A stretch of 25,018 bases of DNA, taken from a virus. This document shows positions 1-25,018 of the stretch, piece after piece. Where the stretch lies: the UHGV virus genome UHGV-1360762, one strand, 5' to 3'. The notes beneath the pieces were generated by a model. That model did no database searches. It had not been told where the DNA came from and saw only the letters and a list, made by a program, of their open reading frames with translations. Positions within the stretch are counted from its first letter, which is position 1. The number at the start of each line of letters is the position of its first letter. Both the position numbers and the translations under genes were made by a program.

Positions 1-23
1 TGTGACTGTTGTGTGGCAAAAAA

Positions 24-58
24 TTAGCGCAAGAGGACAAAAAATCACCTTGCGCTAA
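24..58 (-). terminator. tI/sib-like hairpin beyond attP: perfect 10-bp inverted repeat TTAGCGCAAG...CTTGCGCTAA followed on the minus strand by a T-run
   Basis: Inverted repeat at 24-33 and 49-58; reverse complement of 11-23 gives TTTTTTGCC directly 3' of the stem. Position beyond attP relative to int matches lambda sib/tI. Confidence 0.6.
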
Positions 59-300
59 TGCTCTGTTACAGGTCACTAATACCATCTAAGTGGTTGATTC
101 ATAGTGACTGGATATGTTGTGTTTTGTAGCATTATGTAGTCTATTTTTTAGACTACAGGTGCTGTAACACATTGATATTAATGGTTTTTAATGTTTCACG
201 TTCAGCTTTTTTATACTAAGTTGGCATTATAAAAAAGCATTGCTTATCAATTTGTTGCAACGAACAGGTCACTATCAGTCAAAATAAAATCATTATTTGA
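55..300. other. attP: attP attachment site, lambda type, with P arm, 15-bp core GCTTTTTTATACTAA (205-219) and P' arm
   Basis: Core and right arm read as lambda attP (GCTTTTTTATACTAAGTTGGCATTATAAAAAAGCATTGCTTATCAATTTGTTGCAACGAACAGGTCACTATCAGTCAAAATAAAATCATTATTTG). Arm-type Int sites CAGGTCACTAAT (69-80), ATAGTGACTGG (101-111), CAGGTCACTAT (266-276). Confidence 0.9.
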
Positions 301-1363
301 TTTCAATTTTGTCCCACTCCCTGCCTCTGTCATCACGATACTGTGATGCCATGGTGTCCGACTTATGCCCGAGAAGATGTTGAGCAAACTTATCGCTTAT
401 CTGCTTCTCATAGAGTCTTGCAGACAAACTGCGCAACTCGTGAAAGGTAGGCGGATCCCCTTCGAAGGAAAGACCTGATGCTTTTCGTGCGCGCATAAAA
501 TACCTTGATACTGTGCCGGATGAAAGCGGTTCACGACGAGTAGATGCAATTATGGTTTCTCCGCCAAGAATCTCTTTGCATTTATCAAGTGTTTCCTTCA
601 TTGATATCCCGAGAGCATCAACATGCAATGTTGTAGGGATGGCAATTTTTACACCTGTTTTGCTTTGCTCGACATAAAGATATCCATCTACGATATCAGA
701 CCACTTCATTTCGCATAAATCACCAACTCGCTGCCCGGTAACAACAGCCAGTTCCATTGCAAGTCTGAGCCAACATGGTGATGATTCTGCTGCTTGATAA
801 ATTTTCAGGTATTCGTCAGCCGTAAGTCTTGATCTCCTTACCTCTGATTTTGCAGCGCGAGTGGCAGCGACCGGGTTTATTGTTATATGGCCTTCAGCTA
901 TTGCCTCTCGGAATGCATCGCTCAGTGTTGATCTGATTAACTTGGCTGACGCCGCCTTGCCCTCGTCTATGTATCCATTGAGCATTGCCGCAATTTCTTT
1001 TGTGGTGATGTCTTCAAGTGGAACATCAGGTAGCCCCCTCCTTATTGCTTTAATTTTGCTCATGTAATTTATGAGTGTCTTCTGCTTGATTCCTCTGCTG
1101 GCGAGGATTTTTTCGTAGCGATCAAGCCATGAATGTAACGTAACAGAATTATCACTGTTGATTCTCGCTGTCAGAGGCTTGTGTTTGTGTCCTGAAAATA
1201 ACTCAATGTTGGCCTGTATAGCTTCAGTGATTGCGATTCGCCTGTCTCGTCCTAATCCAAACTCTTTACCCGTCCTTGGGTCCCTGTAGCAGTAATATCC
1301 ATTGTTTCTTATATAAAGGTTAGGGGGTAAATCCCGGCGCTCATGACTTCGCCTTCTTCCCAT
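293..1363 (-). CDS. int: Tyrosine integrase, lambda Int
   Basis: 356-aa ORF near-identical to recalled lambda Int (MGRRRSHERRDLPPNLYIRNNGYYCYRDPRTGKEFGLGRDRR...), adjacent to attP. Confidence 0.97.
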   Translation of the reverse strand: MGRRRSHERRDLPPNLYIRNNGYYCYRDPRTGKEFGLGRDRRIAITEAIQANIELFSGHKHKPLTARINSDNSVTLHSWLDRYEKILASRGIKQKTLINYMSKIKAIRRGLPDVPLEDITTKEIAAMLNGYIDEGKAASAKLIRSTLSDAFREAIAEGHITINPVAATRAAKSEVRRSRLTADEYLKIYQAAESSPCWLRLAMELAVVTGQRVGDLCEMKWSDIVDGYLYVEQSKTGVKIAIPTTLHVDALGISMKETLDKCKEILGGETIIASTRREPLSSGTVSRYFMRARKASGLSFEGDPPTFHELRSLSARLYEKQISDKFAQHLLGHKSDTMASQYRDDRGREWDKIEIK

Positions 1364-1559
1364 TTCTGATCCTCTTCAAAAGGCTACCTGTTACTGGTCG
1401 ATTTAAGTCAACCTTTACCGCTGATTCGTGGAACAGATACTCTCTTCCATCCTTAACCGGAGGAGGGAATATCCTGCATTCGCGCACCCATCGACGAACT
1501 GTTTCAAGGCTTCTTGGGCGTCGCTGGCGTGCGTTCCACTCCTGAAGTGTCAAGTACAT
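1341..1559 (-). CDS. xis: Excisionase, lambda Xis
   Basis: 72-aa ORF MYLTLQEWNARQRRPRSLETVRRWVRECRIFPPPVKDGREYLFHESAVKVDL... matches lambda Xis; overlaps int start as in lambda. Confidence 0.95.
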   Translation of the reverse strand: MYLTLQEWNARQRRPRSLETVRRWVRECRIFPPPVKDGREYLFHESAVKVDLNRPVTGSLLKRIRNGKKAKS

Positions 1560-1664
1560 CGCAAAGTCTCCGCAATTACACGCAAGAAAAGCCGCATTGA
1601 TGCGGCAATGGTAGGTCTGGATATCTTGAGAAATGAACGGGCCTCATCGAGTGTGAGGCTGTGG

Positions 1665-2009
1665 TTAGTCCTTGCGTAACTCGCTAATTCTTCTGTAAGT
1701 CTCTGGTGCTTTGTTTCCGTGTATCTTCATTTCAGACTTCAACAGAGCAACGAGGGAATCCCATTCGGTGAGGATGCCTTTGAATGCCGGAACGCGCTTT
1801 GCAACCTTGTCGAATGAATCTCTGATTTCTGGGATCTGCTCAACCAGTGCAACGCATCGTCGGAAATCGGCTGCGTCATGTGGAGCGCCGAAGTGATGAC
1901 CATAGATATTCTTTTTCAGTCCACATGCGATTGAGGCAAGAGTTGCGCTACTGATGCCGACATCGCCAGTCGATTGCCATTTCAAAACCTTCATAGCCAA
2001 ATCTGACAT
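1665..2009 (-). CDS. Hypothetical protein (114 aa), first accessory gene after xis
   Basis: ORF with GGAG 7 nt upstream of ATG; position equivalent to lambda ea/b2-proximal accessory genes. No family recognised. Confidence 0.6.
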   Translation of the reverse strand: MSDLAMKVLKWQSTGDVGISSATLASIACGLKKNIYGHHFGAPHDAADFRRCVALVEQIPEIRDSFDKVAKRVPAFKGILTEWDSLVALLKSEMKIHGNKAPETYRRISELRKD

Positions 2010-2023
2010 TTCTTGTCTCCAAT

Positions 2024-2047
2024 AAAAAAACCGCCATCAGGCGGTTT
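2024..2047 (-). terminator. Rho-independent terminator-like hairpin (CCGCCTGATGGCGG + T7) on the leftward strand
   Basis: Plus strand AAAAAAACCGCCATCAGGCGGTTT; on the minus strand this is a GC stem followed by TTTTTTT. Confidence 0.55.
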
Positions 2048-2204
2048 GGTGTTCTTTCAGTTCTTCAATTCGAATATTGGTTACGTCTGCATGCGCTATC
2101 TGCGCCCATATCATCCAGTGGTCATAGCAGTCATTGATGTTCTCTGCTTCGATAACTCTGTTGAATGGTTCTCCATTCCATTCACCTGTAACTCGGAAGT
2201 GCAT
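2037..2204 (-). CDS. Small hypothetical ORF (55 aa, MHFRVTGEWNGEPFNRVIEAENINDCYDHWMIWAQIAHADVTNIRIEELKEHQTA)
   Basis: Not in the supplied track (under 60 aa). GGAG 7 nt upstream of ATG; fills the 267-bp gap in a leftward operon; stop lies in the terminator stem. Confidence 0.35.
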   Translation of the reverse strand: MHFRVTGEWNGEPFNRVIEAENINDCYDHWMIWAQIAHADVTNIRIEELKEHQTA

Positions 2205-2276
2205 TTATCATCTCCATAAAACAAAACTCGCCGTAGCGAGTTCAGATAAAAGAAATCCCCGCGAGTGCGAGGATTG

Positions 2277-2561
2277 TTATTCATTGTCGATATTTACCTT
2301 TATCGCGAACACCTTTACCGGTTTATCACCGAAGTGCGGATGTGTGATTGTCTTGATTTCATATCCGTCATACGGGACGTCAATTCTGCGGCTGGAATCG
2401 TCGCGCTTCGGATATCCCTTTGTGATAATCAGGCGGTCATACTCGCGGAACATAATTCGCTTATTCCAGTAGTCATTACACAAGCGATACTCTTCCGTTT
2501 TCTCTCCGCGAATCATGGCATCGAAGTATTCACTTTTAACAGCAAGTTGCAGGTTAGCCAT
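2277..2561 (-). CDS. ASCH-like domain protein (94 aa from MANLQ...)
   Basis: GxKxxExR-type motif (GEKTEEYR) typical of ASCH/DUF3850-like folds. Start chosen at the second ATG, preceded by GGAGGTGAGGTA and overlapping the upstream stop (TAATG). Confidence 0.55.
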   Translation of the reverse strand: MANLQLAVKSEYFDAMIRGEKTEEYRLCNDYWNKRIMFREYDRLIITKGYPKRDDSSRRIDVPYDGYEIKTITHPHFGDKPVKVFAIKVNIDNE

Positions 2562-2821
2562 TACCTCACCTCCAGTCTCCATACCGCCTGACCAATCCGG
2601 CTGGCATGGGTATCTTTGGATACTGTTCCGTCTTTAGCAAGCTCCATAAGAATTTTGCGCAAATCTGCCGAACGCCATTCTTCATCAGGAAATTCCTTCT
2701 CCATTGCCAACCGCAGATTCCAGGTTGCCATCCTGAATGGATATTCCCCGCCGAGAGCTTTATCTTGCAGGGCAGCCCGGGAACGCATCACCTGCAAAAC
2801 CTTCTCTTTTACATCCATCAT
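2561..2821 (-). CDS. Hypothetical protein (86 aa from MMDVKEK...)
   Basis: Start preceded by GGAGGCGAA; ATGA overlap with the upstream gene stop. The long ORF in the track (2561..2965) overlaps the neighbouring gene, so the internal start is preferred. Confidence 0.5.
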   Translation of the reverse strand: MMDVKEKVLQVMRSRAALQDKALGGEYPFRMATWNLRLAMEKEFPDEEWRSADLRKILMELAKDGTVSKDTHASRIGQAVWRLEVR

Positions 2822-3660
2822 TTCGCCTCCTGCGGCGGTTCTGGTAGCGGCATCCAGAACAAGGCGTTCCCTAACCACGATAAAGTGCCGTCGCTCAACT
2901 CCACGTATTCCCCTTGTACCTGTCCTGCCATATACTCGCCGTGCTTTGAATAAATTAAAATCCAATCATCTTGAGGGGGCATTCGCTCACTACAGCTTAT
3001 CCAACCATCCGGAGTTACCGGAGAGTTGCCTGCCAGTCTACGCAAAACAGCCTTAACAGCCTCAATACGGTCATCATCGTAACTTTCCGCCGTATCTATG
3101 CGGTCGAGCATGATGATTGCGTTATCAATATCAGGATTGCCGGTCCACTCATTACCGCGATTGGATTCGGCAGCCTGGTTGCCGCGTACTGGTTGATTGT
3201 CGGCTTTACCCAGTCTGTCGTCGCTGCATGAATGCCCTTCCAGCCAGGCCAATGCTTGTCGCATGAAATACGCAATATGTTTGCCGTGGTAATCGTCTTC
3301 ATCGATGTGAAAAGCGATACTACGAATGTATTCAATTGCGTTTTCAATGGCCTCTAACGCTATCGGCGCTGGCGGAGTGGTATATAGTTTTCGGCATTTG
3401 TTTATCCAACCGGCATGGTCAGGCGTGTCTGTAAAGCGCAAATCGTCTTCGTAGCCCTCACGACTACGTTCTTTCCATTCCGTCCACGGAACACCGCTAT
3501 TCCAGGTGGGGCGAGTGCAGGACTGATACAGAACAGGCTCTGCTTCCAGCGATGCCAGTGCGATTTCATAAGCCCGACGCTCAATATTGTCTCGAACGTC
3601 CAGGCTGCCTATGCGCTCTTTGATTTCTTTAATTAGTTCTTTGTCGGTGAACGTTGTCAT
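2818..3660 (-). CDS. Ea22-like / DUF551-containing phage protein (280 aa)
   Basis: C-terminal region DGWISCSERMPPQDDWILIYSK...LSWLGNALFWMPLPEPP resembles the DUF551 signature of lambdoid early-left proteins. Confidence 0.6.
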   Translation of the reverse strand: MTTFTDKELIKEIKERIGSLDVRDNIERRAYEIALASLEAEPVLYQSCTRPTWNSGVPWTEWKERSREGYEDDLRFTDTPDHAGWINKCRKLYTTPPAPIALEAIENAIEYIRSIAFHIDEDDYHGKHIAYFMRQALAWLEGHSCSDDRLGKADNQPVRGNQAAESNRGNEWTGNPDIDNAIIMLDRIDTAESYDDDRIEAVKAVLRRLAGNSPVTPDGWISCSERMPPQDDWILIYSKHGEYMAGQVQGEYVELSDGTLSWLGNALFWMPLPEPPQEAK

Positions 3661-3663
3661 GTG

Positions 3664-3951
3664 TTAGTCCTCATCCACTTCAACGCCATCTTTCAGCGTG
3701 ATGCCGTGCCAATCATCAGCCCAACTGGTTAGCCCTGGCGCATCAATGCTAGGCATATAAACGCTTGCAGTGTGGTAGCCCTTATCGTTATCAATGCTGG
3801 CAACGTGCTCGCCGTTGTATGCGCTCAGCGTGTCCAGGACGCTATAAAACTTTCCTCCGGCTGCCCTGAAATCCTTTACAGCCTTCACAAGGCGATTCCA
3901 CGCTTTTTCCTGTTCTGGCGTCAGGTCGATTAATTCCTGCAAAGTTGCCAT
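3664..3951 (-). CDS. Hypothetical acidic protein (95 aa)
   Basis: ORF tightly packed in the leftward operon; no recognised family. Confidence 0.5.
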   Translation of the reverse strand: MATLQELIDLTPEQEKAWNRLVKAVKDFRAAGGKFYSVLDTLSAYNGEHVASIDNDKGYHTASVYMPSIDAPGLTSWADDWHGITLKDGVEVDED

Positions 3952-3952
3952 A

Positions 3953-4441
3953 TCACTCTCCTTTGATGCGAATGCCTGCGGCGCGGATTGCAGCGATGAC
4001 TTCAGAAACTTTGTATGCCATTACCGTTTGGTAATCATCGTGAAAATCTGTTCGATGAAGCATGCTGCTACGTTCCGGGAGCAGTATTTCCCGTGCTTCC
4101 AGTTCTGCAATGCGCTTCTCTGCGGCTTCCAGCTCAACTCTCAGCTTCCCTACCGTTAGCGCAATATCTTCGTTCTCCTGGTCGCGGCGTTTGATGTACT
4201 GCTGGTTTCTTTCCCGTTCATCCAGCAGCGCCTGCACTACTTCAGGGTTGAAAGCTGCGATATAATGGGCGTTGTTCTCTGCGTTTTTCTGTCCATCAAA
4301 GCCGGTCCATTTGATAACGTCTTCACATCGTTCATCACCGGGCGTATGCACCGCATACGTACCAGTACCAGACGAAATAAATGCGACCCATTCGCCCTGT
4401 GTTGCTAACTCACGCAGTGCCTGATAGTCAATCTTGCTCAC
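3953..4441 (-). CDS. Ead/Ea22-like family protein (162 aa)
   Basis: Segment ALLDERERNQQYIKRRDQENEDIALTVGKLRVELEAAEKRIAELE and C-terminal AGIRIKGE resemble recalled lambda Ea22; ATGA overlap with the upstream gene. Confidence 0.65.
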   Translation of the reverse strand: MSKIDYQALRELATQGEWVAFISSGTGTYAVHTPGDERCEDVIKWTGFDGQKNAENNAHYIAAFNPEVVQALLDERERNQQYIKRRDQENEDIALTVGKLRVELEAAEKRIAELEAREILLPERSSMLHRTDFHDDYQTVMAYKVSEVIAAIRAAGIRIKGE

Positions 4442-4980
4442 TGGATGACTCCTTTACGAAGCTGTTCAGCAATACTTACGCATATCTCTGCGCCTCTAAT
4501 CAGCCCCGGAACGTTCTTGTTTGGCCCAACTTCACCATCAACAAAATCAATCATCGCGTTACGAGCCATATCCACCCCCTGCGCCCGCACTTCAGACAGG
4601 AAAGCATCGGTGGCTGGCATATTTCCTGTTGCCTTCATTGCCTCCAAAATAACCAGAACGCCATCTCGCCCAACCAACTCGGAGATAACCTCAGTGTTGT
4701 CGCCAACAACATCGCAGAATGCCTGAACTGCTTTACGAGCCAGCTCACTCTCCGCCGCCAGCACCGAAAACTTCTCGTGTGCCAACTTAACAGCCGAATC
4801 AGCCTGCTTAATTGACTCAATCGCTCTCTGCTGGTCTTCGGACAGAGCTGAAATTTTGGCCTCCGCTTCAGCAAATTTACGCACCAGATATTCTGCGTTT
4901 GTTTCGTTAACCTTTAAATCACTTGGGATGCATTTACCTTTCAGAAAACCATCCATCTCAATTAGTGACATTTGTTTCAT
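4438..4980 (-). CDS. Hypothetical protein with predicted N-terminal coiled coil (180 aa)
   Basis: ORF in operon context; no recognised family. Confidence 0.5.
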
Positions 4981-5159
4981 TTCTTCCCACTCCGCAACAT
5001 CGCATTCAGATACTTGTTTTGATTCACTGATGGAAAAGAATTTCTCTTAAGTAATTCCTCTCTCGATGGCATTGGCTTTACGCGTTGGCGAATAATCATT
5101 TCTGCCGGAAGAATGCCGGGATTGTATGCAAGTCCTCTCATGGTAAATTCCTCAGTCAT
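4977..5159 (-). CDS. Small hypothetical protein (about 54-60 aa)
   Basis: The 104-aa track ORF overlaps the upstream gene by 140 bp. Internal starts at 5159 (MTEEF) or 5141 (MRGLAY, preceded by GAGGAA) avoid the overlap. Confidence 0.4.
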
Positions 5160-5445
5160 TACTGATAGCGCCATAGCGTGAGCGGTAATTACGCAGGCGC
5201 GGGTCAATTTCAGGGAAGTGGGTATATGTGGCTTTGCGGAATGGTCGGATTGATGTCTGGTAAATTCGCTCGCGTTCTTCTTTCTCTGCAAGCCATATAC
5301 AGTGGCGAAATTCCTTTTCCTCTTTCGTTTCCTGCGGTAGCGACATTATCCGATCGTAGTTTTTTCTGAATTTATCCAGCACCTCCGATACGGAATTGCC
5401 GGAACAGCGGCGCGGGTCATCCGCACCATACAGAGGCGCTGGCAT
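5152..5445 (-). CDS. Hypothetical protein (97 aa)
   Basis: ORF in operon context; no recognised family. Confidence 0.5.
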
Positions 5446-5461
5446 GTTTTTCTCCTGTTGA

Positions 5462-6010
5462 TTATTTAGCTAACTTTTTCCAGATCGCTGAAACGTATTT
5501 GGCTTGGTGAATGGCATCATCAAGAGCGTTGTGGCGAGTTCCTTTGAATGGCATATCTCGCTTAGGGTCGAATCCTATTGCCTTCCCAAGTTCGACGATT
5601 GTTCTTACGTCGCGGTCATTCCACCACTGCCACGGAACTGGCTGCCCTGTCAGCGAATAACTGTTGCGGAGAATAACGCAGTCAAATGATGCTCCATTCC
5701 CCCAAACCTGAACGAATTTGTGGTTAGCGTTCTTTATGATGAATTCAGATAACCATGAAAGAGCCGTTGAAAGCTCCTGAGTGTTGCTGGTTAGCGATTT
5801 CCTGGCTTCTTCACTCTGTTCCAGCCACCATAAAATCGTTGAAGCGTCAGGACGCGCTCGATATCGCATTGATGATTCAAGCGAGATATTTACCGAGAAC
5901 TCTTCTCCTGTTTCTCCGGTATTCGGGTCAAAGAATACCGCCCCAATAGAAATAACTGGCGCGTATGGCCCGTTGCCCATTGTTTCAAGGTCAACCATCA
6001 AGTGATTCAT
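5462..6010 (-). CDS. DEDDh-type (DnaQ-like) 3'-5' exonuclease (182 aa)
   Basis: N-terminal DLETMG (Exo I motif) and C-terminal HNALDDA (Exo III motif with catalytic His) in a protein of typical DnaQ-like size. Confidence 0.7.
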   Translation of the reverse strand: MNHLMVDLETMGNGPYAPVISIGAVFFDPNTGETGEEFSVNISLESSMRYRARPDASTILWWLEQSEEARKSLTSNTQELSTALSWLSEFIIKNANHKFVQVWGNGASFDCVILRNSYSLTGQPVPWQWWNDRDVRTIVELGKAIGFDPKRDMPFKGTRHNALDDAIHQAKYVSAIWKKLAK

Positions 6011-6018
6011 GTAAGTCC

Positions 6019-6498
6019 TTAAATTGCGTGAATAGCGTGACGAGGGAAGGGGAGAGTTACTGGCTCCTCGTCTGGGTAGATAGGTTTGTTATGTTTGTGC
6101 CACTCGACATGACATGACTTGCAGAGCCACATCACATCGGTTGGTTTGCTGTAGTCGCAGTGGTGCGCCTGTGGTTTACATTCTGATCCGCAGCACTCAC
6201 ATTGTGGTGGTCGGATTAGCTTACCGTCGCGCAAAAAATTACCCACGATGATGTGGGCTTTTCTTTTCCATGGGTTGCTCTGAATGAACCGCTTTTTGGC
6301 TGCGTTACACCGTTCTCTGCCGCGTTCCGATGATTGATATTCTCTCCTTGCTGATACTCGATGTGGCAATCCCGCGCGCTCTTTGTCATATTCAGCCAGG
6401 CAAGCCCGGCAAGCGGCAGTTAATCCATCTCTGGATGCTCTTCTGATTTGAAAGTCCCTTTCTTCCTTCTGTTGATGGCATCTTGAGCAGATTTTCAT
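6019..6498 (-). CDS. Zinc-finger protein with C-terminal HNH-like motif (159 aa)
   Basis: Paired Cys clusters (CSRCH...CRAC; CECCGSEC...HHCDYSKP...WLCKSCHVEWH) consistent with a zinc ribbon plus HNH-like nuclease fold. Confidence 0.5.
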   Translation of the reverse strand: MKICSRCHQQKEERDFQIRRASRDGLTAACRACLAEYDKERAGLPHRVSARREYQSSERGRERCNAAKKRFIQSNPWKRKAHIIVGNFLRDGKLIRPPQCECCGSECKPQAHHCDYSKPTDVMWLCKSCHVEWHKHNKPIYPDEEPVTLPFPRHAIHAI

Positions 6499-6507
6499 AT
6501 TCAGCTC

Positions 6508-6981
6508 CTAGAACGGAATATCCGAATCGTCGAAGTTCATAGGTGGTTCGCTGTGATTTCCATGCTGCTGAGGTTGCTGTCTTTGTTGATGACCATTATT
6601 TCGCTGAGGTGAAGACTGTTCATTGCCTCCTTGCTTGCCACCAAGCATTTGCATGGTTCCACCAACGCCCACGATGACTTCGGTAGTGAACCGATCCTGT
6701 CCGCTTTGATCCTGCCATTTTCTTGTCCGCAACTTGCCTTCAAGATAAACCTCAGAGCCTTTTCGCAGATATTCGCTGGCAATTTCTGCCAGTTTCCCGC
6801 TCATTACCACGCGGTGCCACTCCGTCTGCTCCTTTTGCTCTCCAGTTTGCTTATCACGCCATTGTTCTGACGTAGCAACTGTAAGGTTTGCAAATGCCGT
6901 TCCTGATGGTGAATATCTGATTTCTGGATCATGCCCAAGGCGACCAATAATGATCACCTTATTTACGCCTCTGCTTGCCAT
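6508..6981 (-). CDS. ssb: Single-stranded DNA-binding protein
   Basis: OB-fold N-terminus ([17 protein letters not shown]...), Gly/Gln-rich linker and the canonical acidic tail DDSDIPF. Confidence 0.92.
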
Positions 6982-7689
6982 TTATGCCGCCTGTTTTAGT
7001 TCGTTAACTCTGATGTTCATTACCTGAACGCATTTAGCCTGCGCTTCCTCGTTGCCAGCCATTAATTGCCAGTCACGCTGATAACGCTCGATGAGTTTTT
7101 TCTTGTCAGTTTCTGTTGACGCATAATCGCTGAAGTCTTTCAGGATTTGTTCGCAGTCAACCGATGGAGATTTCTGGTTGGTATTTTCTGGTGATGGTTT
7201 GTTATCTGATGCTGGGATTGCCCAGCCCGGCAGCGATGGAGGGAGCCAGTAAAATCCTGTTCCATCCTTGAGTTTTGCCCTGTGCCATCCCTGCTTTTTG
7301 TCGAGAGATGTTTGTGCGAAACCTTCCTCAAGGTTATACAGATACCGACCGATTCCCCACTGAACGGCAGCACGCTTCATTGCACCGGAACGACCACCTT
7401 TGACGGCTTCTACCTGCGTGTTTTCAGCAGCATCCCATTTGGTTACCCATTCGGAATCAATCTTGATTGATATGCCGCATTCAACTCCGCCGTTGTTGGG
7501 AATATCGCGGTATTCATTGCGCCATCCTGCTTTGCCGCAAACATCGTCCAGGCGTTTCATGATTGCCCTGTTCGTGACATAAGCCAGCACCATAGCCCAC
7601 ACCTTTCCATCGCGTGTTTTACCGCTTTGCTGTATTCGCCATTCGATATCTTCAGGGCTGAATGGCTCATCGAATTTGTTCAAATCCAT
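6982..7689 (-). CDS. Single-strand annealing protein: Rad52/Sak-like N-terminal domain with P22 Erf-like C-terminal tail
   Basis: C-terminus DFSDYASTETDKKKLIERYQRDWQLMAGNEEAQAKCVQVMNIRVNELK matches recalled P22 Erf C-terminus. N-terminal half (FSPEDIEW..., GGRSGAMKRAAVQWGIGRYLY) looks Rad52-like rather than Erf-like. Confidence 0.8.
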   Translation of the reverse strand: MDLNKFDEPFSPEDIEWRIQQSGKTRDGKVWAMVLAYVTNRAIMKRLDDVCGKAGWRNEYRDIPNNGGVECGISIKIDSEWVTKWDAAENTQVEAVKGGRSGAMKRAAVQWGIGRYLYNLEEGFAQTSLDKKQGWHRAKLKDGTGFYWLPPSLPGWAIPASDNKPSPENTNQKSPSVDCEQILKDFSDYASTETDKKKLIERYQRDWQLMAGNEEAQAKCVQVMNIRVNELKQAA

Positions 7690-7697
7690 AATTCACC

Positions 7698-7886
7698 TCA
7701 GAATGGTAATTCGGATGGGGAGGAAAGAAATTCGCGCTCATTCATGCGCTCTCTTTGTGCTTGCCATAAACAAAGTTGTTTCTTTGATTTATCTCCCGCT
7801 TTACGCCAGTAACGAGCCTCAGCAATGTGATACTCTCTTTTTAATCGACTTAACTCTGGGGTTTTCGCCAGTTCTACCGTAATCAT
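7698..7886 (-). CDS. Small hypothetical protein (62 aa from MITVELAK...)
   Basis: GGAGG 5 nt upstream of the second ATG; lies between the annealing protein gene and kil. Confidence 0.45.
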   Translation of the reverse strand: MITVELAKTPELSRLKREYHIAEARYWRKAGDKSKKQLCLWQAQRERMNEREFLSSPSELPF

Positions 7887-7996
7887 TTTGACCTCCATTT
7901 CCTGTAGGCTTCGACAGCCTCACGAAACATCTTTTCATCGCCAATAAAAGTGGCGATAGCGAATTTAGTCTGGATAGCCATAAGTGTTTTATCCAT
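7883..7996 (-). CDS. kil: Kil (host killing / FtsZ inhibitor), lambda-like
   Basis: MDKTLMAIQTKFAIATFIGDEKMFREAVEAYRKW matches recalled lambda Kil N-terminus. Confidence 0.8.
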   Translation of the reverse strand: MDKTLMAIQTKFAIATFIGDEKMFREAVEAYRKWRSK

Positions 7997-8129
7997 TTTT
8001 TGGAACTCCTGGCTGATTAAGTACGTCGATGAGTCGTTTCCATCCGTCACGTAATTTACGGGTGATTCGTTCAAGTAAAGATTCGGAAGGGCAGCCAGCA
8101 ACAGGCCACCCTGCAATGGCATATTGCAT
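7989..8129 (-). CDS. cIII: cIII (FtsH inhibitor stabilising cII), lambda-like
   Basis: MQYAIAGWPVAGCPSESLLERITRKLRDGWKRLIDVLNQPGVPKNG is near-identical to recalled lambda cIII. Confidence 0.88.
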   Translation of the reverse strand: MQYAIAGWPVAGCPSESLLERITRKLRDGWKRLIDVLNQPGVPKNG

Positions 8130-8190
8130 GGTGTACTCCTTATTTATACATAACGAAAAACGCCTCGAGTGAAGCGTTATTGGTATGCAT

Positions 8191-8218
8191 ATAAAAAGGC
8201 CCTCACACTGGAGGGCAA
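8191..8218 (-). terminator. tL1-like rho-independent terminator between ral and cIII
   Basis: GCCCTC ACACTG GAGGGC stem-loop at 8199-8217; on the minus strand it is followed by CTTTTTATATG. Confidence 0.6.
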
Positions 8219-8352
8219 AGAAGATTTCCAATAATCAGAACAAGTCGGCTCCTGTTTAGTTACGAGCGACATTGCTCCGTGTATTCACTCGTTGGAATGA
8301 ATACACAGTGCAGTGTTTATTCTGTTGTTTGTGCCAAAAATAAAGGCCACTA

Positions 8353-8553
8353 TCAGGCAGCTTTGTTGTTCTGTTTACCAAGTTCTCTGGCAATCATTGC
8401 CGTCGTTCGTATTGCCCATTTATCGACATATTTCCCATCTTCCATTACAGGAAACATTTCTTCAGGCTTAACCATGCATTCCGATTGCAGCTTGCATCCA
8501 TTGCATCGCTTGAATTGTCCACACCATTGATTTGTATCAATAGTCGTAGTCAT
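8353..8553 (-). CDS. ral: Ral (restriction alleviation), lambda-like
   Basis: 66-aa MTTTIDTNQWCGQFKRCNGCKLQSECMVKPEEMFPVMEDGKYVDKWAIRTTAMIARELGKQNNKAA matches recalled lambda Ral in length and sequence. Confidence 0.8.
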   Translation of the reverse strand: MTTTIDTNQWCGQFKRCNGCKLQSECMVKPEEMFPVMEDGKYVDKWAIRTTAMIARELGKQNNKAA

Positions 8554-8623
8554 ACGGATAGTCCTGGTATTGTTCCATCACATCCTGAGGATGCTCTTCG
8601 AACTCTTCAAATTCTTCTTCCAT
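8537..8623 (-). CDS. orf28-like acidic micro-ORF (28 aa, MEEEFEEFEEHPQDVMEQYQDYPYDYDY)
   Basis: Not in the track (under 60 aa). GAGGTG 4 nt upstream of ATG; overlaps the ral start as lambda orf28 does. Confidence 0.45.
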   Translation of the reverse strand: MEEEFEEFEEHPQDVMEQYQDYPYDYDY

Positions 8624-8631
8624 ATATCACC

Positions 8632-8931
8632 TCAAATAAGTGGTTTGCTGCCTAATTTCATTTTCTGGCGACCAACACAAGTCACCCCCATTTCACTGCG
8701 TGGCTTGCGGTAGTAAATACGGTTCTGTTTACGCTCGACTTCATCTGCCTTCTTGCAGAGAAGGCTTCCGAGTGATGCTGCTTTGTCTGCTCTGACGCAA
8801 CCAGAGAGCTTTAGCGCAATTTTTCGCGCCAGTCGCTGCTCTTGCATCGCCTGTTCACGTTGAGCCTGTCTGCGTGCTCTGCGGCGATTTCTGGCGTTAT
8901 CGTCAGCCAGATATGTAATGACTACTGTCAT
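8632..8931 (-). CDS. N: N-type transcription antiterminator with arginine-rich motif (phage-21-like)
   Basis: ARM NARNRRRARRQAQREQ near the N-terminus; C-terminal half resembles recalled phage 21 N (…KPRSEMGVTCVGRQK.KLGSKPLI); first gene downstream of pL/nutL; GGAGGT RBS. Confidence 0.85.
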   Translation of the reverse strand: MTVVITYLADDNARNRRRARRQAQREQAMQEQRLARKIALKLSGCVRADKAASLGSLLCKKADEVERKQNRIYYRKPRSEMGVTCVGRQKMKLGSKPLI

Positions 8932-9331
8932 GTTGACCTCCGATGAAACAACTTTGGAATTTTTTTTATTACAAAGTGGTTTCCTTCCCCGCCAATTAGA
9001 CGGGGATGGAAGAGCATTTATGAGCCTTCATGGACTCTGCTCGATCAGTTCTATTTAATTAATCTCTCAACTGAATGTAAGTATTCACATAAATCCTCCT
9101 ACCTCTTGTGCAGCTTTCTTGAATATGGTGGCGGCTGCATAACGCCTATGGAATTGACTTTGGCGATTGGATGGCCGGTGCTGAACTCCGGCTTACTGGT
9201 TAGAGCGCCCGCACTACCAGTGACGCTGTCTTGAGGCGCAGATTGGTTACTGCTTGCCATGAGCGCTGTTTATACATTGGTCGAGCATCAGCCTGCTCAT
9301 TCATCCAATCCCAAAGCCAACTACTCTTTGG

Positions 9332-9373
9332 TTCCCGCATTTCGGCGGGACAATCCCATCAATGTTAAAGAGC
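9332..9373 (-). promoter_or_regulatory. nutL: nutL (boxA GCTCTTTAACA and boxB hairpin TCCCGCCGAAATGCGGGA)
   Basis: Reverse complement of 9332-9373 reads GCTCTTTAACATTGATGGGATTGTCCCGCCGAAATGCGGGAA; boxA and boxB are identical to the nutR copy at 10462-10507. Confidence 0.8.
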
Positions 9374-9414
9374 CTGCCAATCTGTTCCGTTTGGCTACCA
9401 GCGTCCTGCTGATG

Positions 9415-9500
9415 GCTTAAATTTAAGATCTCTTTAATTAATGGTCAAGAGTATTTTTGAAGAAAACTTAAATTTTCTTTCGTAACTTAAGTTTGGCTTT
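9415..9500 (-). promoter_or_regulatory. OL operators and pL promoter (P22-type operator half-sites)
   Basis: ATTTAAGATCTCTTTAAT at 9421-9438 resembles P22 18-bp operators; minus-strand TTGACC (rc of 9443-9448) with downstream TAAAT-type -10; sits between the cI terminator and nutL. Confidence 0.6.
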
Positions 9501-9515
9501 GATTTTTAAAGGAAA

Positions 9516-9541
9516 TAAAAAAAGGGGCGAATGCCCCCTTA
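9516..9541 (-). terminator. Rho-independent terminator immediately 3' of the repressor gene
   Basis: AAAAAAAGGGGCGAATGCCCCCTT; on the minus strand GGGGGCATTCGCCCC followed by TTTTTTT. Confidence 0.75.
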
Positions 9542-10189
9542 TGGAAGGTTTGCTAGTTTTGCATCGACAACTACGCCGATGATTTTGCAGTTTCCGTTGA
9601 TCTCGATCATCGGATATTGTGGGTTAAGTGGTTTTAGAAACTTCCTGCCTGCATCAATAACTAACTTCTTGAAAGTTGCCTCGTTTTCTCCTTCGAGCTT
9701 TGCAACTACCAGTTTCCCGTTACGCGGCTCTACTTCAGGATCGACGAGTATTATCATTCCTTCAGGGATACTGAGACCGGCCGGAGCCGTCATTGAGTCT
9801 CCCTTCACGTCCAACCAAAACGAATCTTCTGAACAGTCTACGGTTGTATCGTACCAGTTATCTATTGCACGCTTATGATATGGTTCTACAGCTTCCATCC
9901 AGCATCCTGCGCTCACCCAGCTAATCAGAGGGTATGACCCTCTTGGATCATGCCTACTGTGATAGGCAATGTTTGAAAGACTTTCCTCTCCTTTCATCAG
10001 ATAGTCAGGGGAACACTTCAACGCATTAGCCAGGGCGAGAAGATTCTCTCCATTTGGCTCTGTCTCAGAGCGTTCCCACTGAGATATGGCAACATTAGAC
10101 ACGCCGACCATCTTTCCAAGTGCGGCCTGCCTGATCTTGAGTTCTTTTCTCCGAGCGCGAATGCGCTCTCCCATCAATTGAGTTTTCAT
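9539..10189 (-). CDS. cI: Prophage repressor, P22 C2-type (HTH N-domain, LexA-like autocleavage C-domain)
   Basis: 216-aa protein near-identical to recalled P22 C2 (…TQLMGERIRARRK.LKIRQAALGKMVGVSNVAISQWERSETEPNGENLLAL…). Confidence 0.95.
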   Translation of the reverse strand: MKTQLMGERIRARRKELKIRQAALGKMVGVSNVAISQWERSETEPNGENLLALANALKCSPDYLMKGEESLSNIAYHSRHDPRGSYPLISWVSAGCWMEAVEPYHKRAIDNWYDTTVDCSEDSFWLDVKGDSMTAPAGLSIPEGMIILVDPEVEPRNGKLVVAKLEGENEATFKKLVIDAGRKFLKPLNPQYPMIEINGNCKIIGVVVDAKLANLP

Positions 10190-10262
10190 AGTTAAGACAT
10201 CTTAAATAAACTTGACTTAAGATTCCTTTAGTGGATAATTTAAGTGTTCTTTAATTTCGGAG
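10190..10262. promoter_or_regulatory. OR operators with divergent pR and pRM
   Basis: OR1-like ATTTAAGTGTTCTTTAAT at 10238-10255; pR -35 TTGACT (10212-10217), 17-bp spacer, -10 ATAATT (10235-10240). Confidence 0.75.
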
Positions 10263-10269
10263 CGAGTCT

Positions 10270-10455
10270 ATGTACAAGAAAGATGTTATCGACCACTTCG
10301 GAACCCAGCGTGCTGTAGCTAAAGCGTTAGGCATTAGCGACGCAGCAGTCTCTCAGTGGAAGGAAGTCATCCCAGAGAAAGACGCCTATCGACTGGAAGT
10401 CGTTACAGCTGGCGCCCTGAAGTATCAAGAAAGCGCTTACCGCAAAGCGGCATAA
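10270..10455 (+). CDS. cro: Cro, P22-type
   Basis: 61-aa MYKKDVIDHFGTQRAVAKALGISDAAVSQWKEVIPEKDAYRLEVVTAGALKYQESAYRKAA matches recalled P22 Cro. Confidence 0.93.
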   Translation: MYKKDVIDHFGTQRAVAKALGISDAAVSQWKEVIPEKDAYRLEVVTAGALKYQESAYRKAA

Positions 10456-10461
10456 GCAAAT

Positions 10462-10507
10462 TGCTCTTTAACAGTCATGGTCCTCATTCCCGCCGAAATG
10501 CGGGAAT
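10462..10507 (+). promoter_or_regulatory. nutR: nutR (boxA TGCTCTTTAACA, boxB TTCCCGCCGAAATGCGGGAA)
   Basis: boxA-like element followed by a boxB stem-loop between cro and cII; same boxA/boxB as nutL. Confidence 0.8.
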
Positions 10508-10512
10508 ACAAC

Positions 10513-10545
10513 GCGCATAAGTTGATGCGCATAACTTCTTATTTG
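10513..10545 (+). terminator. tR1-like terminator hairpin (GCGCAT AAGTTG ATGCGC) with downstream T-rich tract
   Basis: 6-bp perfect stem followed by ATAACTTCTTATTTG, just after nutR and before cII. Confidence 0.55.
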
Positions 10546-10563
10546 TTAAGGAAATACTTACAT

Positions 10564-10857
10564 ATGGTTCGTGCAAACAAACGCAACGAGGCTCTACGAA
10601 TCGAGAGTGCGTTGCTTAACAAAATCGCAATGCTTGGAACTGAGAAGACAGCGGAAGCTGTGGGGGTTGATAAGTCGCAGATCAGCAGGTGGAAGAGGGA
10701 CTGGATTCCAAAGTTCTCAATGCTGCTTGCTGTTCTTGAATGGGGTGTCGTTGACGACGACATGGCTCGCTTGGCACGACAAGTTGCTTCGATTCTCACC
10801 AATAAAAAACGCCCGGCGGCAACCGAGCGTTCTGATCAAATACAAATGGAATTTTAA
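10564..10857 (+). CDS. cII: cII transcriptional activator, lambda-like
   Basis: MVRANKRNEALRIESALLNKIAMLGTEKTAEAVGVDKSQISRWKRDWIPKFSMLLAVLEWGVVDDD... matches recalled lambda cII (97 aa). Track ORF starts earlier, but the ATG at 10564 gives the canonical N-terminus. Confidence 0.93.
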   Translation: MVRANKRNEALRIESALLNKIAMLGTEKTAEAVGVDKSQISRWKRDWIPKFSMLLAVLEWGVVDDDMARLARQVASILTNKKRPAATERSDQIQMEF

Positions 10858-10879
10858 CAACATCCAACGAGGTAATTAT

Positions 10880-11152
10880 ATGCGAAACAAAGGCTTTAAT
10901 CCACCTGATACACACAAAGAAGCTAAGCGTTTGCGCTTCCTTCGTTCCATTGATGAAAGAACTCAAATCTCTTTTGTGAAAGTTGCCAGAACTGAGCTTC
11001 TGAAGGCTGAGGCGAGGGCGTTGCTCCCGTCTCTACCAAAAGAGGAGGGATATACGTTCATTCCAAACGCATTTCTGGAAAAGCTGCTCAAAGAAGACAT
11101 ATCCGTAGGTCAGTTTAACGATGTTCTTAAGGTCTTTCGTCAAGGCAGGTAG
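10880..11152 (+). CDS. Hypothetical protein (90 aa) between cII and the replication initiator
   Basis: ATG at 10880 preceded by GAGGT; in the frame of the long track ORF 10571..11152. No recognised family; lambda has no gene at this position. Confidence 0.5.
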   Translation: MRNKGFNPPDTHKEAKRLRFLRSIDERTQISFVKVARTELLKAEARALLPSLPKEEGYTFIPNAFLEKLLKEDISVGQFNDVLKVFRQGR

Positions 11153-11154
11153 TT

Positions 11155-12102
11155 ATGAGCAATACAGCAAAAATCTACGATTTCAGCGCCGCACACGAGC
11201 GCAGGAGCAACAGGATGGAGAACCAGAAAACTGGTTACATTCCGTTGTACCGGAGCATTCTGAAACAGTCATGGGCGAAAGATGTTTATCTTCGCACCAT
11301 GTGGGAAAACCTTCTCCTGAATGCCGCCAGAAAGCCATACAAAGCGAATTTCAAAGGTAATGAATGGCATCTGCAACCCGGTCAACTGGTTGTGACAGCA
11401 GCTGATTTAGGTCTTCAGTTATGCGACAGACATGGCAAGCCAGCAAGCCGTGATCAGGTTGAGCGGATGCTTCAGGTTTTTGTGAAAGAGGGGATGATCT
11501 CCATTGATGGAGAGAAGCAAAAAGGTCGTGTGATAACAATCACAAATTACCATGAATATGCTCAAAAAATGGACAATTTACCCGCACATGAAGCCGCACA
11601 AACAACCGCACATGATGACGCACATGGCGAAGCCAGTAATGGCGCGGCTTTCAGCGTACATGCCACACATGAAAGCGCACATGAAGCCGCACAAACAACC
11701 GCACATCATGAACAAGAAGGTATTAACAAGAATATAAATAATACCCCCCTACCCCCCAATGGGGGCGGCGATGGGCAGGTTAAACCTGAACGTCGCAAGG
11801 CAGAACGAATCGACTACGAATCCTTCCTGAGCGCCTACAACACCGAAGTCGGTGACAGACTTCCACACGCTGTTGCGGTCAACGAGAAACGCAAACGCCG
11901 CCTGAAGAAAATCATCCCGCAACTGAAAACGCCAAACGTGGACGGTTTCAGGGCGTATGTCAGGGCGTTTGTGCATCAGGCCAAGCCGTTTTACTTCGGA
12001 GACAACGACACGGGCTGGACGGCCGATTTTGATTACCTGCTGAGGGAAGATTCGTTAACGGGAGTTCGGGAAGGGAAGTTTGCAGACAGGGGGATTGCAT
12101 GA
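11155..12102 (+). CDS. O: Replication initiator, O-like (origin-binding)
   Basis: Position after cII; iteron repeats and AT-rich tract inside the coding sequence as in lambda O/ori; followed by a helicase gene with ATGA overlap. Confidence 0.8.
11580..11745. repeat. ori: Replication origin: iterons within the O-like gene plus adjacent AT-rich tract
   Basis: 29-bp direct repeat CACATGAAGCCGCACAAACAACCGCACAT at 11585-11613 and 11678-11706, further GCACATG-type motifs between, then AACAAGAAGGTATTAACAAGAATATAAATAATA. Confidence 0.7.
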
Positions 12103-13475
12103 AACAGGATATCGAAGCGAGCGTTATCGGTGGCCTGCTGATTGGTGGATTAACACCAACTGCCAGTGACGTTCTGGCAACGCTGGAGCCGGAAGCGTTT
12201 TCAATTCCGCTCTACCGGAAAGCCTTCGAGGTTATCCGGAAGCAGGCGAGAAACAGAAACCTAATCGACGCGCTGATGGTTGCCGAGGCGTGCGGAGAGG
12301 AGCATTTCACGTCAATCCTGATGACCAGCAAAAACTGCCCGAGTGCCGCAAACCTGAAGGGATATGCCGGAATGGTCGCGGATAACTATCACCGCCGTCT
12401 GGTGCTGGAAATCATGGATGAAATGCGTGAACCAATTCAGAGCGGAACCATCGATACATCGAGTCAGGCGATGGACGAGCTTGTAAAGCATCTCTCAGCC
12501 ATCAGAAAGCCCCGTGACGAGGTAAAACCTGTACGGTTAGGGGAAATCATTACTGACTACACTGACACGCTTGACAGGCGTCTGAGGAACGGAGAAGAGT
12601 CAGATACCCTGAAGACCGGAATCGAAGAACTTGATGCCATCACCGGAGGGATGAACGCGGAAGACCTGGTGATAATCGCTGCTCGTCCTGGTATGGGGAA
12701 AACCGAACTGGCGCTGAAGATTGCCGAAGGCGTTGCAAGCCGCGTTATTCCTGGTTCTGACGTCCGACGCGGGGTATTGATTTTCTCAATGGAAATGAGC
12801 GCATTGCAGATTGCAGAGCGAAGCATTGCCAACGCCGGGAGGATGTCGGTTAGCGTACTGCGAAATCCTGCATCGATGGATGACGAAGGCTGGGCGCGTG
12901 TTGCTAACGGCATGAGTCAGCTTGCAGATTTGGATGTATGGGTAGTCGATGCCTCGCGGTTATCGGTCGAAGAAATACGCTCAATCGCAGAACGACACAA
13001 ACAGGAAAATCCAAACCTGTCACTCATCATGGCGGATTATCTTGGCCTGATTGAGAAGCCGAAAGCAGACCGCAACGACCTCGCAATTGCTCACATCTCA
13101 GGAAGCCTGAAGGCGATGGCGAAAGACCTGAAAACACCGGTTATTTCCCTGAGTCAGCTTTCACGCGATGTTGAGAAGCGACCAAACAAACGCCCGACAA
13201 ACGCAGATTTGCGTGATTCAGGAAGCATTGAACAGGACGCAGACTCAATCATCATGCTCTATCGGGAAGCTGTATATGACGAGAACAGTAGCGCCGCGCC
13301 ATTTGCTGAAATCATTGTGACGAAAAACCGTTTTGGCTCACTTGGTACGGTTTACCAGCGGTTCTGCAACGGACACTTTGTTGCATGTGACCAGGATGAA
13401 GCCAGACAGATTTGCACAGCATCAAATGCACCTGCTGCGCGTGGCAGACGATATGCACAAGGGGCTGACGTATGA
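12099..13475 (+). CDS. Replicative DNA helicase, DnaB-like (P22 gp12-type)
   Basis: 458-aa protein with Walker [10 protein letters not shown] and DnaB-like C-terminal domain; takes the place of lambda P. Confidence 0.88.
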
Positions 13476-13500
13476 CCATCTACATCACTGAGCTAATAAC

Positions 13501-13531
13501 AGGCCTGCTGGTAATCGCAGGCCTTTTTATT
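13501..13531 (+). terminator. tR2-like rho-independent terminator after the helicase gene
   Basis: AGGCCTGC TGGTAATC GCAGGCCT stem-loop followed by TTTTTATTT. Confidence 0.75.
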
Positions 13532-13547
13532 TGGGGGAGGGTAAATC

Positions 13548-13754
13548 GTGGTTGAATTTATGCTCGTCGCACTCAAATTCGTTGGCGTTGGATGGATTCT
13601 TCTGACGTTTTTTATTGTTCTGCATAGCTACATTCGTCTTGTGAATGACGGTAAAGAACCATGGTATACGTTGTTTGGTGCTGCATTTGTCTGGGTGATT
13701 ATCGGTGTTATGCCTGTCGCTGTAGCCAAAATGGCGTGGCGTTTTTTTAGTTGA
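13548..13754 (+). CDS. Small predicted membrane protein (68 aa, two hydrophobic helices)
   Basis: GTG start 7 nt after GGGGGAGGG; two hydrophobic segments (LVALKFVGVGWILLTFFIVL and LFGAAFVWVIIGVMPVAVA). Confidence 0.55.
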   Translation: MVEFMLVALKFVGVGWILLTFFIVLHSYIRLVNDGKEPWYTLFGAAFVWVIIGVMPVAVAKMAWRFFS

Positions 13755-13755
13755 G

Positions 13756-14208
13756 GTGACAATGAAGCAAATATACATGCTTCGCAACGAAGCAATCAGA
13801 AACAACGCCATAGACGCAATACTCTCACTTCCGATCGACGACAAGTCACCTCACGAAGTCCACGTTAAAGAACCCAAGCGGAGCAATCCTCAAAACCGCC
13901 TTATGTGGGCGTTATTGCAGGACGTATCGCGTCAGGTGCTTTGGCATGGAAAGAGACTTGCGCCGGAGGACTGGAAAGATCTGTTCACTGCCCTGTGGCT
14001 TAAGACCAAAAAACTGGAGCAACGAAGTGCGCCTGGTATCGACGGTGGCGTTGTCATGCTTGGCGTGCGTACCAGCAAAATGCGAAAGGCCAACATGACT
14101 GAGCTTATCGAAATCATGTTCTGGTTCGGCTCAGAGCGCAACGTGCGGTGGAGTGATGACTCCCGGCGAGAGTATGAATGGTCACAACGAAAAGGGGAGG
14201 CTGCATGA
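13756..14208 (+). CDS. ninB: NinB-like recombination protein
   Basis: Collinear similarity to recalled lambda NinB (…QNR.LWA.L.DVSRQV.WHG…, SDD(E)SR.EYEW..R.GE.AA C-terminus). Confidence 0.8.
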   Translation: MTMKQIYMLRNEAIRNNAIDAILSLPIDDKSPHEVHVKEPKRSNPQNRLMWALLQDVSRQVLWHGKRLAPEDWKDLFTALWLKTKKLEQRSAPGIDGGVVMLGVRTSKMRKANMTELIEIMFWFGSERNVRWSDDSRREYEWSQRKGEAA

Positions 14209-14732
14209 CTATCAAATCAAATACGCCAGCACACGACAAGGACTGCTGGCAAACGCCGCTTTGGCTTTTTGATGCACTGGATATTGAGTTTGGATTCTGG
14301 CTGGATTCGGCAGCGAGCGACAAAAATGCTCTATGTGCTCACTGGCTAACTGAGGCCGACGACGCGCTCAATTCTGAGTGGGTAAGCCACGGTGCAATCT
14401 GGAATAACCCACCGTACAGCAATATCAGGCCGTGGGTGGAAAAAGCCGCTGAGCAGTGCATGCAACAGCGACAGACGGTAGTGATGCTTGTGCCAGAGGA
14501 TATGTCAGTAGGATGGTTCAGCAAGGCTCTGGAGAGCGTTGACGAAGTTCGCATCATCACTGATGGACGGATTAATTTTATCGAACCATCGACAGGGCTG
14601 GAGAAGAAGGGGAACAGCAAAGGTTCCATGCTGCTGATTTGGCGACCGTTCATCAGTCCTCGACGGATGTTTACTACCGTATCCAAAGCGGCATTGATGG
14701 CGATCGGGCAGGGCGTAAGGAGGGCGGCATGA
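14205..14732 (+). CDS. Phage DNA N6-adenine methyltransferase (Dam-like)
   Basis: Catalytic motif IV NPPY (WNNPPYSN); ATG at 14205 preceded by AAAGGGGAGG and overlapping the ninB stop; occupies the lambda ninC slot. Confidence 0.75.
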
Positions 14733-14905
14733 GACGACAGCGACGAAGTATCACCGACATAATCTGTGAAAACTGCAAATACCTTCCAACGAAACGCTCC
14801 AGAAATAAACCCAAGCCAATCCCAAAAGAATCTGACGTAAAAACCTTCAATTACACGGCTCACCTGTGGGATATCCGGTGGCTAAGACATCGTGCGAGGA
14901 AATGA
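14729..14905 (+). CDS. ninE: NinE
   Basis: [58 protein letters not shown] matches recalled lambda NinE; start overlaps the methyltransferase stop. Confidence 0.85.
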
Positions 14906-15309
14906 CAATGCTTTTAATTCAACCTGGATTTGGACTTAGCATCAAAAAAGGCCACATGTTTGGCGAGAAAGAGTCACAACGAAAAATGGTGTCTATCCGG
15001 TTGCCATTTATCAGTATTTATTGGCTAAACAGGGAGGCAACAAATTATTGGTATACATGCGCCAGAGCAGCATTTAACGACCCTGACTGGTTTGTGAAAA
15101 ACCACCACGCAGTTCGTCAGGCAAAGAGAAAGGCCAACCTGACATACATGAAGGCGTATCAAAAAGCATGGAAAGAACACCGCGATCGATACCAGCAAGA
15201 CATGGAAAAGCTTGAATCAGAAAACATGGAATTAAGACGAAAGCTTGGTGAAGCAAAACGAGATATTGATGCTTACAAGCGACTTTTTAATGGTGAAAGC
15301 CATGCTTAG
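14902..15309 (+). CDS. Hypothetical protein (135 aa) at the ninE-ninF junction, C-terminal coiled coil
   Basis: ATG at 14902 preceded by GAGGAA, overlapping the ninE stop (ATGA). C-terminus [31 protein letters not shown] looks coiled-coil. Same position as P22 ninX; homology not verified. Confidence 0.5.
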
Positions 15310-15478
15310 TCCATCCCAATCCCTTCAATACCAGAAAGAAAGCGTCGAGCGGGCTTTAACGTGCGCTAACTGCGGTCAGAAGCTGCATGTGCTGGAAGTT
15401 CACGTGTGTGAGCACTGCTGTGCAGAACTGATGAGCGATCCGAATAGCTCAATGTACGAGGAAGAAGACGATGAGTGA
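15302..15478 (+). CDS. ninF: NinF
   Basis: [51 protein letters not shown]... matches recalled lambda NinF. Confidence 0.85.
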   Translation: MLSPSQSLQYQKESVERALTCANCGQKLHVLEVHVCEHCCAELMSDPNSSMYEEEDDE

Positions 15479-15980
15479 TGTTAAAGAAAAAGATATCCCC
15501 GGCTTTGAGGGTATATATAAAGTAACTGAAAATGGAGACATCATTTCATGCCGTAAATCAAAAAAATTATCTCATGGCATTAAACCAGGAGGATATGCAT
15601 TTGTCGGTCTGTATCCAGGTGGCGGGAAAAGACCATCATATAAAATGGTTCACAGAATTGTTGCAGAAGTATTTATTGATAACCCAGATGGCAAACCGGA
15701 AGTTAATCACAAGGATGGAAATAAACTTAATAATAAAGTTGAAAATCTTGAGTGGGTAACGCGAACAGAAAATGCGAAACATGGATTTGATTCCGGATTG
15801 CTTGTTCATGGGTTTAATCATCACTTCTGCAAACTAACGCCAGAACAAGTGAAATCAATATATAAATCAAAAGGCAAATACAGAGATATAGCCAAAGAAT
15901 TTGGTGTTTGTGCGCAGACAGTGTGCAACATAAAAAACAAATCAGCGTACCGACGTTTTTTGGAGGGGATTGATGTTTAG
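15471..15980 (+). CDS. HNH homing endonuclease (NUMOD4-like N-terminus plus HNH_3)
   Basis: GFEGIYKVTENGDIIS (NUMOD4-like) and VHRIVAEVFIDNPDGKPEVNHKDGNKLNNKVENLEWVTRTENAKH (HNH_3-like); coding sequence visibly more AT-rich than neighbours. Confidence 0.8.
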   Translation: MSDVKEKDIPGFEGIYKVTENGDIISCRKSKKLSHGIKPGGYAFVGLYPGGGKRPSYKMVHRIVAEVFIDNPDGKPEVNHKDGNKLNNKVENLEWVTRTENAKHGFDSGLLVHGFNHHFCKLTPEQVKSIYKSKGKYRDIAKEFGVCAQTVCNIKNKSAYRRFLEGIDV

Positions 15981-16248
15981 AAGCAAAAAATGGCTTCAGG
16001 CAGTCAGGGATATTGAATTTTGCGTTCTTTGCGGAAGATACGGAGTTCAGGCCGCTCACAGAAATGAAGGGAAGGGGGTTGGGATTAAAGTAGATGATTG
16101 CCTTACTGCTGCGCTATGTGTTGATTGTCATTCAAGAATTGATAATGGGAGAGATATGAGCAGGGAAGAGCGAAGGGCTGAAATGGATCGGGCCATTGTG
16201 CTTACCCTTAAAAAATTGGTTAACAATGGGAGGGTGTTTGTCCAATGA
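15970..16248 (+). CDS. YbcO-like (DUF1364) zinc-binding nin-region protein
   Basis: Cys/His pattern C..CG…AH…ALC..CH..ID and location directly upstream of rusA, as in DLP12 ybcO-rusA. Confidence 0.6.
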   Translation: MMFRSKKWLQAVRDIEFCVLCGRYGVQAAHRNEGKGVGIKVDDCLTAALCVDCHSRIDNGRDMSREERRAEMDRAIVLTLKKLVNNGRVFVQ

Positions 16249-16607
16249 ACGAATATCAGTTTGTGCTTCCATACCCGCCGTCGCTGAACACCTACTGGCG
16301 AAGACGGGGAAGCCAATATTACATAAGCGATAAAGGCCAGAAATACCGAAAAGACGTTCAGCAAATCATCCACCAACTCAAGTTAGACATTTTCACCAAA
16401 TCACGACTCCGCATCAAAGTAATCGCAGACGTTCCAGACTCCCGCCGCCGCGACCTCGATAACATCCTGAAAGGTTTACTCGACTCACTTATCCACGCCG
16501 GATTTGCGGAAGACGACGAGCAATTCGATGACATTCGCGTAATTCGTGGTGTGAAAGTACCAGGTGGAAGGCTTGGAATAAAAATCACCGAACTGGAGAA
16601 CGCATGA
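16245..16607 (+). CDS. rusA: RusA Holliday junction resolvase
   Basis: 120-aa protein with LPYPPS.N.YWRRRG and DVPDSRRRDLDNILKGLLDSL matching the RusA family. Confidence 0.9.
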   Translation: MNEYQFVLPYPPSLNTYWRRRGSQYYISDKGQKYRKDVQQIIHQLKLDIFTKSRLRIKVIADVPDSRRRDLDNILKGLLDSLIHAGFAEDDEQFDDIRVIRGVKVPGGRLGIKITELENA

Positions 16608-16792
16608 ACGCCACAATTCAAACGATACCAGAGCTTCTTATCCAGACACGAGGCAATCAGACCGAAGTGGCAAGGATGCTTTCCTGCGCAAGAGGAACAG
16701 TGCTCAAGTACAACCGAGACAGCAAAGGCGAGCGTCACGTAATAGTTAACGGCGTCCTGATGGTCAAACAAGGCAAGAGGGGAAGACGATGA
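16604..16792 (+). CDS. ninH: NinH-like DNA-binding protein
   Basis: TIPELLIQTRGNQTEVARMLSCARGTVLKYNRDSKGERHVIVNGVLMV resembles recalled lambda NinH. Confidence 0.8.
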   Translation: MNATIQTIPELLIQTRGNQTEVARMLSCARGTVLKYNRDSKGERHVIVNGVLMVKQGKRGRR

Positions 16793-17307
16793 GCATAAGA
16801 GAACTAAACCTCACCAAAGAGCAGCACGAGTGGCTGAATGGCTGGCTTGAACTGTGGGGCGCATGGGTTTATTCAGGTCGTCTGGAAAAGCGCATGAGCA
16901 GCGTAATAGCGAAGTTCATGGAGAGCGTAGAGCCGGGAAGAGTTATGACAAGGCCAATGTGCAATGATGATGATGGAATGTTGATTTCTCAGGTCGTCGA
17001 TTCCGTCATGTGCATTGACAAGAAAGCCTTTGGCATCCTCCTCAGCTACTACGCTCATGGTTCATCTAAGCGAGCAATTGCATCCTACTATCACGCGACT
17101 GCAAAGCCACGCAAGATGTGTGGACGTGGTGGCGAGGGATGGAGAAAACCTTCACTGGCAACCTGTAGAAACGAAATTGACGACATCCTGAAAGCGTCGT
17201 TATTTGTTTTGTACCAGCCAATGCAAAATGCTTTCAAAATGCGTAAACGTGTTGAGAAAGTTAAGCATGTTGCTGTTAAAAGCCTTGACATGCAATTATC
17301 CATTTAG
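16789..17307 (+). CDS. Q: Late gene antiterminator Q (phage-82-type Phage_antitermQ family)
   Basis: LELWGAW… and TRPMCNDDDGMLISQVV motifs resemble the ERWGAW / RPQCCDDD signatures of this family; followed directly by a promoter and short-leader terminator. Confidence 0.75.
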   Translation: MSIRELNLTKEQHEWLNGWLELWGAWVYSGRLEKRMSSVIAKFMESVEPGRVMTRPMCNDDDGMLISQVVDSVMCIDKKAFGILLSYYAHGSSKRAIASYYHATAKPRKMCGRGGEGWRKPSLATCRNEIDDILKASLFVLYQPMQNAFKMRKRVEKVKHVAVKSLDMQLSI

Positions 17308-17320
17308 CCATAATATTCAC
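17285..17320 (+). promoter_or_regulatory. pR' late promoter / qut region (-35 TTGACA 17285-17290, -10 CATAAT 17309-17314)
   Basis: Consensus -35 with 18-bp spacer to a near-consensus -10, overlapping the Q stop codon; terminator about 40 nt downstream. Confidence 0.6.
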
Positions 17321-17344
17321 ATATGCTGCTGCTTTTGCATTCAG

Positions 17345-17369
17345 CAACCATCACAAGCCCACCTCCTGT
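17345..17369 (+). terminator. tR'-like rho-independent terminator (AAGCCCAC CTCCT GTGGGCTT + TTTTT)
   Basis: Perfect 8-bp GC-rich stem, 5-nt loop and T-run immediately downstream of the putative pR'. Confidence 0.8.
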
Positions 17370-17501
17370 GGGCTTTTTTGCATTCGCGTGCAATCAAAAC
17401 AAGAGTCTTAGTGATATGGGCCTGAGATATGGTGGTGGAAACATCGCTCCGCTCTTGGCTGTCATATCTACGCGAACAGGCTCTATCCCTAAGGTAAAGC
17501 G

Positions 17502-18014
17502 ATGAAAGAAATAAAATTAACGCCAGAAATGGTGCTTTCTGTTGTTGATTACAATCCATCATCAGGCGACTTTCACTGGAGATGGAGGCAGGGGAGAGAG
17601 AGGACCACTTTGACATGGAACTCTCGTTTTGCTTTCAAGAAATGCTCATCAATAAATTCTGATGGGTATTTAATGATTATGATTAATGGTAAAGCATACC
17701 CTGCTCACAGACTGGCATGGTTGATTGTTTATGGCACCATGCCCGATGGTTTTATTGATCACATCAACAGGGTAAGAACAGATAACCGGATATCAAATCT
17801 TCGTCTTGTCACTCATTCCGAAAATATGCAGAACAGGAAAATTCAGAAGAATAATAAATCTGGATACCGTGGCGTGTCTTGGGATGCTAAGTACGGGAAA
17901 TGGAGAGCAAGAATTAATGCGTCTGGAAAGTGTATTAACCTTGGATACCATGACACTGCCGAACTTGCCGCTGCGGCTTTTGAGGCCGCCAGAATTAAAT
18001 ATCATACCGTTTAA
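17502..18014 (+). CDS. HNH endonuclease with C-terminal AP2 DNA-binding domain (homing-endonuclease-like)
   Basis: HNH_3-like core (…AHRLAWLIVYGTMPDGFIDHINRVRTDNRISNLRLVTHSENMQN) followed by AP2-like YRGVSWDAKYGKWRARINASGKCINLGYHDTAELAAAAFEAA; AT-rich coding sequence. Confidence 0.8.
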   Translation: MKEIKLTPEMVLSVVDYNPSSGDFHWRWRQGRERTTLTWNSRFAFKKCSSINSDGYLMIMINGKAYPAHRLAWLIVYGTMPDGFIDHINRVRTDNRISNLRLVTHSENMQNRKIQKNNKSGYRGVSWDAKYGKWRARINASGKCINLGYHDTAELAAAAFEAARIKYHTV

Positions 18015-18600
18015 AGATGTAGCTGCCGTTAGTGACTCTTAAGTTGCAACGGTGGCTTTTTTGTTTGCACAACAGGTAAGAGCATTGAACCCGCAGACCT
18101 CGCGGAATTGGTGAAAGGTGCCGCGCAGTACTCTTATCGTTGTGGTGAATACGCAGGCTGATGCGTTAATCAGGTGAACGAGACACCCGCCGGTCCGTGA
18201 TATGGCACACCGTGCCGGTCATATCTGCCGCGGTTAGGTTTACGAGGATTTCGTAAAGCTGGTCTAGGGTGAAGCCGTGAAAGCGGAGGAAGTAAAACGA
18301 GGCGTCGGTACACGCCTATCGTCATTAAGTCGGAGTTCAGCACCGACCGCCACAACCCAAACTGAGCCGTAGCCACTGGTTATCCTGAACTCATCAGTGA
18401 TAGTTATGCTGCGGCCTTCTACATATGACCTTCGTGAAAGCGGGTGGCAAGAGGCTGCGCTAACAACCTCATGCCGTTTTGCCCGTGCATATCGGTCACG
18501 AACAAATCTGATTACTAAACACAGTAGCCTGGATTTGTTCTATCAGTAATCGACCTTATTCCTAATTAAATAGAGCAAATCCCCTTATTGGGGGTAAGAC

Positions 18601-18924
18601 ATGAAGATGCCAGAAAAACATGACCTGTTAGCCGCCATTCTCGCGGCAAAGGAACAAGGCATCGGGGCAATTCTTGCGTTTGCAATGGCGTACCTTCGCG
18701 GCAGATATAATGGCGGTGCGTTTACAAAAACAGTAATCGACGCAACGATGTGCGCCATTATCGCCTGGTTCATTCGTGACCTTCTCGACTTCGCCGGACT
18801 AAGTAGCAATCTCGCTTATATAACGAGCGTGTTCATCGGCTACATCGGTACTGACTCGATTGGTTCGCTTATCAAACGCTTCGCTGCTAAAAAAGCCGGA
18901 GTAGAAGATGGTGGAAATCAATAA
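18601..18924 (+). CDS. S: Holin S (class I, dual-start MKM), lambda-type
   Basis: Near-identical to recalled lambda S ([61 protein letters not shown]...); upstream leader also lambda-like. Confidence 0.96.
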
Positions 18925-19384
18925 TCAACGTAAGGCGTTCCTCGATATGCTGGCGTGGTCAGAGGGGACAGATAACGGACGACAGAAAACCAGAAATCAT
19001 GGTTATGACGTCATTGTTGGCGGAGAGCTATTCACTGATTACTCAGATCACCCTCGCAAACTTGTCACGCTAAACCCCAAACTCAAATCAACAGCCGCCG
19101 GACGCTACCAGCTTCTTTCCCGTTGGTGGGATGCCTACCGCAAGCAGCTTGGCCTGAAAGACTTCTCTCCGAAAAGCCAGGACGCTGTGGCATTGCAGCA
19201 GATTAAAGAGCGTGGCGCTTTACCGATGATTGACCGCGGTGATATCCGTCAGGCTATCGACCGTTGCAGCAATATCTGGGCTTCACTGCCGGGTGCTGGT
19301 TATGGTCAGTTCGAGCATAAGGCTGACAGCCTGATTGCAAAATTCAAAGAAGCTGGCGGAACGGTCAGAGAGATTGAGGTATGA
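18908..19384 (+). CDS. R: Endolysin R (lytic transglycosylase), lambda-type
   Basis: 158-aa protein matching recalled lambda R ([49 protein letters not shown]...). Confidence 0.95.
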
Positions 19385-19818
19385 GCAGAGTAACCGCGAT
19401 TATCTCCGCTCTGGTTATTTGCATCATCGTCTGTCTGTCATGGGCTGTTAATCATTACCGTGATAACGCCATCGCCTACAAAGCCCAGCGCGACAAAGCC
19501 ACATCCATCATCGCTGATATGCAGAAGCGTCAACGTGATGTAGCTGAACTCGATGCCAGATACACAAAGGAGCTTGCTGATGCTAACGCGACTATCGAAA
19601 GTCTCCGCGCTGATGTTTCTGCTGGGCGTAAGCGCCTGCAGGTCGCCGCCACCTGTGCAAAGTCAACGACCGGAGCCAGCGGCATGGGCGATGGAGAAAG
19701 CCCAAGACTTACAGCAGATGCTGAACTCAATTATTACCGTCTCCGAAGTGGAATCGACAGGATAACCGCGCAGGTTAACTACCTGCAGGAATACATCAGG
19801 ACGCAATGCCTTCGATGA
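19381..19818 (+). CDS. Rz: Spanin inner-membrane subunit Rz (N-terminus lambda-identical, C-terminal half diverged)
   Basis: [31 protein letters not shown] matches lambda Rz; the remainder is coiled-coil-like but differs from lambda. Confidence 0.88.
19553..19765 (+). CDS. Rz1: Spanin outer-membrane lipoprotein Rz1, embedded in the +1 frame of Rz
   Basis: Out-of-frame ORF inside Rz with signal peptide and lipobox (…[11 protein letters not shown]) followed by a proline-rich segment ([13 protein letters not shown]). Start may be the internal Met at 19580. Confidence 0.75.
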
Positions 19819-20196
19819 TAGCGATAATTTTACTCATCATCCTTCACATCTGGCTCTGTAGACAGGGTGGTGATCACTTCTGGAGTGAATCCAGATTAAA
19901 CATCTCATTGCTGATGCTTGATATTGAGCATCTGGCGCGCGGTAAGGGGCTGCGTTGAGATAAGAGCCAGTTCATTACAAAGCCTATCTACTGGTGGGCT
20001 TGATAATGAAACCGGAATTTATTCTGGGTAACCAGTTACGGCAGTACAGCGAAACAACCCAAGCCAGTAAGTGGGGAAATAACACTGGCAGCCACTGAAA
20101 GATGAACCTCCTGCCTTATGGCAAAAAAGATTCTTTGTGGTGGCGGACTGATGGAAAGACATCCTAATCAAGCAACCACTCTACAGGGTCATAATT

Positions 20197-20568
20197 ATGA
20201 ACGACCAGCAAATCGAAAAAGAAATCGTTGAGAAAGGCAAAACGGCACCGCGAGTTACGCCAGACCATATCGAAGGAATTATTGCTCAGGAGGCATATTT
20301 CACAGCAGAGGATGGTGCCTTTGGCAAAGCCATAAAAGCGAAACATACTGGCGGAGAGGTAAACTACCAGCCGCACGAATCACTTTCTCTGCTGACGTTC
20401 TGCGTCCTGGTGCTGCGCAACGGCTTCACCGTCACCGGAGAGAGTGCCTGTGCAAGTCCGGAAAATTTTGATGCAGAAATTGGTCGGAAGATTGCCCGGC
20501 AGAATGCTGTAAACAAAATCTGGATGCTCGAAGGTTACTTGCTGAAGCAGAAGCTAAGCGAACAGTAG
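20197..20568 (+). CDS. Gp49/Sf6-gp66-like phage protein (123 aa)
   Basis: Size and position between lysis genes and small terminase match the Sf6 gene 66 family; assignment from recalled family features, not verified. Confidence 0.55.
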   Translation: MNDQQIEKEIVEKGKTAPRVTPDHIEGIIAQEAYFTAEDGAFGKAIKAKHTGGEVNYQPHESLSLLTFCVLVLRNGFTVTGESACASPENFDAEIGRKIARQNAVNKIWMLEGYLLKQKLSEQ

Positions 20569-20671
20569 TTATTACAAAAGCCATTCCTTACTGAGTGGCT
20601 TTGATAATGGCTTATACCCTACACGGGATAACTTAACTGATATCCCTTTTAACGGATAAACGGAGCCAACA

Positions 20672-20914
20672 ATGGCAGAGATTATTCCCATGACTGAAGA
20701 ACAGAAATTCCAGTTAGAGATTTACAAACTGGTCATGAACCAGAACGCAGCCGCAGAAGAAGCATTTCAATTCATCGGCACTGACGAACTGAAGCTTGAG
20801 CTATTCAAAATTCACTTCCAGTCAGGCGGCGCTAATTCAGATATCACGACCCGCACTATCGAAGCGGTGCGTAAATCGAAGGAAGCGTTAGACCTGTTCA
20901 CTACCGGAGCATAA
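20672..20914 (+). CDS. Hypothetical protein (80 aa) upstream of small terminase
   Basis: ORF with GGAG RBS, immediately 5' of the terminase genes. Confidence 0.55.
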   Translation: MAEIIPMTEEQKFQLEIYKLVMNQNAAAEEAFQFIGTDELKLELFKIHFQSGGANSDITTRTIEAVRKSKEALDLFTTGA

Positions 20915-20916
20915 AC

Positions 20917-21357
20917 ATGGCACGCCCAACAAAGTATCAAGAGGCGTATGCCGAACAGGCACGCAAACTGTGCTTGCTGGGCTACACCGATGCAGAACTT
21001 GCTGATTTCTTTGAAGTCAGTGAGTCAACTATTAACAAGTGGAAGCTTGATTATCCTAAGTTTTCGGAGTCCATAAAAAAGGGTAAGGCCGTCGCTGATG
21101 CAGAAGTTAGTGATCGTCTTTATCAACGAGCTATGGGCTTCGTGGCTCCAGACATCGATATTCGTGTTATTGAAAACAGAATTGTCGAAACTCCGCTTGA
21201 GAAGTATTACCCGCCTGATACAACCGCTGCCATCTTCTGGCTTAAGAACCGACAGAAGGATAAATGGCGCGACAAGGTTGATCACGAGCTAACAGGCAAA
21301 GACGGCGGCGCAATCCAGATTGAAACATCACCGATGAGCACTCTATTCGGAAAATGA
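20917..21357 (+). CDS. Terminase small subunit (Sf6-like C-terminus, HTH N-terminus)
   Basis: N-terminal HTH-like ELADFFEVSESTINKWK; C-terminal …GKDGGAIQIETSPMSTLFGK typical of Sf6-type small terminases; ATGA overlap with the large subunit gene. Confidence 0.8.
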   Translation: MARPTKYQEAYAEQARKLCLLGYTDAELADFFEVSESTINKWKLDYPKFSESIKKGKAVADAEVSDRLYQRAMGFVAPDIDIRVIENRIVETPLEKYYPPDTTAAIFWLKNRQKDKWRDKVDHELTGKDGGAIQIETSPMSTLFGK

Positions 21358-22766
21358 CCTCGATTAATCCTATCTTTGAACCGTTCATTGAGGCGCATCG
21401 CTACAAAGTCGCCAAAGGCGGTCGAGGTAGCGGTAAGTCATGGGCAATTGCGAGGCTGCTTGTTGAAGCGGCGCGTCGGCAGCCTGTGCGTATTCTCTGC
21501 GCTCGTGAACTGCAAAACAGTATCAGCGATTCGGTAATCCGGTTGCTTGAAGACACCATAGAGCGGGAAGGGTATTCGGCCGAGTTTGAAATTCAGCGTT
21601 CCATGATTCGTCATCTCGGAACGAATGCTGAATTCATGTTCTACGGCATCAAAAACAACCCGACGAAGATTAAATCGCTCGAAGGCATTGATATCTGCTG
21701 GGTGGAAGAAGCGGAAGCGGTAACGAAGGAATCGTGGGATATCCTGATACCAACCATCCGCAAGCCGTTTTCCGAAATATGGGTGAGCTTTAACCCGAAA
21801 AACATCCTCGACGATACCTATCAGCGATTCGTCGTAAATCCTCCCGATGATATTTGTCTGCTGACGGTGAACTACACCGACAACCCGCACTTTCCTGAAG
21901 TTCTCCGTCTGGAGATGGAAGAGTGTAAACGCAGAAATCCGACACTGTATCGTCACATCTGGCTTGGTGAGCCAGTAAGCGCAAGTGATATGGCAATCAT
22001 CAAACGTGAATGGCTTGAAGCCGCAACCGATGCGCACAAGAAACTAGGATGGAAAGCGAAAGGCGCTGTTGTTTCTGCTCATGACCCGTCAGATACAGGG
22101 CCGGATGCTAAAGGTTATGCATCGCGTCACGGTTCGGTAGTTAAGCGCATTGCCGAAGGTCTGCTGATGGACATCAACGAGGGGGCTGACTGGGCTACTT
22201 CGCTGGCGATTGAAGACGGTGCTGACCACTACTTGTGGGATGGTGATGGTGTCGGTGCAGGGCTACGCAGACAGACAACGGAAGCGTTCTCCGGTAAGAA
22301 AATCACCGCCACGATGTTCAAGGGCAGCGAATCGCCATTTGATGAAGATGCACCATATCAGGCTGGAGCATGGGCTGATGAAGTCGTACAGGGCGACAAC
22401 GTTCGCACTATTGGCGATGTATTCCGCAATAAGCGAGCGCAATTCTATTACGCGCTGGCTGACAGGCTGTATCTGACATATCGGGCGGTTGTCCACGGTG
22501 AGTATGCGGACCCCGACGACATGCTGAGTTTCGACAAAGAAGCGATAGGCGAGAAGATGCTGGAGAAGCTGTTTGCAGAAATGACGCAGATTCAGCGCAA
22601 ATTCAATAATAACGGGAAGCTGGAGCTTATGACTAAGGTCGAAATGAAGCAGAAGCTCGGTATTCCATCTCCTAACCTGGCTGATGCGTTGATGATGTGT
22701 ATGCATTGCCCGGCATTGGTCCGCGAAGAAACAGAAATATACGTTCCCTCATCCTCCGGTTGGTAA
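21354..22766 (+). CDS. Terminase large subunit (P22/Sf6-like; ATPase plus nuclease)
   Basis: 470 aa, Walker A KGGRGSGKS near the N-terminus, Walker B-like DICWVEEAE; size matches Sf6 gp2. Confidence 0.92.
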   Translation: MTSINPIFEPFIEAHRYKVAKGGRGSGKSWAIARLLVEAARRQPVRILCARELQNSISDSVIRLLEDTIEREGYSAEFEIQRSMIRHLGTNAEFMFYGIKNNPTKIKSLEGIDICWVEEAEAVTKESWDILIPTIRKPFSEIWVSFNPKNILDDTYQRFVVNPPDDICLLTVNYTDNPHFPEVLRLEMEECKRRNPTLYRHIWLGEPVSASDMAIIKREWLEAATDAHKKLGWKAKGAVVSAHDPSDTGPDAKGYASRHGSVVKRIAEGLLMDINEGADWATSLAIEDGADHYLWDGDGVGAGLRRQTTEAFSGKKITATMFKGSESPFDEDAPYQAGAWADEVVQGDNVRTIGDVFRNKRAQFYYALADRLYLTYRAVVHGEYADPDDMLSFDKEAIGEKMLEKLFAEMTQIQRKFNNNGKLELMTKVEMKQKLGIPSPNLADALMMCMHCPALVREETEIYVPSSSGW

Positions 22767-22768
22767 AC

Positions 22769-24895
22769 ATGGCAGAGACATTAGAGAAAAAACATGAGCG
22801 GATCATGCTCAGGTTTGACCGCGCCTATTCTCCACAGCAGGAAGTGCGCGAAAAGTGCATTGAAGCTACGAGGTTTGCTCGTGTCCCCGGAGGTCAATGG
22901 GAAGGAGCAACGGCGGCTGGGACTAAGCTTGATGAGCAGTTCGAGAAGTATCCTAAGTTTGAAATCAATAAGGTGGCAACTGAACTTAACCGCATCATTG
23001 CAGAATACCGCAATAACAGAATCACCGTTAAGTTTCGTCCTGGTGACAGAGAGGCAAGCGAAGAGTTAGCCAATAAATTAAATGGTCTGTTCCGTGCTGA
23101 CTACGAAGAAACTGATGGCGGTGAGGCTTGCGATAATGCATTTGACGACGCTGCTACTGGTGGTTTCGGTTGCTTCCGTTTGACGTCGATGCTGGTCAAT
23201 GAATACGACCCCATGGACGATCGTCAGCGTATTGCTATTGAACCAATATACGACCCGTCGCGCTCTGTGTGGTTTGACCCTGACGCTAAGAAGTACGACA
23301 AATCTGACGCGTTGTGGGCGTTCTGCATGTATTCGTTGTCACCTGAAAAATATGAGGCTGAATACGGAAAGAAACCTCCTGCTTCTCTGGATGTAACGTC
23401 TATGACCAGTTGGGAATATGACTGGTTTGATGCAGATGTTATTTACATAGCGAAGTATTACGAAGTTCGTAAAGAATCTGTTGACGTTATCAGTTATCGA
23501 CATCCAATCACTGGAGAGATTGCAACATACGACAGTGATCAGGTCGAAGATATTGAAGATGAACTGGCAATAGCTGGATTTCAGGAAGTTGCAAGGCGCT
23601 CAGTGAAGCGGCGTCGTGTGTATGTATCAGTAGTGGATGGTGATGGTTTCCTTGAGAAACCCCGACGTATTCCTGGTGAGCATATCCCCCTCATCCCGGT
23701 TTATGGAAAACGCTGGTTCATTGATGACATTGAGCGTGTAGAAGGGCACATTGCAAAAGCAATGGATCCACAGCGTTTGTACAACCTTCAGGTTTCAATG
23801 CTGGCTGATACTGCAGCGCAAGACCCCGGTCAGATCCCTATAGTTGGCATGGAGCAAATTCGTGGACTTGAGAAGCACTGGGAGGCTCGCAACAAGAAAC
23901 GCCCTGCGTTCTTGCCGTTGCGCGAAGTGAGAGATAAATCTGGCAACATTATCGCTGGAGCTACCCCGGCAGGATATACACAGCCTGCGGTTATGAATCA
24001 GGCATTGGCTGCATTACTACAGCAAACCAGTGCAGATATTCAGGAGGTTACAGGCGGCAGTCAGGCCATGCAGCAGATGCCAAGTAATATTGCTCAGGAA
24101 ACGGTTAACAACTTGATGAACAGAGCAGATATGGCTTCGTTTATCTATCTGGACAATATGGCGAAAAGTCTTAAACGCGCTGGTGAAGTATGGCTGTCAA
24201 TGGCGCGTGAAGTGTACGGTTCAGAACGTGAAGTGCGCATCGTTAACGAAGATGGAAGTGATGATATCGCTGTCCTGAGCGCACAGGTTGTTGACAGGCA
24301 AACAGGGGCTGTTGTTGCGTTAAATGACCTTTCTGTCGGTCGATACGATGTGACGGTTGATGTTGGGCCAAGCTACACAGCACGACGTGATGCAACGGTT
24401 TCTGTACTGACAAATGTCCTTAGCTCTATGCTTCCAACAGACCCAATGCGCCCGGCAATTCAGGGTATTATTCTGGACAATATCGATGGCGAAGGCCTTG
24501 ATGACTTCAAAGAGTACAACCGAAACCAACTGCTGATATCTGGTATTGCAAAACCACGCAATGAGAAAGAGCAGCAGATTGTTCAACAGGCGCAAATGGC
24601 AGCACAAAGCCAGCCAAATCCTGAAATGGTTCTCGCTCAGGCGCAAATGGTAGCAGCGCAGGCAGAAGCGCAAAAAGCAACTAACGAAACTGCTCAAACT
24701 CAAATCAAAGCATTTACTGCCCAGCAGGATGCGATGGAGAGTCAGGCAAACACTGTCTATAAACTGGCCCAAGCCAGAAATATCGATGACAAAGCAGTGA
24801 TGGAGGTAATGCGCCTTCTGAAAGATGTAGCCGAGTCACAACAACAGCAATTCCAGTCACCACCACAGTCTCCGGCAGACTTAATGCCGAGTTAA
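22769..24895 (+). CDS. Portal protein (P22/Sf6-like, 708 aa, C-terminal Gln/Ala-rich barrel)
   Basis: Large ORF after the terminase; ATG at 22769 (MAETLEKK...) gives the 708-aa length recalled for Sf6 portal; C-terminal Q/A-rich helical segment typical of P22-like portals. Confidence 0.9.
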   Translation: MAETLEKKHERIMLRFDRAYSPQQEVREKCIEATRFARVPGGQWEGATAAGTKLDEQFEKYPKFEINKVATELNRIIAEYRNNRITVKFRPGDREASEELANKLNGLFRADYEETDGGEACDNAFDDAATGGFGCFRLTSMLVNEYDPMDDRQRIAIEPIYDPSRSVWFDPDAKKYDKSDALWAFCMYSLSPEKYEAEYGKKPPASLDVTSMTSWEYDWFDADVIYIAKYYEVRKESVDVISYRHPITGEIATYDSDQVEDIEDELAIAGFQEVARRSVKRRRVYVSVVDGDGFLEKPRRIPGEHIPLIPVYGKRWFIDDIERVEGHIAKAMDPQRLYNLQVSMLADTAAQDPGQIPIVGMEQIRGLEKHWEARNKKRPAFLPLREVRDKSGNIIAGATPAGYTQPAVMNQALAALLQQTSADIQEVTGGSQAMQQMPSNIAQETVNNLMNRADMASFIYLDNMAKSLKRAGEVWLSMAREVYGSEREVRIVNEDGSDDIAVLSAQVVDRQTGAVVALNDLSVGRYDVTVDVGPSYTARRDATVSVLTNVLSSMLPTDPMRPAIQGIILDNIDGEGLDDFKEYNRNQLLISGIAKPRNEKEQQIVQQAQMAAQSQPNPEMVLAQAQMVAAQAEAQKATNETAQTQIKAFTAQQDAMESQANTVYKLAQARNIDDKAVMEVMRLLKDVAESQQQQFQSPPQSPADLMPS

Positions 24896-24908
24896 CCAGG
24901 AGTAATCA

Positions 24909-25018
24909 ATGGAAAACGAACTGATCATCGACGGTCAGGTTATTGGCCTGTCTGAAACACAGGAAAATGCAGAAGAAACCATCATCCAAACAGAGTCACA
25001 GCCTGAGAATGAAAGCCA
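24909..25018 (+). CDS. Putative scaffolding protein, 5' fragment (runs off the window)
   Basis: ATG at 24909 preceded by AGGAG; acidic N-terminus MENELIIDGQVIGLSETQENAEETIIQTESQPENES; position after portal as in P22-like phages. Confidence 0.5.
   Translation, partial: MENELIIDGQVIGLSETQENAEETIIQTESQPENES

Follow-up and report, generated by a model that had tools for sequence, protein, structure and literature searches.

The region from position 1,665 to position 6,498 of the virus genome UHGV-1360762 (the window, meaning the whole stretch analysed, spans 25,018 nucleotides) is very probably the standard early-left accessory region, termed 'exo-xis' or 'ea', in a CUS-3/HK620-type prophage of the P22-like/lambdoid group. 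This is a known variable region of lambdoid phages, a patchwork of small early genes swapped independently, and has been under study for more than a decade (PMC8614690, PMC10834534). The initial annotation described an accessory island at this place, which holds insofar as this is a variable stretch of a lambdoid prophage lying between xis and the recombination genes, but not as a newly noticed island. The sole unusual item within it is ORF114.

Gene content and position

Genes of this part of the window are all encoded on the minus strand, in the order int (293-1363), xis (1341-1559), the 12 genes of the region, ssb (6508-6981), a Rad52-like gene (6982-7689), kil/cIII, ral and N, with a cIII thermoregulator RNA at 8084-8142 and Ral and N upstream of it. 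The region thereby occupies the place of the lambdoid exo-xis/ea region, between xis and the general-recombination genes and on the same strand as the pL operon. According to the ORF listing, 12 tightly packed genes fill positions 1665-6498:

1665-2009, minus strand: ORF114, 114 aa, all-alpha, of a large uncharacterised phage and mobile-element family (phrog_1229 at 1.6e-51)
2037-2204, minus strand: Orf55, 55 aa, equivalent to lambda orf55 (lambdap35) and phage 434 ORF55 (phrog_676 at 1.5e-39)
2277-2561, minus strand: ASCH-like protein, 94 aa, start at 2561 (phrog_625 at 2.6e-51)
2561-2821, minus strand: 86-aa 'eaa protein', a predicted stand-alone winged-helix domain
2818-3660, minus strand: 280-aa acidic protein (pI 4.7) with a C-terminal DUF551 (residues 219-277; Pfam DUF551 at 2.6e-10)
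3664-3951, minus strand: 95-aa acidic protein of no assigned function, net charge -9 (phrog_2821 at 6.9e-66)
3953-4441, minus strand: Ead/Ea22-like protein, 162 aa, GTG start (PF13935 at 4.9e-33, 115.1 bits against a cut-off of 27)
4438-4980, minus strand: 180-aa protein of no assigned function (phrog_614 at 3.7e-53)
4977-5141, minus strand: DUF2737 protein, 54 aa, basic (PF10930 at 1.9e-31; phrog_1117)
5152-5445, minus strand: Abc2, P22-type anti-RecBCD protein, 97 aa (PF11043 at 6.1e-64; phrog_656 'abc2 anti-RecBCD')
5462-6010, minus strand: DEDDh 3'-5' exonuclease, 182 aa, Rv2179c-like (PF16473 at 6.9e-74, 247.8 bits)
6019-6498, minus strand: putative Cys-rich HNH-type endonuclease, 159 aa, with an N-terminal zinc ribbon (phrog_2340 'endonuclease' at 2.6e-47)

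The dense gene stack described initially is real and every ORF named there is present on the minus strand at the coordinates given, although the count of about ten falls short of the true 12 and the 95-aa gene, located between the DUF551 and Ea22-like genes, had been missed. Each of the ORFs listed initially matches a PHROG family (E 1e-37 to 1e-66 in the PHROG profile search) and these are therefore real conserved genes rather than chance ORFs. All proteins of the region are predicted to be soluble.

The gene at 5152-5445 is assigned from its profile match to Abc2, a characterised family of RecBCD modifiers, with residues 1-97 covering model positions 1-97 of PF11043 at full length (212.7 bits against a cut-off of 25). 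P22 Abc2 binds RecC and modifies or redirects RecBCD (Murphy 2000, as cited in PMC12373910). The neighbouring 182-aa protein belongs to the DEDDh exonucleases by its Pfam match together with acidic Exo I, II and III motifs and histidine (DLET 7-10, GASFD 106-110, HNALDD 160-165), and it also matches the exodeoxyribonuclease of PDB 8kel at 1.5e-13. The 159-aa protein carries four CxxC pairs and an HH...CxxCH motif (C100xxC, HH 112-113, C126xxCH), and its residues 1-69 are weakly Lar-like (phrog_5558 at 7.5e-7); it gave no Pfam HNH match and no PDB match. On gene linkage, this right third of the region (HNH endonuclease, DEDDh exonuclease and Abc2) is better counted with the recombination module, because the three genes travel with the SSB and Rad52-like genes, as in a 97.7% identical block of phage Bas106 corresponding to window positions 4867-8084.

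Among the middle genes, only the 162-aa protein contains the Ead_Ea22 domain, and the earlier reading of two Ea22-like proteins is not sustained; the 280-aa DUF551 protein was considered as a second and rejected, having no PF13935 match and a BLASTP E of 0.48 against the 162-aa protein. The latter aligns with lambda Ea22 over residues 1-113 only (BLASTP 2e-24, lambda Ea22 residues 1-81), so that the N-terminal and coiled-coil part is common to both while the C-terminal domain differs. The Ea22 family is pro-lysogenic in lambda and Stx phages. Three further genes had been listed as unknowns, which applies to the 180-aa protein but not to Abc2 or the DUF2737 protein. The 180-aa protein resembles C-terminal parts of longer Ea22-type PHROG families (phrog_368 profile positions 86-239) and shows no significant similarity to the 162-aa protein; the 95-aa protein has no match in Pfam, NCBIfam or PADLOC.

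A mosaic of single-gene modules

Judged from where homology ends, the region is a mosaic, not a co-evolving system: its modules are single genes, and each is exchanged on its own at gene boundaries. Breakpoints were sampled in 80 IMG/VR contigs, all of which contain the ASCH-like gene, and were also mapped against six reference loci. Homology blocks end at 2560, the ASCH-like start codon, in 67 of the 80 contigs, at about 2020 in 29 and within 2200-2280 in 41, the last two being intergenic hairpin regions; the breakpoints thus coincide with gene boundaries and hairpins. As the blocks stop at gene edges, the genes are independent modules, and the comparative check does not bear out the suggestion that they co-vary as a unit.

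All 12 genes have counterparts of about 95% or higher identity in existing phage records; neighbour gene content varies widely. The best matches overall come from CUS-3, HK620-like and other P22-like phages (95-98% identity), with no single record covering more than 49% of the window. Pieces of the region are present in 4,047 of 5,426 E. coli genomes, and none of the phage records or complete E. coli genomes searched contains at least 80% of it in one place.

Expression and candidate functions

Translational coupling, proposed initially for the whole stack, is real but partial: there are four start/stop overlaps, three of 4 nt (ATGA at 2818-2821 and at 4977-4980, GTGA at 4438-4441) and one of 1 nt (TAATG at 2561), but other junctions are gapped. 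The remaining gaps within the upstream block measure 1-16 nt, whereas those at the three junctions nearest xis measure 72, 27 and 105 nt and contain hairpins. Terminator-like sites number 11 in positions 1300-7000, against 5.4 +/- 2.3 in shuffles, and five such minus-strand hairpins surround Orf55 and ORF114, the two genes nearest xis:

2275-2254, minus strand: first tandem terminator hairpin of the ASCH-like/Orf55 gap, -13.1 kcal/mol, z -5.5, equivalent to t-L4 of the phage 434 record
2243-2224, minus strand: second tandem terminator hairpin of the same gap, -11.9 kcal/mol
2028-2047, minus strand: intrinsic-terminator-like hairpin with a U7 tail, -13.0 kcal/mol, z -3.7
1641-1659, minus strand: weaker hairpin just past the ORF114 stop, with a poor T-tract, -8.6 kcal/mol, z -2.8
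1591-1606, minus strand: terminator hairpin of the ORF114/xis gap, GCCGCATCAATGCGGC then TTTTCTTG, -10.3 kcal/mol

The loop of the hairpin at 2047-2028 includes the stop codon of Orf55, and this hairpin lies 18 nt ahead of the ORF114 start; the one at 1591-1606 corresponds to t'-I of phage 434 (mapped from the M60848.1 annotation through a 97% alignment). With hairpins at 2047-2028 on one side and at 1659-1641 and 1606-1591 on the other, ORF114 is flanked by terminators on both sides, as the initial annotation had noted in calling it fenced off.

By analogy with lambda, and in view of the terminators and of the N homologue encoded upstream, we infer early, N-dependent transcription of the region from pL. 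It would form part of the leftward pL operon, in which N, ral, cIII, kil and the Rad52-like/SSB genes precede it and xis and int follow, and N-modified RNA polymerase would transcribe it during early infection or upon induction. Polymerase lacking antitermination would be halted at the tandem terminators ahead of Orf55 and at the hairpins around ORF114, which would restrict the production of Orf55, ORF114, xis and int from pL to the N-dependent mode.

Outside its right third, the region would supply non-essential, soluble proteins modulating host or phage (the Ea22-family, DUF551, winged-helix and ASCH-like proteins, Orf55 and ORF114). As seven of the 12 proteins are without a demonstrated function anywhere, in agreement with the initial view of most of the region, 'host-modulating' denotes a category rather than a mechanism. 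We also agree that ORF114, the 86-aa protein and the ASCH-like protein are the least explained.

ORF114 is modelled as a compact seven-helix domain (AlphaFold2, pLDDT 94.3) and belongs to a very large uncharacterised family with 1,843 clusters of relatives. Its carriers include temperate and virulent phages, prophages of Proteobacteria, Bacteroidota, Chloroflexi, Acidobacteria, Actinobacteria and Patescibacteria, one archaeal MAG and Pseudomonas megaplasmids. The predicted structure matches no PDB fold and, in BFVD, uncharacterised relatives only; the profile reaches a best E of 0.82 against PDB sequences, ORF114 has no NCBIfam or PADLOC match, and neither it nor 46 long and 50 short relatives match Pfam, even at E up to 1. 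Database entries also include numerous ORF114 fragments, truncated or joined as chimeras to Erf, Kil, Ea22 or MazZ-like pieces. Our best guess is that, early in infection, ORF114 may bind a conserved target, either a host component or nucleic acid. That this pan-phylum, all-alpha family of about 110 residues represents a new kind of early effector of phages and mobile elements, acting on a universally conserved host or nucleic-acid target, is put forward only tentatively.

The 86-aa protein is confidently modelled as a three-helix bundle with a beta-hairpin wing that matches solved winged-helix domains, and it probably binds nucleic acid. Its conserved basic residues (R37, R55, K56, K69, R75) and invariant wing SRIGQ-VW are compatible with such binding without proving it. 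With winged-helix DNA-binding domains (Cdc6/ORC WH, MarR/ArsR/Fur-type, Z-alpha, STIV F93) it shares just 6-19% sequence identity; searches placed it in no sequence family, and it stands alone with no dimerisation or sensor part.

The ASCH-like gene is preceded by a Shine-Dalgarno sequence, GGAGGTGA, before its start at 2561. Its designation is supported by RefSeq, where homologues are labelled 'ASCH domain-containing', and by the N-terminal motif L-x-V..yFD.i..G.K.eE.R, which aligns to the first 23 positions of the ASCH (PUA-like) model PF04266. However, the match is confined to these N-terminal 23 residues and its 14.3 bits lie below the gathering cut-off of 21.2; two of seven relatives give any ASCH match (best E 0.067), one weakly matches DUF3850 of the same clan, and a seven-sequence profile found no solved ASCH structure among PDB sequences. 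Homologues occur in virulent Salmonella, Klebsiella, Pantoea and Ralstonia phages. Orf55 is identical to lambda Orf55 (lambdap35) at 54 of 55 residues, and a published, speculative model likens it to T7 Gp2 (PMC8614690), which would make it a candidate RNA polymerase inhibitor binding the RNAP beta' jaw.

An alternative reading, which we regard as unlikely though worth weighing, is that the block is a dedicated counter-defence (anti-immunity) island in which the unknown genes, for the most part, would individually disable a host defence system, as in the accessory regions that Silas and colleagues screened. Variable regions of this kind are treated in the literature as anti-defence hotspots (bioRxiv 10.1101/2023.04.06.535777). 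Abc2 lies within the block, anti-restriction Ral and Kil are encoded just upstream, and a Lar-family restriction-alleviation gene takes the same position in related E. coli prophage regions. Only Abc2 matches a known anti-defence family, however, and no gene of the region has a meaningful match among PADLOC defence models, which leaves Abc2 as the part of the earlier anti-defence proposal that stands. The 95-aa and 280-aa proteins are acidic, like DNA mimics, but acidity by itself is no evidence of mimicry, and the phenotypes published for Ea22, Orf63 and their exo-xis relatives have to do with the lysis-lysogeny decision rather than with defence. Relatives of ORF114 across phyla adjoin orphan DNA methyltransferases, Mu Gam-type nuclease inhibitors and MazG-like genes, and the frequency of methyltransferase and Gam-type neighbours makes a counter-defence function of ORF114 possible; the association is nevertheless weak, since the early regions of all phages commonly carry genes of these kinds, and no partner recurs.

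Orf55 and ORF114 could instead be 'morons', autonomous promoter-terminator cassettes expressed from the repressed prophage to the benefit of the lysogen, which appears improbable. Each is followed by a terminator-like hairpin (2047-2028 and 1606-1591), the two tandem terminators part both from the upstream operon, the gaps here are far above those of the rest of the operon, and ORF114, present in phage 434 and here, is absent in lambda, as expected of an inserted cassette. Yet the Orf55-ORF114 gap of 27 nt is mostly hairpin and Shine-Dalgarno sequence, and ORF114 relatives occur in virulent Vibrio, Klebsiella, Gordonia and Arthrobacter phages, where lysogenic conversion makes no sense. A simple consensus scan, insensitive to weak or non-canonical promoters, finds no sigma-70-like promoter near the two genes (2009-2290) and a single site in 1300-7000, inside ssb; given that insensitivity, some expression from the prophage state may still occur. 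That the small ORFs are decaying, non-functional filler of a cryptic prophage, as the fragmentary ORF114 entries and frameshifted copies of neighbouring genes in related prophages might suggest, is scarcely credible when all 12 are intact with good Shine-Dalgarno sequences and share about 95% or more identity with genes from plaque-forming phages such as CUS-3, HK022, 434, Bas106 and HK620, and when the ORF114 and 86-aa families are deep, with invariant residues and very confident fold predictions.

Comparison with known phage regions

The preferred reading, a lambdoid early-left accessory region, can be set against three known regions. [quoted passage not shown] Unlike in lambda, ea8.5, orf61, orf63, orf60a and orf73 are missing from the present window, which has instead ORF114, the ASCH-like, 86-aa winged-helix, DUF551, 95-aa, 180-aa and DUF2737 proteins, and its recombination module is of the P22 type (Rad52/Erf-like, SSB and Abc2) rather than Exo/Bet/Gam. 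The ea region of P22 and HK022 shares the full-length Abc2, DUF2737 directly downstream, and Ead/Ea22-family and DUF551 proteins. It differs in that here the interval from abc2 to ssb contains the DEDDh exonuclease and HNH genes, abc1 has no detected homologue, and the annealing protein is Rad52-like, not P22 Erf. In phage 434, an Ea22-type 'ORF-22+' lies upstream of t-L4, whereas here the ASCH-like gene abuts that terminator. Window positions 10-2286 are 97.06% identical over 2,279 bp to the int-xis-ORF114-ORF55 record of 434 (M60848.1), with the genes in the same order and with t-L4 and t'-I as annotated terminators, and ORF114 itself is 96.5% identical to its 434 counterpart at the same place between ORF55 and xis.

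Gene content and the recombination side

The window corresponds to a P22-like/lambdoid prophage, with its best overall matches, at 95–98% identity, among CUS-3, HK620-type and other Lederbergvirus-like E. coli phages, while the maximum share covered by any single record is 49%. The island between xis and the recombination genes (1665–6498, minus strand) is listed below together with its neighbours.

293–1363 (-): int
1341–1559 (-): xis
1665–2009 (-): ORF114
2037–2204 (-): Orf55
2277–2561 (-): ASCH-like protein, 94 aa
2561–2821 (-): "eaa" protein, 86 aa
2818–3660 (-): DUF551 protein, 280 aa
3664–3951 (-): 95-aa protein
3953–4441 (-): Ead/Ea22-like protein, 162 aa, GTG start
4438–4980 (-): 180-aa protein
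4977–5141 (-): DUF2737 protein
5152–5445 (-): Abc2, full-length Pfam match (E 6e-64)
5462–6010 (-): DEDDh exonuclease
6019–6498 (-): cysteine-rich HNH-type endonuclease
Beyond the HNH gene, same strand: SSB, Rad52/Erf-like annealing protein, kil/cIII, ral, N-like protein
8084–8142 (-): cIII thermoregulator RNA, Rfam Lambda_thermo (84.2 bits, E 2.3e-19)
8353–8553 (-): Ral antirestriction protein, full length (Pfam E 1.7e-48)
8632–8931 (-): N-peptide antiterminator, weak match

The initial annotation described an accessory island of about ten small genes. The ORFs are real, as every island product matches a PHROG family (E 1e-37 to 1e-66), but they number twelve, the 95-aa gene having been omitted. 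Furthermore, of three proteins regarded as unknowns, one is the P22 anti-RecBCD protein Abc2 and another is DUF2737, while of two supposed Ea22-like proteins only the 162-aa one contains an Ead_Ea22 domain; the 280-aa protein contains DUF551 only and has no similarity to the former. With these corrections the observation is confirmed. All island proteins are predicted to be soluble, the 95-aa and 280-aa products being acidic. An Rfam scan and a repeat search inside the island returned no RNA family and no meaningful repeat, NCBIfam matched none of the island proteins, and single-sequence PDB searches with ORF114 and the ASCH-like, 86-aa, HNH, DUF551 and Ea22 proteins gave chance-level matches only.

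In phage Bas106 the abc2, exonuclease, HNH, ssb and annealing-protein genes form one 97.7% identical block (window 4867–8084), and it is therefore preferable to assign the right third of the island to the recombination module. In homologues, Abc2 diverts RecBCD into joint action with the annealing protein of the phage. Related prophages differ in whether and where they carry an HNH gene, a behaviour expected of free-standing endonucleases. Residues 1–69 of the HNH protein (a zinc ribbon; window 6019–6225, minus strand) weakly match a Lar-like restriction-alleviation PHROG (E 7.5e-7), and a related E. coli prophage carries a Lar-family gene in a nearby slot. Further upstream, a 79-aa ORF (7883–8122) has its Kil domain at the C-terminus, indicating a kil/cIII overlap much like that of lambda.

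Inheritance and transcription of the island

Coverage of at least 80% of 1560–6600 in one place was found in none of the phage records and in none of the complete E. coli genomes, while pieces of the island are present in 4,047 of 5,426 such genomes. Breakpoints were sampled in 80 IMG/VR contigs carrying the ASCH-like gene at 96–98% identity. Upstream homology ends at the start codon of this gene (about 2560) in 67 contigs and reaches into the 86-aa gene in the other 13; downstream, the limit falls at about 2020 in 29 of these contigs and at 2200–2280 in 41, both being hairpin-containing intergenic regions. The other genes are present or absent in these contigs in a nearly combinatorial fashion. 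As judged by sequence comparison, the island shows the classical mosaic pattern of lambdoid phages, in which single genes are the modules.

The initial interpretation is only partly supported: the genes do not co-vary as a unit, since blocks end at gene boundaries and neighbours are combinatorial. A dedicated counter-defence role is possible for individual genes, but the block as a whole receives no support as an island of this kind. In a PADLOC scan of ten island proteins the sole match was a trivial DEDDh one. Ral and the N-like protein (8353–8553 and 8632–8931) belong to the same operon and lie upstream of the island, which places the known anti-restriction gene beyond the 1665–6498 interval.

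Translational coupling is evident from 4-nt ATGA/GTGA overlaps at three junctions and a TAATG overlap at one, the remaining junctions of the upstream block having gaps of 1–16 nt. Toward xis, the last three junctions are wider (72, 27 and 105 nt) and accommodate five terminator-like hairpins on the coding strand, with folding energies of -8.6 to -13.1 kcal/mol; the scan gave 11 terminator-like sites, compared with 5.4 ± 2.3 in shuffled sequences. The hairpin at 2047–2028 is followed by a U7 tract, and the stop codon of Orf55 lies within the loop. The proposed fencing of ORF114 by a terminator holds, as such hairpins are located on both of its sides. By analogy with established lambda biology, the island genes would be transcribed from pL by N-modified polymerase, and with the tandem terminators lying ahead of Orf55 and around ORF114, pL would express Orf55, ORF114, xis and int only in the antiterminated mode.

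The terminators speak for a reading of Orf55 and ORF114 as morons, against which stand a sigma-70 consensus scan, of limited sensitivity, that found no promoter near these genes and the occurrence of ORF114 relatives in virulent phages as well. Decay of the island ORFs is excluded, as they are intact, have good ribosome-binding sites and are near-identical to genes of plaque-forming phages.

ORF114 and the other small proteins

Close relatives of ORF114 are confined to Enterobacteriaceae, while a phmmer search of 1.84 billion representatives retrieved 1,843 clusters (at 50% identity) at E ≤1e-3, with 181 at ≤1e-10. Phages of Vibrio, Klebsiella, Mannheimia, Gordonia, Arthrobacter and Clavibacter carry such relatives, and others are found in genomes or MAGs of Bacteroidota, Chloroflexi, Acidobacteria, Actinobacteria, Patescibacteria and Desulfobacterales, in a Methanoperedens MAG, and in 109 plasmid records from Pseudomonas, the listed ones being large (roughly 250 kb to 1.2 Mb). 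Searches of Pfam, NCBIfam and PADLOC with ORF114 and 96 relatives gave zero matches at E up to 1, the ORF114 profile found no match in the PDB, PHROGs labels the families "unknown function", and a literature search on ORF114 found nothing relevant. Five AlphaFold2 models agree on a seven-helix domain (pLDDT 91.9–94.3, pTM 0.88). The very large family to which ORF114 belongs is missing from Pfam and NCBIfam, and its fold, although predicted with confidence, has no counterpart among solved structures.

Among 40–50 sequences at about 30–40% identity, W11, G18, S20, S21, P43, D45, D48, R51, C52 and W83 are invariant. An enzymatic role, to which S20, S21, D45, D48, R51 and C52 might point, is weakened by the model, where G18/S20/S21, D45/D48, P60 and W83 are located at helix N-termini, in capping-type positions; conservation of most of the invariant polar residues may thus be structural rather than that of a catalytic site.

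The neighbours of distant relatives include Mu Gam, GemA, orphan DNA methyltransferases, SSB, RadC, Rad52, dUTPase, MazG-like, PAPS reductase and HNH proteins. Across 14 genomes of many phyla, three metagenomic contigs and a Pseudomonas megaplasmid no recurrent partner was found, only generic early-phage or mobile-element genes. On the Pseudomonas aeruginosa plasmid p243931-IMP (NZ_MN208062.1, 392 kb; locus L117:5995–7757), an ORF114-family gene lies directly upstream of a same-strand site-specific DNA methyltransferase, with a second N6 methylase 3.5 kb further and an integrase/HTH pair upstream. On a 260-kb ENA metagenome contig (L086), a distant ORF114 relative lies in a series of genes that reads, in order, DnaG-type primase, Rad52, DUF7007, TSCPD, SSB, the ORF114-like protein, RadC, a DUF6094 methyltransferase and a helicase; this set recalls the "leading" or establishment regions found in conjugative elements.

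Domain fusions, searched for functional clues, yielded extensions without Pfam domains. These are unrelated N- or C-terminal stretches of 90–170 residues (e.g. database proteins P0336/P0331/P0351 and P0207/P0210), and one protein of 333 aa (P0197) contains two tandem ORF114 domains. In many database chimeras (among them P0015, P0017, P0029, P0036, P0050, P0052 and P0312) an ORF114 part at 92–99% identity is joined to a piece of Erf, Kil, Ea22 or PF04447 (dATP/dGTP-pyrophosphohydrolase), an arrangement that suggests junctions left by deletion or recombination within E. coli prophages. The two Ea22 fusions (P0029, P0312) were rejected as functional evidence, being singletons at 96–99% identity with the appearance of deletion chimeras. 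Our best guess, held with low confidence, is that ORF114 is a stand-alone binding domain for a conserved host or nucleic-acid target in early infection.

The 86-aa protein family extends across Enterobacteriaceae at 58–100% identity with an invariant SRIGQ-VW segment. Its very confident AlphaFold2 model (pLDDT 93.2), a predicted winged helix, most likely represents a small nucleic-acid-binding or adaptor domain; a TPR-like assignment was rejected, the PDB match being a 29-residue stretch below every per-stretch threshold. With such confident models, this protein and ORF114 are cheap structural and pull-down targets.

For the 94-aa protein, ASCH membership is plausible from sequence but not demonstrated: Pfam ASCH scores 14.3 bits against a cut-off of 21.2, over the N-terminal 23 residues only, and a seven-sequence profile found no solved ASCH structure in the PDB. 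Relatives at 51–79% identity are carried by virulent Jersey-type Salmonella phages, Drexlerviridae, Klebsiella, Pantoea and Ralstonia phages and a 270-kb jumbo phage, and a lysogeny-specific role is unlikely given the homologues in strictly virulent phages.

Relation to phage 434 and lambda

The region as a whole has little wider importance, and the ORF114 family is its only item of wider interest; its function, once defined, would provide annotation for thousands of genes in phages and plasmids. When such regions are annotated, automatically or by eye, Abc2, Orf55 and 434 ORF114 should be named as such rather than as "unknowns", and single-gene tests are preferable to block tests because the genes are inherited singly.

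In lambda and Stx phages, proteins of the Ea22 family shift the balance in favour of lysogeny. The 162-aa protein shares the N-terminal and coiled-coil part of lambda Ea22 and differs in the C-terminal domain, which fits the published modular pattern of these proteins (PMC10834534). A resemblance of Orf55 to T7 Gp2 has been proposed in a modelling paper (PMC8614690).

The stretch from the recombination genes to xis is the "exo-xis region" of the literature, with published effects on lysogenisation and induction. Over 2,279 bp, window 10–2286 shares 97.06% identity with the phage 434 record (M60848.1), which spans int, xis, ORF114 and ORF55 and whose annotated terminators t-L4 and t'-I map to the hairpins at 2275–2254 and 1606–1591. 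Lambda orf55 matches Orf55 at 54 of 55 residues; in lambda, however, it adjoins xis directly, whereas in 434 and the present prophage ORF114 is inserted between the two. Overall, this is an ordinary phage accessory region of a known type: one more arrangement of the lambdoid exo-xis mosaic, assembled from modules that are all present in already sequenced phages.

Follow-up and report, generated by a model that had tools for sequence, protein, structure and literature searches.

A P22-Type Recombination Module with a Rad52/Sak-Erf Annealing Protein, Abc2, and Two Optional Nuclease Cassettes in a Temperate Escherichia coli Phage

Introduction

The recombination modules of phage P22 and its relatives are well catalogued. 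Domain swaps in Erf, together with an "unusual" gene 34 nuclease, were described in 2008 (PMC2629481), and DnaQ-type and HNH nucleases were reported in the Rec modules of lambdoid phages in 2025 (PMC12315714). According to the published model, Abc2 hijacks RecBCD for resection and recombinase loading (PMC9836394), and this co-option of the host enzyme is the accepted reason why modules of this type do without a 5'-3' exonuclease. T4 DexA is a 3'-5' exonuclease that contributes to homing and double-strand break repair (PMC12153337).

We analysed a 25,018-nucleotide stretch of viral DNA (UHGV-1360762), referred to as the window. A first-pass annotation had described positions 5462-7689 as an unusual module that pairs a chimeric annealing protein and an SSB with a 3'-5' exonuclease and an HNH-like protein, and that lacks a partner nuclease. 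The four open reading frames are present at those coordinates on the minus strand. They are part of the homologous-recombination module in the early-left (pL) region of a temperate, headful-packaging E. coli phage of the P22-like group. The same gene order is found, at 96-98% nucleotide identity, in Sf6 (genes 28-25), epsilon34 (genes 36-33), mEp235, and CurroJimenez_Bas106. That the module is of the P22 type, that Abc2 explains its resection, and that both of its nuclease genes are optional cassettes are points on which we have high confidence.

Results

The Annealing Protein

The annealing protein (6982-7689, minus strand, 235 aa) had been proposed to join an Erf-like tail to a Rad52/Sak-like N-terminal half, and the HMM assignment bears this out. 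Residues 4-136 (7282..7680, minus strand) match the Pfam family Rad52_Rad22 (PF04098) at 91.9 bits, where the cutoff is 20.3. A query of the N-terminal 150 residues aligned with Sak of Lactococcus phage ul36 over residues 6-148 (95% of this core query) at 58.7% identity. No match to the ERF domain (PF04404) was obtained at E≤1 with the whole protein or with residues 1-137; as a control, P22 Erf itself scores 157 bits, with its ERF domain at residues 5-146. The P22 Erf core had no tblastn match anywhere in the window. Residues 157-235 (6985..7221, minus strand) are 63% identical to residues 134-205 of P22 Erf (E=2e-30), a segment that lies mostly beyond the ERF Pfam domain of that protein. Judged by these matches, the annealing protein is chimeric, with a Rad52/Sak-type ssDNA-annealing core and an Erf-type C-terminal domain. 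The swap is thus real but not new (PMC2629481).

When the Erf-type tail alone was used as query, the homologues recovered were nearly all truncated fragments, and architectures were taken from tblastn of phage records and a full scan of the protein library. In these searches the tail is limited to enterobacterial phages. It is scarce (17 representatives in 1.84 billion proteins) and occurs only on Rad52 or ERF cores, the genuine ERF cores being those of Klebsiella, Erwinia, and Morganella phages. P0186, considered as a third type of core, turned out to be a frameshifted Sak core. The tail is predicted to form a three-helix bundle (AF2 pLDDT 77-88 in the helices), and its model gave no fold match in the PDB better than E=0.8; a Red-beta C-terminal-like or other known partner-binding domain was rejected on the same search. 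The idea of an adaptor for Abc2 was not supported either. It is weakened because the tail-bearing ERF cores of the Klebsiella, Erwinia, and Morganella phages have no Pfam-detectable Abc2 downstream, and because HK620 combines Abc2 with Sak4, a protein that has no such tail. The title of Murphy 2000, as cited in PMC9836394, has Abc2 working with lambda Bet, which also counts against an adaptor.

The annealing gene was found in 392 of 5,426 complete E. coli genomes and also in Sf6, epsilon34, ES18, ST64T, L, BTP1, mEp235, and others, so that the module can hardly be called unusual.

Abc2 and Resection

The next open reading frame downstream of the exonuclease gene, missed in the first-pass annotation, encodes the anti-RecBCD protein Abc2 (5152..5445, minus strand). 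It lies in the same operon as the annealing gene, matches PF11043 over its full length (212.7 bits), and is 94% identical to P22 Abc2. By analogy with P22, Abc2 would fill the role of a phage 5'-3' exonuclease. Such an exonuclease had been reported missing, and indeed lambda Exo had no tblastn match in the window, nor were lambda Exo/RecE-type families found by Pfam and PHROG in the open reading frames between 2818 and 7898. Bet, Gam, RecE-type proteins, Abc1, Arf, the ERF core, and Sak4 also had no tblastn match in the window. The puzzle of the missing 5'-3' exonuclease loses its force, because Abc2 gives the textbook answer. Reliance on host nucleases, which had been offered as one of two options, was the right one, its reason having gone unseen immediately downstream. 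The description of a module lacking its partner nuclease fails. Abc2 is present in all 80 related loci considered below.

The Flanking ORF and Transcription

A small open reading frame of 66 aa (7698..7898, minus strand) occupies the position of P22 arf. It matches PHROG 1723 "recombinase" (E=1.8e-32) and is of the HK620 hkaM/ST64T Orf-66 type; it had no Pfam Phage_Arf match, and P22 Arf had no tblastn match in the window. In HK620 this type of frame comes ahead of Sak4, and in ST64T, ES18, and epsilon34 ahead of the Sak-core annealing protein. The module is probably transcribed from a predicted pL-like promoter at 9420..9448 (minus strand), just downstream of a cI-like repressor gene (9539-10189); the prediction comes from a scan that found 2 sites against 6.6 expected from shuffles. 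The scan found no credible promoter inside the module, including any that could express the cassettes in a lysogen. There are tL-like terminators at 8159-8216.

Two Independent Cassettes

Among 80 loci anchored on the annealing protein, which are closest relatives and not phylogenetically independent, and whose three anchor sets overlap, SSB and Abc2 were present in all 80, the exonuclease in 27, the HNH gene in 19, both nucleases in 3, and neither in 37. The association of the two nuclease genes is not positive (OR 0.28, p=0.06, for these kin-related loci). The exonuclease and HNH genes are independently assorting single-gene cassettes. The exonuclease cassette has a clean indel junction, and the junctions of HNH presence and absence are precise in near-identical genomes.

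The named phages display the same assortment. Sf6 and IME10 have the HNH gene only; mEp235 and epsilon34 have the exonuclease only. The window has both, as does Escherichia phage CurroJimenez_Bas106, which carries all five genes (annealing protein, SSB, HNH, exonuclease, and Abc2); this five-gene arrangement also occurs in dozens of E. coli genomes, at 98% nucleotide identity. The double-nuclease arrangement was not listed in the earlier paper, yet it is already in public genomes. ES18 has a different HNH gene, and the HK620 module consists of Sak4, SSB, and Abc2. ST64T has the same annealing protein, neither nuclease, and Abc1 in place of SSB; an obligate partnership of SSB with the Sak core was rejected on that ground.

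The SSB and the HNH Gene

The SSB (6508..6981, minus strand, 157 aa) is of the bacterial type (PF00436, 131.9 bits over the OB-fold; TIGR00621, 181 bits). As the first-pass annotation had it, the protein carries the canonical acidic tip, which lies free at the extreme C-terminus (NFDDSDIPF followed by the stop codon), an allele that we call type A. In HNH-less relatives 15 additional residues follow the tip and bury it, in SSBs of 168-171 aa. The ending of the SSB tracks the state of the HNH gene strictly, in 39 of 39 HNH-positive and 138 of 138 HNH-negative loci. The last 14 codons of the HNH gene (6022-6063) match the 3' extension of the HNH-less ssb alleles exactly, and these last 14-15 codons are the only sequence that the HNH gene and ssb have in common. 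An extended ssb could be taken for the pristine empty site. We rejected this and read the extension as the scar of an HNH deletion, because an ssb body 97.5% identical to the extended alleles stops normally where a second type of HNH gene (HNH-2) follows, and because other phage SSBs terminate at IPF. Loss of the HNH gene would then leave an in-frame scar of 15 codons in ssb.

The HNH gene (6019..6498, minus strand) is free-standing, and no group I intron was found around it. Its product has no Pfam HNH match. It is about 35% identical over residues 2-134 to the intron-encoded I-KsaII, and C100, C103, H112, H113, D115, H130, and H134 are invariant in 50 homologues; the AF2 model has a pLDDT of 92.5. 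Relatives turn up in 559 unrelated phage records (Vibrio, Staphylococcus, Erwinia, Bacillus, and others). In modules of this type, ssb is flanked by one or another of at least four different HNH genes, and in Vibrio phage D60 a 53%-identical homologue lies directly 3' of a tip-disrupted ssb. We considered reading the segment KHNKPIYPDEE as a degenerate ssb tip copy but dropped this, since HNH homologues in unrelated settings conserve it too. The nin region of the window contains two more HNH genes.

The DexA-Like Exonuclease

The protein encoded at 5462..6010 (minus strand, 182 aa), first described as a DEDDh exonuclease, has that identity by its profile match and catalytic residues. It aligns with PF16473, the T4 DexA/Rv2179c-like family, over its full length (247.8 bits, profile positions 1-177 of 177). 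D7, E9, D110, H160, and D165 are invariant in an alignment with T4 DexA and seven homologues. The identity to T4 DexA is 30% (PDB 8KEL, E=1.5e-13). A 3'-5' polarity is predicted from the family. More distant relatives (58-62% identity) lie in phage early regions that have no annealing protein, SSB, or Abc2.

Discussion

The module, whose biochemical activities we infer, would work as follows. Its constant core is formed by the annealing protein, the bacterial-type SSB (its slot being taken by Abc1 in some relatives), and Abc2. Abc2 would bind RecC and make host RecBCD resect independently of Chi, as is established for P22. On the P22 precedent, RecBCD would contribute the 5'-3' degradation that is otherwise the role of lambda Exo or RecE. 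The annealing protein, whose Rad52/Sak core belongs to a family of ring-forming ssDNA-annealing domains and may share that property, would pair the resulting 3' single strands together with SSB, so that phage DNA is circularised and recombined. NinB and RusA, encoded in the nin region, could act at a later stage. The two cassettes, independent of each other, sit between ssb and abc2.

Our high confidence does not extend to the specific role of the exonuclease. A helper role in recombination is not obvious, because recombination is usually hindered, not helped, by 3'-5' exonucleases (PMC12315714). That the 58-62% relatives occur without annealing protein, SSB, and Abc2 argues that the job of the enzyme is not specific to recombination. 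We tentatively favour a dispensable accessory which, like DexA, may trim 3' ends and flaps in recombination and replication intermediates.

[quoted passage not shown] The gene studied here behaves as an optional, moron-like cassette, its relatives in non-recombination contexts adjoin DndB-like and Dam genes, and Enterobacterales prophages carry its family very widely (3,812 clusters). EcD, however, is not the same protein. From its cloning primers it reads MIDTET...TIPETY, and it is absent among the best 120 of the 3,812 clusters, all at least 57% identical to the window exonuclease. Searches with the primer-derived sequence of EcD (HAK9828821.1) returned one match in viral contigs and one in species-representative genomes, both by chance. 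Moreover, the exonuclease gene has no promoter of its own, so that the lysogen, in which a defence gene would have to act, probably does not express it, and PADLOC gave only marginal, generic DEDDh matches. We regard the defence reading as unlikely. If it were true, the "bacterial HREX defence" would be a mobile prophage cassette that shifts between recombination modules and other early operons. Exonuclease homologues have been presented as a bacterial defence against T4 with no mention of prophages, and in the locus described here the family is prophage-borne.

The HNH gene is most likely a selfish element, an endonuclease gene of the homing type lodged at the 3' end of ssb, and not the nuclease of the module. 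Its product could instead be a true recombination nuclease that makes breaks or resolves intermediates for the annealing protein. The gene is tightly packed and co-transcribed with the module, Zheng et al. regard the HNH of ES18 as a likely legitimate member (PMC12315714), and PHROG matches of the N-terminal zinc ribbon touch endonuclease VII-like and Lar-like families. Yet only 19 of the 80 related loci have the gene, the same spot can be taken by any of at least four HNH genes that are unrelated or diverged, and the relatives are encoded in introns or spread over unrelated genes in phages that are themselves unrelated. The loss of the gene appears as an in-frame scar in an ssb that is otherwise 97.5% identical, and a resolvase, RusA, is already encoded in the window. 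A recombination role thus seems distinctly improbable, and the selfish-gene reading is preferred.

Degradation of signalling nucleotides (cyclic oligonucleotides or nanoRNAs) by the exonuclease, directed against abortive-infection systems, had also been proposed, and nothing was found in its support. DEDDh enzymes do include oligoribonucleases, the Pfam family takes its name from the exoribonuclease Rv2179c, and REXO2 is the nearest structural neighbour reported for DexA (PMC12153337). But DexA, the only characterised close phage relative, is a DNA exonuclease, none of the known anti-CBASS or anti-Thoeris families was matched, the PADLOC matches are marginal, and no literature link was found; we consider such a role highly improbable. 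Finally, a dedicated partnership with the Rad52-type annealing protein, in which a new pathway of 3'-5' resection would replace the usual 5'-3' exonuclease, might be suggested by the tight packing of the gene in the same operon and by the classification of DnaQ-type exonucleases as Rec-module nucleases by Zheng et al. (PMC12315714), but it is contradicted by the presence/absence data: the gene is missing from 53 of 80 loci with identical or near-identical annealing proteins and from Sf6, ST64T, and ES18, close family members exist without any annealing protein, and Abc2, present in 80 of 80 loci, would already provide resection via RecBCD.

The finding as first submitted is the rediscovery of a known module and carries little weight, the Erf domain swap having been in print since 2008 and the DnaQ-type and HNH nucleases since 2025. 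The HNH-linked scar in ssb is the sole point that is possibly new. On the presence/absence data, we argue that the DnaQ-type and HNH genes, lately counted as nucleases of the Rec module, are optional cassettes, which bears on the classification of such modules and on their mining for recombineering tools. The HNH-linked C-terminus of SSB may matter wherever annealing proteins are paired with these phage SSBs as their cognate partners, because the partner-binding tip is buried under the 15 added residues in most natural alleles.

Comparison with Known Systems

The annealing core belongs to the same Pfam family as Sak of ul36; the Sak-type cores of Lactococcus and Vibrio phages match the N-terminal core query only and not the Erf-tail query. 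The exonuclease shares the DEDDh family and all five catalytic residues with T4 DexA (PDB 8KEL/8KEN), but it has 182 aa against 227 aa and is missing the extra loops of DexA. EcD is likewise a DexA homologue, with a sequence distinct from that of the window exonuclease. I-KsaII is a putative homing endonuclease in the polA group I intron of Twort-like Staphylococcus phages, whereas its relative in the window has no intron and lies after ssb instead of inside polA.

Among the larger systems, Sf6 differs from the window by the absence of the exonuclease, and epsilon34 and mEp235 by the absence of the HNH gene. P22 (arf-erf-abc1-abc2) shares with the window the operon position, Abc2 (94% identical), the C-terminal domain of Erf (63% identical), and, presumably, the dependence on Abc2-modified RecBCD. 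The core is ERF in P22 and Rad52/Sak in the window, the slot of abc1 is taken by the ssb, HNH, and exonuclease genes, and that of arf by the hkaM-type frame. The lambda Red system (exo-bet-gam) has the same operon position and the same biological task, but none of its three proteins is found in the window; where Gam blocks RecBCD, Abc2 would co-opt it and leave resection to the host.

Layout of the Window and Its Leftward Operon

The window represents a temperate phage or prophage of E. coli that is P22-like, of the HK620 / CUS-3 / Sf6 type. Between its integrase gene (293-1363) and a cI-like repressor gene (9539-10189) lies a leftward early operon, with all ORFs on the minus strand and at the coordinates first given, that holds the recombination module. 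To the right follow cro and cII, O and a DnaB-type helicase gene, a nin region (NinB, Dam, RusA, and Q), and finally terminase and portal genes. The nin region encodes, on the plus strand, the Orf-type recombination mediator NinB (13756-14208), a Dam-type methyltransferase (14178-14732), and the Holliday-junction resolvase RusA (16245-16607); given NinB and RusA, later recombination steps are therefore also phage-encoded. The nin / late-regulatory region also holds two HNH endonuclease genes on the plus strand (15471-15980, NUMOD4 and HNH_3; 17502-18014, HNH_3 and AP2), which, together with the one in the recombination module, makes three in the window. The sole Rfam family above its gathering score in the window is Lambda_thermo, the lambda cIII thermoregulator RNA element (8084-8142, minus strand, 84.2 bits).

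The Annealing Protein

The annealing protein (6982-7689) had been read as a chimera of a Rad52/Sak-like N-terminal half and a P22 Erf tail, and the profile searches agree. Residues 4-136 match Pfam Rad52_Rad22 with 91.9 bits (cutoff 20.3), the ERF profile gave no match in the Pfam search, and Sak of Lactococcus phage ul36 shares 58.7% identity with the N-terminal 150 residues. Likeness to P22 Erf is confined to residues 157-235 (63% identity to Erf 134-205, E=2e-30), and this part of Erf lies largely beyond Erf's own ERF Pfam domain (residues 5-146). The Erf-type tail is a narrow family, with 17 matches among 1.84 billion representative proteins, and the cores of the typable tail-bearing proteins in that scan were Rad52 or ERF. 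Since true ERF cores bear the tail in phages of Klebsiella, Erwinia, and Morganella, and the Sak-type cores of Lactococcus and Vibrio phages are without it, the tail belongs by origin to ERF proteins, with a Sak core grafted onto it in the chimera. The domain chimera is not new, having been published for gene 36 in the epsilon34 genome paper (PMC2629481). The "Erf" of most P22-like phages (Sf6, ST64T, ST104, ES18, epsilon34, L, and BTP1) is the Sak-core chimera, not P22's own protein.

Abc2 and the Missing 5'-3' Exonuclease

The first-pass annotation had called the module unusual for lacking a 5'-3' exonuclease. Its sequence reading was correct; the puzzle is resolved by a gene that it overlooked, the next ORF after the exonuclease gene (5152-5445), which encodes Abc2 (Pfam Anti-RecBCD_p2, 212.7 bits; 94% identity to P22 Abc2). 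In the accepted P22 model, RecC is bound by Abc2 and RecBCD is hijacked, yielding single strands and loading of the phage recombinase (PMC9836394), so the second alternative offered at the time, reliance on host nucleases, was right, by way of the adjoining abc2. No homologue of lambda Exo, Bet, Gam, Abc1, Arf, the ERF core, or Sak4 was found anywhere in the window.

The DEDDh Exonuclease

The ORF at 5462-6010 had been assigned to the DEDDh exonucleases, and it is a full-length member of the Rv2179c-like family (Pfam, 247.8 bits) with D7, E9, D110, H160, and D165 invariant in the family alignment. Its closest solved relative is T4 DexA (PDB 8KEL, E=1.5e-13; 30% identity), a 3'-5' DNA exonuclease with a part in intron homing driven by double-strand breaks (PMC12153337). 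The gene forms a single-gene indel with clean borders, the stop codon before it on one side and the abc2 ribosome-binding site on the other. It is probably co-transcribed with the recombination genes from pL; a promoter scan found no credible promoter within the module. Standalone homologues with 58-62% identity are present in other early regions, where neither an annealing protein nor SSB or Abc2 is encoded close by. Prophages of Salmonella and Klebsiella (L260-L267, 5001-5570) have them beside DndB-like genes and xis-int (cI-YfdP-DUF2303-DndB-exo-xis-int), and a P2/186-like Serratia prophage (L268, 5001-5579) has one beside a Dam-type methyltransferase gene (Fil-TerB-exo-Dam-GPA). In other lambdoid prophages on E. 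coli chromosomes (L248, 3728-5545; L249, 2799-5270), the same domain forms the C-terminus of an "exonuclease" of about 823 residues whose gene lies between dicB/ydfD and xis-int. Of 5,426 complete E. coli genomes, 4,189 have at least partial copies of the domain, and a single genome can have as many as 8.

Among putative roles we rank first, tentatively and at slightly short of an even chance, an accessory role in which it would trim 3' ends or flaps on the intermediates of recombination and replication; DnaQ-like 3'-5' nucleases are, curiously, usually inhibitors of homologous recombination (PMC12315714). An anti-phage or inter-phage nuclease comes second and is unlikely. EcD, an E. coli DexA homologue, reportedly degrades 5hmC DNA and protects against T4 (PMC12153337); its sequence, for which the cloning primers give MIDTET...TIPETY, differs from that of the window exonuclease, and it is not among the best 120 clusters, all at least 57% identical to the latter. 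The paper on EcD (HREX) reports DexA homologues as most prevalent in Escherichia and nowhere mentions prophages (PMC12153337). Because the standalone homologues seen here all lie in phage or prophage early operons, the "bacterial defence" of EcD/HREX may be phage-borne. Degradation of signalling nucleotides or RNA is very improbable, and other or unlisted roles share the remaining probability.

The HNH Gene as a Probable Homing-Type Cassette

The ORF at 6019-6498 gave no match in Pfam or NCBIfam or to PDB sequences. It falls in PHROG 2340 "endonuclease", and C100, C103, H112, H113, D115, H130, and H134 are invariant in an alignment of 50 homologues. In sequence and distribution the gene resembles a homing endonuclease gene. 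Among its relatives is I-KsaII (group I intron in polA, Twort-like Staphylococcus phages; ~35% identity over residues 2-134), and the family has a scattered distribution, with 559 phage records from unrelated hosts and gene contexts. Rfam detected no group I intron around the window gene, which is free-standing.

The ssb flanks are a hot spot for HNH genes in the recombination module and hold at least four different ones: the window's gene (6019-6498, minus strand), HNH-2 (48% identical; L271-L274, 4001-4468) in precisely that position, a Pfam HNH_3 gene with the annealing gene on one side and ssb on the other (L272, 3060-3527), and ES18 gp47 (L257, 4218-4739). In Vibrio phage D60 (L259, 1872-2926), a 53%-identical homologue directly follows an ssb with a disrupted tip (...DFDDDRS-stop), which suggests that the window HNH family targets the conserved SSB-tip codons.

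The 159-aa ORF is not annotated at its 100%-identical matches in E. coli genomes of RefSeq (H244-H246) and is present but likewise unannotated in phage IME10 (L004); annotation-based surveys therefore undercount it. Its 90%-identity protein cluster also contains many proteins of 157 aa that are named SSB. In several database entries (P0204, P0207, P0217, P0246), HNH-like sequence is joined to a Pfam domain of SSB or exonuclease type; fused or frameshifted gene calls in this tightly packed region are the probable cause. A terminator-like hairpin with a T-run, a consensus match only, lies inside the HNH coding sequence on both strands (6241-6258).

A Probable Scar at the SSB C-Terminal Tip

The bacterial-type SSB (6508-6981) ends in ...NFDDSDIPF-stop, the canonical tail noted initially. 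SSB stops at ...DIPF in all 39 HNH-positive loci; in 138/138 HNH-negative loci (2 of them reading ...DTPF) it runs on for 15 residues, APVTLPFPRHAIHAI, and the extension is the same DNA as the last codons of HNH genes (window SSB tip and stop, 6508-6519, and HNH tail, 6019-6063, compared with L003 2923-3429, L258 2412-2918, and L272 3524-4470). The HNH residues in common with the extension are disordered in the predicted HNH structure. The ssb gene falls into two diverged lineages with about 75% nucleotide identity, the window allele being type A. Because a type-B body 97.5% identical to that of mEp235 has a normal stop when HNH-2 follows, and other phage SSBs end at IPF, the extension is best read, from these alignments, as an in-frame deletion scar from HNH gene loss. 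Another reading, an HNH C-terminus derived from a decayed ssb tip, is rejected, as the alignment of HNH homologues shows the segment to be native to that family.

With this extension, about three in four natural SSB copies have a buried tip. The scarred allele is carried by the plaque-forming phages epsilon34 and mEp235 and is therefore viable. Partner binding by E. coli SSB needs the free carboxylate of the C-terminal Phe; if this rule holds here, the scar should blunt SSB-partner contacts. No description of the scar was found in the searchable literature, whose coverage is incomplete.

Nuclease Cassettes in Known Phages

Lambdoid Rec modules have been catalogued by Zheng, Casjens, Davidson, Amundsen, and Smith (Genome Res 2025), including SAP sequence types, SSB-1, DnaQ-like nucleases, HNH nucleases, and Abc2, with a caution about the mobility of the HNH nucleases (PMC12315714). 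Only three phages with two same-function genes in one module were reported, none with an HNH and DnaQ pair (PMC12315714). The five-gene combination of the window is not in that catalogue; Bas106 in GenBank and dozens of E. coli chromosomes already have it. The sequence had been read correctly, but what it shows is already published; possibly new are only the statistics on the cassettes, the hot spot for HNH genes beside ssb, and the tip-burying SSB scar.

Loci from IMG/VR (about 80 for each of three anchors, typed by tblastn with a reference panel) are closest relatives rather than independent events, and the anchor sets overlap; among the 80 anchored on the annealing protein, SSB and Abc2 were each present in 80, the exonuclease in 27, the HNH gene in 19, both nucleases in 3, and neither in 37. 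After identical modules were collapsed, no positive association between HNH gene and exonuclease was found (OR 0.28, p=0.06). The 5,426 complete E. coli genomes include 392 with the annealing gene, 154 with the exonuclease, and 98 with a full HNH gene. This frequent absence, together with the varied states, the clean indel, and the foreign contexts, means that neither nuclease is an obligate partner of the annealing protein, and an exonuclease serving as its obligate resection partner is the least probable of the roles considered. Among known phages, Bas106 has both nucleases, as in the window, Sf6 and IME10 have the HNH gene only, and mEp235 and epsilon34 the exonuclease only. ST64T has neither, with Abc1 in place of SSB, ES18 has a different, T7 gp7.7-like HNH gene, and HK620 combines Sak4 with SSB and Abc2.

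What the first reader, a model, noticed from the sequence alone, without database searches (positions are those of the whole stretch)
8932..9340. Long N leader shares collinear sequence blocks with the region upstream of holin S
The leader between nutL (9332-9373) and the N start (8931) is about 400 nt, against roughly 160 nt in lambda, with no ORF of 60 aa or more. Read on the minus strand it contains, in order, GCAGGCTGATGC (rc of 9285-9296), TAAGCCGGAGTTCAGCACCGGCC (rc of 9174-9196), TTATGCAGCCGCC...CAAGAGG and TAATTAAATAGA (rc of about 9050-9061). The same blocks occur in the same order and transcriptional sense on the plus strand between the HNH-AP2 gene and S: 18153-18164, 18327-18349 (15/15 core CGGAGTTCAGCACCG), about 18396-18440, and 18563-18574. 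Two non-coding leaders in opposite genomic orientation, each co-directional with its own operon, appear to be diverged copies of one element. That suggests a shared cis-acting RNA (processing or antitermination-related structure, or sRNA) or a recombination footprint.
Basis: seen in the sequence. Interest (0 to 1): 0.6.

Follow-up and report, generated by a model that had tools for sequence, protein, structure and literature searches.

The report
tRNA-shaped RNA module in phage leaders
The N leader and the holin leader each carry one copy of a widespread, unannotated phage RNA that folds like a tRNA, with a variable insert where the anticodon arm would be; it is probably cut out or used as a processing signal by the host's tRNA-maturation enzymes.

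Summary
The two strongest shared blocks are the conserved 5' and 3' halves of one structured RNA module. It is present once in the N leader (9165-9310, minus strand) and once in the late leader (18139-18356, plus strand).

A covariance model built from 64 other phage contigs finds exactly these two sites (75.6 and 67.7 bits, E about 1e-18 and 1e-16). The fold resembles a tRNA:
- a 7-9 bp acceptor-like stem stacked on a 5 bp hairpin (12 conserved bp);
- an AAU linker;
- a 5 bp hairpin with loop GGCUGA, complementary to the other hairpin's UCAGC;
- a 26-275 nt variable domain in the anticodon-arm position.

Covariation is strong: 97.5% of cells pair, and 15 of 23 pairs change on both sides.

The family occurs in N leaders, in late leaders (where Sf6 has real tRNAs), in the P1 tRNA cluster and across Proteobacteria prophages. 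It matches no Rfam family, is unannotated in the records examined, and I found no paper on it. The two copies are separate cassettes, not a duplication.

Function is inferred: most likely a tRNA-mimic processing ("punctuation") element or scaffold.

The parts
9165..9310 (-). N-leader copy of the tRNA-shaped module (146 nt), complete
   Evidence: Covariance model R1, built from 64 other contigs: 75.6 bits, E 4.6e-18, full length. All stems intact.
9302..9310 (-). acceptor-like stem, 5' strand GAUUGGAUG
   Evidence: Pairs 9/9 with 9165-9173 (CAUCCAAUC). Differs from the late copy by compensatory changes.
9283..9298 (-). hairpin H2 (D-arm position): GAGCA GGCUGA UGCUC, preceded by linker AAU 9299-9301
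Evidence: Stem covaries across the family; the loop is invariant.
9193..9282 (-). variable domain (90 nt) in the anticodon-arm position
   Evidence: Unrelated to the late copy's domain. 98.5% identical to the one in myophage ep3 and 95.6% to Klebsiella phage KO-TP1.
9174..9192 (-). hairpin H3 (T-arm position): GCCGG AGUUCAGCA CCGGC
Evidence: 5 bp stem that covaries (GCCGG/CCGGC against GUCGG/CCGAC in the late copy). Followed directly by the acceptor 3' strand.
9165..9173 (-). acceptor-like stem, 3' strand CAUCCAAUC, followed by GCCA
9311..9331 (-). small hairpin CCAAAG-AGUAGUUGG-CUUUGG between nutL and the module
   Evidence: Read from the sequence. Conserved in CUS-3 and HK140, which carry another cassette after it.
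9332..9373 (-). nutL (boxA GCUCUUUAACA, boxB 9332-9350)
   Evidence: 19-nt perfect and 18-nt inverted repeats with nutR at 10463-10506 (I5 and I13).
18139..18356 (+). late-leader copy of the tRNA-shaped module (218 nt), complete
   Evidence: R1: 67.7 bits, E 5.3e-16. The minimum-free-energy fold reproduces the acceptor stem, H2 and H3.
18139..18147 (+). acceptor-like stem, 5' strand GUUGUGGUG (linker AAU 18148-18150)
   Evidence: Pairs 9/9 (one G-U) with 18348-18356 CGCCACAAC.
18151..18166 (+). hairpin H2: ACGCA GGCUGA UGCGU
18167..18328 (+). variable domain (162 nt)
18329..18347 (+). hairpin H3: GUCGG AGUUCAGCA CCGAC
18348..18356 (+). acceptor-like stem, 3' strand CGCCACAAC, followed by CCA
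   Evidence: Same junction as the 3' CCA end of tRNA-Thr in Sf6.
18068..18144 (+). H1: long imperfect hairpin directly 5' of the late module; its last bases overlap the acceptor 5' strand
   Evidence: Fold. Homologous to lambda 44787-44864. A stem at this place in 105 of 233 family members against 41 of 233 in shuffles, with many compensatory variants.
18023..18066 (+). tR'-type leader terminator hairpin plus U run, upstream of H1
   Evidence: Identical to the annotated Sf6 and phage 21 late leader terminator.

Best explanation
Shown: both leaders contain a member of one structured RNA family, transcribed as part of the operon leader with no promoter or terminator of its own. The RNA is a four-way junction with tRNA topology. 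A 7-9 bp acceptor-like stem is followed at its 3' side, with no spacer, by a 5 bp hairpin H3, so that 7 + 5 = 12 conserved stacked base pairs result, as in tRNA. A 3-nt linker (AAU) leads to a 5 bp hairpin H2. The H2 loop GGCUGA is complementary to UCAGC in the H3 loop, an elbow-like loop-loop contact. A freely variable domain sits where the anticodon arm would be.

Inferred (about 45% for the mechanism as a whole): the module is a tRNA mimic read by the host's tRNA-maturation machinery. RNase P would cut at the 5' end of the acceptor-like stem, with 3' trimming or endonuclease cuts behind it. It would then act as 'punctuation', cutting the part of the transcript that carries the antitermination site and leader terminator (nutL, or qut/tR') away from the first gene's mRNA (N, or holin S). 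This is the job RNase III does in the lambda N leader. It would also release or leave a stable tRNA-shaped RNA that displays the variable domain.

The conserved scaffold halves also serve as homology patches where cassettes are exchanged between phages.
For: Structure:
- 64 members chosen by loop motifs only: 97.5% of cells paired, 15 of 23 pairs changed on both sides, 127 compensatory cells against 30.8 +/- 4 in shuffles (0 of 500 reach it); slid controls pair at 28-48%.
- 100 unique cores: 92% paired against 27-44% when shifted.
- G-U 47 against A-C 7, so the sense strand folds.
- Positions 3-9 of the acceptor pair in at least 94%; positions 1-2 in only 54-75%.
- Loop-loop pair: G-C 163, G-U 20, A-U 3, A-C 3 (Fisher p 0.025), plus one case of matched deletions, GGCGA with UCGC.

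tRNA context:
- Every tRNA gene within 500 nt is on the same strand (15 of 15), and 8 of them begin within 10 nt of the module's 3' end.
- In Sf6, tRNA-Asn and tRNA-Thr occupy exactly the slot between tR' and AACUGAGCC that H1 plus the module fill here.
- P1 has tRNA-Asn and tRNA-Thr followed by three [H1 + module] units.

Leader context:
- The largest group of downstream genes is N-like, starting about 26 nt after the module; others look like small membrane (holin-like) proteins by eye.
- No promoter or terminator lies at either window copy.
- U is at position -1 in 63%.

Established knowledge: E. coli RNase P cleaves minimal acceptor-stem/T-stem/T-loop hairpins, and also phage M3 RNA, the P1/P7 C4 RNA precursor, tRNA-like structures and mRNAs (PMC11143913). 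RNase III cleavage between nutL and N in lambda is from my own knowledge of the literature.
Against: - No RNA ends, cleavage data or expression data were available; processing is inferred from shape and position only.
- The H3 loop has 9 nt and lacks the T-loop consensus, and the elbow would be a 5 bp kissing helix, so recognition by the RNase P specificity domain is uncertain.
- Position +1 is usually U-A, not G-C.
- A 3' CCA is present in only about 40% of members within 8 nt, at variable offset.
- ARAGORN and the Rfam tRNA model do not see the module.
- In this window N starts 233 nt after the module, not about 26 nt, so any direct effect on the N ribosome-binding site is less obvious here.
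- Lambda works without an intact module: its N leader has none, and its late leader has a degenerate remnant at 13.7 bits. The module is therefore not essential to lambdoid leader function.
Confidence: 0.45

Rival explanations
1. A trans-acting stable non-coding RNA. The tRNA-like part is only a stabilising and processing scaffold. The function lies in the variable domain (base-pairing sRNA, protein decoy or sponge, possibly anti-defence), which differs from phage to phage.
For: The variable domain ranges from 26 to 275 nt and is exchanged as a cassette. The window's N-leader domain is 98.5% identical in the unrelated myophage ep3, with a different acceptor stem and H2 stem. P1 carries three units in a row inside a tRNA/sRNA operon with a dicF-like region. 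Some members are followed directly by terminators (21 of 104). The family also occurs in virulent Klebsiella and Pseudomonas phages that have no N or Q leaders.
Against: No target was found. The best antisense matches of both window domains within the window are 11-12 nt, about what chance gives. The variable domains show no common motif. This reading is compatible with the best explanation rather than exclusive of it.
Confidence: 0.25
2. A cis-acting structure that works without cleavage: a 5'-proximal fold that stabilises the downstream mRNA, or sets up translation of the first gene (N, holin), or insulates it from the upstream nut/terminator RNA.
For: In many members the N-like start lies about 26 nt after the acceptor 3' strand. 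The 3' flank is G-poor with consensus ACCCAA. The lambda N leader has a large structure at the same place that affects N translation (own knowledge).
Against: This does not explain the tRNA-like 7 + 5 bp geometry, membership in tRNA arrays with 5-10 nt spacers, or the copies followed by terminators or tRNAs rather than genes. In this window N is 233 nt away.
Confidence: 0.15
3. DNA-level 'boundary sequences': short conserved stretches kept because they promote homologous recombination between phage modules, with no RNA function.
For: CUS-3 annotates these intergenic regions as bsq3, bsq4 and bsq5, 'boundary sequence'. Window and CUS-3/HK140 differ by a clean cassette swap bounded by the acceptor stem ends. 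Late leaders of many phages match only in the flanks.
Against: Recombination sites need identity, not complementarity. The stems change by compensatory substitutions across Proteobacteria, G-U is tolerated and A-C is not, and orientation relative to tRNAs is fixed. Recombination is best seen as a side effect.
Confidence: 0.08
4. Decayed tRNA genes (pseudogenes) left in old tRNA slots, or a chance resemblance between two leaders.
For: The slot is occupied by real tRNAs in Sf6 and phage 21. Some H1 cargos and variable domains contain tRNA relics such as GGUUCGAAUCC.
Against: The non-tRNA loops GGCUGA and AGAUCAGCA/AGUUCAGCA are nearly invariant. The stems covary in hundreds of distinct members from Enterobacterales to Burkholderiales and Xanthomonadales. 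Chance is excluded by E values near 1e-16 to 1e-18.
Confidence: 0.03

Closest known systems
Canonical tRNA and phage tRNA genes in the lambdoid late leader (Sf6, phage 21: tRNA-Asn, tRNA-Thr)
   Same: Four-way junction. 7 bp acceptor stacked on a 5 bp 3'-proximal hairpin with no spacer. Short linker to a D-arm-like hairpin. Contact between the two side loops. Same genomic slot, same strand, tRNA-like spacing in arrays.
   Different: No anticodon arm (26-275 nt variable domain instead). The H3 loop has 9 nt without the T-loop consensus. The loop-loop contact is a 5 bp Watson-Crick helix. Not detected by ARAGORN or the Rfam tRNA model. Encoded CCA is inconsistent.
Non-tRNA RNase P substrates and tRNA mimics (plant-virus TLS, mascRNA, precursor of P1/P7 C4 antisense RNA, phage phi80 M3 RNA, bacterial YrlA Y RNA)
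   Same: A tRNA-shaped or acceptor/T-type helix embedded in a longer transcript. Phage precedents for RNase P processing exist (PMC11143913).
   Different: No sequence or covariance-model similarity to any of them (Rfam). Cleavage is untested. The cargo domain and kissing loops are specific to this family.
RNase III processing structure of the lambda N leader
   Same: Same position, between nutL and the N ribosome-binding site. The closing helix is followed by ACCAAAGC...SD in related N leaders.
   Different: The lambda N leader gives no match to the model. The module's helices are too short for RNase III. Only H1 in the late leader is a long duplex.
Lambdoid 'boundary sequences' (bsq features, as annotated in CUS-3; concept from the HK620 genome paper, own knowledge)
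   Same: The same stretches of DNA: bsq3 and bsq5 cover the late and N leaders of CUS-3. Cassette swaps end in them.
   Different: That concept is about DNA recombination. Here the conserved parts are shown to be the paired halves of an RNA fold.
Small RNAs of the pR' leader and moron region (lambda 6S, IsrJ, StxS, AgvB, AsxR)
   Same: Same operon leader. In L251, IsrJ is the short terminated pR' transcript just upstream of H1 plus the module.
   Different: These are different RNAs. No Rfam match to AgvB, AsxR or IsrJ in the window. Those are 50-80 nt terminator-ended sRNAs, not tRNA-shaped.
Large phage-associated structured RNAs that cluster with tRNAs (ROOL, GOLLD)
   Same: Phage-borne, unexplained function, frequent neighbourhood of tRNA genes (own knowledge; PMC12286853 listed).
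   Different: Those are 500-800 nt multimeric RNAs of other bacterial phyla. No model match here.

Membership tests
tRNA (RF00005 / ARAGORN) | 7 bp acceptor stem continuous with a 5 bp T-type stem; four-way junction | tested here: met
   Covariation supports 7 strongly conserved acceptor pairs plus 5 H3 pairs with no spacer.
tRNA (RF00005 / ARAGORN) | Anticodon arm (5 bp stem, 7-nt loop) and T-loop/D-loop consensus; detection by tRNA finders | tested here: not met
   ARAGORN finds 0 genes in the window. No Rfam tRNA hit even at E up to 10. The variable domain is 26-275 nt.
tRNA (RF00005 / ARAGORN) | Discriminator base plus 3' CCA | tested here: inconclusive
   CCA lies within 8 nt after the 7 bp stem in 95 of 239 members, at varying offset. 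Both window copies have CCA after a 9 bp stem, with (N leader) or without (late leader) one spacer base.
RNase P substrates (tRNA-like) | About 12 bp coaxial acceptor/T-type helix capped by a loop | tested here: met
   Requirement as stated in PMC11143913.
RNase P substrates (tRNA-like) | Actual cleavage at the 5' end of the acceptor stem | not testable with these tools
   Needs end mapping or an in vitro assay.
Lambda-type N-leader RNase III site | Located between nutL and the N start | tested here: met
   Module at 9165-9310, nutL at 9332-9373, N start at 8931.
Lambda-type N-leader RNase III site | Homology to the lambda leader, or a long (about 20 bp) duplex | tested here: not met
   No R1 match in lambda 35000-35700. 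Module helices are 5-9 bp.
Lambdoid boundary sequences (bsq) | Conserved non-coding stretch at module junctions, shared among lambdoid phages | tested here: met
   CUS-3 features bsq3-5 overlap the homologous regions. Cassette swap.
Lambdoid boundary sequences (bsq) | Conservation explained by DNA identity alone | tested here: not met
   Compensatory changes and G-U/A-C asymmetry.
Known Rfam families (4227 models, including AgvB, AsxR, IsrJ, C4, DicF, ribozymes, riboswitches) | Score at or near the family threshold | tested here: not met
   The only gathering-level hit in the window is Lambda_thermo at 8084-8142. Hits at E up to 10 over both modules are noise. Eighteen further loci with strong R1 matches have no overlapping Rfam hit.
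Hammerhead ribozyme (suggested by CUGAUG in block 1) | Core CUGANGA ... GAAA with three helices | tested here: not met
   The motif reads CUGAUGC, and its U, G and C are paired in the H2 stem. No Rfam ribozyme hit.

The most novel reading that the evidence does not exclude
Phages of Proteobacteria use a natural 'tRNA scaffold' system. Interchangeable cargo RNAs are inserted at the anticodon position of a tRNA-shaped carrier, often paired with a second carrier hairpin (H1). They are transcribed inside operon leaders or tRNA arrays, excised by RNase P and 3' processing, and act in trans (sRNA, decoy or anti-defence). The same cuts punctuate the early-left and late transcripts. The family would be a new class of phage RNA with cassette-like evolution.
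Probability: 0.3. Interest if true: 0.85.

Novelty: new variant of a known kind. Interest (0 to 1): 0.72.

Why it matters
The leaders of the N and late operons of lambdoid phages are among the most studied regulatory regions in biology. Yet a strongly covarying RNA fold in them, also present in phage P1 and in at least 175 isolated phage genomes and many prophages from Enterobacterales to Burkholderiales, has no Rfam model and no annotation, and I found no paper on it. In P1 it lies under ORFs (plp, upl) annotated on the opposite strand.

If it is processed like a tRNA, several things would follow:
- tRNA-type punctuation, known from mitochondria, would extend to phage operons.
- It would give a mechanistic counterpart to the RNase III site of the lambda N leader.
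- It would explain why real tRNAs and these modules replace each other in the same slot.
- It would point to a natural version of the tRNA-scaffold trick used to express recombinant RNAs.

It also explains part of the 'boundary sequences' invoked for lambdoid mosaicism. The question is directly testable in standard strains (P1 lysogens, E. coli ATCC 11775).

Tried and rejected
1. Whole-leader homology. Outside the two scaffold halves the leaders are not significantly similar: variable domains, upstream flanks, and blocks 3 and 4 at p about 0.02-0.05. The 233-nt segment 8932-9164 occurs only in CUS-3 and HK140 and never in a late leader.
2. tRNA or tmRNA genes: none.
3. Known RNA families: none. 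A 13-bit match to the plant-virus TLS-PK1 model is noise, although it first drew attention to the hairpin-plus-CCA shape.
4. Hidden protein genes. The ORFs over the modules (9099-9260, 9259-9420, 18170-18376) have no Pfam hit. Only a 20-residue PHROG hit of unknown function falls on the ORF antisense to nutL.
5. Anti-sRNAs AgvB/AsxR and Pas sRNAs. I read the papers; these are different, shorter RNAs with Rfam models that do not match.
6. Antisense targets of the two variable domains inside the window: only 10-12-mers, the chance level.
7. Own promoter or terminator at the modules: none.
8. Lambda as a reference. Its N leader lacks the module, and its late leader keeps H1 but only a degenerate module.
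9. Literature. Full-text searches by topic and by the motif sequences themselves gave nothing relevant. The 2023 catalogue of 10,006 candidate viral RNAs could not be checked because its supplements are not held, so an unnamed prior listing cannot be excluded.
10. Crude ORF-orientation statistics were noisy (about 2:1 co-directional). I replaced them with tRNA orientation and the G-U/A-C asymmetry.
Full report
WHAT THE WINDOW IS. The window is a P22-like/lambdoid prophage segment very close to phage CUS-3. On the minus strand it runs cI (9539-10189), pL (9448-9420), nutL (9332-9373), a roughly 400-nt leader, then N (8632-8931; phrog_271, E 3.8e-36). On the plus strand it runs Q (16789-17307), pR' (17285-17314), an inserted HNH-AP2 endonuclease cassette, the old tR' hairpin, a roughly 540-nt leader, then holin S (18601-18924).

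CHECK OF THE OBSERVATION.
- The reverse complement of the N leader aligns to the late leader far better than shuffles do. The local score is 37 against 19.8 +/- 2.2. The gapped score is 57.5 against 35.3 +/- 4.1, and the wrong orientation scores 26.
- The signal comes from blocks 1 and 2.
- The stretch downstream of them, which holds blocks 3 and 4, is only marginal when tested alone: 9-18 of 400 dinucleotide shuffles do as well.
- The sequences between blocks 1 and 2, and the upstream flanks, are unrelated.

WHAT BLOCKS 1 AND 2 ARE. An exact search for the 15-mer core of block 2 in viral contigs returned many loci. Upstream sequences differed, but two things recurred: a second motif (GUGAAUGCGCAGGCUGAUGCGC) 60-200 nt upstream, and a tail (CACCACAA) complementary to the bases just before that motif. 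A second search anchored on block 1 returned the mirror picture. The common architecture is:
- a 5' strand of 7-9 nt;
- the linker AAU;
- hairpin H2, with a 5 bp stem and loop GGCUGA;
- a variable domain of 26-275 nt;
- hairpin H3, with a 5 bp stem and loop AGAUCAGCA or AGUUCAGCA;
- directly after H3, a 3' strand that pairs with the 5' strand.

The window's N-leader copy has GAUUGGAUG/CAUCCAAUC where the late copy has GUUGUGGUG/CGCCACAAC. It has GAGCA/UGCUC where the late copy has ACGCA/UGCGU, and GCCGG/CCGGC where the late copy has GUCGG/CCGAC. The two copies therefore differ by compensatory changes in all three helices.

STATISTICS OF THE FOLD. I picked members only by the two loop motifs, with no pairing requirement.
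- Among 100 unique cores, 92% of positions pair, against 27-44% when the partner is shifted.
- On a MAFFT alignment of 64 members that excludes the window and its near-identical relatives, 97.5% of cells pair. Fifteen of 23 pairs change on both sides, and 127 cells are compensatory against 30.8 +/- 4 in column shuffles (0 of 500 reach this). Slid controls pair at 28-48%.
- Acceptor positions 3-9 pair in at least 94% of members, but positions 1-2 in only 54-75%. The conserved stack is therefore 7 + 5 = 12 bp, the tRNA number.
- G-U pairs outnumber A-C 47 to 7, so the strand that folds is the transcribed sense strand.
- The two loops can form five Watson-Crick pairs (GCUGA with UCAGC). These bases are almost invariant. 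The end pair shows G-C 163, G-U 20, A-U 3, A-C 3 (Fisher p 0.025), and one member has matched deletions (GGCGA with UCGC). The loop-loop contact is therefore likely but not proven.
- A covariance model from the 64 sequences finds exactly two sites in the window: 9165-9310 on the minus strand (75.6 bits, E 4.6e-18) and 18139-18356 on the plus strand (67.7 bits, E 5.3e-16). The next hit is at E 0.07.
- Thermodynamic folding alone reproduces the scaffold for the late copy.

WHERE THE FAMILY LIVES.
(a) N leaders. Many members are followed within about 26 nt by a Shine-Dalgarno sequence and an arginine-rich N-like gene, including lambda-N-type proteins.
(b) Late leaders, after the short terminated pR' transcript. 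In locus L251 that short RNA is the Rfam family IsrJ. The first downstream genes there look like small membrane (holin-like) proteins by eye; I did not run them against a family library.
(c) tRNA arrays. Every tRNA within 500 nt is on the same strand (15 of 15), and 8 of them begin within 10 nt of the module's 3' end.
(d) The P1 tRNA operon. After trnA and trnT come three units, each a long hairpin (H1) plus a module: a reduced 'mini' form, the standard type at 79.5 bits, and a variant 'type B' at 27.6 bits. All lie on the tRNA strand, underneath the oppositely annotated ORFs plp and upl. The P1-type copy is on phage-plasmids of 547 of 5426 complete E. coli genomes.
(e) Beyond lambdoids. The 3' half matches 175 isolated phages, including virulent Klebsiella siphophages and Pseudomonas, Burkholderia, Xanthomonas, Erwinia and Aeromonas phages. 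A 19-mer of the 5' half hits species genomes across Gamma-, Beta- and Alphaproteobacteria and beyond, and 61 of 80 of these loci give full-length matches above 50 bits.

In every record examined, the annotation under the module is 'none', 'hypothetical protein' or, in CUS-3, 'boundary sequence'.

THE SLOT IS A tRNA SLOT AND A CASSETTE SLOT. In Sf6 the late leader reads pR', tR', tRNA-Asn, tRNA-Thr(...CCA), UAACUGAGCCGUAGCC... In this window the same flanks enclose H1 (18068-18144) and the module, which ends ...CGCCACAACCCA before AACUGAGCCGUAGCC.

In the N leader, CUS-3 and HK140 share the window's nutL, the small hairpin 9311-9331 and the downstream GCCAAAGUCAAUUCC. Between these they carry a different, shorter cassette with its own closing stem (GGUGACGUG/CGCGUCACC). 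The swap ends exactly at the outer ends of the acceptor stem.

The window's N-leader variable domain recurs at 98.5% identity in the myophage ep3. There it is joined to the other acceptor type and preceded by an H1 like the late one. The two window copies are therefore separate cassettes of one family, not an internal duplication.

Lambda itself has no module in its N leader. Its late leader keeps H1 (44787-44864) followed by a degenerate remnant (13.7 bits, E 0.06). This may be why the fold escaped classical work.

HOW IT MOST LIKELY WORKS.
Shown: the fold, its strand, its embedding in leaders without signals of its own, its equivalence of position with tRNAs, and its cassette behaviour.
Inferred: the module is read as a tRNA by the maturation machinery. 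E. coli RNase P needs little more than a stacked acceptor/T-type helix with a loop. It is known to cut phage M3 RNA, the P1/P7 C4 precursor, tRNA-like structures and mRNAs (PMC11143913).

A cut at the 5' end of the acceptor-like stem would separate nutL, or the qut/tR' leader, from the N or S mRNA. U is at position -1 in 63% of members. In lambda that separation is made by RNase III in the N leader and relieves N autoregulation of translation (my own knowledge of the literature, not re-read here).

In arrays, the 5-10 nt spacer to the next tRNA means that the RNase P cut for that tRNA would also define the module's 3' trailer. A discrete tRNA-shaped RNA carrying the variable domain should then accumulate.

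I put about 0.45 on this processing ('punctuation') mechanism. The main alternative, about 0.25, is that the point of the scaffold is to deliver the variable domain as a trans-acting RNA; this is compatible with processing. Structure-only cis effects get about 0.15, pure DNA recombination sites about 0.08, and pseudogenes or chance about 0.03.

Points against RNase P recognition:
- the 9-nt non-T-loop;
- U-A at position +1;
- the irregular CCA;
- failure of the tRNA finders;
- the 233-nt distance to N in this particular window.

COMPARISON WITH WHAT IS KNOWN. The module works like a tRNA mimic but is not a tRNA: the anticodon arm and loop consensus tests fail. It matches none of the 4227 Rfam families. 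It occupies the place of the lambda RNase III site without homology to it. It coincides with the 'boundary sequences' annotated in CUS-3, but the covariation shows these are RNA helices.

Topic searches and searches for the motif strings in 8 million full texts found no description. A large 2023 catalogue of unnamed candidate viral RNAs could not be checked.

I therefore rate it a new variant of a known kind (tRNA-like structures): a new family with a cargo domain and kissing loops.

VERDICT.

Noticed in passing
window 17314-18020: A cassette of about 707 bp replaces 10 nt immediately after the -10 hexamer of the late promoter pR', relative to CUS-3 and Sf6. It holds a 60-aa ORF without family and an HNH_3+AP2 homing-type endonuclease (17502-18014). 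It brings a new initial transcribed sequence and its own terminator (17355-17381). The original tR' hairpin survives at 18023-18066, so Q-modified polymerase must now read through two leader terminators and the endonuclease gene before reaching S.
   Followed up: partly
window 18068-18144; lambda NC_001416 44787-44864: H1, a long imperfect hairpin with variable apical 'cargo', sits directly 5' of the late module, and its last bases overlap the acceptor 5' strand. A stem at this place is seen in 105 of 233 family members (41 of 233 in shuffles) with many compensatory variants. Lambda keeps it. In some phages the cargo is a tRNA relic (GGUUCGAAUCC). It is long enough to be an RNase III substrate. 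It is not in Rfam.
   Followed up: partly
L458 (phage P1 NC_005856, 69.3-70.2 kb): Downstream of trnA and trnT, P1 has three consecutive [H1 + module] units on the tRNA strand (mini form, standard type, type B). The annotated genes plp and upl lie on the opposite strand over them, and plp even overlaps trnT. These ORFs may be annotation artefacts. A 'dicF-like region' lies just upstream in the same operon.
   Followed up: partly
L001 (CUS-3) 1611-1669; L363 (HK140); window 9165-9310: CUS-3 and HK140 carry a shorter cassette in the N-leader slot. It has its own closing stem GGUGACGUG/CGCGUCACC and an H3-like hairpin ACCGGAAGAUAAGCACCCGG, but no GGCUGA loop. Similar 'mini' forms occur in P1 and as the lambda late-leader remnant. 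A further subtype ('type B': GCGGCUCAGCGCACGC ... ACCGGGAGGCACCCGG) is common in viral contigs. The family is probably a superfamily.
   Followed up: partly
window 9085-9100 (minus strand): A strong Shine-Dalgarno sequence (AGGAGG) is followed by a start-stop mini-ORF, AUG-UGA. It is fully conserved in HK140 although the flanks have diverged to about 74% identity. This may be a ribosome-loading or regulatory feature of this unusually long N leader.
   Followed up: no
window 8084-8142 (minus strand): Rfam Lambda_thermo (cIII thermoregulator element), 84.2 bits, E 2.3e-19. It is the only Rfam family at gathering threshold in the window.
   Followed up: no
window 9259-9420 (plus strand ORF): A 53-aa ORF antisense to pL and nutL matches phrog_6589 (unknown function) over 20 residues. 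That PHROG is probably built from spurious ORFs called across this conserved non-coding region.
   Followed up: no
family-wide; window 9153-9164 and 18357-18368: The 8 nt after the acceptor 3' strand are strongly G-depleted (5-15% G), with consensus ACCCAA. This could be a single-stranded landing site (3' processing, Hfq or Rho). It remains unexplained.
   Followed up: no
window 18697-18708 against 18167-18328: The late module's variable domain has a 12-nt perfect antisense match to codons inside the holin gene S (CGCGGCAGAUAU). About 0.5 such matches are expected by chance, so it is probably meaningless.
   Followed up: partly

Follow-up and report, generated by a model that had tools for sequence, protein, structure and literature searches.

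An invariant Shine-Dalgarno-led AUG-UGA start-stop within an optional cassette of a P22/HK620-like N leader

The pL-N leader of the immunity region

We analyzed a 25,018-nt stretch of the viral genome UHGV-1360762 (hereafter the window), which contains a P22/HK620-like immunity region. It carries a c2-type repressor gene (9539..10189, minus strand), cro (10270..10455, plus strand) and, on the minus strand, an ORF of 99 aa with the arginine-rich motif NARNRRRARRQ (8632..8931, from the list of open reading frames). The same gene is annotated as N in the CUS-3, HK620 and HK140 records, and its match to Pfam N_peptide is weak and below the cutoff. The N ATG (8931..8929) is preceded by the Shine-Dalgarno (SD) sequence CGGAGGT at 8942..8936. 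Between positions 8600 and 9600 the sole sigma-70-like site is a predicted pL promoter, TTGACC-17-TAAATT (9448..9420, minus strand), which sits just past the terminator of the repressor gene. Sequence comparison identifies CATCAGCAGGACGC, located downstream of this predicted promoter, as the motif that opens the lambda pL leader, and transcription probably begins near 9413, where the motif (C)ATCAGCAGGACGC is in common with lambda pL.

The leader contains nutL (9333..9373, minus strand), which is invariant in two leader alignments and is comprised of boxA GCTCTTTAACA (9373..9363), a boxA that is likewise annotated in the HK140 and mEpX2 records, and the boxB hairpin TCCCGC-CGAAAT-GCGGGA (9350..9333). 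A large leader stem, TTGGCTTTGG...CCAAAGTCAA (9154..9320, minus strand), is homologous by sequence comparison to the lambda N-leader stem GGCTTTGGGGTG...CACCACCAAAGC, with the flanks GGCTTTGGGG(T)G...CACC.CCAAAG common to both and a variable interior. The lambda counterpart of this stem is processed by RNase III. With a predicted pL, boxA and boxB, an N gene, and a lambda-homologous large stem between nutL and the N ribosome binding site, the region has the appearance of a lambda-type pL/N leader, and the likeness runs from the CATCAGCAGGACGC start through boxA/boxB and the GGCTTTGGGG...CCAAAG stem to the N SD. The two differ past the stem: in lambda, as in the basic form of the present leader, the N SD follows ~10 nt further on, whereas in the window a 207-nt cassette that carries the start-stop lies in between. 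No counterpart of the cassette was found in lambda on sequence comparison, and the suspicion that the cassette is homologous to the N leader or N start of lambda was rejected because the real lambda sequence gives only chance words of 7-10 nt. Only nutL and the stem architecture are common to the lambda and window leaders.

The interior of the stem appears as a replaceable filling. In the window this filling is ~150 nt long (~9311..9164, minus strand) and is 94-97% identical to a pL-leader segment of Klebsiella phage KO-TP1, where it lies downstream of the LexA-type repressor, and a further match is to intergenic sequence in the unrelated Jilinvirus vB_EcoM-ep3 (window 9164..9311, minus strand; L224:901-1064; L223:901-1038). 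At least five unrelated fillings use the same stem position in phages with the same N gene. The filling of L013 (Intestinirhabdus alba) contains a tRNA T-arm-like motif, GTGGGTTCGATTCTCAC, for which Rfam gives no match with E at or below 0.1. The stem filling of L095 holds ~16 tandem copies of the pentamer GTCAC and that of L070 has long poly-C tracts, and both suggest slippage-prone sequence in the N leader. In some cassette-free leaders (L020:1350-1504; Gally-type L060) an ORF spanning the stem ends in a TGA that overlaps the N start (ATGA). This overlap recalls translational coupling, but several variants have no start codon in frame and it is thus probably incidental. Farther along the pL operon, past N, Rfam detects the lambda cIII thermoregulator element (RF01804) over its full length (8084..8142 on the minus strand, 84 bits, E = 2e-20).

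An optional, non-coding cassette

In the basic leader the distance from boxA to the N ATG is 151 nt, and boxA, boxB and the long stem TTGGCTTTGGGG...CCAAAGTCAA are followed directly by TCATCGGAGGTCAACATG. The window instead has an optional cassette of 207 nt (8947..9153, minus strand), with the start-stop and four predicted hairpins, that is inserted exactly between CCAAAGTCAA and TCATCGGAGG. Alignment of leaders with and without the cassette gives identical junctions. Among 88 loci carrying the same N gene and nutL, which were collected via the N protein alone, 23 have the cassette and 65 (74%) lack it, and thus neither the cassette nor its start-stop is needed for N expression. The same combination of N and nutL is seen with at least 15 leader lengths, built by independent insertions in three slots, one within the stem, one behind boxB and one separating the stem from the N SD.

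Among deposited phages the cassette is present in CUS-3 and HK140, and it is found in 159 of 5426 complete E. coli genomes. A search of species-representative genomes via the N protein returned eight loci, none of which has the cassette. When we inspected 67 distinct contexts with enough flank, boxA was located upstream of the cassette in 66 and the pL start motif in 64, while the gene downstream was an N of the HK620/CUS-3 type in 60 contexts, an N of the P22 gene-24 type accompanied by a P22 boxB in four, and another gene in two. Judged from these surroundings, the cassette is a portable module specific to the N leader. Our literature search found no published description of the cassette or of a start-stop in an N leader.

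Other inserts occupy the same leader. In L034, L054 and six similar loci the slot between the stem and the N SD holds, instead of the cassette, a hydrophobic ORF of 39 aa (MLDIMTNPILGGLVTTFAICFGFTIWSEVDDWMWERKNK) that has a duplicated N-type SD ahead of it and no Pfam match. In L023, L028 and L067 an insertion of ~250 nt lies immediately after boxB and opens with AGGAGGTGCCGTAATGGTGCACTAA. Behind a strong SD and a 7-nt spacer it has an ORF of 3 codons (M V H stop), and the insertion, which appears highly structured, is without a match in Rfam. Mini-ORFs led by an SD may recur among N-leader inserts.

The cassette is non-coding, as indels of 1-2 nt between its alleles break the frames on both strands. 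An upstream ORF on the same strand has 53 aa in the window and 37 aa in CUS-3 (both allele A) and 41 aa in HK140 (allele B). In allele A its stop is a TAG that overlaps the SD and is lost in one metagenome copy (L195), and in allele B its stop is the TGA of the start-stop itself. Since the frame and the stop of this ORF shift between alleles and its start codon is missing in several leader variants, we rejected protein coding on this strand. Coding on the opposite strand was likewise rejected, because an antisense ORF of 129-134 aa does not stay open in the window and is disrupted by indels that separate the alleles. RefSeq/PGAP lists 'hypothetical proteins' of 129-134 aa antisense to the N leader in UTI89-like prophages (WP_011478232.1 and WP_175068158.1; L004:1033-1422 and L006:1033-1437, plus strand, equivalent to ~8940..9330 of the window), and these are probably spurious calls. 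No promoter or intrinsic terminator was found on either strand of the cassette, and neither 8947..9153 nor the homologous cassettes gave a match in Rfam 15 at E cutoffs of 1 or 0.1. The only Rfam match in the region is the cIII thermometer, which lies outside the cassette.

The start-stop site, its invariant island and predicted RNA structure

At the start-stop site the minus strand reads CACAAGAGGT-AGGAGG-ATTT-ATG-TGA-ATAC. The SD-like AGGAGG (9100..9095) is at a functional distance from the start codon, with a 4-nt spacer (ATTT, 9094..9091), and the ATG (9090..9088) directly abuts the TGA (9087..9085). A first-pass annotation had described this arrangement, including the 4-nt spacer, and placed it about 150 nt upstream of the N start inside the N leader. 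The sequence bears out the arrangement, and the measured distance of 159 nt from the start-stop ATG to the N ATG agrees with the estimate. The location in the leader holds in that the sole promoter-like site and the lambda pL opening motif put the start-stop within the pL/N leader, ~323 nt downstream of the predicted transcript start and with N downstream, but it needs the qualification that the site belongs to an optional cassette without which 65 of the 88 same-N loci do.

AGGAGG-N3-8-ATG-stop occurs once in the window against 0.037 expected over both strands, and 3.7% of 300 dinucleotide shuffles of the window contain at least one such site. Taken separately, AGGAGG (14 copies) and ATG-stop (34 against 36.8 expected) are both at chance level. 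What is unusual is therefore only the combination of an SD with an ATG-stop, and neither part alone. Two other readings of the same letters were dropped. A prfB-like +1 frameshift site, in which an SD lies near a codon followed by UGA, was set aside by reasoning only, as an AUG in the P site has no slippery re-pairing, and a CRP half-site (TGTGA) was set aside by inspection only, as the second half-site is absent.

The start-stop ATG also overlaps a GTG at 9088..9086, a point that is absent from the first-pass annotation. This GTG has a 6-nt spacer from the SD and opens a 9-codon ORF, GTG AAT ACT TAC ATT CAG TTG AGA GAT TAA (9059..9088, minus strand), with the product MNTYIQLRD in allele A. 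The corresponding products are MNA (3 codons) in allele B and MNAYIQF (7 codons) in allele C, so that neither the sequence nor the length of the peptide (3-9 codons) is conserved. The ATG-TGA claimed at the outset is thus present, but the site is an AUGUGA (9090..9085), at which a pure start-stop is one of two predicted outcomes (PMC9841429). Earlier work showed that AUGUGA placed behind UAAGGAGG with a 4-nt spacer, an aligned spacing of 12/14, directs initiation at both AUG and GUG, and that the A creating the UGA permits RF2-dependent termination-reinitiation onto the GUG (PMC9841429). As spacers of 2-8 nt after UAAGGAGG correspond there to a DtoStart of 10-16 (PMC9841429), the 4-nt spacer in the window has the aligned spacing 12/14. 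By analogy, ribosomes at this site should split between the immediate start-stop and the GUG micro-ORF.

Alleles A and B are ~68% identical overall, and their longest identical run is AGGAGGATTTATGTGAAT, an island of 18 nt (9083..9100, minus strand) that contains the SD, the spacer, the ATG and the TGA (P = 0.044 by column shuffling). The island is still the longest invariant run when allele C (L168) is added (P = 0.0056) and then the P22-type allele B' (P = 0.0015). These values are only moderately small, the shuffling ignores relatedness, and there are ~3-4 effective alleles, which recombine. Allele C was recovered independently of the island and has the same island between two flanks that both differ. 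Across 33 unique cassette sequences (104 loci), varying columns number 0 of 18 in the island versus 102 of 183 in the rest of the cassette, and rare variants number 0 in the island, where ~3.5 were expected, versus 36 elsewhere. In scans anchored on the flanks only, the island was intact in 61 of 61 viral-contig matches, in 18 of 18 true metagenome matches and in all 81 true left-half matches. Diverged cassettes without the island were found neither among the collected loci (nhmmer) nor in four flank-anchored scans (three of viral contigs, one of metagenomes), the extra matches being unrelated coding sequence. Conservation of SD-ATG-TGA in homologous leaders, which the first-pass annotation had named as a check, is thus upheld in every cassette copy, including those found without using the island. 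With zero variation in these alignments, the SD, AUG and UGA cannot be told apart as targets of selection. An AU-rich block, TTAATTAAAT (9053..9062, minus strand), is also invariant in the alignment.

Natural recombinants between the alleles, seen on comparing window positions 8931..9153 with L005 and L006, combine an A left half with a B right half, with the crossover at the island. A second recombinant crossover lies near the hairpin Hc described below, and no recombinant of a B left half with an A right half was seen. These crossovers are consistent with short-homology exchange at conserved blocks.

RNAalifold predicts four hairpins in the cassette. In Ha (9109..9139, minus strand) UGCAGC (9139..9134) pairs with GCUGCA (9114..9109), the stem being invariant while the loop varies in sequence and length. 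Hb (9012..9042, minus strand) pairs GAGCA with UGCUC, Hc (8987..9005, minus strand) reads CCCCGTC-TAATT-GGCGGGG, and H3 (8945..8983, minus strand), which lies immediately upstream of the N SD, pairs GAAACCACTTTG with CAAAGTTGTTTC. Hb, Hc and H3 show one compensatory change each; that in Hb is G-C to A-U in allele C and that in H3 is C-G to U-A in the P22-type copies. A role for Hc as an intrinsic terminator was rejected since no U-run follows the hairpin. The window cassette is predicted to fold better than shuffled controls (z = -3.0).

We scored ribosome binding with a crude, RBS-calculator-like measure using a context of +/-35 nt. The start-stop AUG scored -4.4 and the overlapping GUG -5.3 kcal/mol, compared with +2.3 for N, +1.2 for cro and -1.1 for the erf-like gene. 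The description of the SD as strong is supported to the extent that this score beats the N, cro and replication-gene starts, and by it the start-stop would be the strongest predicted local ribosome binding site among those compared in the immunity region. In full-leader partition functions the SD is unpaired with a probability of 0.2-0.6, similar to the N ribosome binding site. In allele A the island has a complement in the 3' arm of Hb together with its flank (AUAAAUGCUCUU), and in the full-leader fold of this allele the SD and AUG are predicted to pair with AUAAAU.CUCUU on the 3' side of Hb with a probability of 0.5-0.9, a pairing that would mask the site. For alleles B, B' and C the prediction instead places the island in small local hairpins. 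The predicted exposure of the start-stop thus differs between alleles, and because the pairing partners also differ, a conserved helix does not explain the invariance of the island.

Possible roles and comparison with known systems

The motif and its position, the anatomy of the cassette and its optional and mobile nature, the invariance of the island, the lack of a conserved frame and the predicted strength of the ribosome binding site are direct observations. As their explanation we tentatively prefer, with somewhat less than even confidence, that the start-stop is a selectively kept, peptide-less ribosome-loading site that forms the core of an exchangeable leader cassette and acts in cis on the N mRNA. 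Ribosome binding in vivo, termination-reinitiation, and the direction and size of an effect on N are what we infer. For such elements the first-pass annotation had proposed ribosome holding and a modulation of downstream translation or mRNA stability, which here would be putative effects. A 30S or 70S ribosome would bind AGGAGG and initiate at the AUG or at the overlapping GUG. From the AUG it would terminate immediately at the UGA via RF2 and might reinitiate on the GUG, while from the GUG it would terminate after 3-9 codons, and the outcome would be repeated brief ribosome occupancy on an otherwise naked stretch of leader. Our preferred guess is that a leader occupied in this way, lengthened and presumably processed by RNase III, would be protected from RNase E or Rho, and/or that the ribosomes would affect how the hairpins Hb, Hc and H3 fold between the start-stop and the N SD, with the net effect that N output would be tuned and not switched. 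Direct occlusion of the N start, or coupling to it by scanning, is unlikely because the start-stop lies 159 nt away. Any benefit of the cassette is conditional, because 74% of the loci with the same N are without it. We consider it unlikely that the SD-AUGUGA is a functional device for ribosome parking and termination-reinitiation, carried on the portable 207-nt cassette, with which lambdoid phages could by recombination re-tune the amount of N antiterminator and how stably it is made, and so shift the timing of the lysis-lysogeny decision.

The alternative to which we give the most weight, although we regard it as doubtful, is that the site is a functionless relic, either a leftover gene start or a chance motif in a mosaic cassette, with the 18-nt identity stemming from a shared recombination joint or gene-conversion tract and not from selection for ribosome binding. 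In recombinants the switch from an A left half to a B right half does fall exactly at the island, the CUS-3 record labels the whole interval 'bsq5; boundary sequence', and the cassette is dispensable, being missing in 65 of 88 loci. Moreover, the comparison involves just 3-4 effective alleles with a pairwise P of only 0.044, and AGGAGG and ATG-stop are each at chance frequency. A mere joint fits less well with the island being the longest invariant run over three to four alleles (P 0.006-0.0015), with its having no rare variants where ~3.5 would be expected from the rest of the cassette, or with allele C retaining it between two differing flanks, and searches of phages, viral contigs and metagenomes found no cassette homologue with a longer ORF at this ATG. 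Should the element prove inert, it would teach that a strong SD can stay invariant in a mosaic joint without having a function. It seems less probable still that the island is kept as a recognition element for RNA pairing or factor binding and not for translation. The candidates here are the invariant AUGCUCUU, which might form an anti-SD-like switch with Hb, or a factor such as CsrA, which recognizes GGA motifs. AGGAG.AU is complementary to AUGCUCUU, allele A would extend this pairing to a 12-bp helix with one mismatch at a predicted probability of 0.5-0.9, and the sole change in the AUGCUCUU block (C to U, allele C) preserves a G-U pair. However, for alleles B, B' and C the folding gives no such helix, and RNAalifold favors Hb, which has a true compensatory change. 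By our estimate a 7-of-8 complement with G-U pairs is expected by chance within 200 nt, and as neither side varies no covariation signal is possible.

Two further explanations also involve translation. The relevant event may be translation of the GUG micro-ORF or termination of a leader ORF upstream, with the AUG-UGA being an error-correcting partner; ribosomes would reach the GUG directly or by termination-reinitiation and translate 3-9 codons, or an upstream leader ORF would end here. We think this improbable, in spite of the optimal 6-nt spacer of the GUG, its best crude score (-5.3) and the fact that AUGUGA with A4 is the type of site shown to feed a GUG frame (PMC9841429), since the ORF in this frame has 9, 3 or 7 codons of differing sequence. 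The upstream ORF of 37-53 codons in allele A that ends at the TAG overlapping the SD, and that of 41 codons in allele B that ends at the start-stop TGA, would fit termination at the site, but this ORF shifts frame between alleles, is without a start codon in several variants, and has lost the TAG in L195. Highly improbable, in our judgment, is a bar-like minigene, in which abortive translation would sequester tRNA or ribosomes and thereby act in trans on host translation in early infection, as the lambda bar minigenes do in hosts deficient in peptidyl-tRNA hydrolase (pth). Such a role would agree with a strong SD and a 1-3-codon ORF on the pL transcript, and the GUG frame of allele B does have three sense codons (GUG AAU GCA) before UAA. 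The AUG frame, however, has no sense codon after the initiator and thus no elongator tRNA to sequester, bar toxicity is known only from pth-defective hosts and is generally seen as incidental, and the site has no sequence similarity to the bar regions (AUG AUA UAA/UGA).

Among phages, the nearest precedent for an SD-led mini-ORF on an early transcript is provided by the lambda bar minigenes. These minigenes (barI and barII) have one sense codon (AUA) after the AUG and are known through their toxicity in pth hosts, in which peptidyl-tRNA accumulates, and barII is carried on the pL operon, the operon to which the start-stop also belongs. Both cases present a tiny SD-led ORF without a useful product on a lambdoid early transcript, but the AUG frame of the start-stop has zero sense codons where bar has one, and the sequences are not similar. 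A bar-type order of SD, AUG, one or a few sense codons and stop is thus not what lies at the site, and only the GUG frame of allele B resembles a minigene of three sense codons. The minigene mechanism is summarized in PMC2490762.

The ambiguous AUGUGA/GUGUGA sites studied in narQ and in reporters (PMC9841429) share with the present site the AUGUGA hexamer, a strong SD and a 4-nt spacer, and the window likewise has the overlap of AUG and GUG with the A that makes UGA, at a spacing of ~12/14. They differ in that the GUG frame of the published cases encodes a real protein, whereas a functional coding sequence is not found in the GUG frame here, which has 9, 3 or 7 unconserved codons depending on the allele. 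In plants, the NIP5;1 minimal uORF AUGUAA (Tanaka et al. 2016, as cited in bioRxiv 10.1101/520783) is described in that account as a 5'-leader start-stop at which ribosome stalling regulates the downstream ORF and mRNA stability. As described there, this uORF is eukaryotic, depends on scanning for initiation and responds to boron, and it is thus an analogy only.

The site also resembles the Start-Stops that Meydan et al. (2019) identified in E. coli by Ribo-RET, which comprise 14 ribosome-bound cases located out of frame inside genes (bioRxiv 10.1101/520783). Toeprints were obtained at the yecJ and hslR start-stops, and removal of the yecJ start-stop AUG raised output of the host ORF by ~16%, a small effect and the only one measured in E. 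coli (bioRxiv 10.1101/520783). These sites and the phage element share an SD-like sequence, a start codon abutting a stop, the impossibility of a peptide, and a proposed role in cis on a neighboring ORF. The E. coli sites, however, are intragenic and their occupancy is shown, whereas the phage element is a predicted ribosome binding site that a mobile cassette places within a long 5' leader, 159 nt ahead of its gene. Bacterial start-stops have only recently been recognized and their effects so far are small or unclear, and the phage site adds one that is conserved in nature and lies in a regulatory leader that is among the best understood in biology (pL-nutL-N). As natural isogenic leaders exist with and without the cassette, they provide an unusually clean system for the effect of a peptide-less ribosome binding site on a downstream gene. 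The N leader is also a hot spot for the swapping of small non-coding or micro-coding modules, which may be an overlooked means of lysis-lysogeny tuning. If the unlikely reading of a ribosome-parking device on a portable cassette is true, this would be the first demonstrated phage start-stop with a regulatory role, and also the first start-stop known to be passed as a module among leaders that differ in N specificity.

Follow-up and report, generated by a model that had tools for sequence, protein, structure and literature searches.

Gene order and signals around ORF90

The window, by which we mean the whole 25,018-nucleotide (nt) stretch of virus genome UHGV-1360762 that was analyzed, is overall nearest to the P22-like E. 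coli podophages CUS-3, JEP4, Gally, Kapi1, and HK620. It carries a lambdoid early-right region with, in order, a gene for a P22 C2-type repressor with HTH_3 and Peptidase_S24 domains (positions 9539–10189, minus strand), a P22_Cro gene (10270–10455), and a plus-strand, lambda-type cII gene of 97 amino acids (aa) (10564–10857), with the oop terminator on the opposite strand of its 3′ end. This cII is about 97 per cent identical to lambda cII at the DNA level, and the similarity ends at the cII stop codon. Next comes ORF90, or 'mini-O' (10880–11152, plus strand), which begins with an ATG at 10880, ends with a TAG at 11150–11152, encodes 90 aa, and belongs to the PHROG 2519 family. Immediately downstream are an O-type initiator gene of 315 aa (11155–12102, plus strand; PF04492, E = 3e-15; phrog_345) and an open reading frame called as a DnaB-like replicative helicase (12099–13475, plus strand), which is third in the replication module. 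The identity of the helicase is supported by DnaB/DnaB_C Pfam matches of the equivalent gene in related loci and by the annotation of CUS-3 and HK97. The origin iterons, which are 12-nt periodic CGCACATGA repeats, are confined to 11583–11711 within the O gene; none occur inside ORF90, and the idea that ORF90 holds O-binding iterons was rejected.

The preliminary description of this DNA had pointed to a separate, basic 90-aa open reading frame with its own ribosome-binding site between cII and the initiator gene, and this is borne out: the ATG is preceded by a GAGGT that reads as a Shine–Dalgarno sequence (10869–10873, plus strand; 7 nt 5′ of the ATG), the predicted product has a pI of 9.99 (18 lysines and arginines versus 12 aspartates and glutamates), and the whole frame matches phrog_2519. 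A purine-rich Shine–Dalgarno sequence is kept in the homologs. The statement that in lambda cII is followed directly by O also agrees with the coordinates of that phage, in which cII occupies 38360–38653 and O starts at 38686 (32 nt between them), and a counterpart of ORF90 is absent.

An open reading frame at this site is, however, not the oddity that it had been taken for. The general layout of lambdoid phages is cII-oop-'orf'-O-P, lambda being 'naturally missing' the P22 gene orf48, and a conserved 33-bp block covers the 5′ end of oop, its promoter pO, and the start codon of the next gene (Hayes et al. 2012, PMC3349717). A slot gene is the rule and lambda the exception. ORF90, which lies between the cII/oop terminator and an O-type gene on the strand transcribed from pR, fits this slot. 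Other occupants are P22 orf48, HK620 hkaW, and a 47-aa open reading frame of Min27 (all DUF2740/phrog_1913), HK97 gp53 and epsilon34 gp49 (both phrog_1331), and, in a Klebsiella phage whose O is related, a ParB-like gene. Like ORF90, the P22, HK620, Min27, HK97, and epsilon34 genes have their start codons within the conserved pO block and 3′ ends that overlap or abut the start of O; Min27 and the window even have the spacer, the Shine–Dalgarno sequence, and ATGCGAAA in common before their open reading frames diverge. Unlike ORF90, the slot genes of the P22 and HK97 types are half as long, lack an O-like segment, and show no sequence similarity to it. ORF90 and its relatives had no match to DUF2740 or phrog_1331 (Pfam at E ≤ 10; PHROGs for ORF90), and kinship with the other slot genes was rejected, as they belong to separate Pfam and PHROG families. 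Because it is unrelated to the slot genes of P22 and Min27, of HK97 and epsilon34, and of the Klebsiella phage, ORF90 is, as judged by sequence comparison, a third, unrelated small-gene family in a known slot. It is also not a universal requirement, since P22 and HK97, which have related O C-termini and DnaB-type helicases, carry unrelated genes in the same place.

The slot adjoins a predicted oop-like antisense RNA of approximately 66 nt (10803–10868, minus strand), whose 5′ end lies near G10868 and whose 3′ part forms a hairpin (10833→10806) followed by a U-run. The 5′ end is a predicted position, placed by alignment with lambda pO/oop (CATAAT, 7 nt, G start). A terminator scan recovered the 12-bp stem and T-run within the 3′ end of cII, and this region is identical to the 3′ part of lambda oop. 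The RNA is predicted to fold into two hairpins (−21 kcal/mol, z = −3.1). Both marks of a lambda-type oop locus are thus present, namely the conserved terminator in the 3′ end of cII and a minus-strand −10 element about 7 nt upstream of a G start; a search of 10400–11300 against Rfam matched no oop family and returned only a chance snoRNA match (E = 0.48). The predicted −10 element of pO, TATAAT (10875–10880, minus strand), shares a single base, A10880, with the ORF90 ATG. A candidate weak −35 element, TGGATT (10898–10903, minus strand; three of six matches, 17-nt spacer), falls inside codons 7–8, and homologs have TGG or TTGG at the same position. The promoter was not called by a consensus scan.

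The ORF90 start codon is therefore embedded in the conserved block of the predicted pO and oop 5′ end, in the same arrangement as in P22, whose GenBank record places the oop promoter across the beginning of orf48. A 14-nt block, AATTATATGCGAAA (plus strand, at the ATG), is invariant in seven divergent subfamilies and in Min27, and its reverse complement holds a perfect TATAAT. Codon usage sets this block apart: other invariant residues of ORF90 are encoded by two to five synonymous codons (R46, for example, by AGG, CGG, AGA, or CGC), whereas R2 is CGA in all seven. The predicted oop promoter in the 5′ end of ORF90 is a constraint at the DNA level, separate from the function of the protein. The expectation that ORF90 sits inside the region of oop and its promoter was right as to the promoter, which is predicted to extend over the first eight or so codons, and wrong as to the body of the RNA, which lies in the spacer and the 3′ end of cII. 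Two further candidates on the minus strand were discarded: a terminator-like hairpin (10938→10925) with a 5-bp stem and a poor T-run, which is within chance expectation, and a second active pO at the junction of ORF90 and O, where the reverse complement reads CATAAC and lacks the conserved final T.

ORF90 is a conserved gene under selection

ORF90 aligns with the phrog_2519 profile from end to end (E = 8.1e-57; residues 1–90 on positions 1–90 of 90). All 96 copies among the fetched loci, which represent 27 distinct coding sequences, are intact. Subfamilies compared with one another are saturated at synonymous sites, with dN from 0.11 to 0.56; where dS is computable, dN/dS is 0.03–0.34 in both the N-terminal and the C-terminal halves. 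The full-length profile match, the intactness of 96 of 96 copies, and the low dN/dS with saturated dS place ORF90 far beyond a chance open frame and confirm that it is a genuine, selected, and conserved protein-coding gene.

The homolog search that had been suggested for this frame led to the full-length match with PHROG 2519. Of 5426 complete E. coli genomes, 279 (about 5 per cent) carry ORF90, everywhere labeled 'hypothetical protein'. Among phages, a tblastn search of a phage collection returned fifty-seven records, forty-eight of which are Stx2a-converting phages; the other nine are TL-2011a, Stx2a 981509, CUS-3, JEP4, Kapi1, Gally, HF4s, and two contigs with 74 per cent identity. The carriers are medically relevant: besides the Stx2a phages, they include TL-2011a (from the O103:H25 outbreak of hemolytic uremic syndrome [HUS]), EPEC E2348/69, and the K1 phage CUS-3. 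The cluster formed around ORF90 at 90 per cent identity has 500 members, which are named 'hypothetical', 'uncharacterized', or, occasionally, 'replication protein'. The family has a narrow range. Only fifteen matches came from an exhaustive HMMER search that covered 1.84 billion representatives; a profile search added members from Serratia, Cronobacter, Klebsiella, Providencia, and Proteus to those known from E. coli, Salmonella, and Scandinavium, and it found no relatives outside Enterobacterales.

The preliminary description had allowed for the segment being a non-expressed remnant in related phages. In intact phages it is not, and broken copies occur in some (pro)phage contigs. In public assemblies, these have either a frameshift after residue 51 or deletions that join residues 1–51 or 1–55 to a helicase or a methylase, and we read them as prophage decay.

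The family is already cataloged as PHROG 2519, with thousands of 'hypothetical protein' entries, and the presence of an open reading frame between oop and O is known as well. The PHROG entry, to which ORF90 corresponds end to end, carries no annotation and records neither a link to O nor the invariant coupling to it. Searches of Pfam at its default threshold, NCBIfam, and PDB sequences with the single ORF90 protein and with the family profile gave no match, and we found no functional study of the ORF90 family, orf48, or gp53 in the literature. As far as we could find, the link of ORF90 to the N-terminus of O, its invariant coupling to O, and its independence of cII have not been described.

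Association with O and resemblance to its N-terminus

The ORF90 stop codon lies 2 nt before the start of O, at the junction TAGTTATG (11150–11157, plus strand). In all loci examined, the stop of the family member and the O ATG are either separated by the same 2-nt gap or overlap by 4 or 8 nt. Automatic gene calls sometimes put the O start 62 nt later; the conserved MSNTA(K/R)(I/V)YDFSAAH begins at +2. In every locus examined, an O-type initiator is the next gene after the family member, and the rest of the surroundings vary. Eighty-two near-identical copies of ORF90 are found with two unrelated cII types (lambda-type and Min27/21-type), and the N-terminal 150 aa of O in the same eighty-two loci fall into a single cluster. 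Providencia prophages have the order cro-like gene, mini-O, O, with no cII and with a helicase of the Toprim/AAA_25 type, and in Proteus another small open reading frame stands between cII and the ORF90 relative. Immunity regions vary freely among loci, and the helicase, although mostly DnaB-like, is replaced by a 797-aa protein in TL-2011a. With cII, immunity, and helicase types all variable, the initiator gene is the sole invariant partner of ORF90.

The window O is itself modular. Within the phage collection, the first ~190 aa of this O are found together with ORF90, whereas its C-terminal 125 aa are common to HK97, ST104, and others. Sixty records of the phage collection match it at no less than 80 per cent coverage, and nearly all of them are ORF90-bearing Stx2a-converting and P22-like phages. 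The N-terminal type of the partner O is not constant: most loci have GY(I/V)PLYRSIL or GHFALFRSLL, and three (L097, L102, and L103) have the lambda type.

The resemblance between ORF90 and O involves the C-terminal two-thirds of the small protein. Residues 1–31 (10880–10972, plus strand) form a basic N-terminal extension (pI 10.9), which is absent from family members of 59–72 aa. Residues 32–51 (10973–11032, plus strand), the conserved part of a predicted long helix with the sequence VARTELLKAEARALL, align collinearly with the very start of the short family members and of O proteins. Residues 52–88 (11033–11143, plus strand), an O-like segment LPKEEGYTFIPNAFLEKLLKEDISVGQFNDVLKVFRQ predicted to comprise a strand or hairpin and two helices, are equivalent, in a gapless alignment, to lambda O residues 23–59 and PF04492 positions 6–39 of 95. 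Specifically, the C-terminal third of ORF90, EEGYTFIPNAFLEKLLKEDISVGQFNDVLKVFRQ, aligns without gaps to lambda O 25–59, DDGYARLSNMLLEAYSGADLTKRQFKVLLAILRK. The shared motifs can be written (D/E)(D/E)G(Y/F)..(I/L).N..L(E/D)...... D(L/I)...QF..(L/V)L.(I/V)(L/F)R, and within the ORF90 family the IPN motif, F86, A45, and P53 are invariant.

The relationship is remote and visible at the profile level only, because pairwise BLASTP of a short family member against its own O gave no match. Sixteen of eighteen family members match PF04492 at positions ~6–39, all below threshold (best E = 5.2e-5); the window ORF90 itself scores 13.5 bits (E = 0.11), below the gathering score of 28.7. Profile–profile comparison by hhalign against an alignment of lambda-type O N-termini gave E = 2.4e-5 with a probability of 76 per cent, a 37-member alignment of the ORF90 family gave E = 6.2e-5 (probabilities over both runs, 65–76 per cent), and ORF90 against lambda O alone gave E = 0.0013. 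The real score of 33.3 exceeds those of column-shuffled alignments (10.1 ± 2.4, maximum 20.1), none of 200 shuffles reaching it, and the reversed target scored 11.8; the similarity of the two segments therefore goes beyond composition. Neither the exhaustive HMMER search of the 1.84 billion representatives nor a word-index profile search, which returned family members only, found a full-length O-like parent.

In the window, the similarity does not extend to the O gene next door. The cognate O has an N-terminal motif different from that of the O-like segment, and hhalign of ORF90 against it was negative, so a resemblance of ORF90 to its own downstream O was rejected and simple mimicry of its own partner does not apply in the window. 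We also rejected the notion that ORF90 and O are one frameshifted gene, as O has a complete PF04492 domain and a conserved N-terminus.

In AlphaFold2 (AF2) modeling with an alignment of eighteen sequences that included distant members, the ORF90 model reached a pLDDT of 82.7 and a pTM of 0.60, and it consists only of a long helix (residues 11–51), a short hairpin (54–59), and two short helices (63–71 and 76–86). The pLDDT is approximately 87–94 over residues 31–90, about 89–93 in the conserved part of the long helix, and 54–78 in the N-terminal extension; a first run with twelve close sequences had given a pLDDT of 60. Fold searches with the ORF90 models, including a Foldseek search of PDB with the pLDDT-60 model, yielded no informative match, and a sequence search found no solved structure of a Phage_rep_O domain. 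By alignment, ORF90 covers about one-third of the PF04492 domain of lambda O and lies directly upstream of an O gene. It stops where O continues into ...TYGWNK and the recognition helix, and the wing, the iteron-bearing linker, and the helicase-binding C-terminal domain of lambda O are also absent. ORF90 is consequently not an initiator and is not expected to read iterons.

The shortest family members (59–62 aa; from Proteus, Providencia, and metagenomes) suggest how the gene may have arisen. Their sequences begin MSNV..., and from Met1 onward they run collinear with residues 1 to ~60 of lambda-type O proteins (MTNTAK..., MSNLAT...), the only indels being of one or two residues; hhalign with the larger family likewise reaches back to O residue 1. 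The 90-aa forms align as the short form plus the extra basic N-terminus of 31 residues. At the DNA level, the junction of ORF90 and O, caggtagttATGagcaatacagcaaaaat, is homologous to the lambda cII/O junction, caggagtcattATGacaaatacagcaaaaat, so that a Shine–Dalgarno–ATG junction is found twice, on both sides of ORF90, the one next to cII holding the conserved pO block. On the simplest reading, the 5′ ~180 nt of an O gene would have been duplicated in tandem at this hot spot of recombination, and the partial copy, ORF90, would then have diverged under selection.

A possible role in replication initiation and its alternatives

The constant position before O and the core that resembles the first ~60 residues of O make it most likely that ORF90 is a gene of the replication module and not of the lysis–lysogeny switch. 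We tentatively propose that ORF90 is a 'mini-O', an accessory protein of replication initiation. This proposal, which builds on genomic association and remote homology, is a plausible one to which we give somewhat less than an even chance. Under the proposal, residues ~32–88 would go back to codons 1 to ~60 of a lambda-type O gene. They would retain the N-terminal peptide of O and, from its winged-helix domain, the first strand and two helices; the basic 31-residue N-terminal extension would have been added in the lineage of the window. ORF90 would be carried on the pR early-right transcript (a consensus scan found no plus-strand promoter of its own) and translated from its own Shine–Dalgarno sequence. 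Because its stop codon abuts the O start, ORF90 and O would probably be made together by translational coupling.

In lambda, O forms the O-some, with one O dimer bound at each iteron by the N-terminal region of the protein (PMC6022878). The mini-O may contact proteins at such an origin complex, either O itself or a partner that recognizes the O N-terminus; a protein–protein mode of action is the most likely one, since ORF90 lacks the DNA-reading elements. It might thereby tune the assembly or the stability of the initiation complex, in either direction, and a free N-terminal element may cap, bridge, or chaperone O assemblies or compete for a host factor. A more specific version is that ORF90 is a trans-acting, subunit-like regulator, a stand-alone oligomerization or partner element of O that sets the timing or extent of theta replication by capping or bridging O dimers on iterons or by competing for a host factor of the O N-terminus, and that causes incompatibility in co-infections, including those with Stx2a-converting phages, as a by-product. 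We regard this version as unlikely.

Truncated initiator isoforms that modulate their full-length relatives have a precedent in the short pi forms of plasmid R6K. By analogy, both these isoforms and ORF90 are short relatives of an initiator that are encoded with an initiator and lack part of its domains. Isoforms of the R6K type, however, usually arise from internal starts and keep the DNA-binding part, whereas ORF90 is a separate gene that corresponds to the N-terminal, non-recognition part only.

Although the replication module of lambdoid phages is a textbook subject, the small genes between oop and O still lack an assigned function. The present analysis would give a protein known only as 'hypothetical' a candidate role as regulator or cofactor of initiation: it is related to the O N-terminus in truncated form, is always coupled to O, and travels with that half of O which is specific for the origin. 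Should ORF90 modulate replication, it may alter the copy number of Stx phages, and hence the toxin dose, after induction.

The preliminary description had suggested a regulator either of the lysis–lysogeny decision or of replication initiation, and the coupling to O and the homology to O favor initiation, whereas inheritance independent of cII speaks against the other half of the suggestion. A lysis–lysogeny regulator would act with cII and oop, by stabilizing or antagonizing CII or by controlling oop expression, and it would account for a small, basic product encoded next to cII, for the conserved 19–28-nt spacer between the two genes, and for a start codon that overlaps the predicted oop promoter. 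Yet either of two unrelated cII families can accompany near-identical copies of ORF90, Providencia prophages retain a family member with no cII at the site, and the Proteus cII is separated from the family member by another open reading frame. Moreover, the homology is to an initiator and to no regulator, and promoter DNA, not protein, accounts for the conserved 5′ block. We consider such a role quite improbable. The O-like sequence could also serve competition: the mini-O might poison the lambda-type O of co-infecting or resident lambdoid phages through mixed oligomers, or it might divert, as a decoy, a host factor that recognizes the O N-terminus, an example of such a factor being the ClpXP protease, which degrades lambda O. 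In the window, the O-like segment is closer to lambda-type O than to the cognate O, short family members begin like O N-termini, and the family accompanies several O types, all of which would suit a weapon of this kind. However, ORF90 has no promoter of its own and lies in the early-right operon, which is repressed, so that expression from a prophage is not expected, and a comparison of ORF90 with the PADLOC defense-system profiles matched no family at E ≤ 1. The peptide that resembles the O N-terminus is internal in the 90-aa members and so cannot be an N-degron, and where the cognate O is lambda-type, as in Proteus and Providencia, a poison would harm its own phage. The probability that we assign to competition is low.

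The remaining alternative needs no protein function at all. ORF90 could be a leader cistron, or the remnant of a displaced O allele, that is kept for pO and for the delivery of ribosomes to O and whose amino-acid sequence is irrelevant. Collinearity with the first ~60 residues of O, the duplicated Shine–Dalgarno–ATG junction, tight coupling to O everywhere, the existence of broken copies, and the fact that the unrelated P22 orf48 and HK97 gp53 also overlap the O start would all be explained. The pattern of substitution argues otherwise, as dN/dS stays at 0.03–0.34 across both halves with synonymous sites saturated, the length is conserved, and IPN, F86, A45, and P53 do not vary. The confidently predicted compact AF2 fold and the retention of the family in Providencia, where no pO-like TATAAT lies upstream, also count against a mere leader, and we judge it distinctly unlikely. 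If ORF90 nevertheless proves dispensable, it would be a clean case of a partial duplication at a recombination hot spot that yielded a selectively maintained small gene.

Allelic and disrupted forms of ORF90

The 90-aa ORF90 (10880–11152, plus strand), which lies between cII and the replication initiator gene O, carries glycine at codon 77 (window position 11108), where nearly all other copies encode serine. The exact protein of the window was found on only two contigs, whereas the common allele is present on at least 1000.

Public assemblies also contain independent broken variants of ORF90 (proteins P0020–P0024 and P0030), which share a break site at residues 51–55, corresponding to approximately 11030–11050 in the window. 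This recurrent left breakpoint lies where the long helix gives way to the O-like segment, the stretch of ORF90 that resembles part of lambda O. One broken version is a frameshift, present on 36 contigs. In the deletion versions, the N-terminal 51–55 residues of ORF90 are joined to the C-terminal end of the DnaB-like helicase in some cases and to a Dam-like methylase in others.

Start junction and repeats of the O gene

When window positions 11140–11185 were compared with positions 770–820 of the lambda locus (L002), the ORF90/O junction and codons 1 to approximately 10 of O (11155–12102, plus strand) were found to be homologous to the cII/O junction of lambda and the start of lambda O (MTNTAKILNF). 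Despite this homologous start, the remainder of the N-terminal domain of the window's O is of a different type from that of lambda O. Read as its reverse complement, the junction also contains CATAAC, which is a second but degenerate version of the −10 element of the predicted oop promoter.

Further into the O gene, at 11583–11711, there is a repeat array with a 12-nt period, CGCACATGA(A/T)G.., which codes for a reiterated peptide. These repeats are presumably the origin iterons of the window's replication module.

Upstream of these genes, between cro and cII, a hairpin (TTCCCGC-CGAAAT-GCGGGAA; 10487–10506) occupies the position expected for a nutR boxB.

Corresponding regions in other phages and prophages

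The replication regions of two Providencia prophages (L103, 3244–4542, and L104, 1574–2872) lack a cII gene. Specifically, a 78-aa HTH protein is immediately followed in both by a 62-aa ORF90-like protein (mini-O), a lambda-type O that overlaps the mini-O gene by 8 nt, and a Toprim/AAA_25 primase-helicase; neither locus has a minus-strand TATAAT at the start of mini-O. In Klebsiella phage ST16-OXA48phi5.2 (L099, 1204–2001), ORF90 is replaced between cII and O by a gene for a 265-aa ParB-like HTH protein, which likewise overlaps the start of O. The N-terminal domain of the O protein of this phage is 76 per cent identical to that of the window.

A 2692-bp contig entered as 'Staphylococcus phage SA 1298 Kay' (OR850084.1) encodes an enterobacterial homolog of ORF90 (74 per cent identity) and a homolog of O (62.5 per cent identity), and is probably mislabelled or a contaminant. 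In P22, the corresponding interval is occupied by orf48 (NC_002371, 32349–32495; phrog_1913), which is annotated as 'tail protein' in both RefSeq and PHROGs; this label is implausible because orf48 is a 48-aa ORF of the early operon, situated between c1 and gene 18.

Follow-up and report, generated by a model that had tools for sequence, protein, structure and literature searches.

Phages encode several small membrane proteins with two transmembrane helices, including the class II holins and pinholins, such as S68 of phage 21, and T4 Imm, an early protein. These proteins have 63-83 aa, and they resemble the protein described here in architecture only, with no sequence or profile similarity between them. 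The GhoT toxin has the same small two-helix architecture as the class II holins. In lambda, the Ren protein is linked to escape from Rex exclusion. Within the nin region, deletions are viable (PMC5630979), and a lysogen of P22 lacking ninA-ninH has been constructed and put to use (PMC11016777). The closest described genes are copies of the very gene reported here, namely HK022 gp58 (HK022_58), Stx2-86 gp69 or Lahn2 ORF69, SPN9CC_0027, and an ORF of HK620. All of them share the 68-aa length and the place after tR2 with the present copy, with no substantial difference, and a literature search found no paper on this ORF.

The window, a stretch of 25,018 nucleotides from the UHGV virus genome UHGV-1360762, belongs to a lambdoid phage of the P22/HK620 kind and covers its early-right region. 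Overall it is most closely related to CUS-3, vB_EcoP-611R6, and HK620, of which CUS-3 is the closest, and the gene order runs from an O-type initiator through a DnaB-type helicase, the 68-aa ORF, and NinB to a Dam methylase. Comparative analysis shows that the 68-codon frame is a genuine gene, conserved but optional, of lambda-like phages of enteric bacteria. It is an ordinary copy of an already catalogued family, phrog_1165, which the databases call a "hypothetical protein". The gene and its surroundings comprise the following features.

11155-12102: O-type initiator, first in the gene order.
12099-13475: DnaB-type helicase, directly before NinA and tR2.
13472..13555, + strand: NinA mini-ORF, 27 aa (phrog_5907, E 1.3e-18; annotations of HK620, SPN9CC, and HK630).
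13501..13532, + strand: tR2 intrinsic terminator, a GC-rich hairpin at 13501-13524 followed by TTTTTATTT (terminator scan and RNA fold).
13533..13541, + strand: Shine-Dalgarno run GGGGGAGGG, with 6 nt between the run and the GTG of the 68-aa ORF.
13548..13754, + strand: 68-aa ORF (phrog_1165), GTG start and TGA stop, encoding a predicted two-helix inner-membrane hairpin protein.
13762..14208, + strand: ninB, an Orf-type recombination mediator (Pfam NinB, E 1.9e-48).

The original prediction of a 68-aa frame with a GTG start at these + strand coordinates, preceded by a strong Shine-Dalgarno sequence, is borne out on both counts. The GGAGG core of the run ends 7 nt before the GTG, and the same element serves ninB in lambda. 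A start-codon census of 79 loci anchored on the tR2 block returned a 68-aa product in all 79, with the start position conserved as GTG in 78 and as ATG in one, Salmonella phage SPN9CC. Of the Shine-Dalgarno elements before the ORF, 73 read GGGGGAGAG and 5 read GGGGGAGGG. An internal ATG at codon 5 was rejected as the start, being 19 nt from the Shine-Dalgarno element; its Met is not conserved and is replaced by Ile in the other main allele (allele B), which points to the GTG as the predicted start of the ORF. An antisense frame of 105 aa (13527-13844, - strand) was likewise rejected as a real gene: it matches neither Pfam nor PHROG, it is interrupted by a stop in Stx2-86, and its substitution phase is wrong, the pattern fitting the + frame.

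That the gene opens the nin region as the first one after tR2 agrees with the terminator scan and with the match to HK620 and lambda. Base for base, the tR2 block of the window is the same as the tR2 annotated in HK620 and as the ren-ninB spacer of lambda. In both lambda and P22, ninB begins exactly where the 68-aa ORF begins in the window, so that in lambda the ninB ATG occupies the position of the GTG. On its downstream side, the GAGG Shine-Dalgarno sequence of ninB (13753-13756) shares bases with the stop codon that ends the 68-aa ORF, and position 1 of the Pfam NinB model corresponds to the Met encoded at 13762.

The 68-aa ORF was also considered as a form of NinA and rejected, since ninA in P22, HK620, SPN9CC, and HK630 is a separate frame of 26-27 aa (phrog_5907); P22 NinA has 26 aa (PMC4837284). 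NinA is the neighbour of the 68-aa ORF and differs from it in frame and PHROG, and it spans the tR2 hairpin. It starts at an ATG that overlaps the stop of the helicase (ATGA), and it ends, with a TGA, 3 nt into the 68-aa ORF. Because the two frames overlap by a few bases, homologues of the 68-aa protein are sometimes reported under the name "ninA", while in HK620 the homologue (12384-12581) was left unannotated. As a separate observation, the coding sequence of NinA is the tR2 hairpin itself and links the helicase stop to the start of the 68-aa ORF, and this NinA/tR2 block of ~76 nt is DNA-identical in lambda, HK620, SPN9CC, and HK630 despite unrelated flanking genes. A ribosome on NinA would be expected to melt the terminator hairpin, and translation coupled to the replication gene might thereby modulate the efficiency of tR2. 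Salmonella prophage proteins P0012, P0013, and P0018 show a further variation, with called products of 93-94 aa. In P0012, the one examined, the 68-aa ORF forms an in-frame fusion with the NinA mini-ORF, and translation from the NinA ATG would give a three-helix protein, but these longer products may merely reflect the longest-ORF choice of gene callers.

A different picture emerges for the claim that the gene stands in the place of lambda ren. In lambda, ren (40280-40570) precedes tR2 and encodes a protein of 96 aa, whereas the 68-aa protein is encoded after tR2. BLASTP gives no alignment between the 68-aa protein and lambda Ren at E <= 100, and of 92 loci, 13 carry both genes, one on either side of tR2. 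What they have in common is small size, non-essentiality, and a place between the replication genes and ninB. Position, similarity, and co-occurrence thus all speak against equivalence, and the link to exclusion that had been drawn through ren falls away.

Several lines of evidence support a real, selected gene. An HMM search matches residues 1-68 of the protein to positions 1-68 of the 68-position phrog_1165 profile (E 4.6e-37; function unknown), and three distant members (P0071, P0078, and P0079) match the same family. Architecture and position agree with this assignment: members have ~63-68 aa and two helices, and lie in the early-right operon after the replication genes. In a collection of 5.8 billion proteins, the family forms 61 clusters, nearly all of exactly 68 aa and all named "hypothetical protein"; the 27 clusters that were aligned contain zero gaps. 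The cluster closest to the window copy shows 94% identity, or about 4 different residues.

Comparison of alleles reveals how this length has been kept. There are two deep alleles, A (the window, HK620, and mEp213) and B (HK022, HK630, Stx2-86, and mEpX1), which differ over codons 1-48 with pS ~0.74 and pN ~0.40. Overall dN/dS is ~0.3 (range 0.2-0.6), and differences at codon positions 1, 2, and 3 number ~24, 15, and 33, a third-position bias. Codons 49-68 (13692-13751) are nearly DNA-identical between A and B (pS 0.04-0.26), and this segment is a mosaic junction, a recombination linker within the coding sequence, with the tR2 block as its counterpart at the opposite end. Compared with the Salmonella allele, codons 49-68 give pS 0.57 and pN 0.14, and they are therefore also under purifying selection. 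Since recombination largely accounts for the near-identity of A and B in this segment, some of the conservation seen in helix 2 does not stem from selection; the conservation argument for that helix is drawn from the Salmonella allele and the distant members, not from A versus B. In base composition, the 68-aa ORF has a GC content of 43% (GC3 41%), against 51.5-52% (GC3 54-58%) for the helicase, ninB, and dam, a difference that reflects hydrophobic codons in part and possibly a different origin.

Database searches show that the gene is common. With tblastn, homologues with 50-94% identity appear in 107 records covering E. coli, Salmonella, and Stx-converting phages, and 257 IMG/VR contigs also carry homologues. 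Among 5,426 complete E. coli genomes, 539 (~10%) contain a matching sequence, which covers at least 80% of the gene in 228. A profile search of 1.84 billion representative proteins gave 25 matches, all of them small proteins of the 68-aa family, with no link to an annotated family; these matches include relatives of 63-66 aa with 30-41% identity, and the two with a named source come from Pantoea and Serratia. The phrog_1165-type family is thus small and limited to lambdoid phages and prophages of Enterobacterales. A scan of genome contigs returned 3 loci, and two MAGs among them, labelled Cellvibrionaceae and Bacillota, carry E. coli-phage-like sequence, one with a DnaC-type gene and ren, the other with a DnaB-type helicase. 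These two contigs are probably mis-binned enterobacterial prophage sequence.

A census of 92 loci describes the surroundings of the gene across the family. In 83 loci, an exact copy of the 39-nt tR2 core is found no more than 150 nt before the 68-aa ORF. Of the replication genes upstream, 63 are DnaB-type helicases, 8 are lambda P, and 7 are of the DnaC type. In only 15 loci does ninB follow within 40 nt; elsewhere, 0.3-1.2 kb of small ORFs lie between the two. The Serratia- and Pantoea-type relatives, which are 30-40% identical, have the gene right after O and a DnaC-like gene, and in the distant Serratia-type loci it lies in the cI-cro-cII-O operon, without the tR2 block. CUS-3, which shares its helicase with the window, has the slot filled by an unrelated ORF of 70 aa, Cys-rich and soluble (phrog_6308), at 10917-11129. 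Taken together, the census, CUS-3, and the Serratia-type contexts show that the gene is a cassette that phages may carry or lack, placed at the very head of the nin region. Small accessory genes are exchanged in the slot between tR2/NinA and ninB, and the gene is dispensable: lambda and P22 lack it and have ninB directly after tR2, and the slot of CUS-3 holds something unrelated.

The encoded protein is dominated by two hydrophobic helices, as first proposed from the translation, and both the Kyte-Doolittle peaks and an AlphaFold2 hairpin agree with this. With Kyte-Doolittle windows of 19 residues, hydropathy peaks at 2.36 over residues 6-25 and at 2.38 over residues 42-60; the turn around residues 33-38 is polar, and the whole protein has a GRAVY of 1.23. 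AlphaFold2, run with the family alignment, places the helices at residues 2-33 and 38-67 with a mean pLDDT of 90.8. The protein has no long charged tail and no soluble domain. That the frame is a gene and that its product forms a hairpin is near-certain. The coding sequence divides as follows.

13578..13634, + strand: predicted transmembrane helix 1, codons 11-29, after K10, with W16 and F21 conserved (hydropathy and AlphaFold2).
13635..13670, + strand: short turn, codons 30-41 (R-L-V-N-D-G-K-E-P), net charge ~0, predicted periplasmic (AlphaFold2 and conservation).
13671..13751, + strand: predicted transmembrane helix 2 and basic C-terminal tail (KMAWRFFS), codons 42-68.

Conservation is strongest in codons 42-68, with W49, G53, P56, V57, K61, and W64, and the turn keeps V32, G35, D/E37, and P38. 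Residues W16, W49, G53, P56, and W64 are invariant or nearly so in all relatives, with G53, P56, and W64 unchanged in every member of the family, and K61 is usually kept. In helix 2, conservation follows a period of ~100 degrees, which was equalled by 57 of 2000 shuffles, and the conserved residues therefore mark one face of the helix; helix 1 shows no significant conservation periodicity, since 574 of 2000 shuffles did as well. The face formed by W49, G53, P56, K61, and W64 suggests specific binding within the membrane, and it could instead serve packing within the hairpin alone. By the well-established positive-inside rule, the distribution of charge favours a topology with both termini inside: the two tails together hold ~3 K/R and almost no acidic residues, and the turn holds 2 K/R and 2 D/E. 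An N-in/C-in orientation with a short periplasmic turn is thus most likely, on the basis of a small charge difference (3 versus 2 K/R).

Searches against characterised families returned little. The 68-aa protein has no match in NCBIfam, no match to a holin family in Pfam or PHROG, and no Pfam or NCBIfam match to small membrane toxins such as Hok and GhoT; no PADLOC defence model matched at E <= 1. Among PDB sequences, a profile search gave no meaningful match, Foldseek searches of PDB and BFVD yielded generic hairpins only, with nothing at E <= 0.001, and Rfam has no RNA family in the ORF region. The T4SS pilin family (PF18895) was rejected as a candidate: it scores 16.2 bits (E 0.011) against a gathering cut-off of 26.6, it matches just 3 of 18 family members at E <= 1, and the match reflects the compositional likeness of hydrophobic hairpins.

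The gene is best explained as a dispensable accessory gene in the early-right (pR) operon of lambdoid phages, where it is the first cistron after tR2. A promoter scan of positions 13000-14300, which recognises the sigma-70 consensus only, found 0 promoter-like sites. Together with the position behind tR2, this argues for expression only from N-antiterminated pR transcripts. Transcription would then start at pR and reach the gene only when N-modified RNA polymerase reads through tR2, and the product would be made after infection or induction and not in the repressed lysogen. For this reason, the gene is better regarded as a putative delayed-early lytic gene than as a lysogenic-conversion gene. 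Translation would begin at the GTG behind its Shine-Dalgarno element and may couple to, or re-initiate from, the NinA mini-ORF.

After synthesis, the product would insert into the inner membrane, its two termini facing the cytoplasm. The invariant residues along the helix 2 face (W49-G53-P56-K61/A60-W64), with part of helix 1 (W16 and F21), would make the contact, and this face, combined with the lack of a long charged tail and of a soluble domain, makes a specific helix-helix contact the most likely mode of action. The partner in the membrane may be a host inner-membrane protein or further copies of the hairpin itself. Such a contact would adjust some function of the membrane in the course of lytic development, as opposed to simply making the membrane permeable. 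A toxin, a superinfection-exclusion factor, and a modulator of host membrane proteins had been offered as options, and the helix-face conservation fits the "modulator or binder" option best. We give this overall picture, a lytic-phase membrane hairpin acting by specific helix-helix contact, about an even chance; the part that makes the protein a specific binder is held much more weakly than the part that makes it a gene and a hairpin.

Sequence matching the gene is present in about a tenth of the complete E. coli genomes, and homologues occur in many Stx-converting phages, yet it is unannotated in references such as HK620. Small phage membrane proteins are under-studied, and a phenotype would be useful. 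The comparison also yields corrections for annotation: the gene is equivalent to neither NinA nor Ren, and its start is best placed at the GTG.

A narrower version of the lytic picture gives the hairpin a specific inner-membrane target, either as an Imm-like block to DNA entry by competing phages during the latent period or as a neutraliser of an abortive-infection channel of the RexB type in the membrane. This refinement is tentative and on the whole unlikely. Were the RexB-type option true, the hairpin would be a second, membrane-level partner to ren. With either target, the family would represent new phage membrane modulators acting through the W49-G53-P56-W64 face.

Superinfection exclusion or immunity is a related proposal, in which the hairpin would block DNA entry by later phages, either in the lysogen, as with P22 SieA and HK97 gp15, or during the lytic cycle, as with T4 Imm. 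A small predicted inner-membrane protein from a temperate phage would be in keeping with such a role, and early lytic expression would suit an Imm-like protein. The lysogenic form fits poorly with the location of the gene, behind tR2 in a repressed pR operon with no promoter-like site of its own, where prophage expression is not expected and a prophage-expressed exclusion role is correspondingly disfavoured. Moreover, the carriers differ in virion and entry route, ranging from P22-like podoviruses to lambda- and HK022-like siphoviruses and Stx phages, and no PADLOC model or Pfam exclusion family was matched. Exclusion is a distinctly unlikely function.

It is improbable that the frame has little or no function, either serving as a translated spacer that keeps translation coupled from the replication genes, across tR2, to ninB, or hitch-hiking as mosaic filler. 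The tight coupling of nin genes by ATGA overlaps (PMC8022706) lends this idea some support, as do the two DNA-identical recombination linkers that flank the ORF (the tR2 block and codons 49-68), its GC content below that of its neighbours, and its dispensability in lambda and P22. Selection on the protein tells against it, with dN/dS at ~0.3 and the exact 68-aa length kept across saturated synonymous divergence. In addition, relatives with 30-40% identity retain W16, W49, G53, P56, and W64 next to other neighbours and with no tR2 block, and lambda couples ninB directly without the 68-aa ORF.

Quite improbable is a membrane-damaging toxin or lysis-timing factor of the holin, pinholin, or GhoT-like kind, in which oligomers of the hairpin would depolarise the inner membrane. 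The high GRAVY, the size, and the two-helix architecture do recall class II holins and GhoT, and for the rest the comparison is unfavourable. Holins carry a charged C-terminal domain and belong to the lysis cassette, whereas the 68-aa protein has a C-tail of just 8 residues with 2 K/R and no charged hydrophilic domain, and its gene lies in the early operon, in the nin region; relatives such as CUS-3 have a separate S-R-Rz cassette. No holin or toxin family was matched, a depolarising protein made early would harm the phage, and the invariant G/P/W pattern suggests specificity.

Counter-defence, with the hairpin neutralising an abortive-infection effector embedded in the membrane, for instance a RexB-like channel, is very improbable: the accessory region is rich in counter-defence or recombination functions, a Dam methylase lies next door, and the gene adjoins ren in phages that have ren, but the case is purely circumstantial, with no homology to a known anti-defence protein and ren present in just the 13 of 92 loci noted above.

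Two other elements of the window complete the description of this region. On the - strand at 8084-8142, Rfam identifies Lambda_thermo, the cIII thermoregulator element, with 84 bits and E 2.3e-19. Within the nin region, a 169-aa ORF at 15471-15980 (+ strand) carries HNH_3 and NUMOD4 domains and is homing-endonuclease-like; it stands just after an ORF with a NinF domain.

Follow-up and report, generated by a model that had tools for sequence, protein, structure and literature searches.

A phage Dam-family adenine methyltransferase gene as an optional nin-region cassette in a P22-like phage of E. coli

Phage Dam and host Dam have the GATC target in common and belong to distinct families, as described in PMC7139368. 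The alpha-class enzymes (PF02086), represented by E. coli Dam, T4 Dam and DpnM, carry out the same reaction as the phage family, with the same reported GATC target and a common Rossmann-type methyltransferase core. Within the phage family, purification of T1 Dam as a DNA methyltransferase goes back to Scherzer et al. (1987, JBC, cited in PMC7139368), and for the VT-2 enzyme Dam-like GATC methylation 'has been shown', according to PMC7139368, which cites Radlinska & Bujnicki 2001 (PMID 11720311). The REBASE-based Table 3 of PMC6602927 gives GATC for M.EcoVT2 and credits its cloning to Radlinska & Bujnicki 2001. A caveat to such assignments, raised in PMC10810198, is that over-produced Dam-like enzymes can methylate off-target sites. 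HP1 Dam is placed in the same family by the annotation note of VT2-Sakai, whose own Dam is M.EcoVT2Dam in REBASE and has copies in 933W, Sf6 and many Stx1/Stx2 phages. The GATC evidence for the VT-2 enzyme reportedly comes from plasmid expression in vivo.

The stretch of DNA analysed here, 25,018 nucleotides in length and referred to as the window, belongs to a mosaic P22-like (HK620/CUS-3/Sf6-type) phage or prophage of E. coli, whose closest relatives are CUS-3, HK620 and similar phages. The genes cI, cro, O and P were placed in it along with the features listed in Table 1, and the gene order in the region of interest is O, P, ninB, dam, ninE, ..., ninF-like, rusA, ninH, Q. In the rightward early operon dam follows P, precedes Q and is joined to its neighbours through ATGA, as is the case for a lambdoid nin cassette. 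An intact open reading frame, read from the sequence and the ORF list, extends from the ATG to a TGA at 14730-14732, making up a gene of 528 bp whose 175-aa product carries NPPY at residues 68-71, and the NPPY methyltransferase gene named in the original prediction is confirmed at this place.

Table 1. Coordinates of dam, its motifs and signals, and other features of the window
Feature	Position	Strand	Basis or remark
dam, 175-aa phage N6-adenine DNA methyltransferase	14205..14732	+	PF05869/TIGR01712; orthologue of M.EcoVT2Dam
LDSAAS, motif-I-like putative AdoMet-binding strand end, aa 33-38	14301..14318	+	function inferred
Motif IV NPPY, catalytic loop, aa 68-71	14406..14417	+	N68, P69, P70, Y71 invariant in 41 homologues
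Shine-Dalgarno AAGGGGAGG for dam, within ninB 3' end	14192..14200	+	read from sequence
Shine-Dalgarno TAAGGAGG for ninE, within dam 3' end	14716..14723	+	read from sequence
ninB (orf), recombination mediator	13762..14208	+	PF05772 1.9e-48; phrog_72
ninE	14729..14905	+	PF05322 4.4e-44
ral, restriction-alleviation gene, leftward operon	8353..8553	-	PF11058 1.7e-48 over 66/66 residues
N	8632-8931	-	weak Pfam match and CUS-3 annotation
pR-like promoter TTGACT-16-GATAAT, upstream of cro	10212..10239	+	consensus scan; presumed source of the dam transcript
Strong terminator-like hairpin and T-run downstream of P, lambda tR2 position	13501..13524	+	consensus scan; function by lambda analogy
68-aa hydrophobic ORF	13548-13754	+	
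135-aa ORF	14902-15309	+	
NinF-like ORF	15245-15478		
NUMOD4 + HNH_3 homing-endonuclease-like gene	15471-15980	+	
rusA	16245-16607		
Q	16789-17307		
pR'-like promoter, downstream, near Q	17285-17314		consensus scan
tR'-like terminator, downstream, near Q	17355-17375		consensus scan
HNH_3 endonuclease gene with C-terminal AP2 DNA-binding domain	17502-18014	+	

The dam product matches the Pfam family PF05869, 'DNA N-6-adenine-methyltransferase (Dam)', with an E-value of 3.8e-65 and 219.1 bits against a cutoff of 28.1, over positions 1-167 of 169, and the NCBIfam equivalog TIGR01712, 'phage N-6-adenine-methyltransferase', with 1.6e-79 and 265.2 bits against a cutoff of 97.05, over positions 1-165 of 165. 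Since both bit scores lie far above their cutoffs, the match is not a chance one, and phrog_111 also matches the protein at 2.8e-87. A protein search returned 265 homologues; among the matches listed, 120 of 120 carry PF05869, the named ones come from Enterobacterales, and homologues at 60-85% identity across this order keep their length, which points to purifying selection. In an alignment of 41 homologues with 59-98% identity, all 45 of the 45 family-invariant positions are intact in the window protein, and L33, D34 and A36 of LDSAAS, a stretch on the predicted strand E31-36, are invariant. NPPY is the sole (D/N/S)PP(Y/F/W/H) motif of the window within a long ORF (184 aa stop-to-stop), the other match being an SPPF at nt 8682 in a 51-aa ORF. 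By profile and motif, the window gene is an N6-adenine methyltransferase of the T1/HP1/VT2 'phage Dam' family. The Dam-like N6-adenine assignment made earlier is upheld, and its motif-IV region, whose failure to align with N6-adenine methyltransferase families had been named as grounds for giving the assignment up, does align through the full-length profile match and the invariant NPPY. Membership in the host-type Dam family (alpha-class, PF02086; motif order I, recognition domain, IV) was not found for the protein, nor was membership in MT-A70, as dam gives no MT-A70 Pfam match and the six-frame translation of the window contains no DPPW.

The ATG at 14205 is preferred as the start because AAGGGGAGG precedes it, because the PF05869 and TIGR01712 matches run from the first few residues, and because it is the annotated dam start in VT2-Sakai and Oslo; the longest form of the ORF, beginning at ATG 14178, was rejected in its favour. 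An antisense ORF at 14339-14863 (174 aa) is without a family match and was treated as spurious. For ninB, the PF05772 match begins at residue 3 of the ORF starting at GTG 13756, and the window gene and H0104 of VT2-Sakai are of equal length. The ATGA overlaps claimed for both ends of dam are present, with the ninB stop TGA (14206-14208) overlapping the dam ATG at 14205-14208 and the dam stop overlapping the ninE ATG (14729-14731) at 14729-14732. Besides the ATGA overlap, dam and ninE each carry a ribosome-binding site of their own, that of ninE being near-perfect, and translational coupling of dam to ninB is plausible from the sequence.

The closest described enzyme is VT2-Sakai Dam (BAA94133.1), which is identical at 174 of 175 residues, the sole difference being the conservative M86 of the window against I86. 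The two loci are alike in dam length, in the order ninB-dam-ninE and in the ATGA overlaps, but differ in their carriers, a P22-like podovirus-type phage (HK620/CUS-3-like) for the window and a Stx2 phage for M.EcoVT2Dam. T1 Dam (M.T1; NC_005833 ST20) falls into the same Pfam family (PF05869, 1.7e-70) and has the WxTP, LDxAAS and NPPYS motifs in common with the window protein at 34% identity over 158 aa, whereas T1 Dam is longer (237 aa), with about 45 extra aa at its N terminus and an insertion inside the protein, and T1 is a lytic phage in which the gene neighbourhood of dam differs. Given the near-identity to VT2-Sakai Dam and the published GATC reports, the expected target of the window enzyme is predictable as GATC, with G(m6A)TC as the product, and the original statement that the sequence does not reveal the target specificity does not stand. 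The gene, its family, its position and the reported GATC specificity are already part of the literature and of routine annotation.

The best explanation overall, and one that we consider likely, is that the locus encodes a GATC-methylating phage Dam, an allele of M.EcoVT2Dam carried as an optional nin cassette, which tops up the GATC methylation of the phage. The cassette would have entered precisely where ninB stops and ninE starts, at the conserved GGGC(G/T)GCATGA junctions that serve the exchange of nin cassettes. By analogy with lambda, dam would be transcribed in lytic growth only, on the rightward delayed-early transcript; the gene is located beyond the tR2-like terminator and upstream of Q, and N would let RNA polymerase pass the terminator downstream of P, leading to dam expression. 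Translation would proceed from the strong ribosome-binding site of the gene itself, possibly coupled to ninB. The virion DNA of P22 and lambda is described as under-methylated by host Dam, with replication apparently outrunning methylation (PMC8022706). The phage Dam would top up GATC methylation on fast-replicating phage DNA left under-methylated by host Dam, and packaged genomes would be fully G(m6A)TC-modified whatever the host supply of Dam. The benefit, which is the least certain step, would most likely be that the DNA escapes GATC-cutting, methylation-sensitive restriction enzymes when the phage enters its next host; this is the classical rationale for such methylation and agrees with the original idea of self-methylation. 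A point against this explanation is that E. coli hosts already possess Dam, and methylation-sensitive GATC-cutting restriction systems are not known to be common in E. coli.

Self-methylation by dam together with Ral, proposed earlier as layered anti-restriction, would be a plausible arrangement. The ral gene placed upstream is genuine, with the correction that it lies on the minus strand. The two genes belong to different operons and are not physically linked, and CUS-3, which has ral but lacks dam, shows that they assort independently.

The frequency of GATC in the phage DNA bears on the role of the enzyme. Over positions 1-25018 the window shows a strong deficit of GATC, with 41 sites where about 97-123 would be expected (O/E 0.33); among palindromic 4-mers only CTAG ranks lower. 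The sites are locally clustered around the immunity region (9427-10133) and at 6693-6952. The corresponding O/E values are 0.36 for the dam-less CUS-3 segment and 0.78 for T1. As GATC is equally depleted in the window and in dam-less CUS-3, dam has not visibly relaxed GATC avoidance; no dam-linked relaxation is seen between 0.33 and 0.36, a comparison of two sequences with a mostly shared backbone. An avoidance unchanged with or without dam also counts in favour of a different role for the same GATC m6A chemistry, namely the blunting of MutH-directed mismatch repair and SeqA binding in place of anti-restriction, in which fast conversion of hemimethylated to fully methylated GATC would favour recombination of diverged phages or tune replication or transcription. 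Over-production of Dam narrows the hemimethylated interval on which MutH relies, the host provides a Dam of its own, and the gene stands among recombination functions, with ninB/orf directly upstream and rusA further along, all of which would agree with such a role. The nin-region position may, however, merely reflect where cassettes can insert, and in lytic T1 the homologue has other genes around it; on balance, a role directed at MutH and SeqA is considered unlikely.

The slot between ninB and ninE is occupied differently among related phages. CUS-3 has ninB-ninE with nothing between, the window, VT2-Sakai and Sf6 have ninB-dam-ninE, lambda has ninB-ninC-ninD-ninE, and Salmonella phage Oslo has ninB-dam-ninC-ninD-ninE. 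Lambda NinC (PAPS-reductase-like) and NinD use the same ninB/ninE slot and ATGA junction as dam, but the proteins are unrelated. The original prediction that dam replaces ninC is right as to the position in the slot and fails otherwise, as the lambda slot holds ninC together with ninD and Oslo has dam and ninC side by side. Because Oslo carries both genes and CUS-3, the closest relative of the window, carries neither, dam is independent of ninC, and, judged from these gene orders, it is an independent optional cassette, dispensable in close relatives, and not a specific ninC substitute.

All nin cassette boundaries examined carry a junction of roughly 10 nt that resembles GGGC(G/T/A)GCATGA, in the form GGGCTGCATGA at lambda ninB/ninC and Sf6 ninB/dam, GGGCGGCATGA at CUS-3 ninB/ninE and the window dam/ninE, and GGGCAGCATGA at Oslo dam/ninC. 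The dam cassette thus sits between the two copies of an imperfect direct repeat (14196-14208 and 14720-14732), and the junction repeat fits cassette exchange by recombination at microhomologies. ATGA overlaps in the window occur at 12099 (O/P), 14205, 14729, 14902, 16245, 16604 and 16789, and they are found at most nin-region junctions of both the window and lambda; according to PMC8022706, numerous ATGA overlaps generally characterise the nin regions of all lambdoid phages. The dam locus illustrates, in clean textbook form, how cassettes are exchanged at nin-region ATGA junctions. Elsewhere in its own genome, CUS-3 is annotated with 'boundary sequences'.

The dam gene is widely distributed, occurring at 95-99% nucleotide identity in 244 phage records (Stx1/Stx2 phages, Sf6, IME10 and others), most of which have NinB and NinE annotated on either side, and, at a threshold of at least 95% nucleotide identity, in 1566 of 5426 complete E. 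coli genomes (~29%), with up to five copies per genome. The PGAP label in E. coli is 'phage N-6-adenine-methyltransferase', between 'recombination protein NinB' and 'NinE family protein'. Such a spread, eased by the common ATGA junctions, could also be that of a selectively near-neutral passenger with little fitness gain in Dam-proficient enterobacteria, in line with the four presence/absence states of the slot among close relatives and with the degenerate Dam fusions and truncations common in prophages (P0002, P0014, P0024 and many partial clusters). Standing against a passenger are the full set of intact invariant positions in the window protein, the identity of at least 95% kept across the E. 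coli genomes and phage records, and the purifying selection indicated by the Enterobacterales homologues among the matches listed, and this possibility is regarded as distinctly unlikely.

Two further observations concern natural forms of the gene. The variant P0002 is an in-frame Dam-NinE fusion of 233 aa with 41 member sequences, involving a small change at the ATGA junction, and in other natural variants an N-terminal piece of NinB is fused to Dam through a deletion; the fusion variants are probably decaying prophage copies. The Sf6 RefSeq record NC_005344 has no CDS between Sf6p50 (ninB) and Sf6p52 (ninE), and the Sf6 DNA in that slot (1413-1940 of the Sf6 segment compared) is 97.5% identical to the window dam. 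The missing Sf6 CDS is read as an annotation gap, or possibly a defective copy.

A PDB sequence search returned no member of the 175-aa phage Dam family. The AlphaFold2 model, built from a 41-sequence alignment, has a pLDDT of 84 and a pTM of 0.84 and forms a single domain of alternating strands and helices, in which LDSAAS lies about 30 residues before NPPY and no further domain follows NPPY. The model corresponds to a small AdoMet methyltransferase of class I (Rossmann-like) fold that lacks a target-recognition domain of its own, and in this predicted form dam looks like a bare catalytic core, most like the gamma-class N6-adenine methyltransferases. A Foldseek search with the model gave nothing at E<=1e-3; the best match, above this value, is PCIF1, a cap-specific adenosine methyltransferase (RNA cap m6Am writer). 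GATC might be recognised by dimerisation or by the conserved loops at aa 37-62 and 121-140, and the enzyme might have a second substrate or a partner. With PCIF1 as the nearest solved fold, the tight coupling to NinB and the natural Dam-NinE fusions, its role could then lie in phage recombination or RNA modification instead of anti-restriction, a reading that we hold to be quite improbable.

An enzyme that acts on RNA, or that methylates adenines regardless of sequence, possibly aided by a partner protein, would have precedents in the prophage enzymes M.EcoGII (non-specific) and M.EcoPA8orf6770P (16S rRNA, with PNB-2) and would suit the missing recognition domain, the PCIF1 neighbour and the rRNA preference reported for another Stx-phage 'Dam-like' enzyme (PMC10810198), but the rRNA enzyme belongs to a different family (MT-A70) and GATC is reported for VT-2 and T1, which leaves such an action with a very slight probability. 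The rRNA enzyme, M.EcoPA8orf6770P/M.EcoGV, which according to PMC10810198 methylates 16S rRNA and requires the PNB-2 subunit, is, like dam, an orphan adenine methyltransferase of prophages and bears a Dam-like annotation in the same phage group; it was rejected as a counterpart, being an MT-A70 protein with DPPW against NPPY and with another genome position.

Several neighbouring genes were recorded alongside dam. The 135-aa ORF, which starts with an ATGA at ninE and has a coiled-coil-like C-terminal half, gave no significant family match, and neither did the hydrophobic 68-aa ORF between the tR2-like terminator and ninB. The NUMOD4 + HNH_3 homing-endonuclease-like gene lies between the NinF-like ORF, which it overlaps by 8 nt (ATGAGTGA), and a YbcO/DUF968-like ORF, and gives the impression of a mobile insertion within the nin region. 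Another HNH_3 endonuclease gene, the one with the AP2 domain, is located just past the pR'-like promoter and tR'-like terminator, in the slot that holds the toxin genes in Stx phages.

Follow-up and report, generated by a model that had tools for sequence, protein, structure and literature searches.

A predicted free-standing I-HmuI-like endonuclease gene and its YbcO-like neighbour form one cassette in the nin region of lambdoid phages

The nin region of the phage genome UHGV-1360762 contains, between ninF and rusA, an open reading frame for an HNH protein. This raises the question of what kind of gene it is, and of whether it came to this position alone or as part of a larger unit. A stretch of 25,018 nucleotides of this genome (the window) was analysed, in which the gene order is ninF, the HNH gene, a gene for a YbcO/DUF968-like protein of 91 aa, rusA, ninH and Q. 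The genes and start signals concerned are:

15302..15478, + strand: ninF, 58 aa, the left flank, whose stop codon overlaps the HNH start (Pfam NinF 3.2e-12; phrog_672)
15458..15463, + strand: GAGGAA, a Shine-Dalgarno-like sequence that ends 7 nt before the HNH ATG (read from the sequence)
15471..15980, + strand: predicted I-HmuI-like HNH endonuclease gene, free-standing, 169 aa (ATG at 15471, TAG at 15978-15980)
15962..15968, + strand: GGAGGGG, the Shine-Dalgarno sequence for the 91-aa gene, inside the 3' end of the HNH open reading frame
15973..16248, + strand: 91-aa YbcO-like His-Me-finger gene ('p91'), with its ATG inside the HNH 3' end (phrog_131, 6e-31)
16245..16607, + strand: rusA, Holliday-junction resolvase, the right flank (Pfam RusA 5.1e-16; phrog_34)

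In an earlier sequence-only reading the HNH gene had been described as more AT-rich than its nin neighbours and as starting within the end of ninF. Both observations were borne out. The GC content of the gene is 0.367 (GC3 0.276), against 0.503 for ninF, 0.438 for the 91-aa gene and 0.479 for rusA. Over a length of 510 bp, the 25-kb window reaches its lowest GC content here (510-bp windows: mean 0.476, sd 0.032), and 0.16% of all such windows have a GC content equal to or below that of the gene. The HNH gene is compositionally foreign to its surroundings. Its ATG lies 8 nt inside ninF, of which the TGA is found at 15476-15478, and the gene is translationally coupled to ninF upstream. Its own 3' end supplies the ribosome-binding site and the ATG of the 91-aa gene.

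Consensus matches to a promoter or terminator of the HNH gene's own were not above shuffled expectation, and no promoter-like site above chance was found upstream. This implies that expression presumably takes place via the early-right (nin) operon transcript. An intron-encoded reading of the gene was considered and rejected, as cmscan (E<=1) of positions 14800-18700 returned no Rfam family, neither a group I intron nor another structured RNA. Together with the contiguous and overlapping open reading frames this indicates that a group I intron is absent and that the HNH gene is free-standing.

For the encoded protein a NUMOD4-like N-terminus combined with an HNH_3 core had been proposed. Both domains were found above the Pfam thresholds, NUMOD4 (PF07463) with 29.2 bits at a cut-off of 23.4 and HNH_3 (PF13392) with 42.2 bits at a gathering cut-off of 24.8. 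The parts of the protein are encoded at:

15489..15614, + strand: NUMOD4 N-terminal beta-sheet DNA-binding module, residues 7-48 (Pfam PF07463)
15642..15776, + strand: HNH_3 beta-beta-alpha-metal catalytic core, residues 58-102 (Pfam PF13392)
15705-15710, 15744-15746, 15771-15773 and 15780-15782, + strand: HNH motif residues N79/H80, N92, N101 and H104, respectively
15840..15968, + strand: putative DNA-binding C-terminal helical (helix-turn-helix-like) domain, residues about 124-166 (model, Foldseek)

In the AF2 model of the protein (pLDDT 86.6) the NUMOD4 module has strands at residues 6-8, 16-19, 24-26 and 43-47 (pLDDT about 90), and the C-terminal domain has helices at residues 124-132, 137-144, 148-155 and 161-166; a weak match to the CENP-B_N helix-turn-helix was found at residues 139-157. 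A sequence search of the PDB gave I-HmuI (1u3e) as the sole match (E 8.9e-19). With Foldseek the model matched 1u3e_M (E 1.2e-9, prob 1.00, 165 aligned columns, TM 0.58) in an alignment that takes in the C-terminal domain of I-HmuI. The runner-up had an E of 0.57, so that I-HmuI is the only significant fold match. The protein also matched PHROG 59 'HNH endonuclease' (7.6e-51) and the PADLOC model 'HEase' (9.7e-25). A known defence system was considered as well and was rejected, since PADLOC matched 'HEase' models only; for the 91-aa protein, RusA and the upstream open reading frame PADLOC gave no match. None of the NCBIfam models matched the HNH protein, the 91-aa protein, the second HNH or gp66.

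The catalytic residues were compared with those listed for I-HmuI in PMC12724721. N79, H80, N92 and N101 of the HNH protein align with D74, H75, N87 and N96 of I-HmuI, and H80 and N101 are the same residues as in that enzyme. The conserved HNH residues are thus present on alignment, and no variation is seen at N79, H80, N88, N92, N101 and H104 among 25 relatives with 56-72% identity. Asparagine at the position of I-HmuI D74 was found in 120 of 120 retrieved homologues. This indicates that N79 is a conservative substitution shared by the whole family, not a lesion. Judged by the sequence comparisons and the model, positions 15471-15980 probably encode a free-standing, site-specific endonuclease of the I-HmuI type (NUMOD4, HNH, helix-turn-helix), predicted to be a homing gene that resides in the nin region of a lambdoid, P22-like phage or prophage. 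The earlier description as a free-standing homing endonuclease agrees with the absence of an intron or intein, with the full-length match to the I-HmuI fold and with the comparative data given below. Taken alone, the HNH gene adds a further uncharacterised member to the known I-HmuI-like homing endonucleases.

The 91-aa gene is located directly upstream of rusA, a position that has been described for the ybcO-like gene of His-Me finger group 7 (PMC5714182). In Pfam the 91-aa protein remained below gathering for both DUF968 (PF06147; 19.7 bits against 27.8) and YbcO (PF07102; 18.9 against 29.9), and precomputed PF06147 matches are present on some of its close homologues. BLASTP against the HK97-gp66-type DUF1364 gave 6e-6. 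The model of the protein (pLDDT 91.1) matched YbcO (3g27) in Foldseek with a probability of 0.92 over 86 columns (TMt 0.62) and a weak E; other HNH domains were among the matches, also with weak E-values (0.14-0.5). A sequence search of the PDB returned SETD2 matches at chance level only, which were discarded, and the relation to YbcO is seen at the fold level, weakly.

The sequence-only reading had placed an inserted HNH gene between ninF and ybcO-rusA, where lambda carries ninG. The position was correct: the sister phage Huey has the order ninF-ninG(rap)-ninH there, which supports the comparison with lambda. The extent of the insert had to be revised. When positions 14800-17400 were compared with phage ECP1 by blastn, the identity was 98.8% up to 15479 and 97.5% from 16245, and the middle could not be aligned. 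This delimits the following unit:

15480..16244, unstranded: cassette exchanged relative to phage ECP1, from the ninF stop to the rusA ATG (blastn)

The cassette, which consists of the HNH gene and the 91-aa gene, replaces a variable open reading frame and a DUF1364-type ybcO of ECP1-like phages. Each HNH relative with at least 60% identity is followed directly by the 91-aa YbcO-like gene, the hosts being E. coli, Salmonella, Klebsiella, Citrobacter and Morganella. At this level of identity the HNH gene was never found apart from the 91-aa gene; the converse dependence is absent. From these alignments it appears that the inserted unit is the HNH gene together with one particular YbcO-like allele and not the HNH gene alone. 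The two genes make up a single cassette, conserved from E. coli to Morganella, which has a sporadic occurrence and is seen as a discrete block between flanks that are unrelated.

Among 5426 complete E. coli genomes the HNH gene was present in 34, and among 50,697 phage records in two, Louie and Dewey, with a protein that is 100% identical. In these two records the gene is already labelled HNH endonuclease, and its PGAP name is "NUMOD4 motif-containing HNH endonuclease". It goes unmentioned in the genome announcement of Huey, Dewey and Louie, and no paper on this particular HNH gene was found in the literature. A profile search of genome contigs with the HNH alignment yielded one relevant locus only, in Superficieibacter. 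The scan of IMG/VR with the same alignment gave one identical locus and otherwise relatives below 50% identity, beside which no YbcO-like neighbour was found.

A comparison with relatives that lack the insert had been proposed, and it succeeded in part. Loci without the HNH gene were found readily: the 91-aa gene occurs without it at 98.9% identity in three E. coli genomes, the HNH gene is missing from 18 of the 20 loci in IMG/VR that have a homologue of the 91-aa gene at 77-81%, and a Salmonella homologue is present on 869 contigs, with an HNH-free upstream region at all four places examined. The DUF1364-type ybcO allele is found in 938 of the 5426 E. coli genomes. An isogenic empty site, in which a ninF of the window type is directly followed by the 91-aa gene, was found neither in the 5426 E. 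coli genomes nor in IMG/VR. The ninF allele of the three HNH-free E. coli loci differs (about 30% protein identity, estimated by eye and not computed), and because of this different allele the insertion event cannot be reconstructed.

The left ends of the HNH copies were compared. Copies with at least 98% identity have three types of left junction. An N-terminus of the ybcO type, 13-17 codons in length (e.g. MANLRKEARGRECQV), opens 18 of 24 HNH relatives. Three loci that are 98% identical to the window (L009, L118 and L119) consist of roi, nt 1-29 of ybcO and 12 nt of the ninF tail, followed by the HNH gene. The first 29-51 nt of a DUF1364-type ybcO are seen at the 5' end of most HNH relatives and of these three near-identical loci. 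The ninF tail is carried with the HNH gene to other contexts, either as the last 52 nt or as the last ~12 nt (L108/L115; L009/L118/L119). The loci L011 and L012 have exactly 805 bp in common, from the ATG of the tag to the stop of the 91-aa gene, and their flanks are unrelated. The clearly independent junction positions in ybcO number two only, nt 29 and nt 45-51. The ybcO-type tag may stem largely from one old event and not from many. The HNH copy of the window itself has no such tag and starts in the ninF overlap.

Some copies have decayed. In L008 and L108 an in-frame deletion has removed the catalytic core, and 59 codons are left that comprise NUMOD4 and the last 5 residues. The 91-aa gene beside them is intact, and GGAGGGG and the start signals have been kept. 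By contrast with these deleted copies, the HNH open reading frame is intact in all of 25 near-identical loci, in which 16 polymorphic sites are synonymous and 5 non-synonymous. This suggests purifying selection. The mean pairwise difference in the same loci is 0.4-1.1% for the HNH and 91-aa genes, 2.4-3.0% for rusA/ninH and 11-29% for ninF, so that diversity across the pair is 3-6 times below that of the flanking rusA/ninH (flank diversity was taken from block-wise pairwise differences; the rusA site count was set aside because of an indel in one locus). This diversity valley at the cassette points to recent spread. The comparative data as a whole (sporadic occurrence, insert-free loci, decay, diversity valley and discrete module) fit what would be expected of a selfish mobile gene.

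The junction scars at the first ~30-50 nt of ybcO lead us to propose a cleavage site there, and from them we infer the 5' end of the DUF1364-type ybcO as a candidate. The HNH enzyme would be produced during lytic growth, by way of the early-right operon. On mixed infection, or where a resident prophage is present, it would nick or cut a site of 20-30 bp in the genome that lacks the cassette. More speculatively, this target would be the first ~30-50 nt of a ybcO of the DUF1364 type (HK97 gp66 / DLP12 YbcO). The corresponding candidate of 32 nt (the gp66 5' end) is absent from the window, which fits the target hypothesis but is uninformative. Recombinational repair by phage Red/Erf-type functions with Orf and RusA would then copy the HNH gene and the YbcO-like allele into the broken genome, and the copied allele would presumably be uncuttable. 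The outcome would be intronless homing, seen genetically as marker exclusion.

A more specific form of this scheme can be suggested, tentatively, with the odds against it. The cassette may act as an allele-replacing drive, in which the HNH enzyme would cut the DUF1364-type ybcO at about nt 29-51 and repair would overwrite it with the HNH gene and a paralogue that resists cleavage. Fused in frame to the HNH gene, the initial ~15 codons of the overwritten ybcO would serve as translation start and as left homology arm for the next round. The cassette (34 genomes) is rarer than the candidate target allele (938), which is unlike a highly efficient drive. Moreover, as the HNH gene is never found without the 91-aa gene, its spread cannot be told apart from the usual exchange of lambdoid modules at the borders of genes.

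The same observations could be read as those of a passive mosaic module, in which the HNH gene would be a relic that no longer homes, welded to the YbcO-like gene to which it gives ribosome-binding site and start, and distributed by ordinary lambdoid recombination. The ECP1 swap is bounded precisely by the stop of ninF and the start of rusA, as for any nin-region module. This is in line with such a reading, and so are the constant association with the 91-aa gene, the low frequency of the cassette relative to the DUF1364 allele and the existence of deleted HNH copies. However, the catalytic residues are invariant over relatives of 56-72% identity, and the 16:5 ratio of synonymous to non-synonymous sites suggests that the HNH protein is still selected. 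The diversity valley within diverged flanks argues for recent spread and not for old linkage, and junctions recur within the first 29-51 nt of ybcO-type genes. A passive module is therefore considered unlikely. Alternatively, the HNH enzyme could be a weapon in competition that damages co-infecting or superinfecting lambdoid phages with a sensitive site, from which the carrier would gain even if the gene were not copied. Expression in the early operon, as inferred from the coupling to ninF, would suit such a role. PADLOC counts homing endonucleases among its defence-related models and the HNH protein matches these, and an intron endonuclease that acts in phage-phage interference provides a precedent (PMC11620839, in its accessible part). 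But this role is compatible with homing and does not exclude it, and that the gene itself has moved is shown by the junction scars and by the 805-bp module with its unrelated flanks. As the explanation of the locus, a weapon seems quite improbable.

The strict conservation of the HNH/91-aa pair, with an overlap of 8-14 nt, could also mean that the two proteins make up a nuclease of two components, which would act together with RusA in recombination or DNA processing and would benefit the phage instead of being selfish. Both proteins are of the His-Me-finger type, they adjoin rusA and their divergence is roughly parallel (60-75% identity for HNH, 64-81% for the 91-aa protein). Against this, the dependence is one-way, as the 91-aa gene often occurs where no HNH gene is present, and is intact beside HNH copies that have lost the catalytic core. 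Furthermore, most lambdoid phages have ybcO-rusA or ninG without such an HNH gene, the base composition of the HNH gene is foreign, and among characterised proteins a homing enzyme is the closest to its product. A joint nuclease is thus very improbable indeed, and a homing endonuclease is retained as the probable identity of the HNH protein.

The nicking homing endonuclease I-HmuI of Bacillus phage SPO1 (PDB 1U3E; isoschizomer I-BasI) has the same three-part architecture of a NUMOD4-type sheet, an HNH core and a C-terminal helical/HTH part, and a similar size (174 aa against 169 aa) at about 29% identity. In contrast to the HNH gene of the window, which stands free between protein genes, its coding sequence lies within a group I intron of the DNA polymerase gene. 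Asn79 of the HNH family corresponds to Asp74, and H104 to an Asn, in I-HmuI. Unlike that of I-HmuI, the host of the window gene is a temperate enterobacterial phage, and the window enzyme may either nick its site or cut both strands.

Free-standing endonucleases have been described in other phages. MobE, SegF and SegG of T4-like phages are intergenic, and according to the accessible parts of PMC2988022 and PMC2790892 their presumed mode of action is to cleave a conserved gene close by in genomes without them, and they are copied with a resistant flank. This pattern of intronless homing and localised marker exclusion fits a cassette that replaces an open reading frame and a DUF1364 ybcO. The Seg proteins belong to an enzyme family other than HNH. 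MobE, in contrast, is a predicted HNH enzyme. The T4-like endonucleases are from lytic phages and their activity was shown experimentally, whereas that of the window enzyme is deduced from comparison; unlike in these systems, the flank transferred along with the window gene amounts to a complete alternative allele of its presumed target. In Skunavirus, I-HmuI-like HNH genes are free-standing, vary in number and position and form clades that follow the insertion location, and marker exclusion was demonstrated for some of them (PMC12724721, accessible part). The HNH clade of at least 60% identity likewise keeps to a single place, immediately before the 91-aa gene. The lactococcal Skunavirus proteins are from other hosts and another phage type, and are below about 45% identity to the window protein. 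Fusion to the 5' end of a neighbouring gene family, as seen in the relatives of the window HNH gene, is not mentioned for them in the accessible part of PMC12724721.

In gene 31 of the P22-like Salmonella phage epsilon34 an in-frame fusion of a host gene to an HNH gene was reported (PMC2629481). The ybcO-type tag carried by most relatives of the window HNH gene is a scar of this kind; gene 31, however, lies in the early-left operon and involves another resident gene, and the HNH copy of the window is itself untagged. In cyanophages, the free-standing F-CphI is reportedly located beside a version of its psbA target that is protected from cutting, both moving together ('collaborative homing'; Zeng, Bonocora and Shub 2009). 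Conceptually this resembles an HNH gene accompanied by a divergent YbcO-like allele. The psbA target is protected by an intron in the site, whereas in the window system protection would come, putatively, from divergence of the allele, and the nuclease families differ.

The exchange of modules in the nin region is usually put down to homologous and illegitimate recombination alone. The comparative data suggest a narrow candidate target, and the locus would offer a convenient system for the study of whether homing endonucleases contribute to the mosaic exchange of nin modules. Louie and Dewey are cultured and sequenced carriers of the cassette that infect E. coli K-12, and close relatives without it are at hand in Huey, which has ninG, and in ECP1, HK97 and HK620, which have a ybcO of the DUF1364 type.

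The gene and its 3' neighbour lie on the plus strand as follows:

15471-15980 (+), HNH gene, ORF of 169 aa from ATG 15471 to TAG 15978-15980
15973-16248 (+), 91-aa YbcO-like gene, phrog_131 (6e-31)
Gene order: ninB, dam methyltransferase, unknown ORF (phrog_1511), ninF, HNH gene, 91-aa gene, rusA, ninH, Q

The sequence-only reading, an AT-rich, free-standing homing endonuclease gene that entered the nin region, proved essentially right and the finding is real. Both domains named in it scored over the Pfam cut-offs: NUMOD4 (residues 7-48, 29.2 bits versus 23.4) and HNH_3 (residues 58-102, 42.2 bits versus 24.8). The product also matched PHROG 59 'HNH endonuclease' (7.6e-51) and was assigned by PADLOC to 'HEase' only. 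Its sole PDB sequence match was I-HmuI (1u3e; E 8.9e-19, residues 6-121). An AlphaFold model based on an alignment of 25 sequences (pLDDT 86.6) was matched by Foldseek to the same structure over 165 columns, the C-terminal helical domain included (E 1.2e-9, prob 1.00; next match E 0.57). I-HmuI is a nicking homing endonuclease with the catalytic residues D74, H75 and N96, according to PMC12724721. These correspond to N79, H80 and N101. The catalytic residues are kept on alignment, H80, N88, N92, N101 and H104 being invariant among 25 relatives (56-72% identity). Whereas I-HmuI has Asp at position 74, Asn occupied the equivalent position 79 in all 120 retrieved homologues and is therefore the norm of the subfamily, not a defect. 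No RNA family was detectable around the gene and thus no group I intron. Because of the sequence and fold match, the intact motif and the lack of a detectable intron, this is a free-standing I-HmuI-type HNH endonuclease gene.

Its base composition is foreign to its surroundings: GC is 0.367 (GC3 0.276), versus 0.503 for ninF, 0.438 for the 91-aa gene and 0.479 for rusA, and the gene is the lowest-GC 510-bp stretch in the window (mean 0.476, sd 0.032). The ATG lies 8 nt inside ninF, overlapping its 3' end as had been noted, and is preceded by GAGGAA ending 7 nt before it. No promoter-like site for the gene stood out. Its expression apparently relies on translational coupling to neighbouring genes of the early-right operon.

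The gene had been placed where lambda carries ninG, and the sister phage Huey indeed has the lambda arrangement ninF-ninG(rap)-ninH. In other phages without the gene the interval between ninF and a ybcO-type gene holds roi (HK97, HK022, HK620), a 270-bp ORF (ECP1, mEp235) or NinX/DUF2591. Comparison with ECP1 bore out a discrete insert, but not one consisting of the HNH gene alone. Identity was 98.8% up to 15479 and 97.5% from 16245, with nothing alignable between; the exchanged block, 15480-16244, is therefore the HNH gene plus the 91-aa gene, versus the 270-bp ORF plus a DUF1364-type ybcO in ECP1. A further variable nin-region module is the phrog_1511 ORF (14866-15309, +; 3.7e-86; GC 0.418) between the dam methyltransferase and ninF genes, which is present in Louie and ECP1 and absent from Dewey and mEp235. 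Upstream of it, 13756-14732 (+) holds ninB/orf and an overlapping phage Dam (N6-adenine) methyltransferase gene (Pfam Dam 4.6e-65); a similar prophage in strain WP4-S18-ESBL-08 has a cytosine methyltransferase instead, between ninE and ninF.

The 91-aa product matched Pfam DUF968 and YbcO below threshold. It aligned with HK97-gp66-type DUF1364 proteins across the C-x-x-C-H-x-x-I-D region (E 6e-6), and its model (pLDDT 91.1) retrieved, at weak E-values, HNH domains along with 3g27, the structure of YbcO (prob 0.92, TMt 0.62). DUF968 and DUF1364 belong to His-Me finger group 7, members of which typically adjoin rusA, Q and antirepressor genes (PMC5714182). In view of these matches and the position near rusA, 'ybcO-like' is a fair name.

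HNH relatives at about 60-75% identity were found in Escherichia coli (P0003), Salmonella (P0016), Klebsiella aerogenes (P0019), Citrobacter koseri (P0022), Superficieibacter (L020) and two IMG/VR contigs (L123, L141). Every one that was located had a 91-aa homologue directly 3', the two genes overlapping slightly (by 8-14 nt in loci with gene calls). Four Morganella morganii loci (L143-146) also have the partner. The linkage holds whether the upstream gene is ninF, an 81-aa or 100-aa ORF, a cytosine methylase or DUF1367, and whether rusA or Q follows directly. Among 80 more distant HNH loci (<50% identity) none had a 91-aa-like neighbour. The 91-aa gene itself (98.9% DNA identity) directly follows a divergent ninF, with no HNH gene, in three E. 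coli genomes; HNH is missing from 18 of the 20 IMG/VR loci that have a homologue at 77-81% identity, and none was seen upstream of the Salmonella homologue (869 contigs) in the four places examined. In HNH-free loci the 91-aa gene starts 2-9 codons earlier (e.g. MAIYRS...), and in linked loci it starts with M[F/Y]RS, its ATG and GGAGG lying within the HNH 3' end. The HNH gene is thus tied to its partner; the converse is not true.

The distribution of this two-gene cassette is sporadic. Of 5426 complete E. coli genomes, 34 had HNH DNA at 98-100% identity, in each case on the chromosome and nearly always with ninF on one side and the same 91-aa gene on the other; PGAP names these copies 'NUMOD4 motif-containing HNH endonuclease'. 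The window is a P22-like lambdoid genome, at most 58% of it being covered by any complete E. coli genome. The 50,697 phage records contained two carriers, the P22-like Louie and Dewey (PMC12243541), the remaining relatives (<~45% identity) being dispersed in Bacillus, Staphylococcus, T5-like and jumbo phages.

The ORF was intact in 25 of 25 near-identical loci, and its polymorphic sites (16 synonymous, 5 non-synonymous) suggest purifying selection. In 24 of these loci diversity forms a valley: the mean pairwise difference was 0.4-1.1% for HNH plus the 91-aa gene, 2.4-3.0% for rusA plus ninH and 11-29% for ninF, sequence beyond these genes being unalignable. Two loci in unrelated phage backgrounds (L011, L012) have exactly 805 bp in common, beginning at the HNH start and ending at the 91-aa stop, with mismatch at random level on both flanks. 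Three types of left junction were found among copies of at least 98% identity:

Junction 1: whole ninF, various alleles
Junction 2: the final 52 nt of ninF, attached to some other gene (L108, L115)
Junction 3: roi, then nt 1-29 of a DUF1364-type ybcO, then the last ~12 nt of ninF (L009, L118, L119)

Decayed copies also occur. In E. coli AH19B041 (L008, 2321-2500) an in-frame deletion, with the junction GGGAAAAG/GGAGGGG, has reduced the gene to 59 codons, which cover NUMOD4 and the five C-terminal residues; PGAP labels this remnant 'NUMOD4 domain-containing protein'. An IMG/VR contig (L108, 1540-1711), likewise down to 59 codons, appears to carry the same deletion, as judged from its retained residues 1-54, which both copies keep; neither has lost the start signals for the 91-aa gene. 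The HNH gene shows signs of behaving as a selfish element that is recently spreading.

Most relatives (18 of 24) open with 13-17 codons matching a ybcO-type N-terminus. One such tag, MANLRKEARGRECQV, is identical to the N-terminus of ECP1/HK97-type gp66; another is MADLRKAARGREC, which we take to be the DLP12 YbcO N-terminus. Tagged DNA follows gp66 through nt 45 and then switches in frame to the HNH core. L011 and L012 differ at 3 of the tag's first 15 nt and at only six positions over the next ~520 bp of HNH, which points to recombination between the tag and various ybcO alleles. The nt-29 joint of junction 3 is independent of the tag joint, so that at least two separate joints fall within ~50 nt of the 5' end of DUF1364-type ybcO genes. 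Because of these, we infer that this may be where the enzyme cuts, with the linked 91-aa allele perhaps serving as a resistant substitute. The P22-like phage epsilon34 offers a parallel, an in-frame host-gene::HNH fusion resembling the tagged relatives (PMC2629481).

Presumably expressed from the early operon, the enzyme would nick or cut cassette-free genomes site-specifically in mixed infection, and repair by the phage recombination system would copy the cassette, resulting in intronless homing and marker exclusion. The models for this are the T4 Mob and Seg genes (PMC2988022, PMC2790892) and I-HmuI-like genes of Skunavirus (PMC12724721). Against this stands chiefly a passive reading, on which the HNH gene is by now just a passenger, fixed to the 91-aa gene and shuffled like other nin modules. 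We consider this unlikely; it keeps some weight because the 5426 E. coli genomes and IMG/VR yielded no isogenic empty site and the cassette is far less common than the target proposed for it, the DUF1364-type ybcO allele being present in 938 of the 5426 E. coli genomes versus 34 for the cassette, and because activity is predicted from sequence. The element is a new, uncharacterised example of a well-known kind, already labelled correctly by automatic annotation. The obligatory YbcO-like linkage, the ybcO-derived tags in most relatives, the candidate target and the cultured carrier phages make the element of some use for experimental work.

Other HNH genes were found as well. The ybcO-rusA junction is apparently a second place where HNH genes insert, since in Salmonella (GCA_007730405.1; L150, 3294-3791) a different HNH_3 gene (165 aa) lies between a YbcO-like gene and rusA, and in two E. 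coli matches (H195, H201) an 'HNH endonuclease signature motif' protein adjoins DUF1364. A Logan contig (ERR702855; L012, 2996-3544) has a further HNH_3 gene (182 aa) ~450 bp upstream of its tagged cassette, and so two HNH genes in the nin region. In two M. morganii prophages (L145, L146; 3825-4955) a 376-aa product with HNH_3 and weak or faint DUF1133 and antitermination-Q matches looks like a fusion of an HNH endonuclease with Q, or an insertion of one into it.

Within the window, these features lie at the end of Q and in the Q-to-holin interval:

17285-17375 (+), stretch with a near-consensus promoter TTGACA-18-CATAAT (11/12 matches), which overlaps the Q end, and a hairpin
17355-17375, strong terminator-like hairpin within that stretch
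17502-18014 (+), second, unrelated HNH gene, 170 aa, GC 0.411, HNH_3 (2.1e-18) and AP2 (2.8e-8), phrog_99

The promoter and hairpin fit a late promoter pR' with a short terminated leader; the second HNH gene lies just downstream, in the late-transcript leader. HK629 carries this gene at the corresponding position, and CUS-3 and Huey match the flanks only and are ~700 bp shorter. It is also a presence/absence insertion, so that there are two putative homing endonuclease genes in the window, 1.5 kb from each other.

What the first reader, a model, noticed from the sequence alone, without database searches (positions are those of the whole stretch)
17502..18014. HNH-AP2 endonuclease in the moron slot between Q/tR' and the lysis genes
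Immediately after the pR'/tR' short-leader unit (17285-17369) and before holin S lies an AT-rich gene for an HNH endonuclease fused to an AP2 DNA-binding domain, followed by a weak hairpin and T-run (about 18044-18062). This is the slot occupied by Shiga toxin genes in Stx phages, so the gene should be expressed only after Q antitermination. A second, unrelated HNH enzyme in the same genome suggests repeated invasion by selfish nucleases, or co-option of a nuclease for late functions such as packaging assistance.
Basis: partly seen in the sequence, partly recalled or inferred. Interest (0 to 1): 0.5.

Follow-up and report, generated by a model that had tools for sequence, protein, structure and literature searches.

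The report
Selfish nuclease inside phage late-gene switch
An optional, probably selfish nuclease gene sits inside the first bases of a lambda-like phage's late transcript, bringing a replacement pause signal, its own stop signal and a folded RNA leader predicted to hide its ribosome site; the gene type is ordinary, the way it is built in is not.

Summary
ORF 17502-18014 encodes a 170-aa HNH_3 + AP2 endonuclease, 99.4% identical to phage HK629's annotated HNH.

It lies after a Q21-family Q gene, pR' (17285-17314) and a terminator (17355-17381), and before S/R/Rz.

New points:
- Against HNH-less relatives (CUS-3, HK75, Sf6), 17315-18021 is a ~707-bp insert. Cleaner empty/occupied pairs place the insertion inside the -10-like pause element, about +3/+4 of the late RNA. 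The insert re-creates that element (TATGCT) and adds its own terminator.
The gene is therefore bracketed by two terminators.
- Nine lineages of this nuclease (58-99% aa identity) all sit directly after a Q21-family Q. Lysis and terminase modules differ. About 10% of such E. coli sites are occupied, and truncated remnants exist.
- The 5' leader (17375-17510) stays 85-99% identical although synonymous sites are saturated. It belongs to a covarying RNA family absent from Rfam that pairs the Shine-Dalgarno sequence. That family also precedes Rha, KilA-N, T5orf172, TerB and other HNH genes, always just after a terminator.

Best reading: a free-standing homing-type endonuclease cassette with Q-dependent transcription and throttled translation. 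Cleavage and homing are untested.

The parts
16789..17307 (+). Q antiterminator, Q21 family (Sf6/CUS-3/HK75 subtype)
   Evidence: Pfam Phage_antitermQ, E 1e-25. PHROG 943. About 87% identical to Q21 of PDB 6JNX/6P18. It is the only constant neighbour of the HNH clade.
17285..17314 (+). Late promoter pR' (-35 at 17285-17290, -10 at 17309-17314). The direct repeat TATCCA/TAGCCA (17297-17302 and 17305-17310) in the spacer is a putative Q-binding element.
   Evidence: 11 of 12 consensus matches. Identical in CUS-3, HK75 and Sf6, where it is annotated pR'. The Q21 QBE lies between -35 and -10 as a direct repeat (PMC6606751). Assigning the repeats here as the QBE is inference.
17315..18021 (+). Inserted segment relative to HNH-less relatives (about 707 bp, replacing 9 bp TAGAAGGTA)
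   Evidence: BLAST collinearity with CUS-3, HK75 and Sf6 stops at 17314 and resumes at 18021. The segment is present at 99% or more in 41 of 5426 E. coli genomes.
17322..17327 (+). -10-like sigma-dependent pause element TATGCT, inferred to lie at +2..+7 (transcription start inferred at A17321)
   Evidence: A T-A-N-N-N-T hexamer lies exactly 7 nt after the -10 in all HNH+ leaders (TATGCT) and in all promoter-adjacent HNH-less leaders (TAAGCT). Numbering comes from the QBE positions -21 and -13 in PMC6606751. The function is inferred.
17355..17381 (+). First terminator (tR'A), brought in with the cassette
   Evidence: 8-pair stem with 5 G-C pairs plus T6. dG -12.5 kcal/mol, z -3.2. Conserved in all nine lineages.
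17375..17510 (+). Structured 5' leader RNA: P1 hairpin, then a long hairpin (about 17406-17494) whose base pairs UCUUAG with CUAAGG, which contains the Shine-Dalgarno AAGG at 17491-17494
   Evidence: 85-99% nucleotide identity across lineages whose dS is saturated. Consensus fold. Covariance model hit of 149.8 bits. The family shows 22 of 28 covarying pairs and 0 of 500 shuffles reach the observed values. Single-sequence folds of 5 of 6 divergent members give the same shape. No Rfam match.
17502..18014 (+). HNH_3-AP2 endonuclease gene (170 aa); catalytic D86-H87 and N108
   Evidence: dN/dS is 0.05-0.07.
18021..18062 (+). Displaced ancestral late-leader hairpin and terminator ('leader21' type), now without a promoter; acts as a second terminator before the lysis genes
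   Evidence: 98-99% identical to the tR' region of CUS-3, HK75 and Sf6. dG -19.3 kcal/mol plus T6. The same sequence follows the HNH stop codon in Serratia and other lineages.
18601..19818 (+). Lysis genes S, R and Rz (downstream late genes)
   Evidence: Pfam Phage_holin_3_1 and Phage_lysis. Matching annotations in HK629 and CUS-3.
15471..15980 (+). Second free-standing HNH gene (NUMOD4 + HNH_3), an independent insertion in the nin region
   Evidence: Pfam. PADLOC 'homing endonuclease', E 1e-24. Segment 15485-16244 is absent from all 40 other contigs that carry the first HNH.

Best explanation
This is a free-standing, homing-type HNH-AP2 endonuclease cassette lodged in the first bases of the late transcript of a Q21-family lambdoid phage.

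Shown:
- The protein has an intact I-HmuI-like HNH active site and a C-terminal AP2 DNA-binding domain.
- The gene is optional at this site.
- Its clade always follows a Q21-family Q gene.
- The inserted segment carries a -10-like hexamer at the ancestral position, its own terminator and a conserved structured leader.
- The ancestral leader and terminator now lie 3' of the gene.

Inferred mechanism:
1. pR' fires constitutively and RNA polymerase pauses at TATGCT (+2..+7).
2. Without Q, the transcript ends at 17381 and the nuclease stays silent in the lysogen.
3. With Q, polymerase reads through both terminators and makes HNH mRNA as the first late message, followed by S, R and Rz.
4. Translation is kept low because the leader hairpin pairs the Shine-Dalgarno sequence.
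5. During co-replication with a related phage that lacks the gene, the enzyme nicks or cuts a site in or near the conserved late leader. Repair from the HNH+ genome then copies the cassette and often the adjacent Q module.
For: Domains and catalytic residues:
- D86, H87, N89, N99 and N111 are invariant, and N108 is conserved in at least 90% of 36 homologues.

Purifying selection:
- dN/dS is 0.05-0.07.

Insertion boundaries, from three empty/occupied pairs with 93-99% identical flanks:
- window against CUS-3;
- L010 against phage yong1, bounded by a 14-bp repeat;
- L011 against L196, with the junction TA^AGCT.

Site fidelity:
- Nine of nine lineages lie directly after Q, while lysis and terminase types vary.

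Occupancy and decay:
- Occupancy is about 10%.
- Decay products include the PhiR12 remnant and truncated or chimeric proteins P0005-7, P0020 and P0024.

Module behaviour:
- The block 16778-18062 (Q through the second terminator) is the constant unit in 40 viral contigs, with breakpoints at its ends.
- One pair of loci has Q 98% identical but HNH only 68% identical, which indicates allele exchange.

Expression anatomy:
- No promoter-like site was found upstream of the ATG.
- Both terminators fold strongly.
- The leader structure is supported.

Precedents:
- HNH-AP2 homing endonuclease genes, and nuclease genes at exchange boundaries: PMC10448857.
- Hairpin-sequestered ribosome sites of T4 homing endonuclease genes: PMC2988022.
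Against: - No cleavage site, nuclease activity or biased inheritance has been shown.
- Q and HNH identities mostly fall together, so much of the distribution could be plain co-inheritance of a Q-HNH module.
- The direction of change (insertion or deletion) is not resolved. The HNH 3' flank is itself a copy of the common leader, and HNH-less leaders can be written as deletions between the two leader copies.
- The same leader RNA precedes non-nuclease genes. Cassette mobility may therefore not need the nuclease.
- The pause-element assignment and Q-dependence rest on sequence alone.
Confidence: 0.6

Rival explanations
1. The nuclease is domesticated and benefits its phage. Made first among the late proteins, it damages competing or co-resident lambdoid genomes (superinfection or prophage competition), or host DNA. 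It is retained for that benefit rather than for its own spread.
For: There is strong purifying selection, with invariant catalytic residues across 58-99% identical lineages. The position as first late gene is stably linked to Q over long divergence. Expression is tightly controlled.
Against: Only about 10% of comparable E. coli sites carry it. Truncated remnants exist. Active homing endonuclease genes also show purifying selection. This reading is not exclusive of homing, because exclusion of marker-less competitors is a known side effect of such genes.
Confidence: 0.2
2. The gene is passive cargo of a generic 'terminator + structured leader + gene' cassette. Such cassettes are swapped between lambdoid late operons by ordinary recombination at the conserved terminator and leader sequences. 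The nuclease activity plays no part in the movement.
For: The same leader RNA, always just after an intrinsic terminator, heads Rha, KilA-N, T5orf172, TerB and unknown genes at another late-operon site. The leader is the best-conserved part of the unit. The insert is flanked by diverged direct repeats of local leader or terminator sequence.
Against: This clade was found at one site only, next to Q, in nine of nine lineages. The other cargoes sit after the lysis genes. Two of the cargo families (HNH_3 and T5orf172) are themselves homing-endonuclease families.
Confidence: 0.15
3. The protein acts mainly as a sequence-specific DNA binder through AP2, for example as a regulator of late transcription or of its own expression, or as an anti-defence silencer like the AP2-containing CasPR proteins. 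The HNH part would be vestigial or a nickase.
For: AP2-domain phage proteins can silence genes by DNA binding (bioRxiv 10.64898/2026.02.23.707548). I-TevI doubles as an autorepressor (PMC2988022).
Against: The HNH catalytic residues are invariant. CasPRs lack HNH and pair AP2 with CapR. PADLOC matches only generic homing-endonuclease models.
Confidence: 0.04
4. It is a packaging helper of the HK97 gp74 type, stimulating terminase cutting.
For: Only the late timing of expression.
Against: The Pfam family differs (HNH_3, not the classic HNH next to terminase). The gene is not adjacent to the terminase. Across lineages it co-occurs with Terminase_2/3, Sf6-type/Terminase_6 and other systems. It is absent from close relatives with the same Q and lysis genes.
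Confidence: 0.01

Closest known systems
HNH-AP2 free-standing homing endonuclease genes ('IPA-HNH HEGs', Barth et al. 2023, PMC10448857; first noted by Magnani et al. 2004 as cited there)
   Same: N-terminal HNH and C-terminal AP2 in about 170 aa. Free-standing. Lies at a boundary of genetic exchange next to an essential gene. Other homing endonuclease genes are nearby; in L007/L009, Q is bracketed by two HNH-AP2 genes.
   Different: Here the gene sits inside a regulatory RNA leader (+3/+4 of pR') of a temperate phage. It carries a replacement pause element and a terminator. None of this is described for that class in the papers read.
I-HmuI (PDB 1U3E), HNH nicking homing endonuclease of Bacillus phage SPO1
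   Same: Fold of the N-terminal 107 columns (Foldseek probability 1.0). The D-H...N catalytic motif aligns.
   Different: Sequence similarity is weak (phmmer E 0.19). I-HmuI is intron-encoded and uses a helix-turn-helix tail, not AP2.
T4-family homing endonuclease regulation (I-TevI, I-TevII, I-TevIII, segB, Aeh1 mobE): ribosome site sequestered in a hairpin, terminators near the gene (PMC2988022)
   Same: A stable hairpin pairs the Shine-Dalgarno sequence. Intrinsic terminators flank the gene. Expression depends on upstream phage promoters.
   Different: In T4 a late promoter inside the hairpin frees the ribosome site. No such promoter was found here, and how the site is freed is unknown. Control here is by Q antitermination.
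HK629 gp61 (AFM76545.1) and the E2348/69 prophage 'HNH endonuclease'
   Same: The same gene (99.4% aa; the cassette is 100% identical in E2348/69) in the same slot.
   Different: These are annotation only. HK629's record labels the cassette terminator simply 'terminator' and places a 'putative pR'' just before the HNH gene, which disagrees with the conserved pR' at the end of Q.
stx genes and tRNAs in the Q-to-S slot of Stx phages
   Same: The same slot and the same Q21-family leader in the TW14359 Stx2 prophage. Q-dependent read-through is expected.
   Different: stx and the tRNAs lie downstream of the intact leader and terminator. The HNH cassette splits the leader itself.

Membership tests
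HNH_3 / I-HmuI-like His-Me endonuclease | Pfam HNH_3 score above the curated cut-off | tested here: met
   66.1 bits against a cut-off of 24.8.
HNH_3 / I-HmuI-like His-Me endonuclease | Catalytic His with Asp/Asn metal ligands in a beta-beta-alpha fold | tested here: met
   D86-H87...N108 align to D74-H75...N96 of 1U3E. These residues are invariant or nearly so in 36 homologues. The fold matches.
HNH_3 / I-HmuI-like His-Me endonuclease | Metal-dependent DNA nicking or cleavage | not testable with these tools
   Needs purified protein.
AP2/ERF DNA-binding domain | Pfam AP2 above the cut-off, and a three-stranded sheet packed on a helix | tested here: met
   34.4 bits against a cut-off of 33.3. 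The model has E125-128, E133-140, E143-150 and H153-167. rmsd is 1.2-1.7 A to 1gcc and 7et4/7et5.
Free-standing homing endonuclease gene | Presence/absence polymorphism at one site between otherwise near-identical genomes | tested here: met
   Three empty/occupied pairs. 39-41 occupied against at least 358 empty E. coli genomes.
Free-standing homing endonuclease gene | Site-specific cleavage of the allele that lacks the gene | not testable with these tools
   The target is unknown. The conserved leader around the insertion point is only a candidate.
Free-standing homing endonuclease gene | Biased (super-Mendelian) inheritance with co-conversion of flanks | tested here: inconclusive
   The Q-to-second-terminator block travels as a unit with breakpoints at its ends. 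One case of HNH allele exchange under an identical Q was seen. Both fit co-conversion but do not prove it.
Moron (Hendrix): extra transcription unit between genes adjacent in relatives | Inserted between elements that are adjacent in relatives, with deviant base composition | tested here: met
   GC is 41.1% against 47.5% for the window.
Moron (Hendrix): extra transcription unit between genes adjacent in relatives | Its own promoter, allowing expression from the prophage | tested here: not met
   No sigma-70-like site lies between 17381 and 17502. A terminator sits immediately upstream instead.
HK97 gp74-type packaging HNH | Adjacent to the terminase or portal genes and tied to one packaging type | tested here: not met
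   The gene is separated from the terminase by the lysis genes. Terminase families differ between lineages.
Q21-type late regulatory unit (pR' - QBE - pause element - tR') | Q21-family Q, a promoter overlapping the 3' end of Q, a -10-like hexamer in the initial transcribed region, and a terminator within about 70 nt | tested here: met
   The element layout follows PMC6606751 and bioRxiv 10.1101/651190. Function was not tested.
Described RNA families (Rfam 15) | The leader 17375-17510 reaches any family's threshold | tested here: not met
   Nothing at gathering score. The best permissive hit is E 0.33, far below its cut-off.

The most novel reading that the evidence does not exclude
Two linked novelties.

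(a) A homing-type nuclease cassette targets the sigma-dependent pause element at +3/+4 of the Q21-family late transcript. It keeps the host switch working by carrying a replacement pause element and terminator. This would be a regulatory-DNA counterpart of an intron restoring the gene it splits. The classic phage-21-type leader and this cassette's 3' flank are copies of one sequence, so HNH-less leaders may be deletion scars or the cassette's preferred target.

(b) Its roughly 135-nt leader belongs to an undescribed class of structured cis-regulatory RNA. That class gates translation of nuclease and DNA-binding cargo genes (HNH, T5orf172, Rha, KilA-N, TerB) placed directly after terminators in lambdoid late operons, and it marks a family of exchangeable 'terminator-leader-gene' cassettes.
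Probability: 0.35. Interest if true: 0.7.

Novelty: new variant of a known kind. Interest (0 to 1): 0.55.

Why it matters
The Q/pR'/tR' switch is a textbook antitermination system, and it is the control point for Shiga toxin release.

A mobile nuclease cassette that splits the pause element yet rebuilds it would show how selfish genes can colonise regulatory DNA without breaking it. It would also explain one source of mosaic breakpoints at Q.

The shared structured leader offers a testable, apparently undescribed RNA element controlling toxic accessory genes in many prophages of E. coli, Salmonella, Serratia and relatives.

HK629 (occupied) and HK75 (empty) are both laboratory coliphages with near-identical flanks, so the homing and regulation claims can be tested directly.

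Tried and rejected
- **GTDB species-representative genomes.** Both the protein-pattern scan and the 22-mer scan found nothing.
- **Metagenome scan.** The 18-mer gave 89 loci, of which only 3 were real, all carrying the window's allele. The rest were chance matches.
- **Coding explanation for the leader.** The window has a 29-codon upstream ORF (17417-17505, ATGA overlap with the HNH start). It is broken or shifted in L010, L011, L014 and L150, so the conservation is not protein-coding.
- **Own promoter for HNH.** None was found by the consensus scan. HK629's annotated 'pR'' hexamer has no usable -35.
- **Rfam.** No family matched.
- **Structure-blind alignment of the leader family.** MAFFT plus RNAalifold recovered only P1 and the GAGCCUG/CAGGCUC helix. 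Support for the upper stem rests on the model-fitted alignment and on single-sequence folds.
- **Direction of evolution.** Parsimony on insertion against deletion did not resolve it, because HNH-less leader21 occurs with at least four promoter types.
- **Packaging-helper and defence-system readings.** Both were rejected.
- **Literature.** No paper in the searched library describes this gene's placement or the leader. The pR'21 sequences in the structural papers are in figures only.

Full report
**1. What is there**

ORF 17502-18014 (+, 170 aa) is real. It scores above Pfam's curated cut-offs for HNH_3 (residues 66-110) and AP2 (120-167), and it matches PHROG 99 'HNH endonuclease' at E 2e-73.

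- Against solved structures, the HNH core aligns to the nicking homing endonuclease I-HmuI: D86-H87...N108 against D74-H75...N96. The C-terminus aligns to plant AP2 domains.
- An AlphaFold model (pLDDT 92) superposes its N-terminal 107 columns on I-HmuI (probability 1.0). Its C-terminus superposes on ERF1 and TEM1 AP2 domains at 1.2-1.7 A.
- In 36 homologues, D86, H87, N89, N99 and N111 are invariant, and N108 is conserved in at least 90%.

Upstream lie RusA, NinH and a Q protein about 87% identical to Q21 of the cryo-EM structures. Next come a near-consensus promoter at 17285-17314 and a terminator at 17355-17381. Downstream lie S, R and Rz.

The nearest phage is HK629, whose gp61 is 99.4% identical and is annotated simply as an HNH endonuclease.

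**2. The gene is an insertion in the late leader, not merely downstream of it**

CUS-3, HK75 and Sf6 have the same Q and promoter (98.7-98.9% identical up to 17314) and the same sequence from 18021 onward (98-99%). They have only 9 bp (TAGAAGGTA) where the window has 17315-18021.

In those phages the sequence that resumes at 18021 is the annotated late leader and tR'. It has a 17-pair stem (-19.3 kcal/mol) plus T6 and is stronger than the upstream terminator (-12.5).

Two further empty/occupied pairs sharpen the boundaries.

- Hafnia phage yong1 (empty) against prophage L010 (occupied): flanks are 96-98% identical, and the 654-bp insert is bounded by a 14-bp repeat, GGGCTTTTTGCATT.
- L196 (empty) against L011 (occupied, Serratia type): flanks are 93-96% identical. 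The empty site reads CATAAT-AGTGACA-TA^AGCTGCCG. The occupied left junction reads AGTGACA-TA|TGCTGCTGC, and the occupied right junction reads ...TAGCTTGA|AGCTGCCG.

Published positions of the Q21 binding element place its C:G pairs at -21 and -13, and the -10-like pause sequence lies in the initial transcribed region (PMC6606751). By that numbering the hexamer 7 nt after the -10 is at +2..+7.

That hexamer is TAAGCT wherever this leader directly follows a promoter, in all 40 or so distinct promoter contexts examined. It is TATGCT in every HNH+ leader. The insert therefore splits the pause element between +3 and +4 and re-creates it.

A template with only -40..-1 of pR'21 plus a pause element at the native position supports Q21 loading (bioRxiv 10.1101/651190). 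The retained promoter plus the new hexamer should therefore suffice for Q loading. This last step is inference.

**3. Distribution**

- The cassette occurs at 99% identity or more in 41 of 5426 complete E. coli genomes; it is 100% identical in E2348/69. The uninterrupted 21-type junction occurs in 358 genomes, giving about 10% occupancy.
- Orthologues at 58-94% aa identity from E. coli, Serratia, Pantoea and metagenomes were traced to contigs. In all nine lineages the gene lies directly after a Q21-family Q. The holins, endolysins, spanins and terminases differ. This argues against a packaging role and for a tie to Q and its leader.
- In 40 viral contigs the constant block runs from the start of Q to the end of the second terminator (16778-18062). 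Mosaic breakpoints fall at 16245 or 16778 on the left, and at 18062, 18088, 18149 or 18163 on the right.
- Q and HNH identities mostly fall together. L148 and L016, however, have Q 98% identical and HNH only 68% identical.
- Decay is visible. The PhiR12 phages keep the leader and only the first 68 nt of the ORF. Truncated and chimeric proteins exist.
- The slot is the Stx slot. The TW14359 Stx2 prophage has a Q21-family Q, the leader ATTCGCA-TAAGCTGCCG..., then tRNAs and stx2A.

**4. The leader is the most conserved part and is a structured RNA**

Between lineages, synonymous sites of both Q and HNH are saturated (dS above 1.5 or not computable), and dN/dS is 0.05-0.07. The roughly 183 nt from the pause element to the ATG nevertheless stay 85-99% identical. 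An upstream ORF in the window is not conserved elsewhere.

RNAalifold predicts a short hairpin and then a long hairpin whose base pairs UCUUAG with CUAAGG, which contains the Shine-Dalgarno sequence. With only the HNH-linked copies, covariation support is modest: 35 of 500 shuffles reach the observed score.

BLAST, and then a covariance model, found full-length copies elsewhere in lambdoid genomes, including HK75, CUS-3 and yong1. These lie after the lysis cassette. In 37 of the 39 hits inspected, an intrinsic terminator stands directly upstream. In every copy the motif ends at the start codon of an accessory gene. The accessory genes are Rha, KilA-N, T5orf172/MUG113, another HNH_3, TerB and unknowns.

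On 36 distinct sequences:

| Measure | Observed | Control |
|---|---|---|
| Cells forming standard pairs | 93.8% | 76.7% when shuffled; 34-43% when partners are slid |
| Pairs with compensatory changes | 22 of 28 | about 15 when shuffled |
| Shuffles reaching the observed value, all five measures | 0 of 500 | |

That alignment is fitted to the model, which favours the structure. As independent checks, single-sequence folds of five of six divergent members give the same architecture, including the anti-SD:SD stem. A structure-blind alignment keeps P1 and the central helix.

Frequent G-U pairs point to RNA from the + strand. Rfam has no match, and the literature search found no description.

**5. 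Mechanism**

The best-supported reading is a free-standing homing-type endonuclease cassette that is insulated twice.

- Transcription: the upstream terminator keeps it silent without Q, and both terminators are read through with Q.
- Translation: the ribosome site is paired, as in T4 homing endonuclease genes (PMC2988022).

HNH-AP2 genes are a recognised homing-endonuclease class. Nuclease genes at boundaries of genetic exchange, and 'islands' of such genes bracketing essential genes, are described in PMC10448857. In L007 and L009, Q is bracketed by two HNH-AP2 genes.

Still inferred: the cleavage target, biased inheritance, how the ribosome site is released, and whether the HNH-less leaders are ancestral targets or deletion products. 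The HNH 3' flank is a copy of the common leader. HNH-less leaders can be derived from the occupied form by recombination between the two leader copies. The 9-mer of the 21-type leader resembles the HNH stop-codon region, which is suggestive only.

**6. Verdict**

The gene itself is already annotated and belongs to a known class. Its placement inside the pause element with a self-supplied replacement, the double-terminator bracket, and the shared structured leader are new as far as the searched sources show. Interest is moderate.

Noticed in passing
L003 (HK75) 3817-3960; L002 (CUS-3) 4045-4182; L006 (yong1) 3916-4054; L152 5310-5444; L156 4608-4746; L241 3307-3445; about 25 more loci: The HNH leader motif recurs after the lysis cassette. 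In nearly every copy it directly follows an intrinsic terminator. It ends at the start codon of Rha, KilA-N, T5orf172, TerB, another HNH_3, or unknown genes. This is a candidate undescribed cis-regulatory RNA family and a 'terminator-leader-gene' cassette type.
   Followed up: partly
window 15471-15980 (+): There is a second free-standing HNH gene (NUMOD4 + HNH_3, GC 36.7%) where HK629 has Roi. Segment 15485-16244 is absent from all 40 other contigs carrying the first HNH, so it is an independent insertion. It has no leader motif.
   Followed up: partly
L007 and L009 2776-3297 and 4001-4513: In these prophages Q is bracketed by two different HNH_3-AP2 genes, one overlapping the start of Q and one after its leader. 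This looks like a small island of homing endonuclease genes around an essential regulator.
   Followed up: no
L005 (PhiR12_1) 2501-2755: The PhiR12 phages keep the cassette's leader and terminator and only the first 68 nt of the HNH ORF, followed by unrelated DNA. This is a decayed copy.
   Followed up: partly
L001 (HK629) 3569-3591 and 3679-3684: HK629's GenBank record puts a 'putative late promoter pR'' just before the HNH gene and labels the cassette terminator only as 'terminator'. The conserved pR' overlapping the end of Q is not annotated there.
   Followed up: yes
P0004 and P0010 (L148 1413-2012; L016 4001-4600): These 199-aa gene calls start inside the structured leader. The extra 29 residues (MSLRYGGGNIAPLL...) are probably a mis-called start, because the reading frame is not conserved in other lineages.
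   Followed up: yes
L148 versus L016: The Q proteins are 98% identical, but the adjacent HNH proteins are only 68% identical. This indicates replacement of the nuclease allele within an otherwise constant module.
   Followed up: no
window 17297-17310, compared with L155 (TW14359) promoter: The promoter spacer carries the direct repeat TATCCA/TAGCCA where the phage-21/Stx2 type has TGAGCA/TGAGCA, the published Q21 binding element. Q differs mainly in its C-terminal third. This looks like a co-varying change of Q and its binding-site specificity within the family.
   Followed up: no
P0020 and P0024 (protein search): These chimeric proteins join half of this HNH or AP2 sequence (97-100% identical) to Cro-like (PF11650) or CII (PF05269) domains. 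They are presumably recombination or assembly products.
   Followed up: no
window 8084-8142 (-): The lambda cIII thermoregulator RNA element (Rfam RF01804, 84 bits) is present, confirming a lambda-like early-left region.
   Followed up: no
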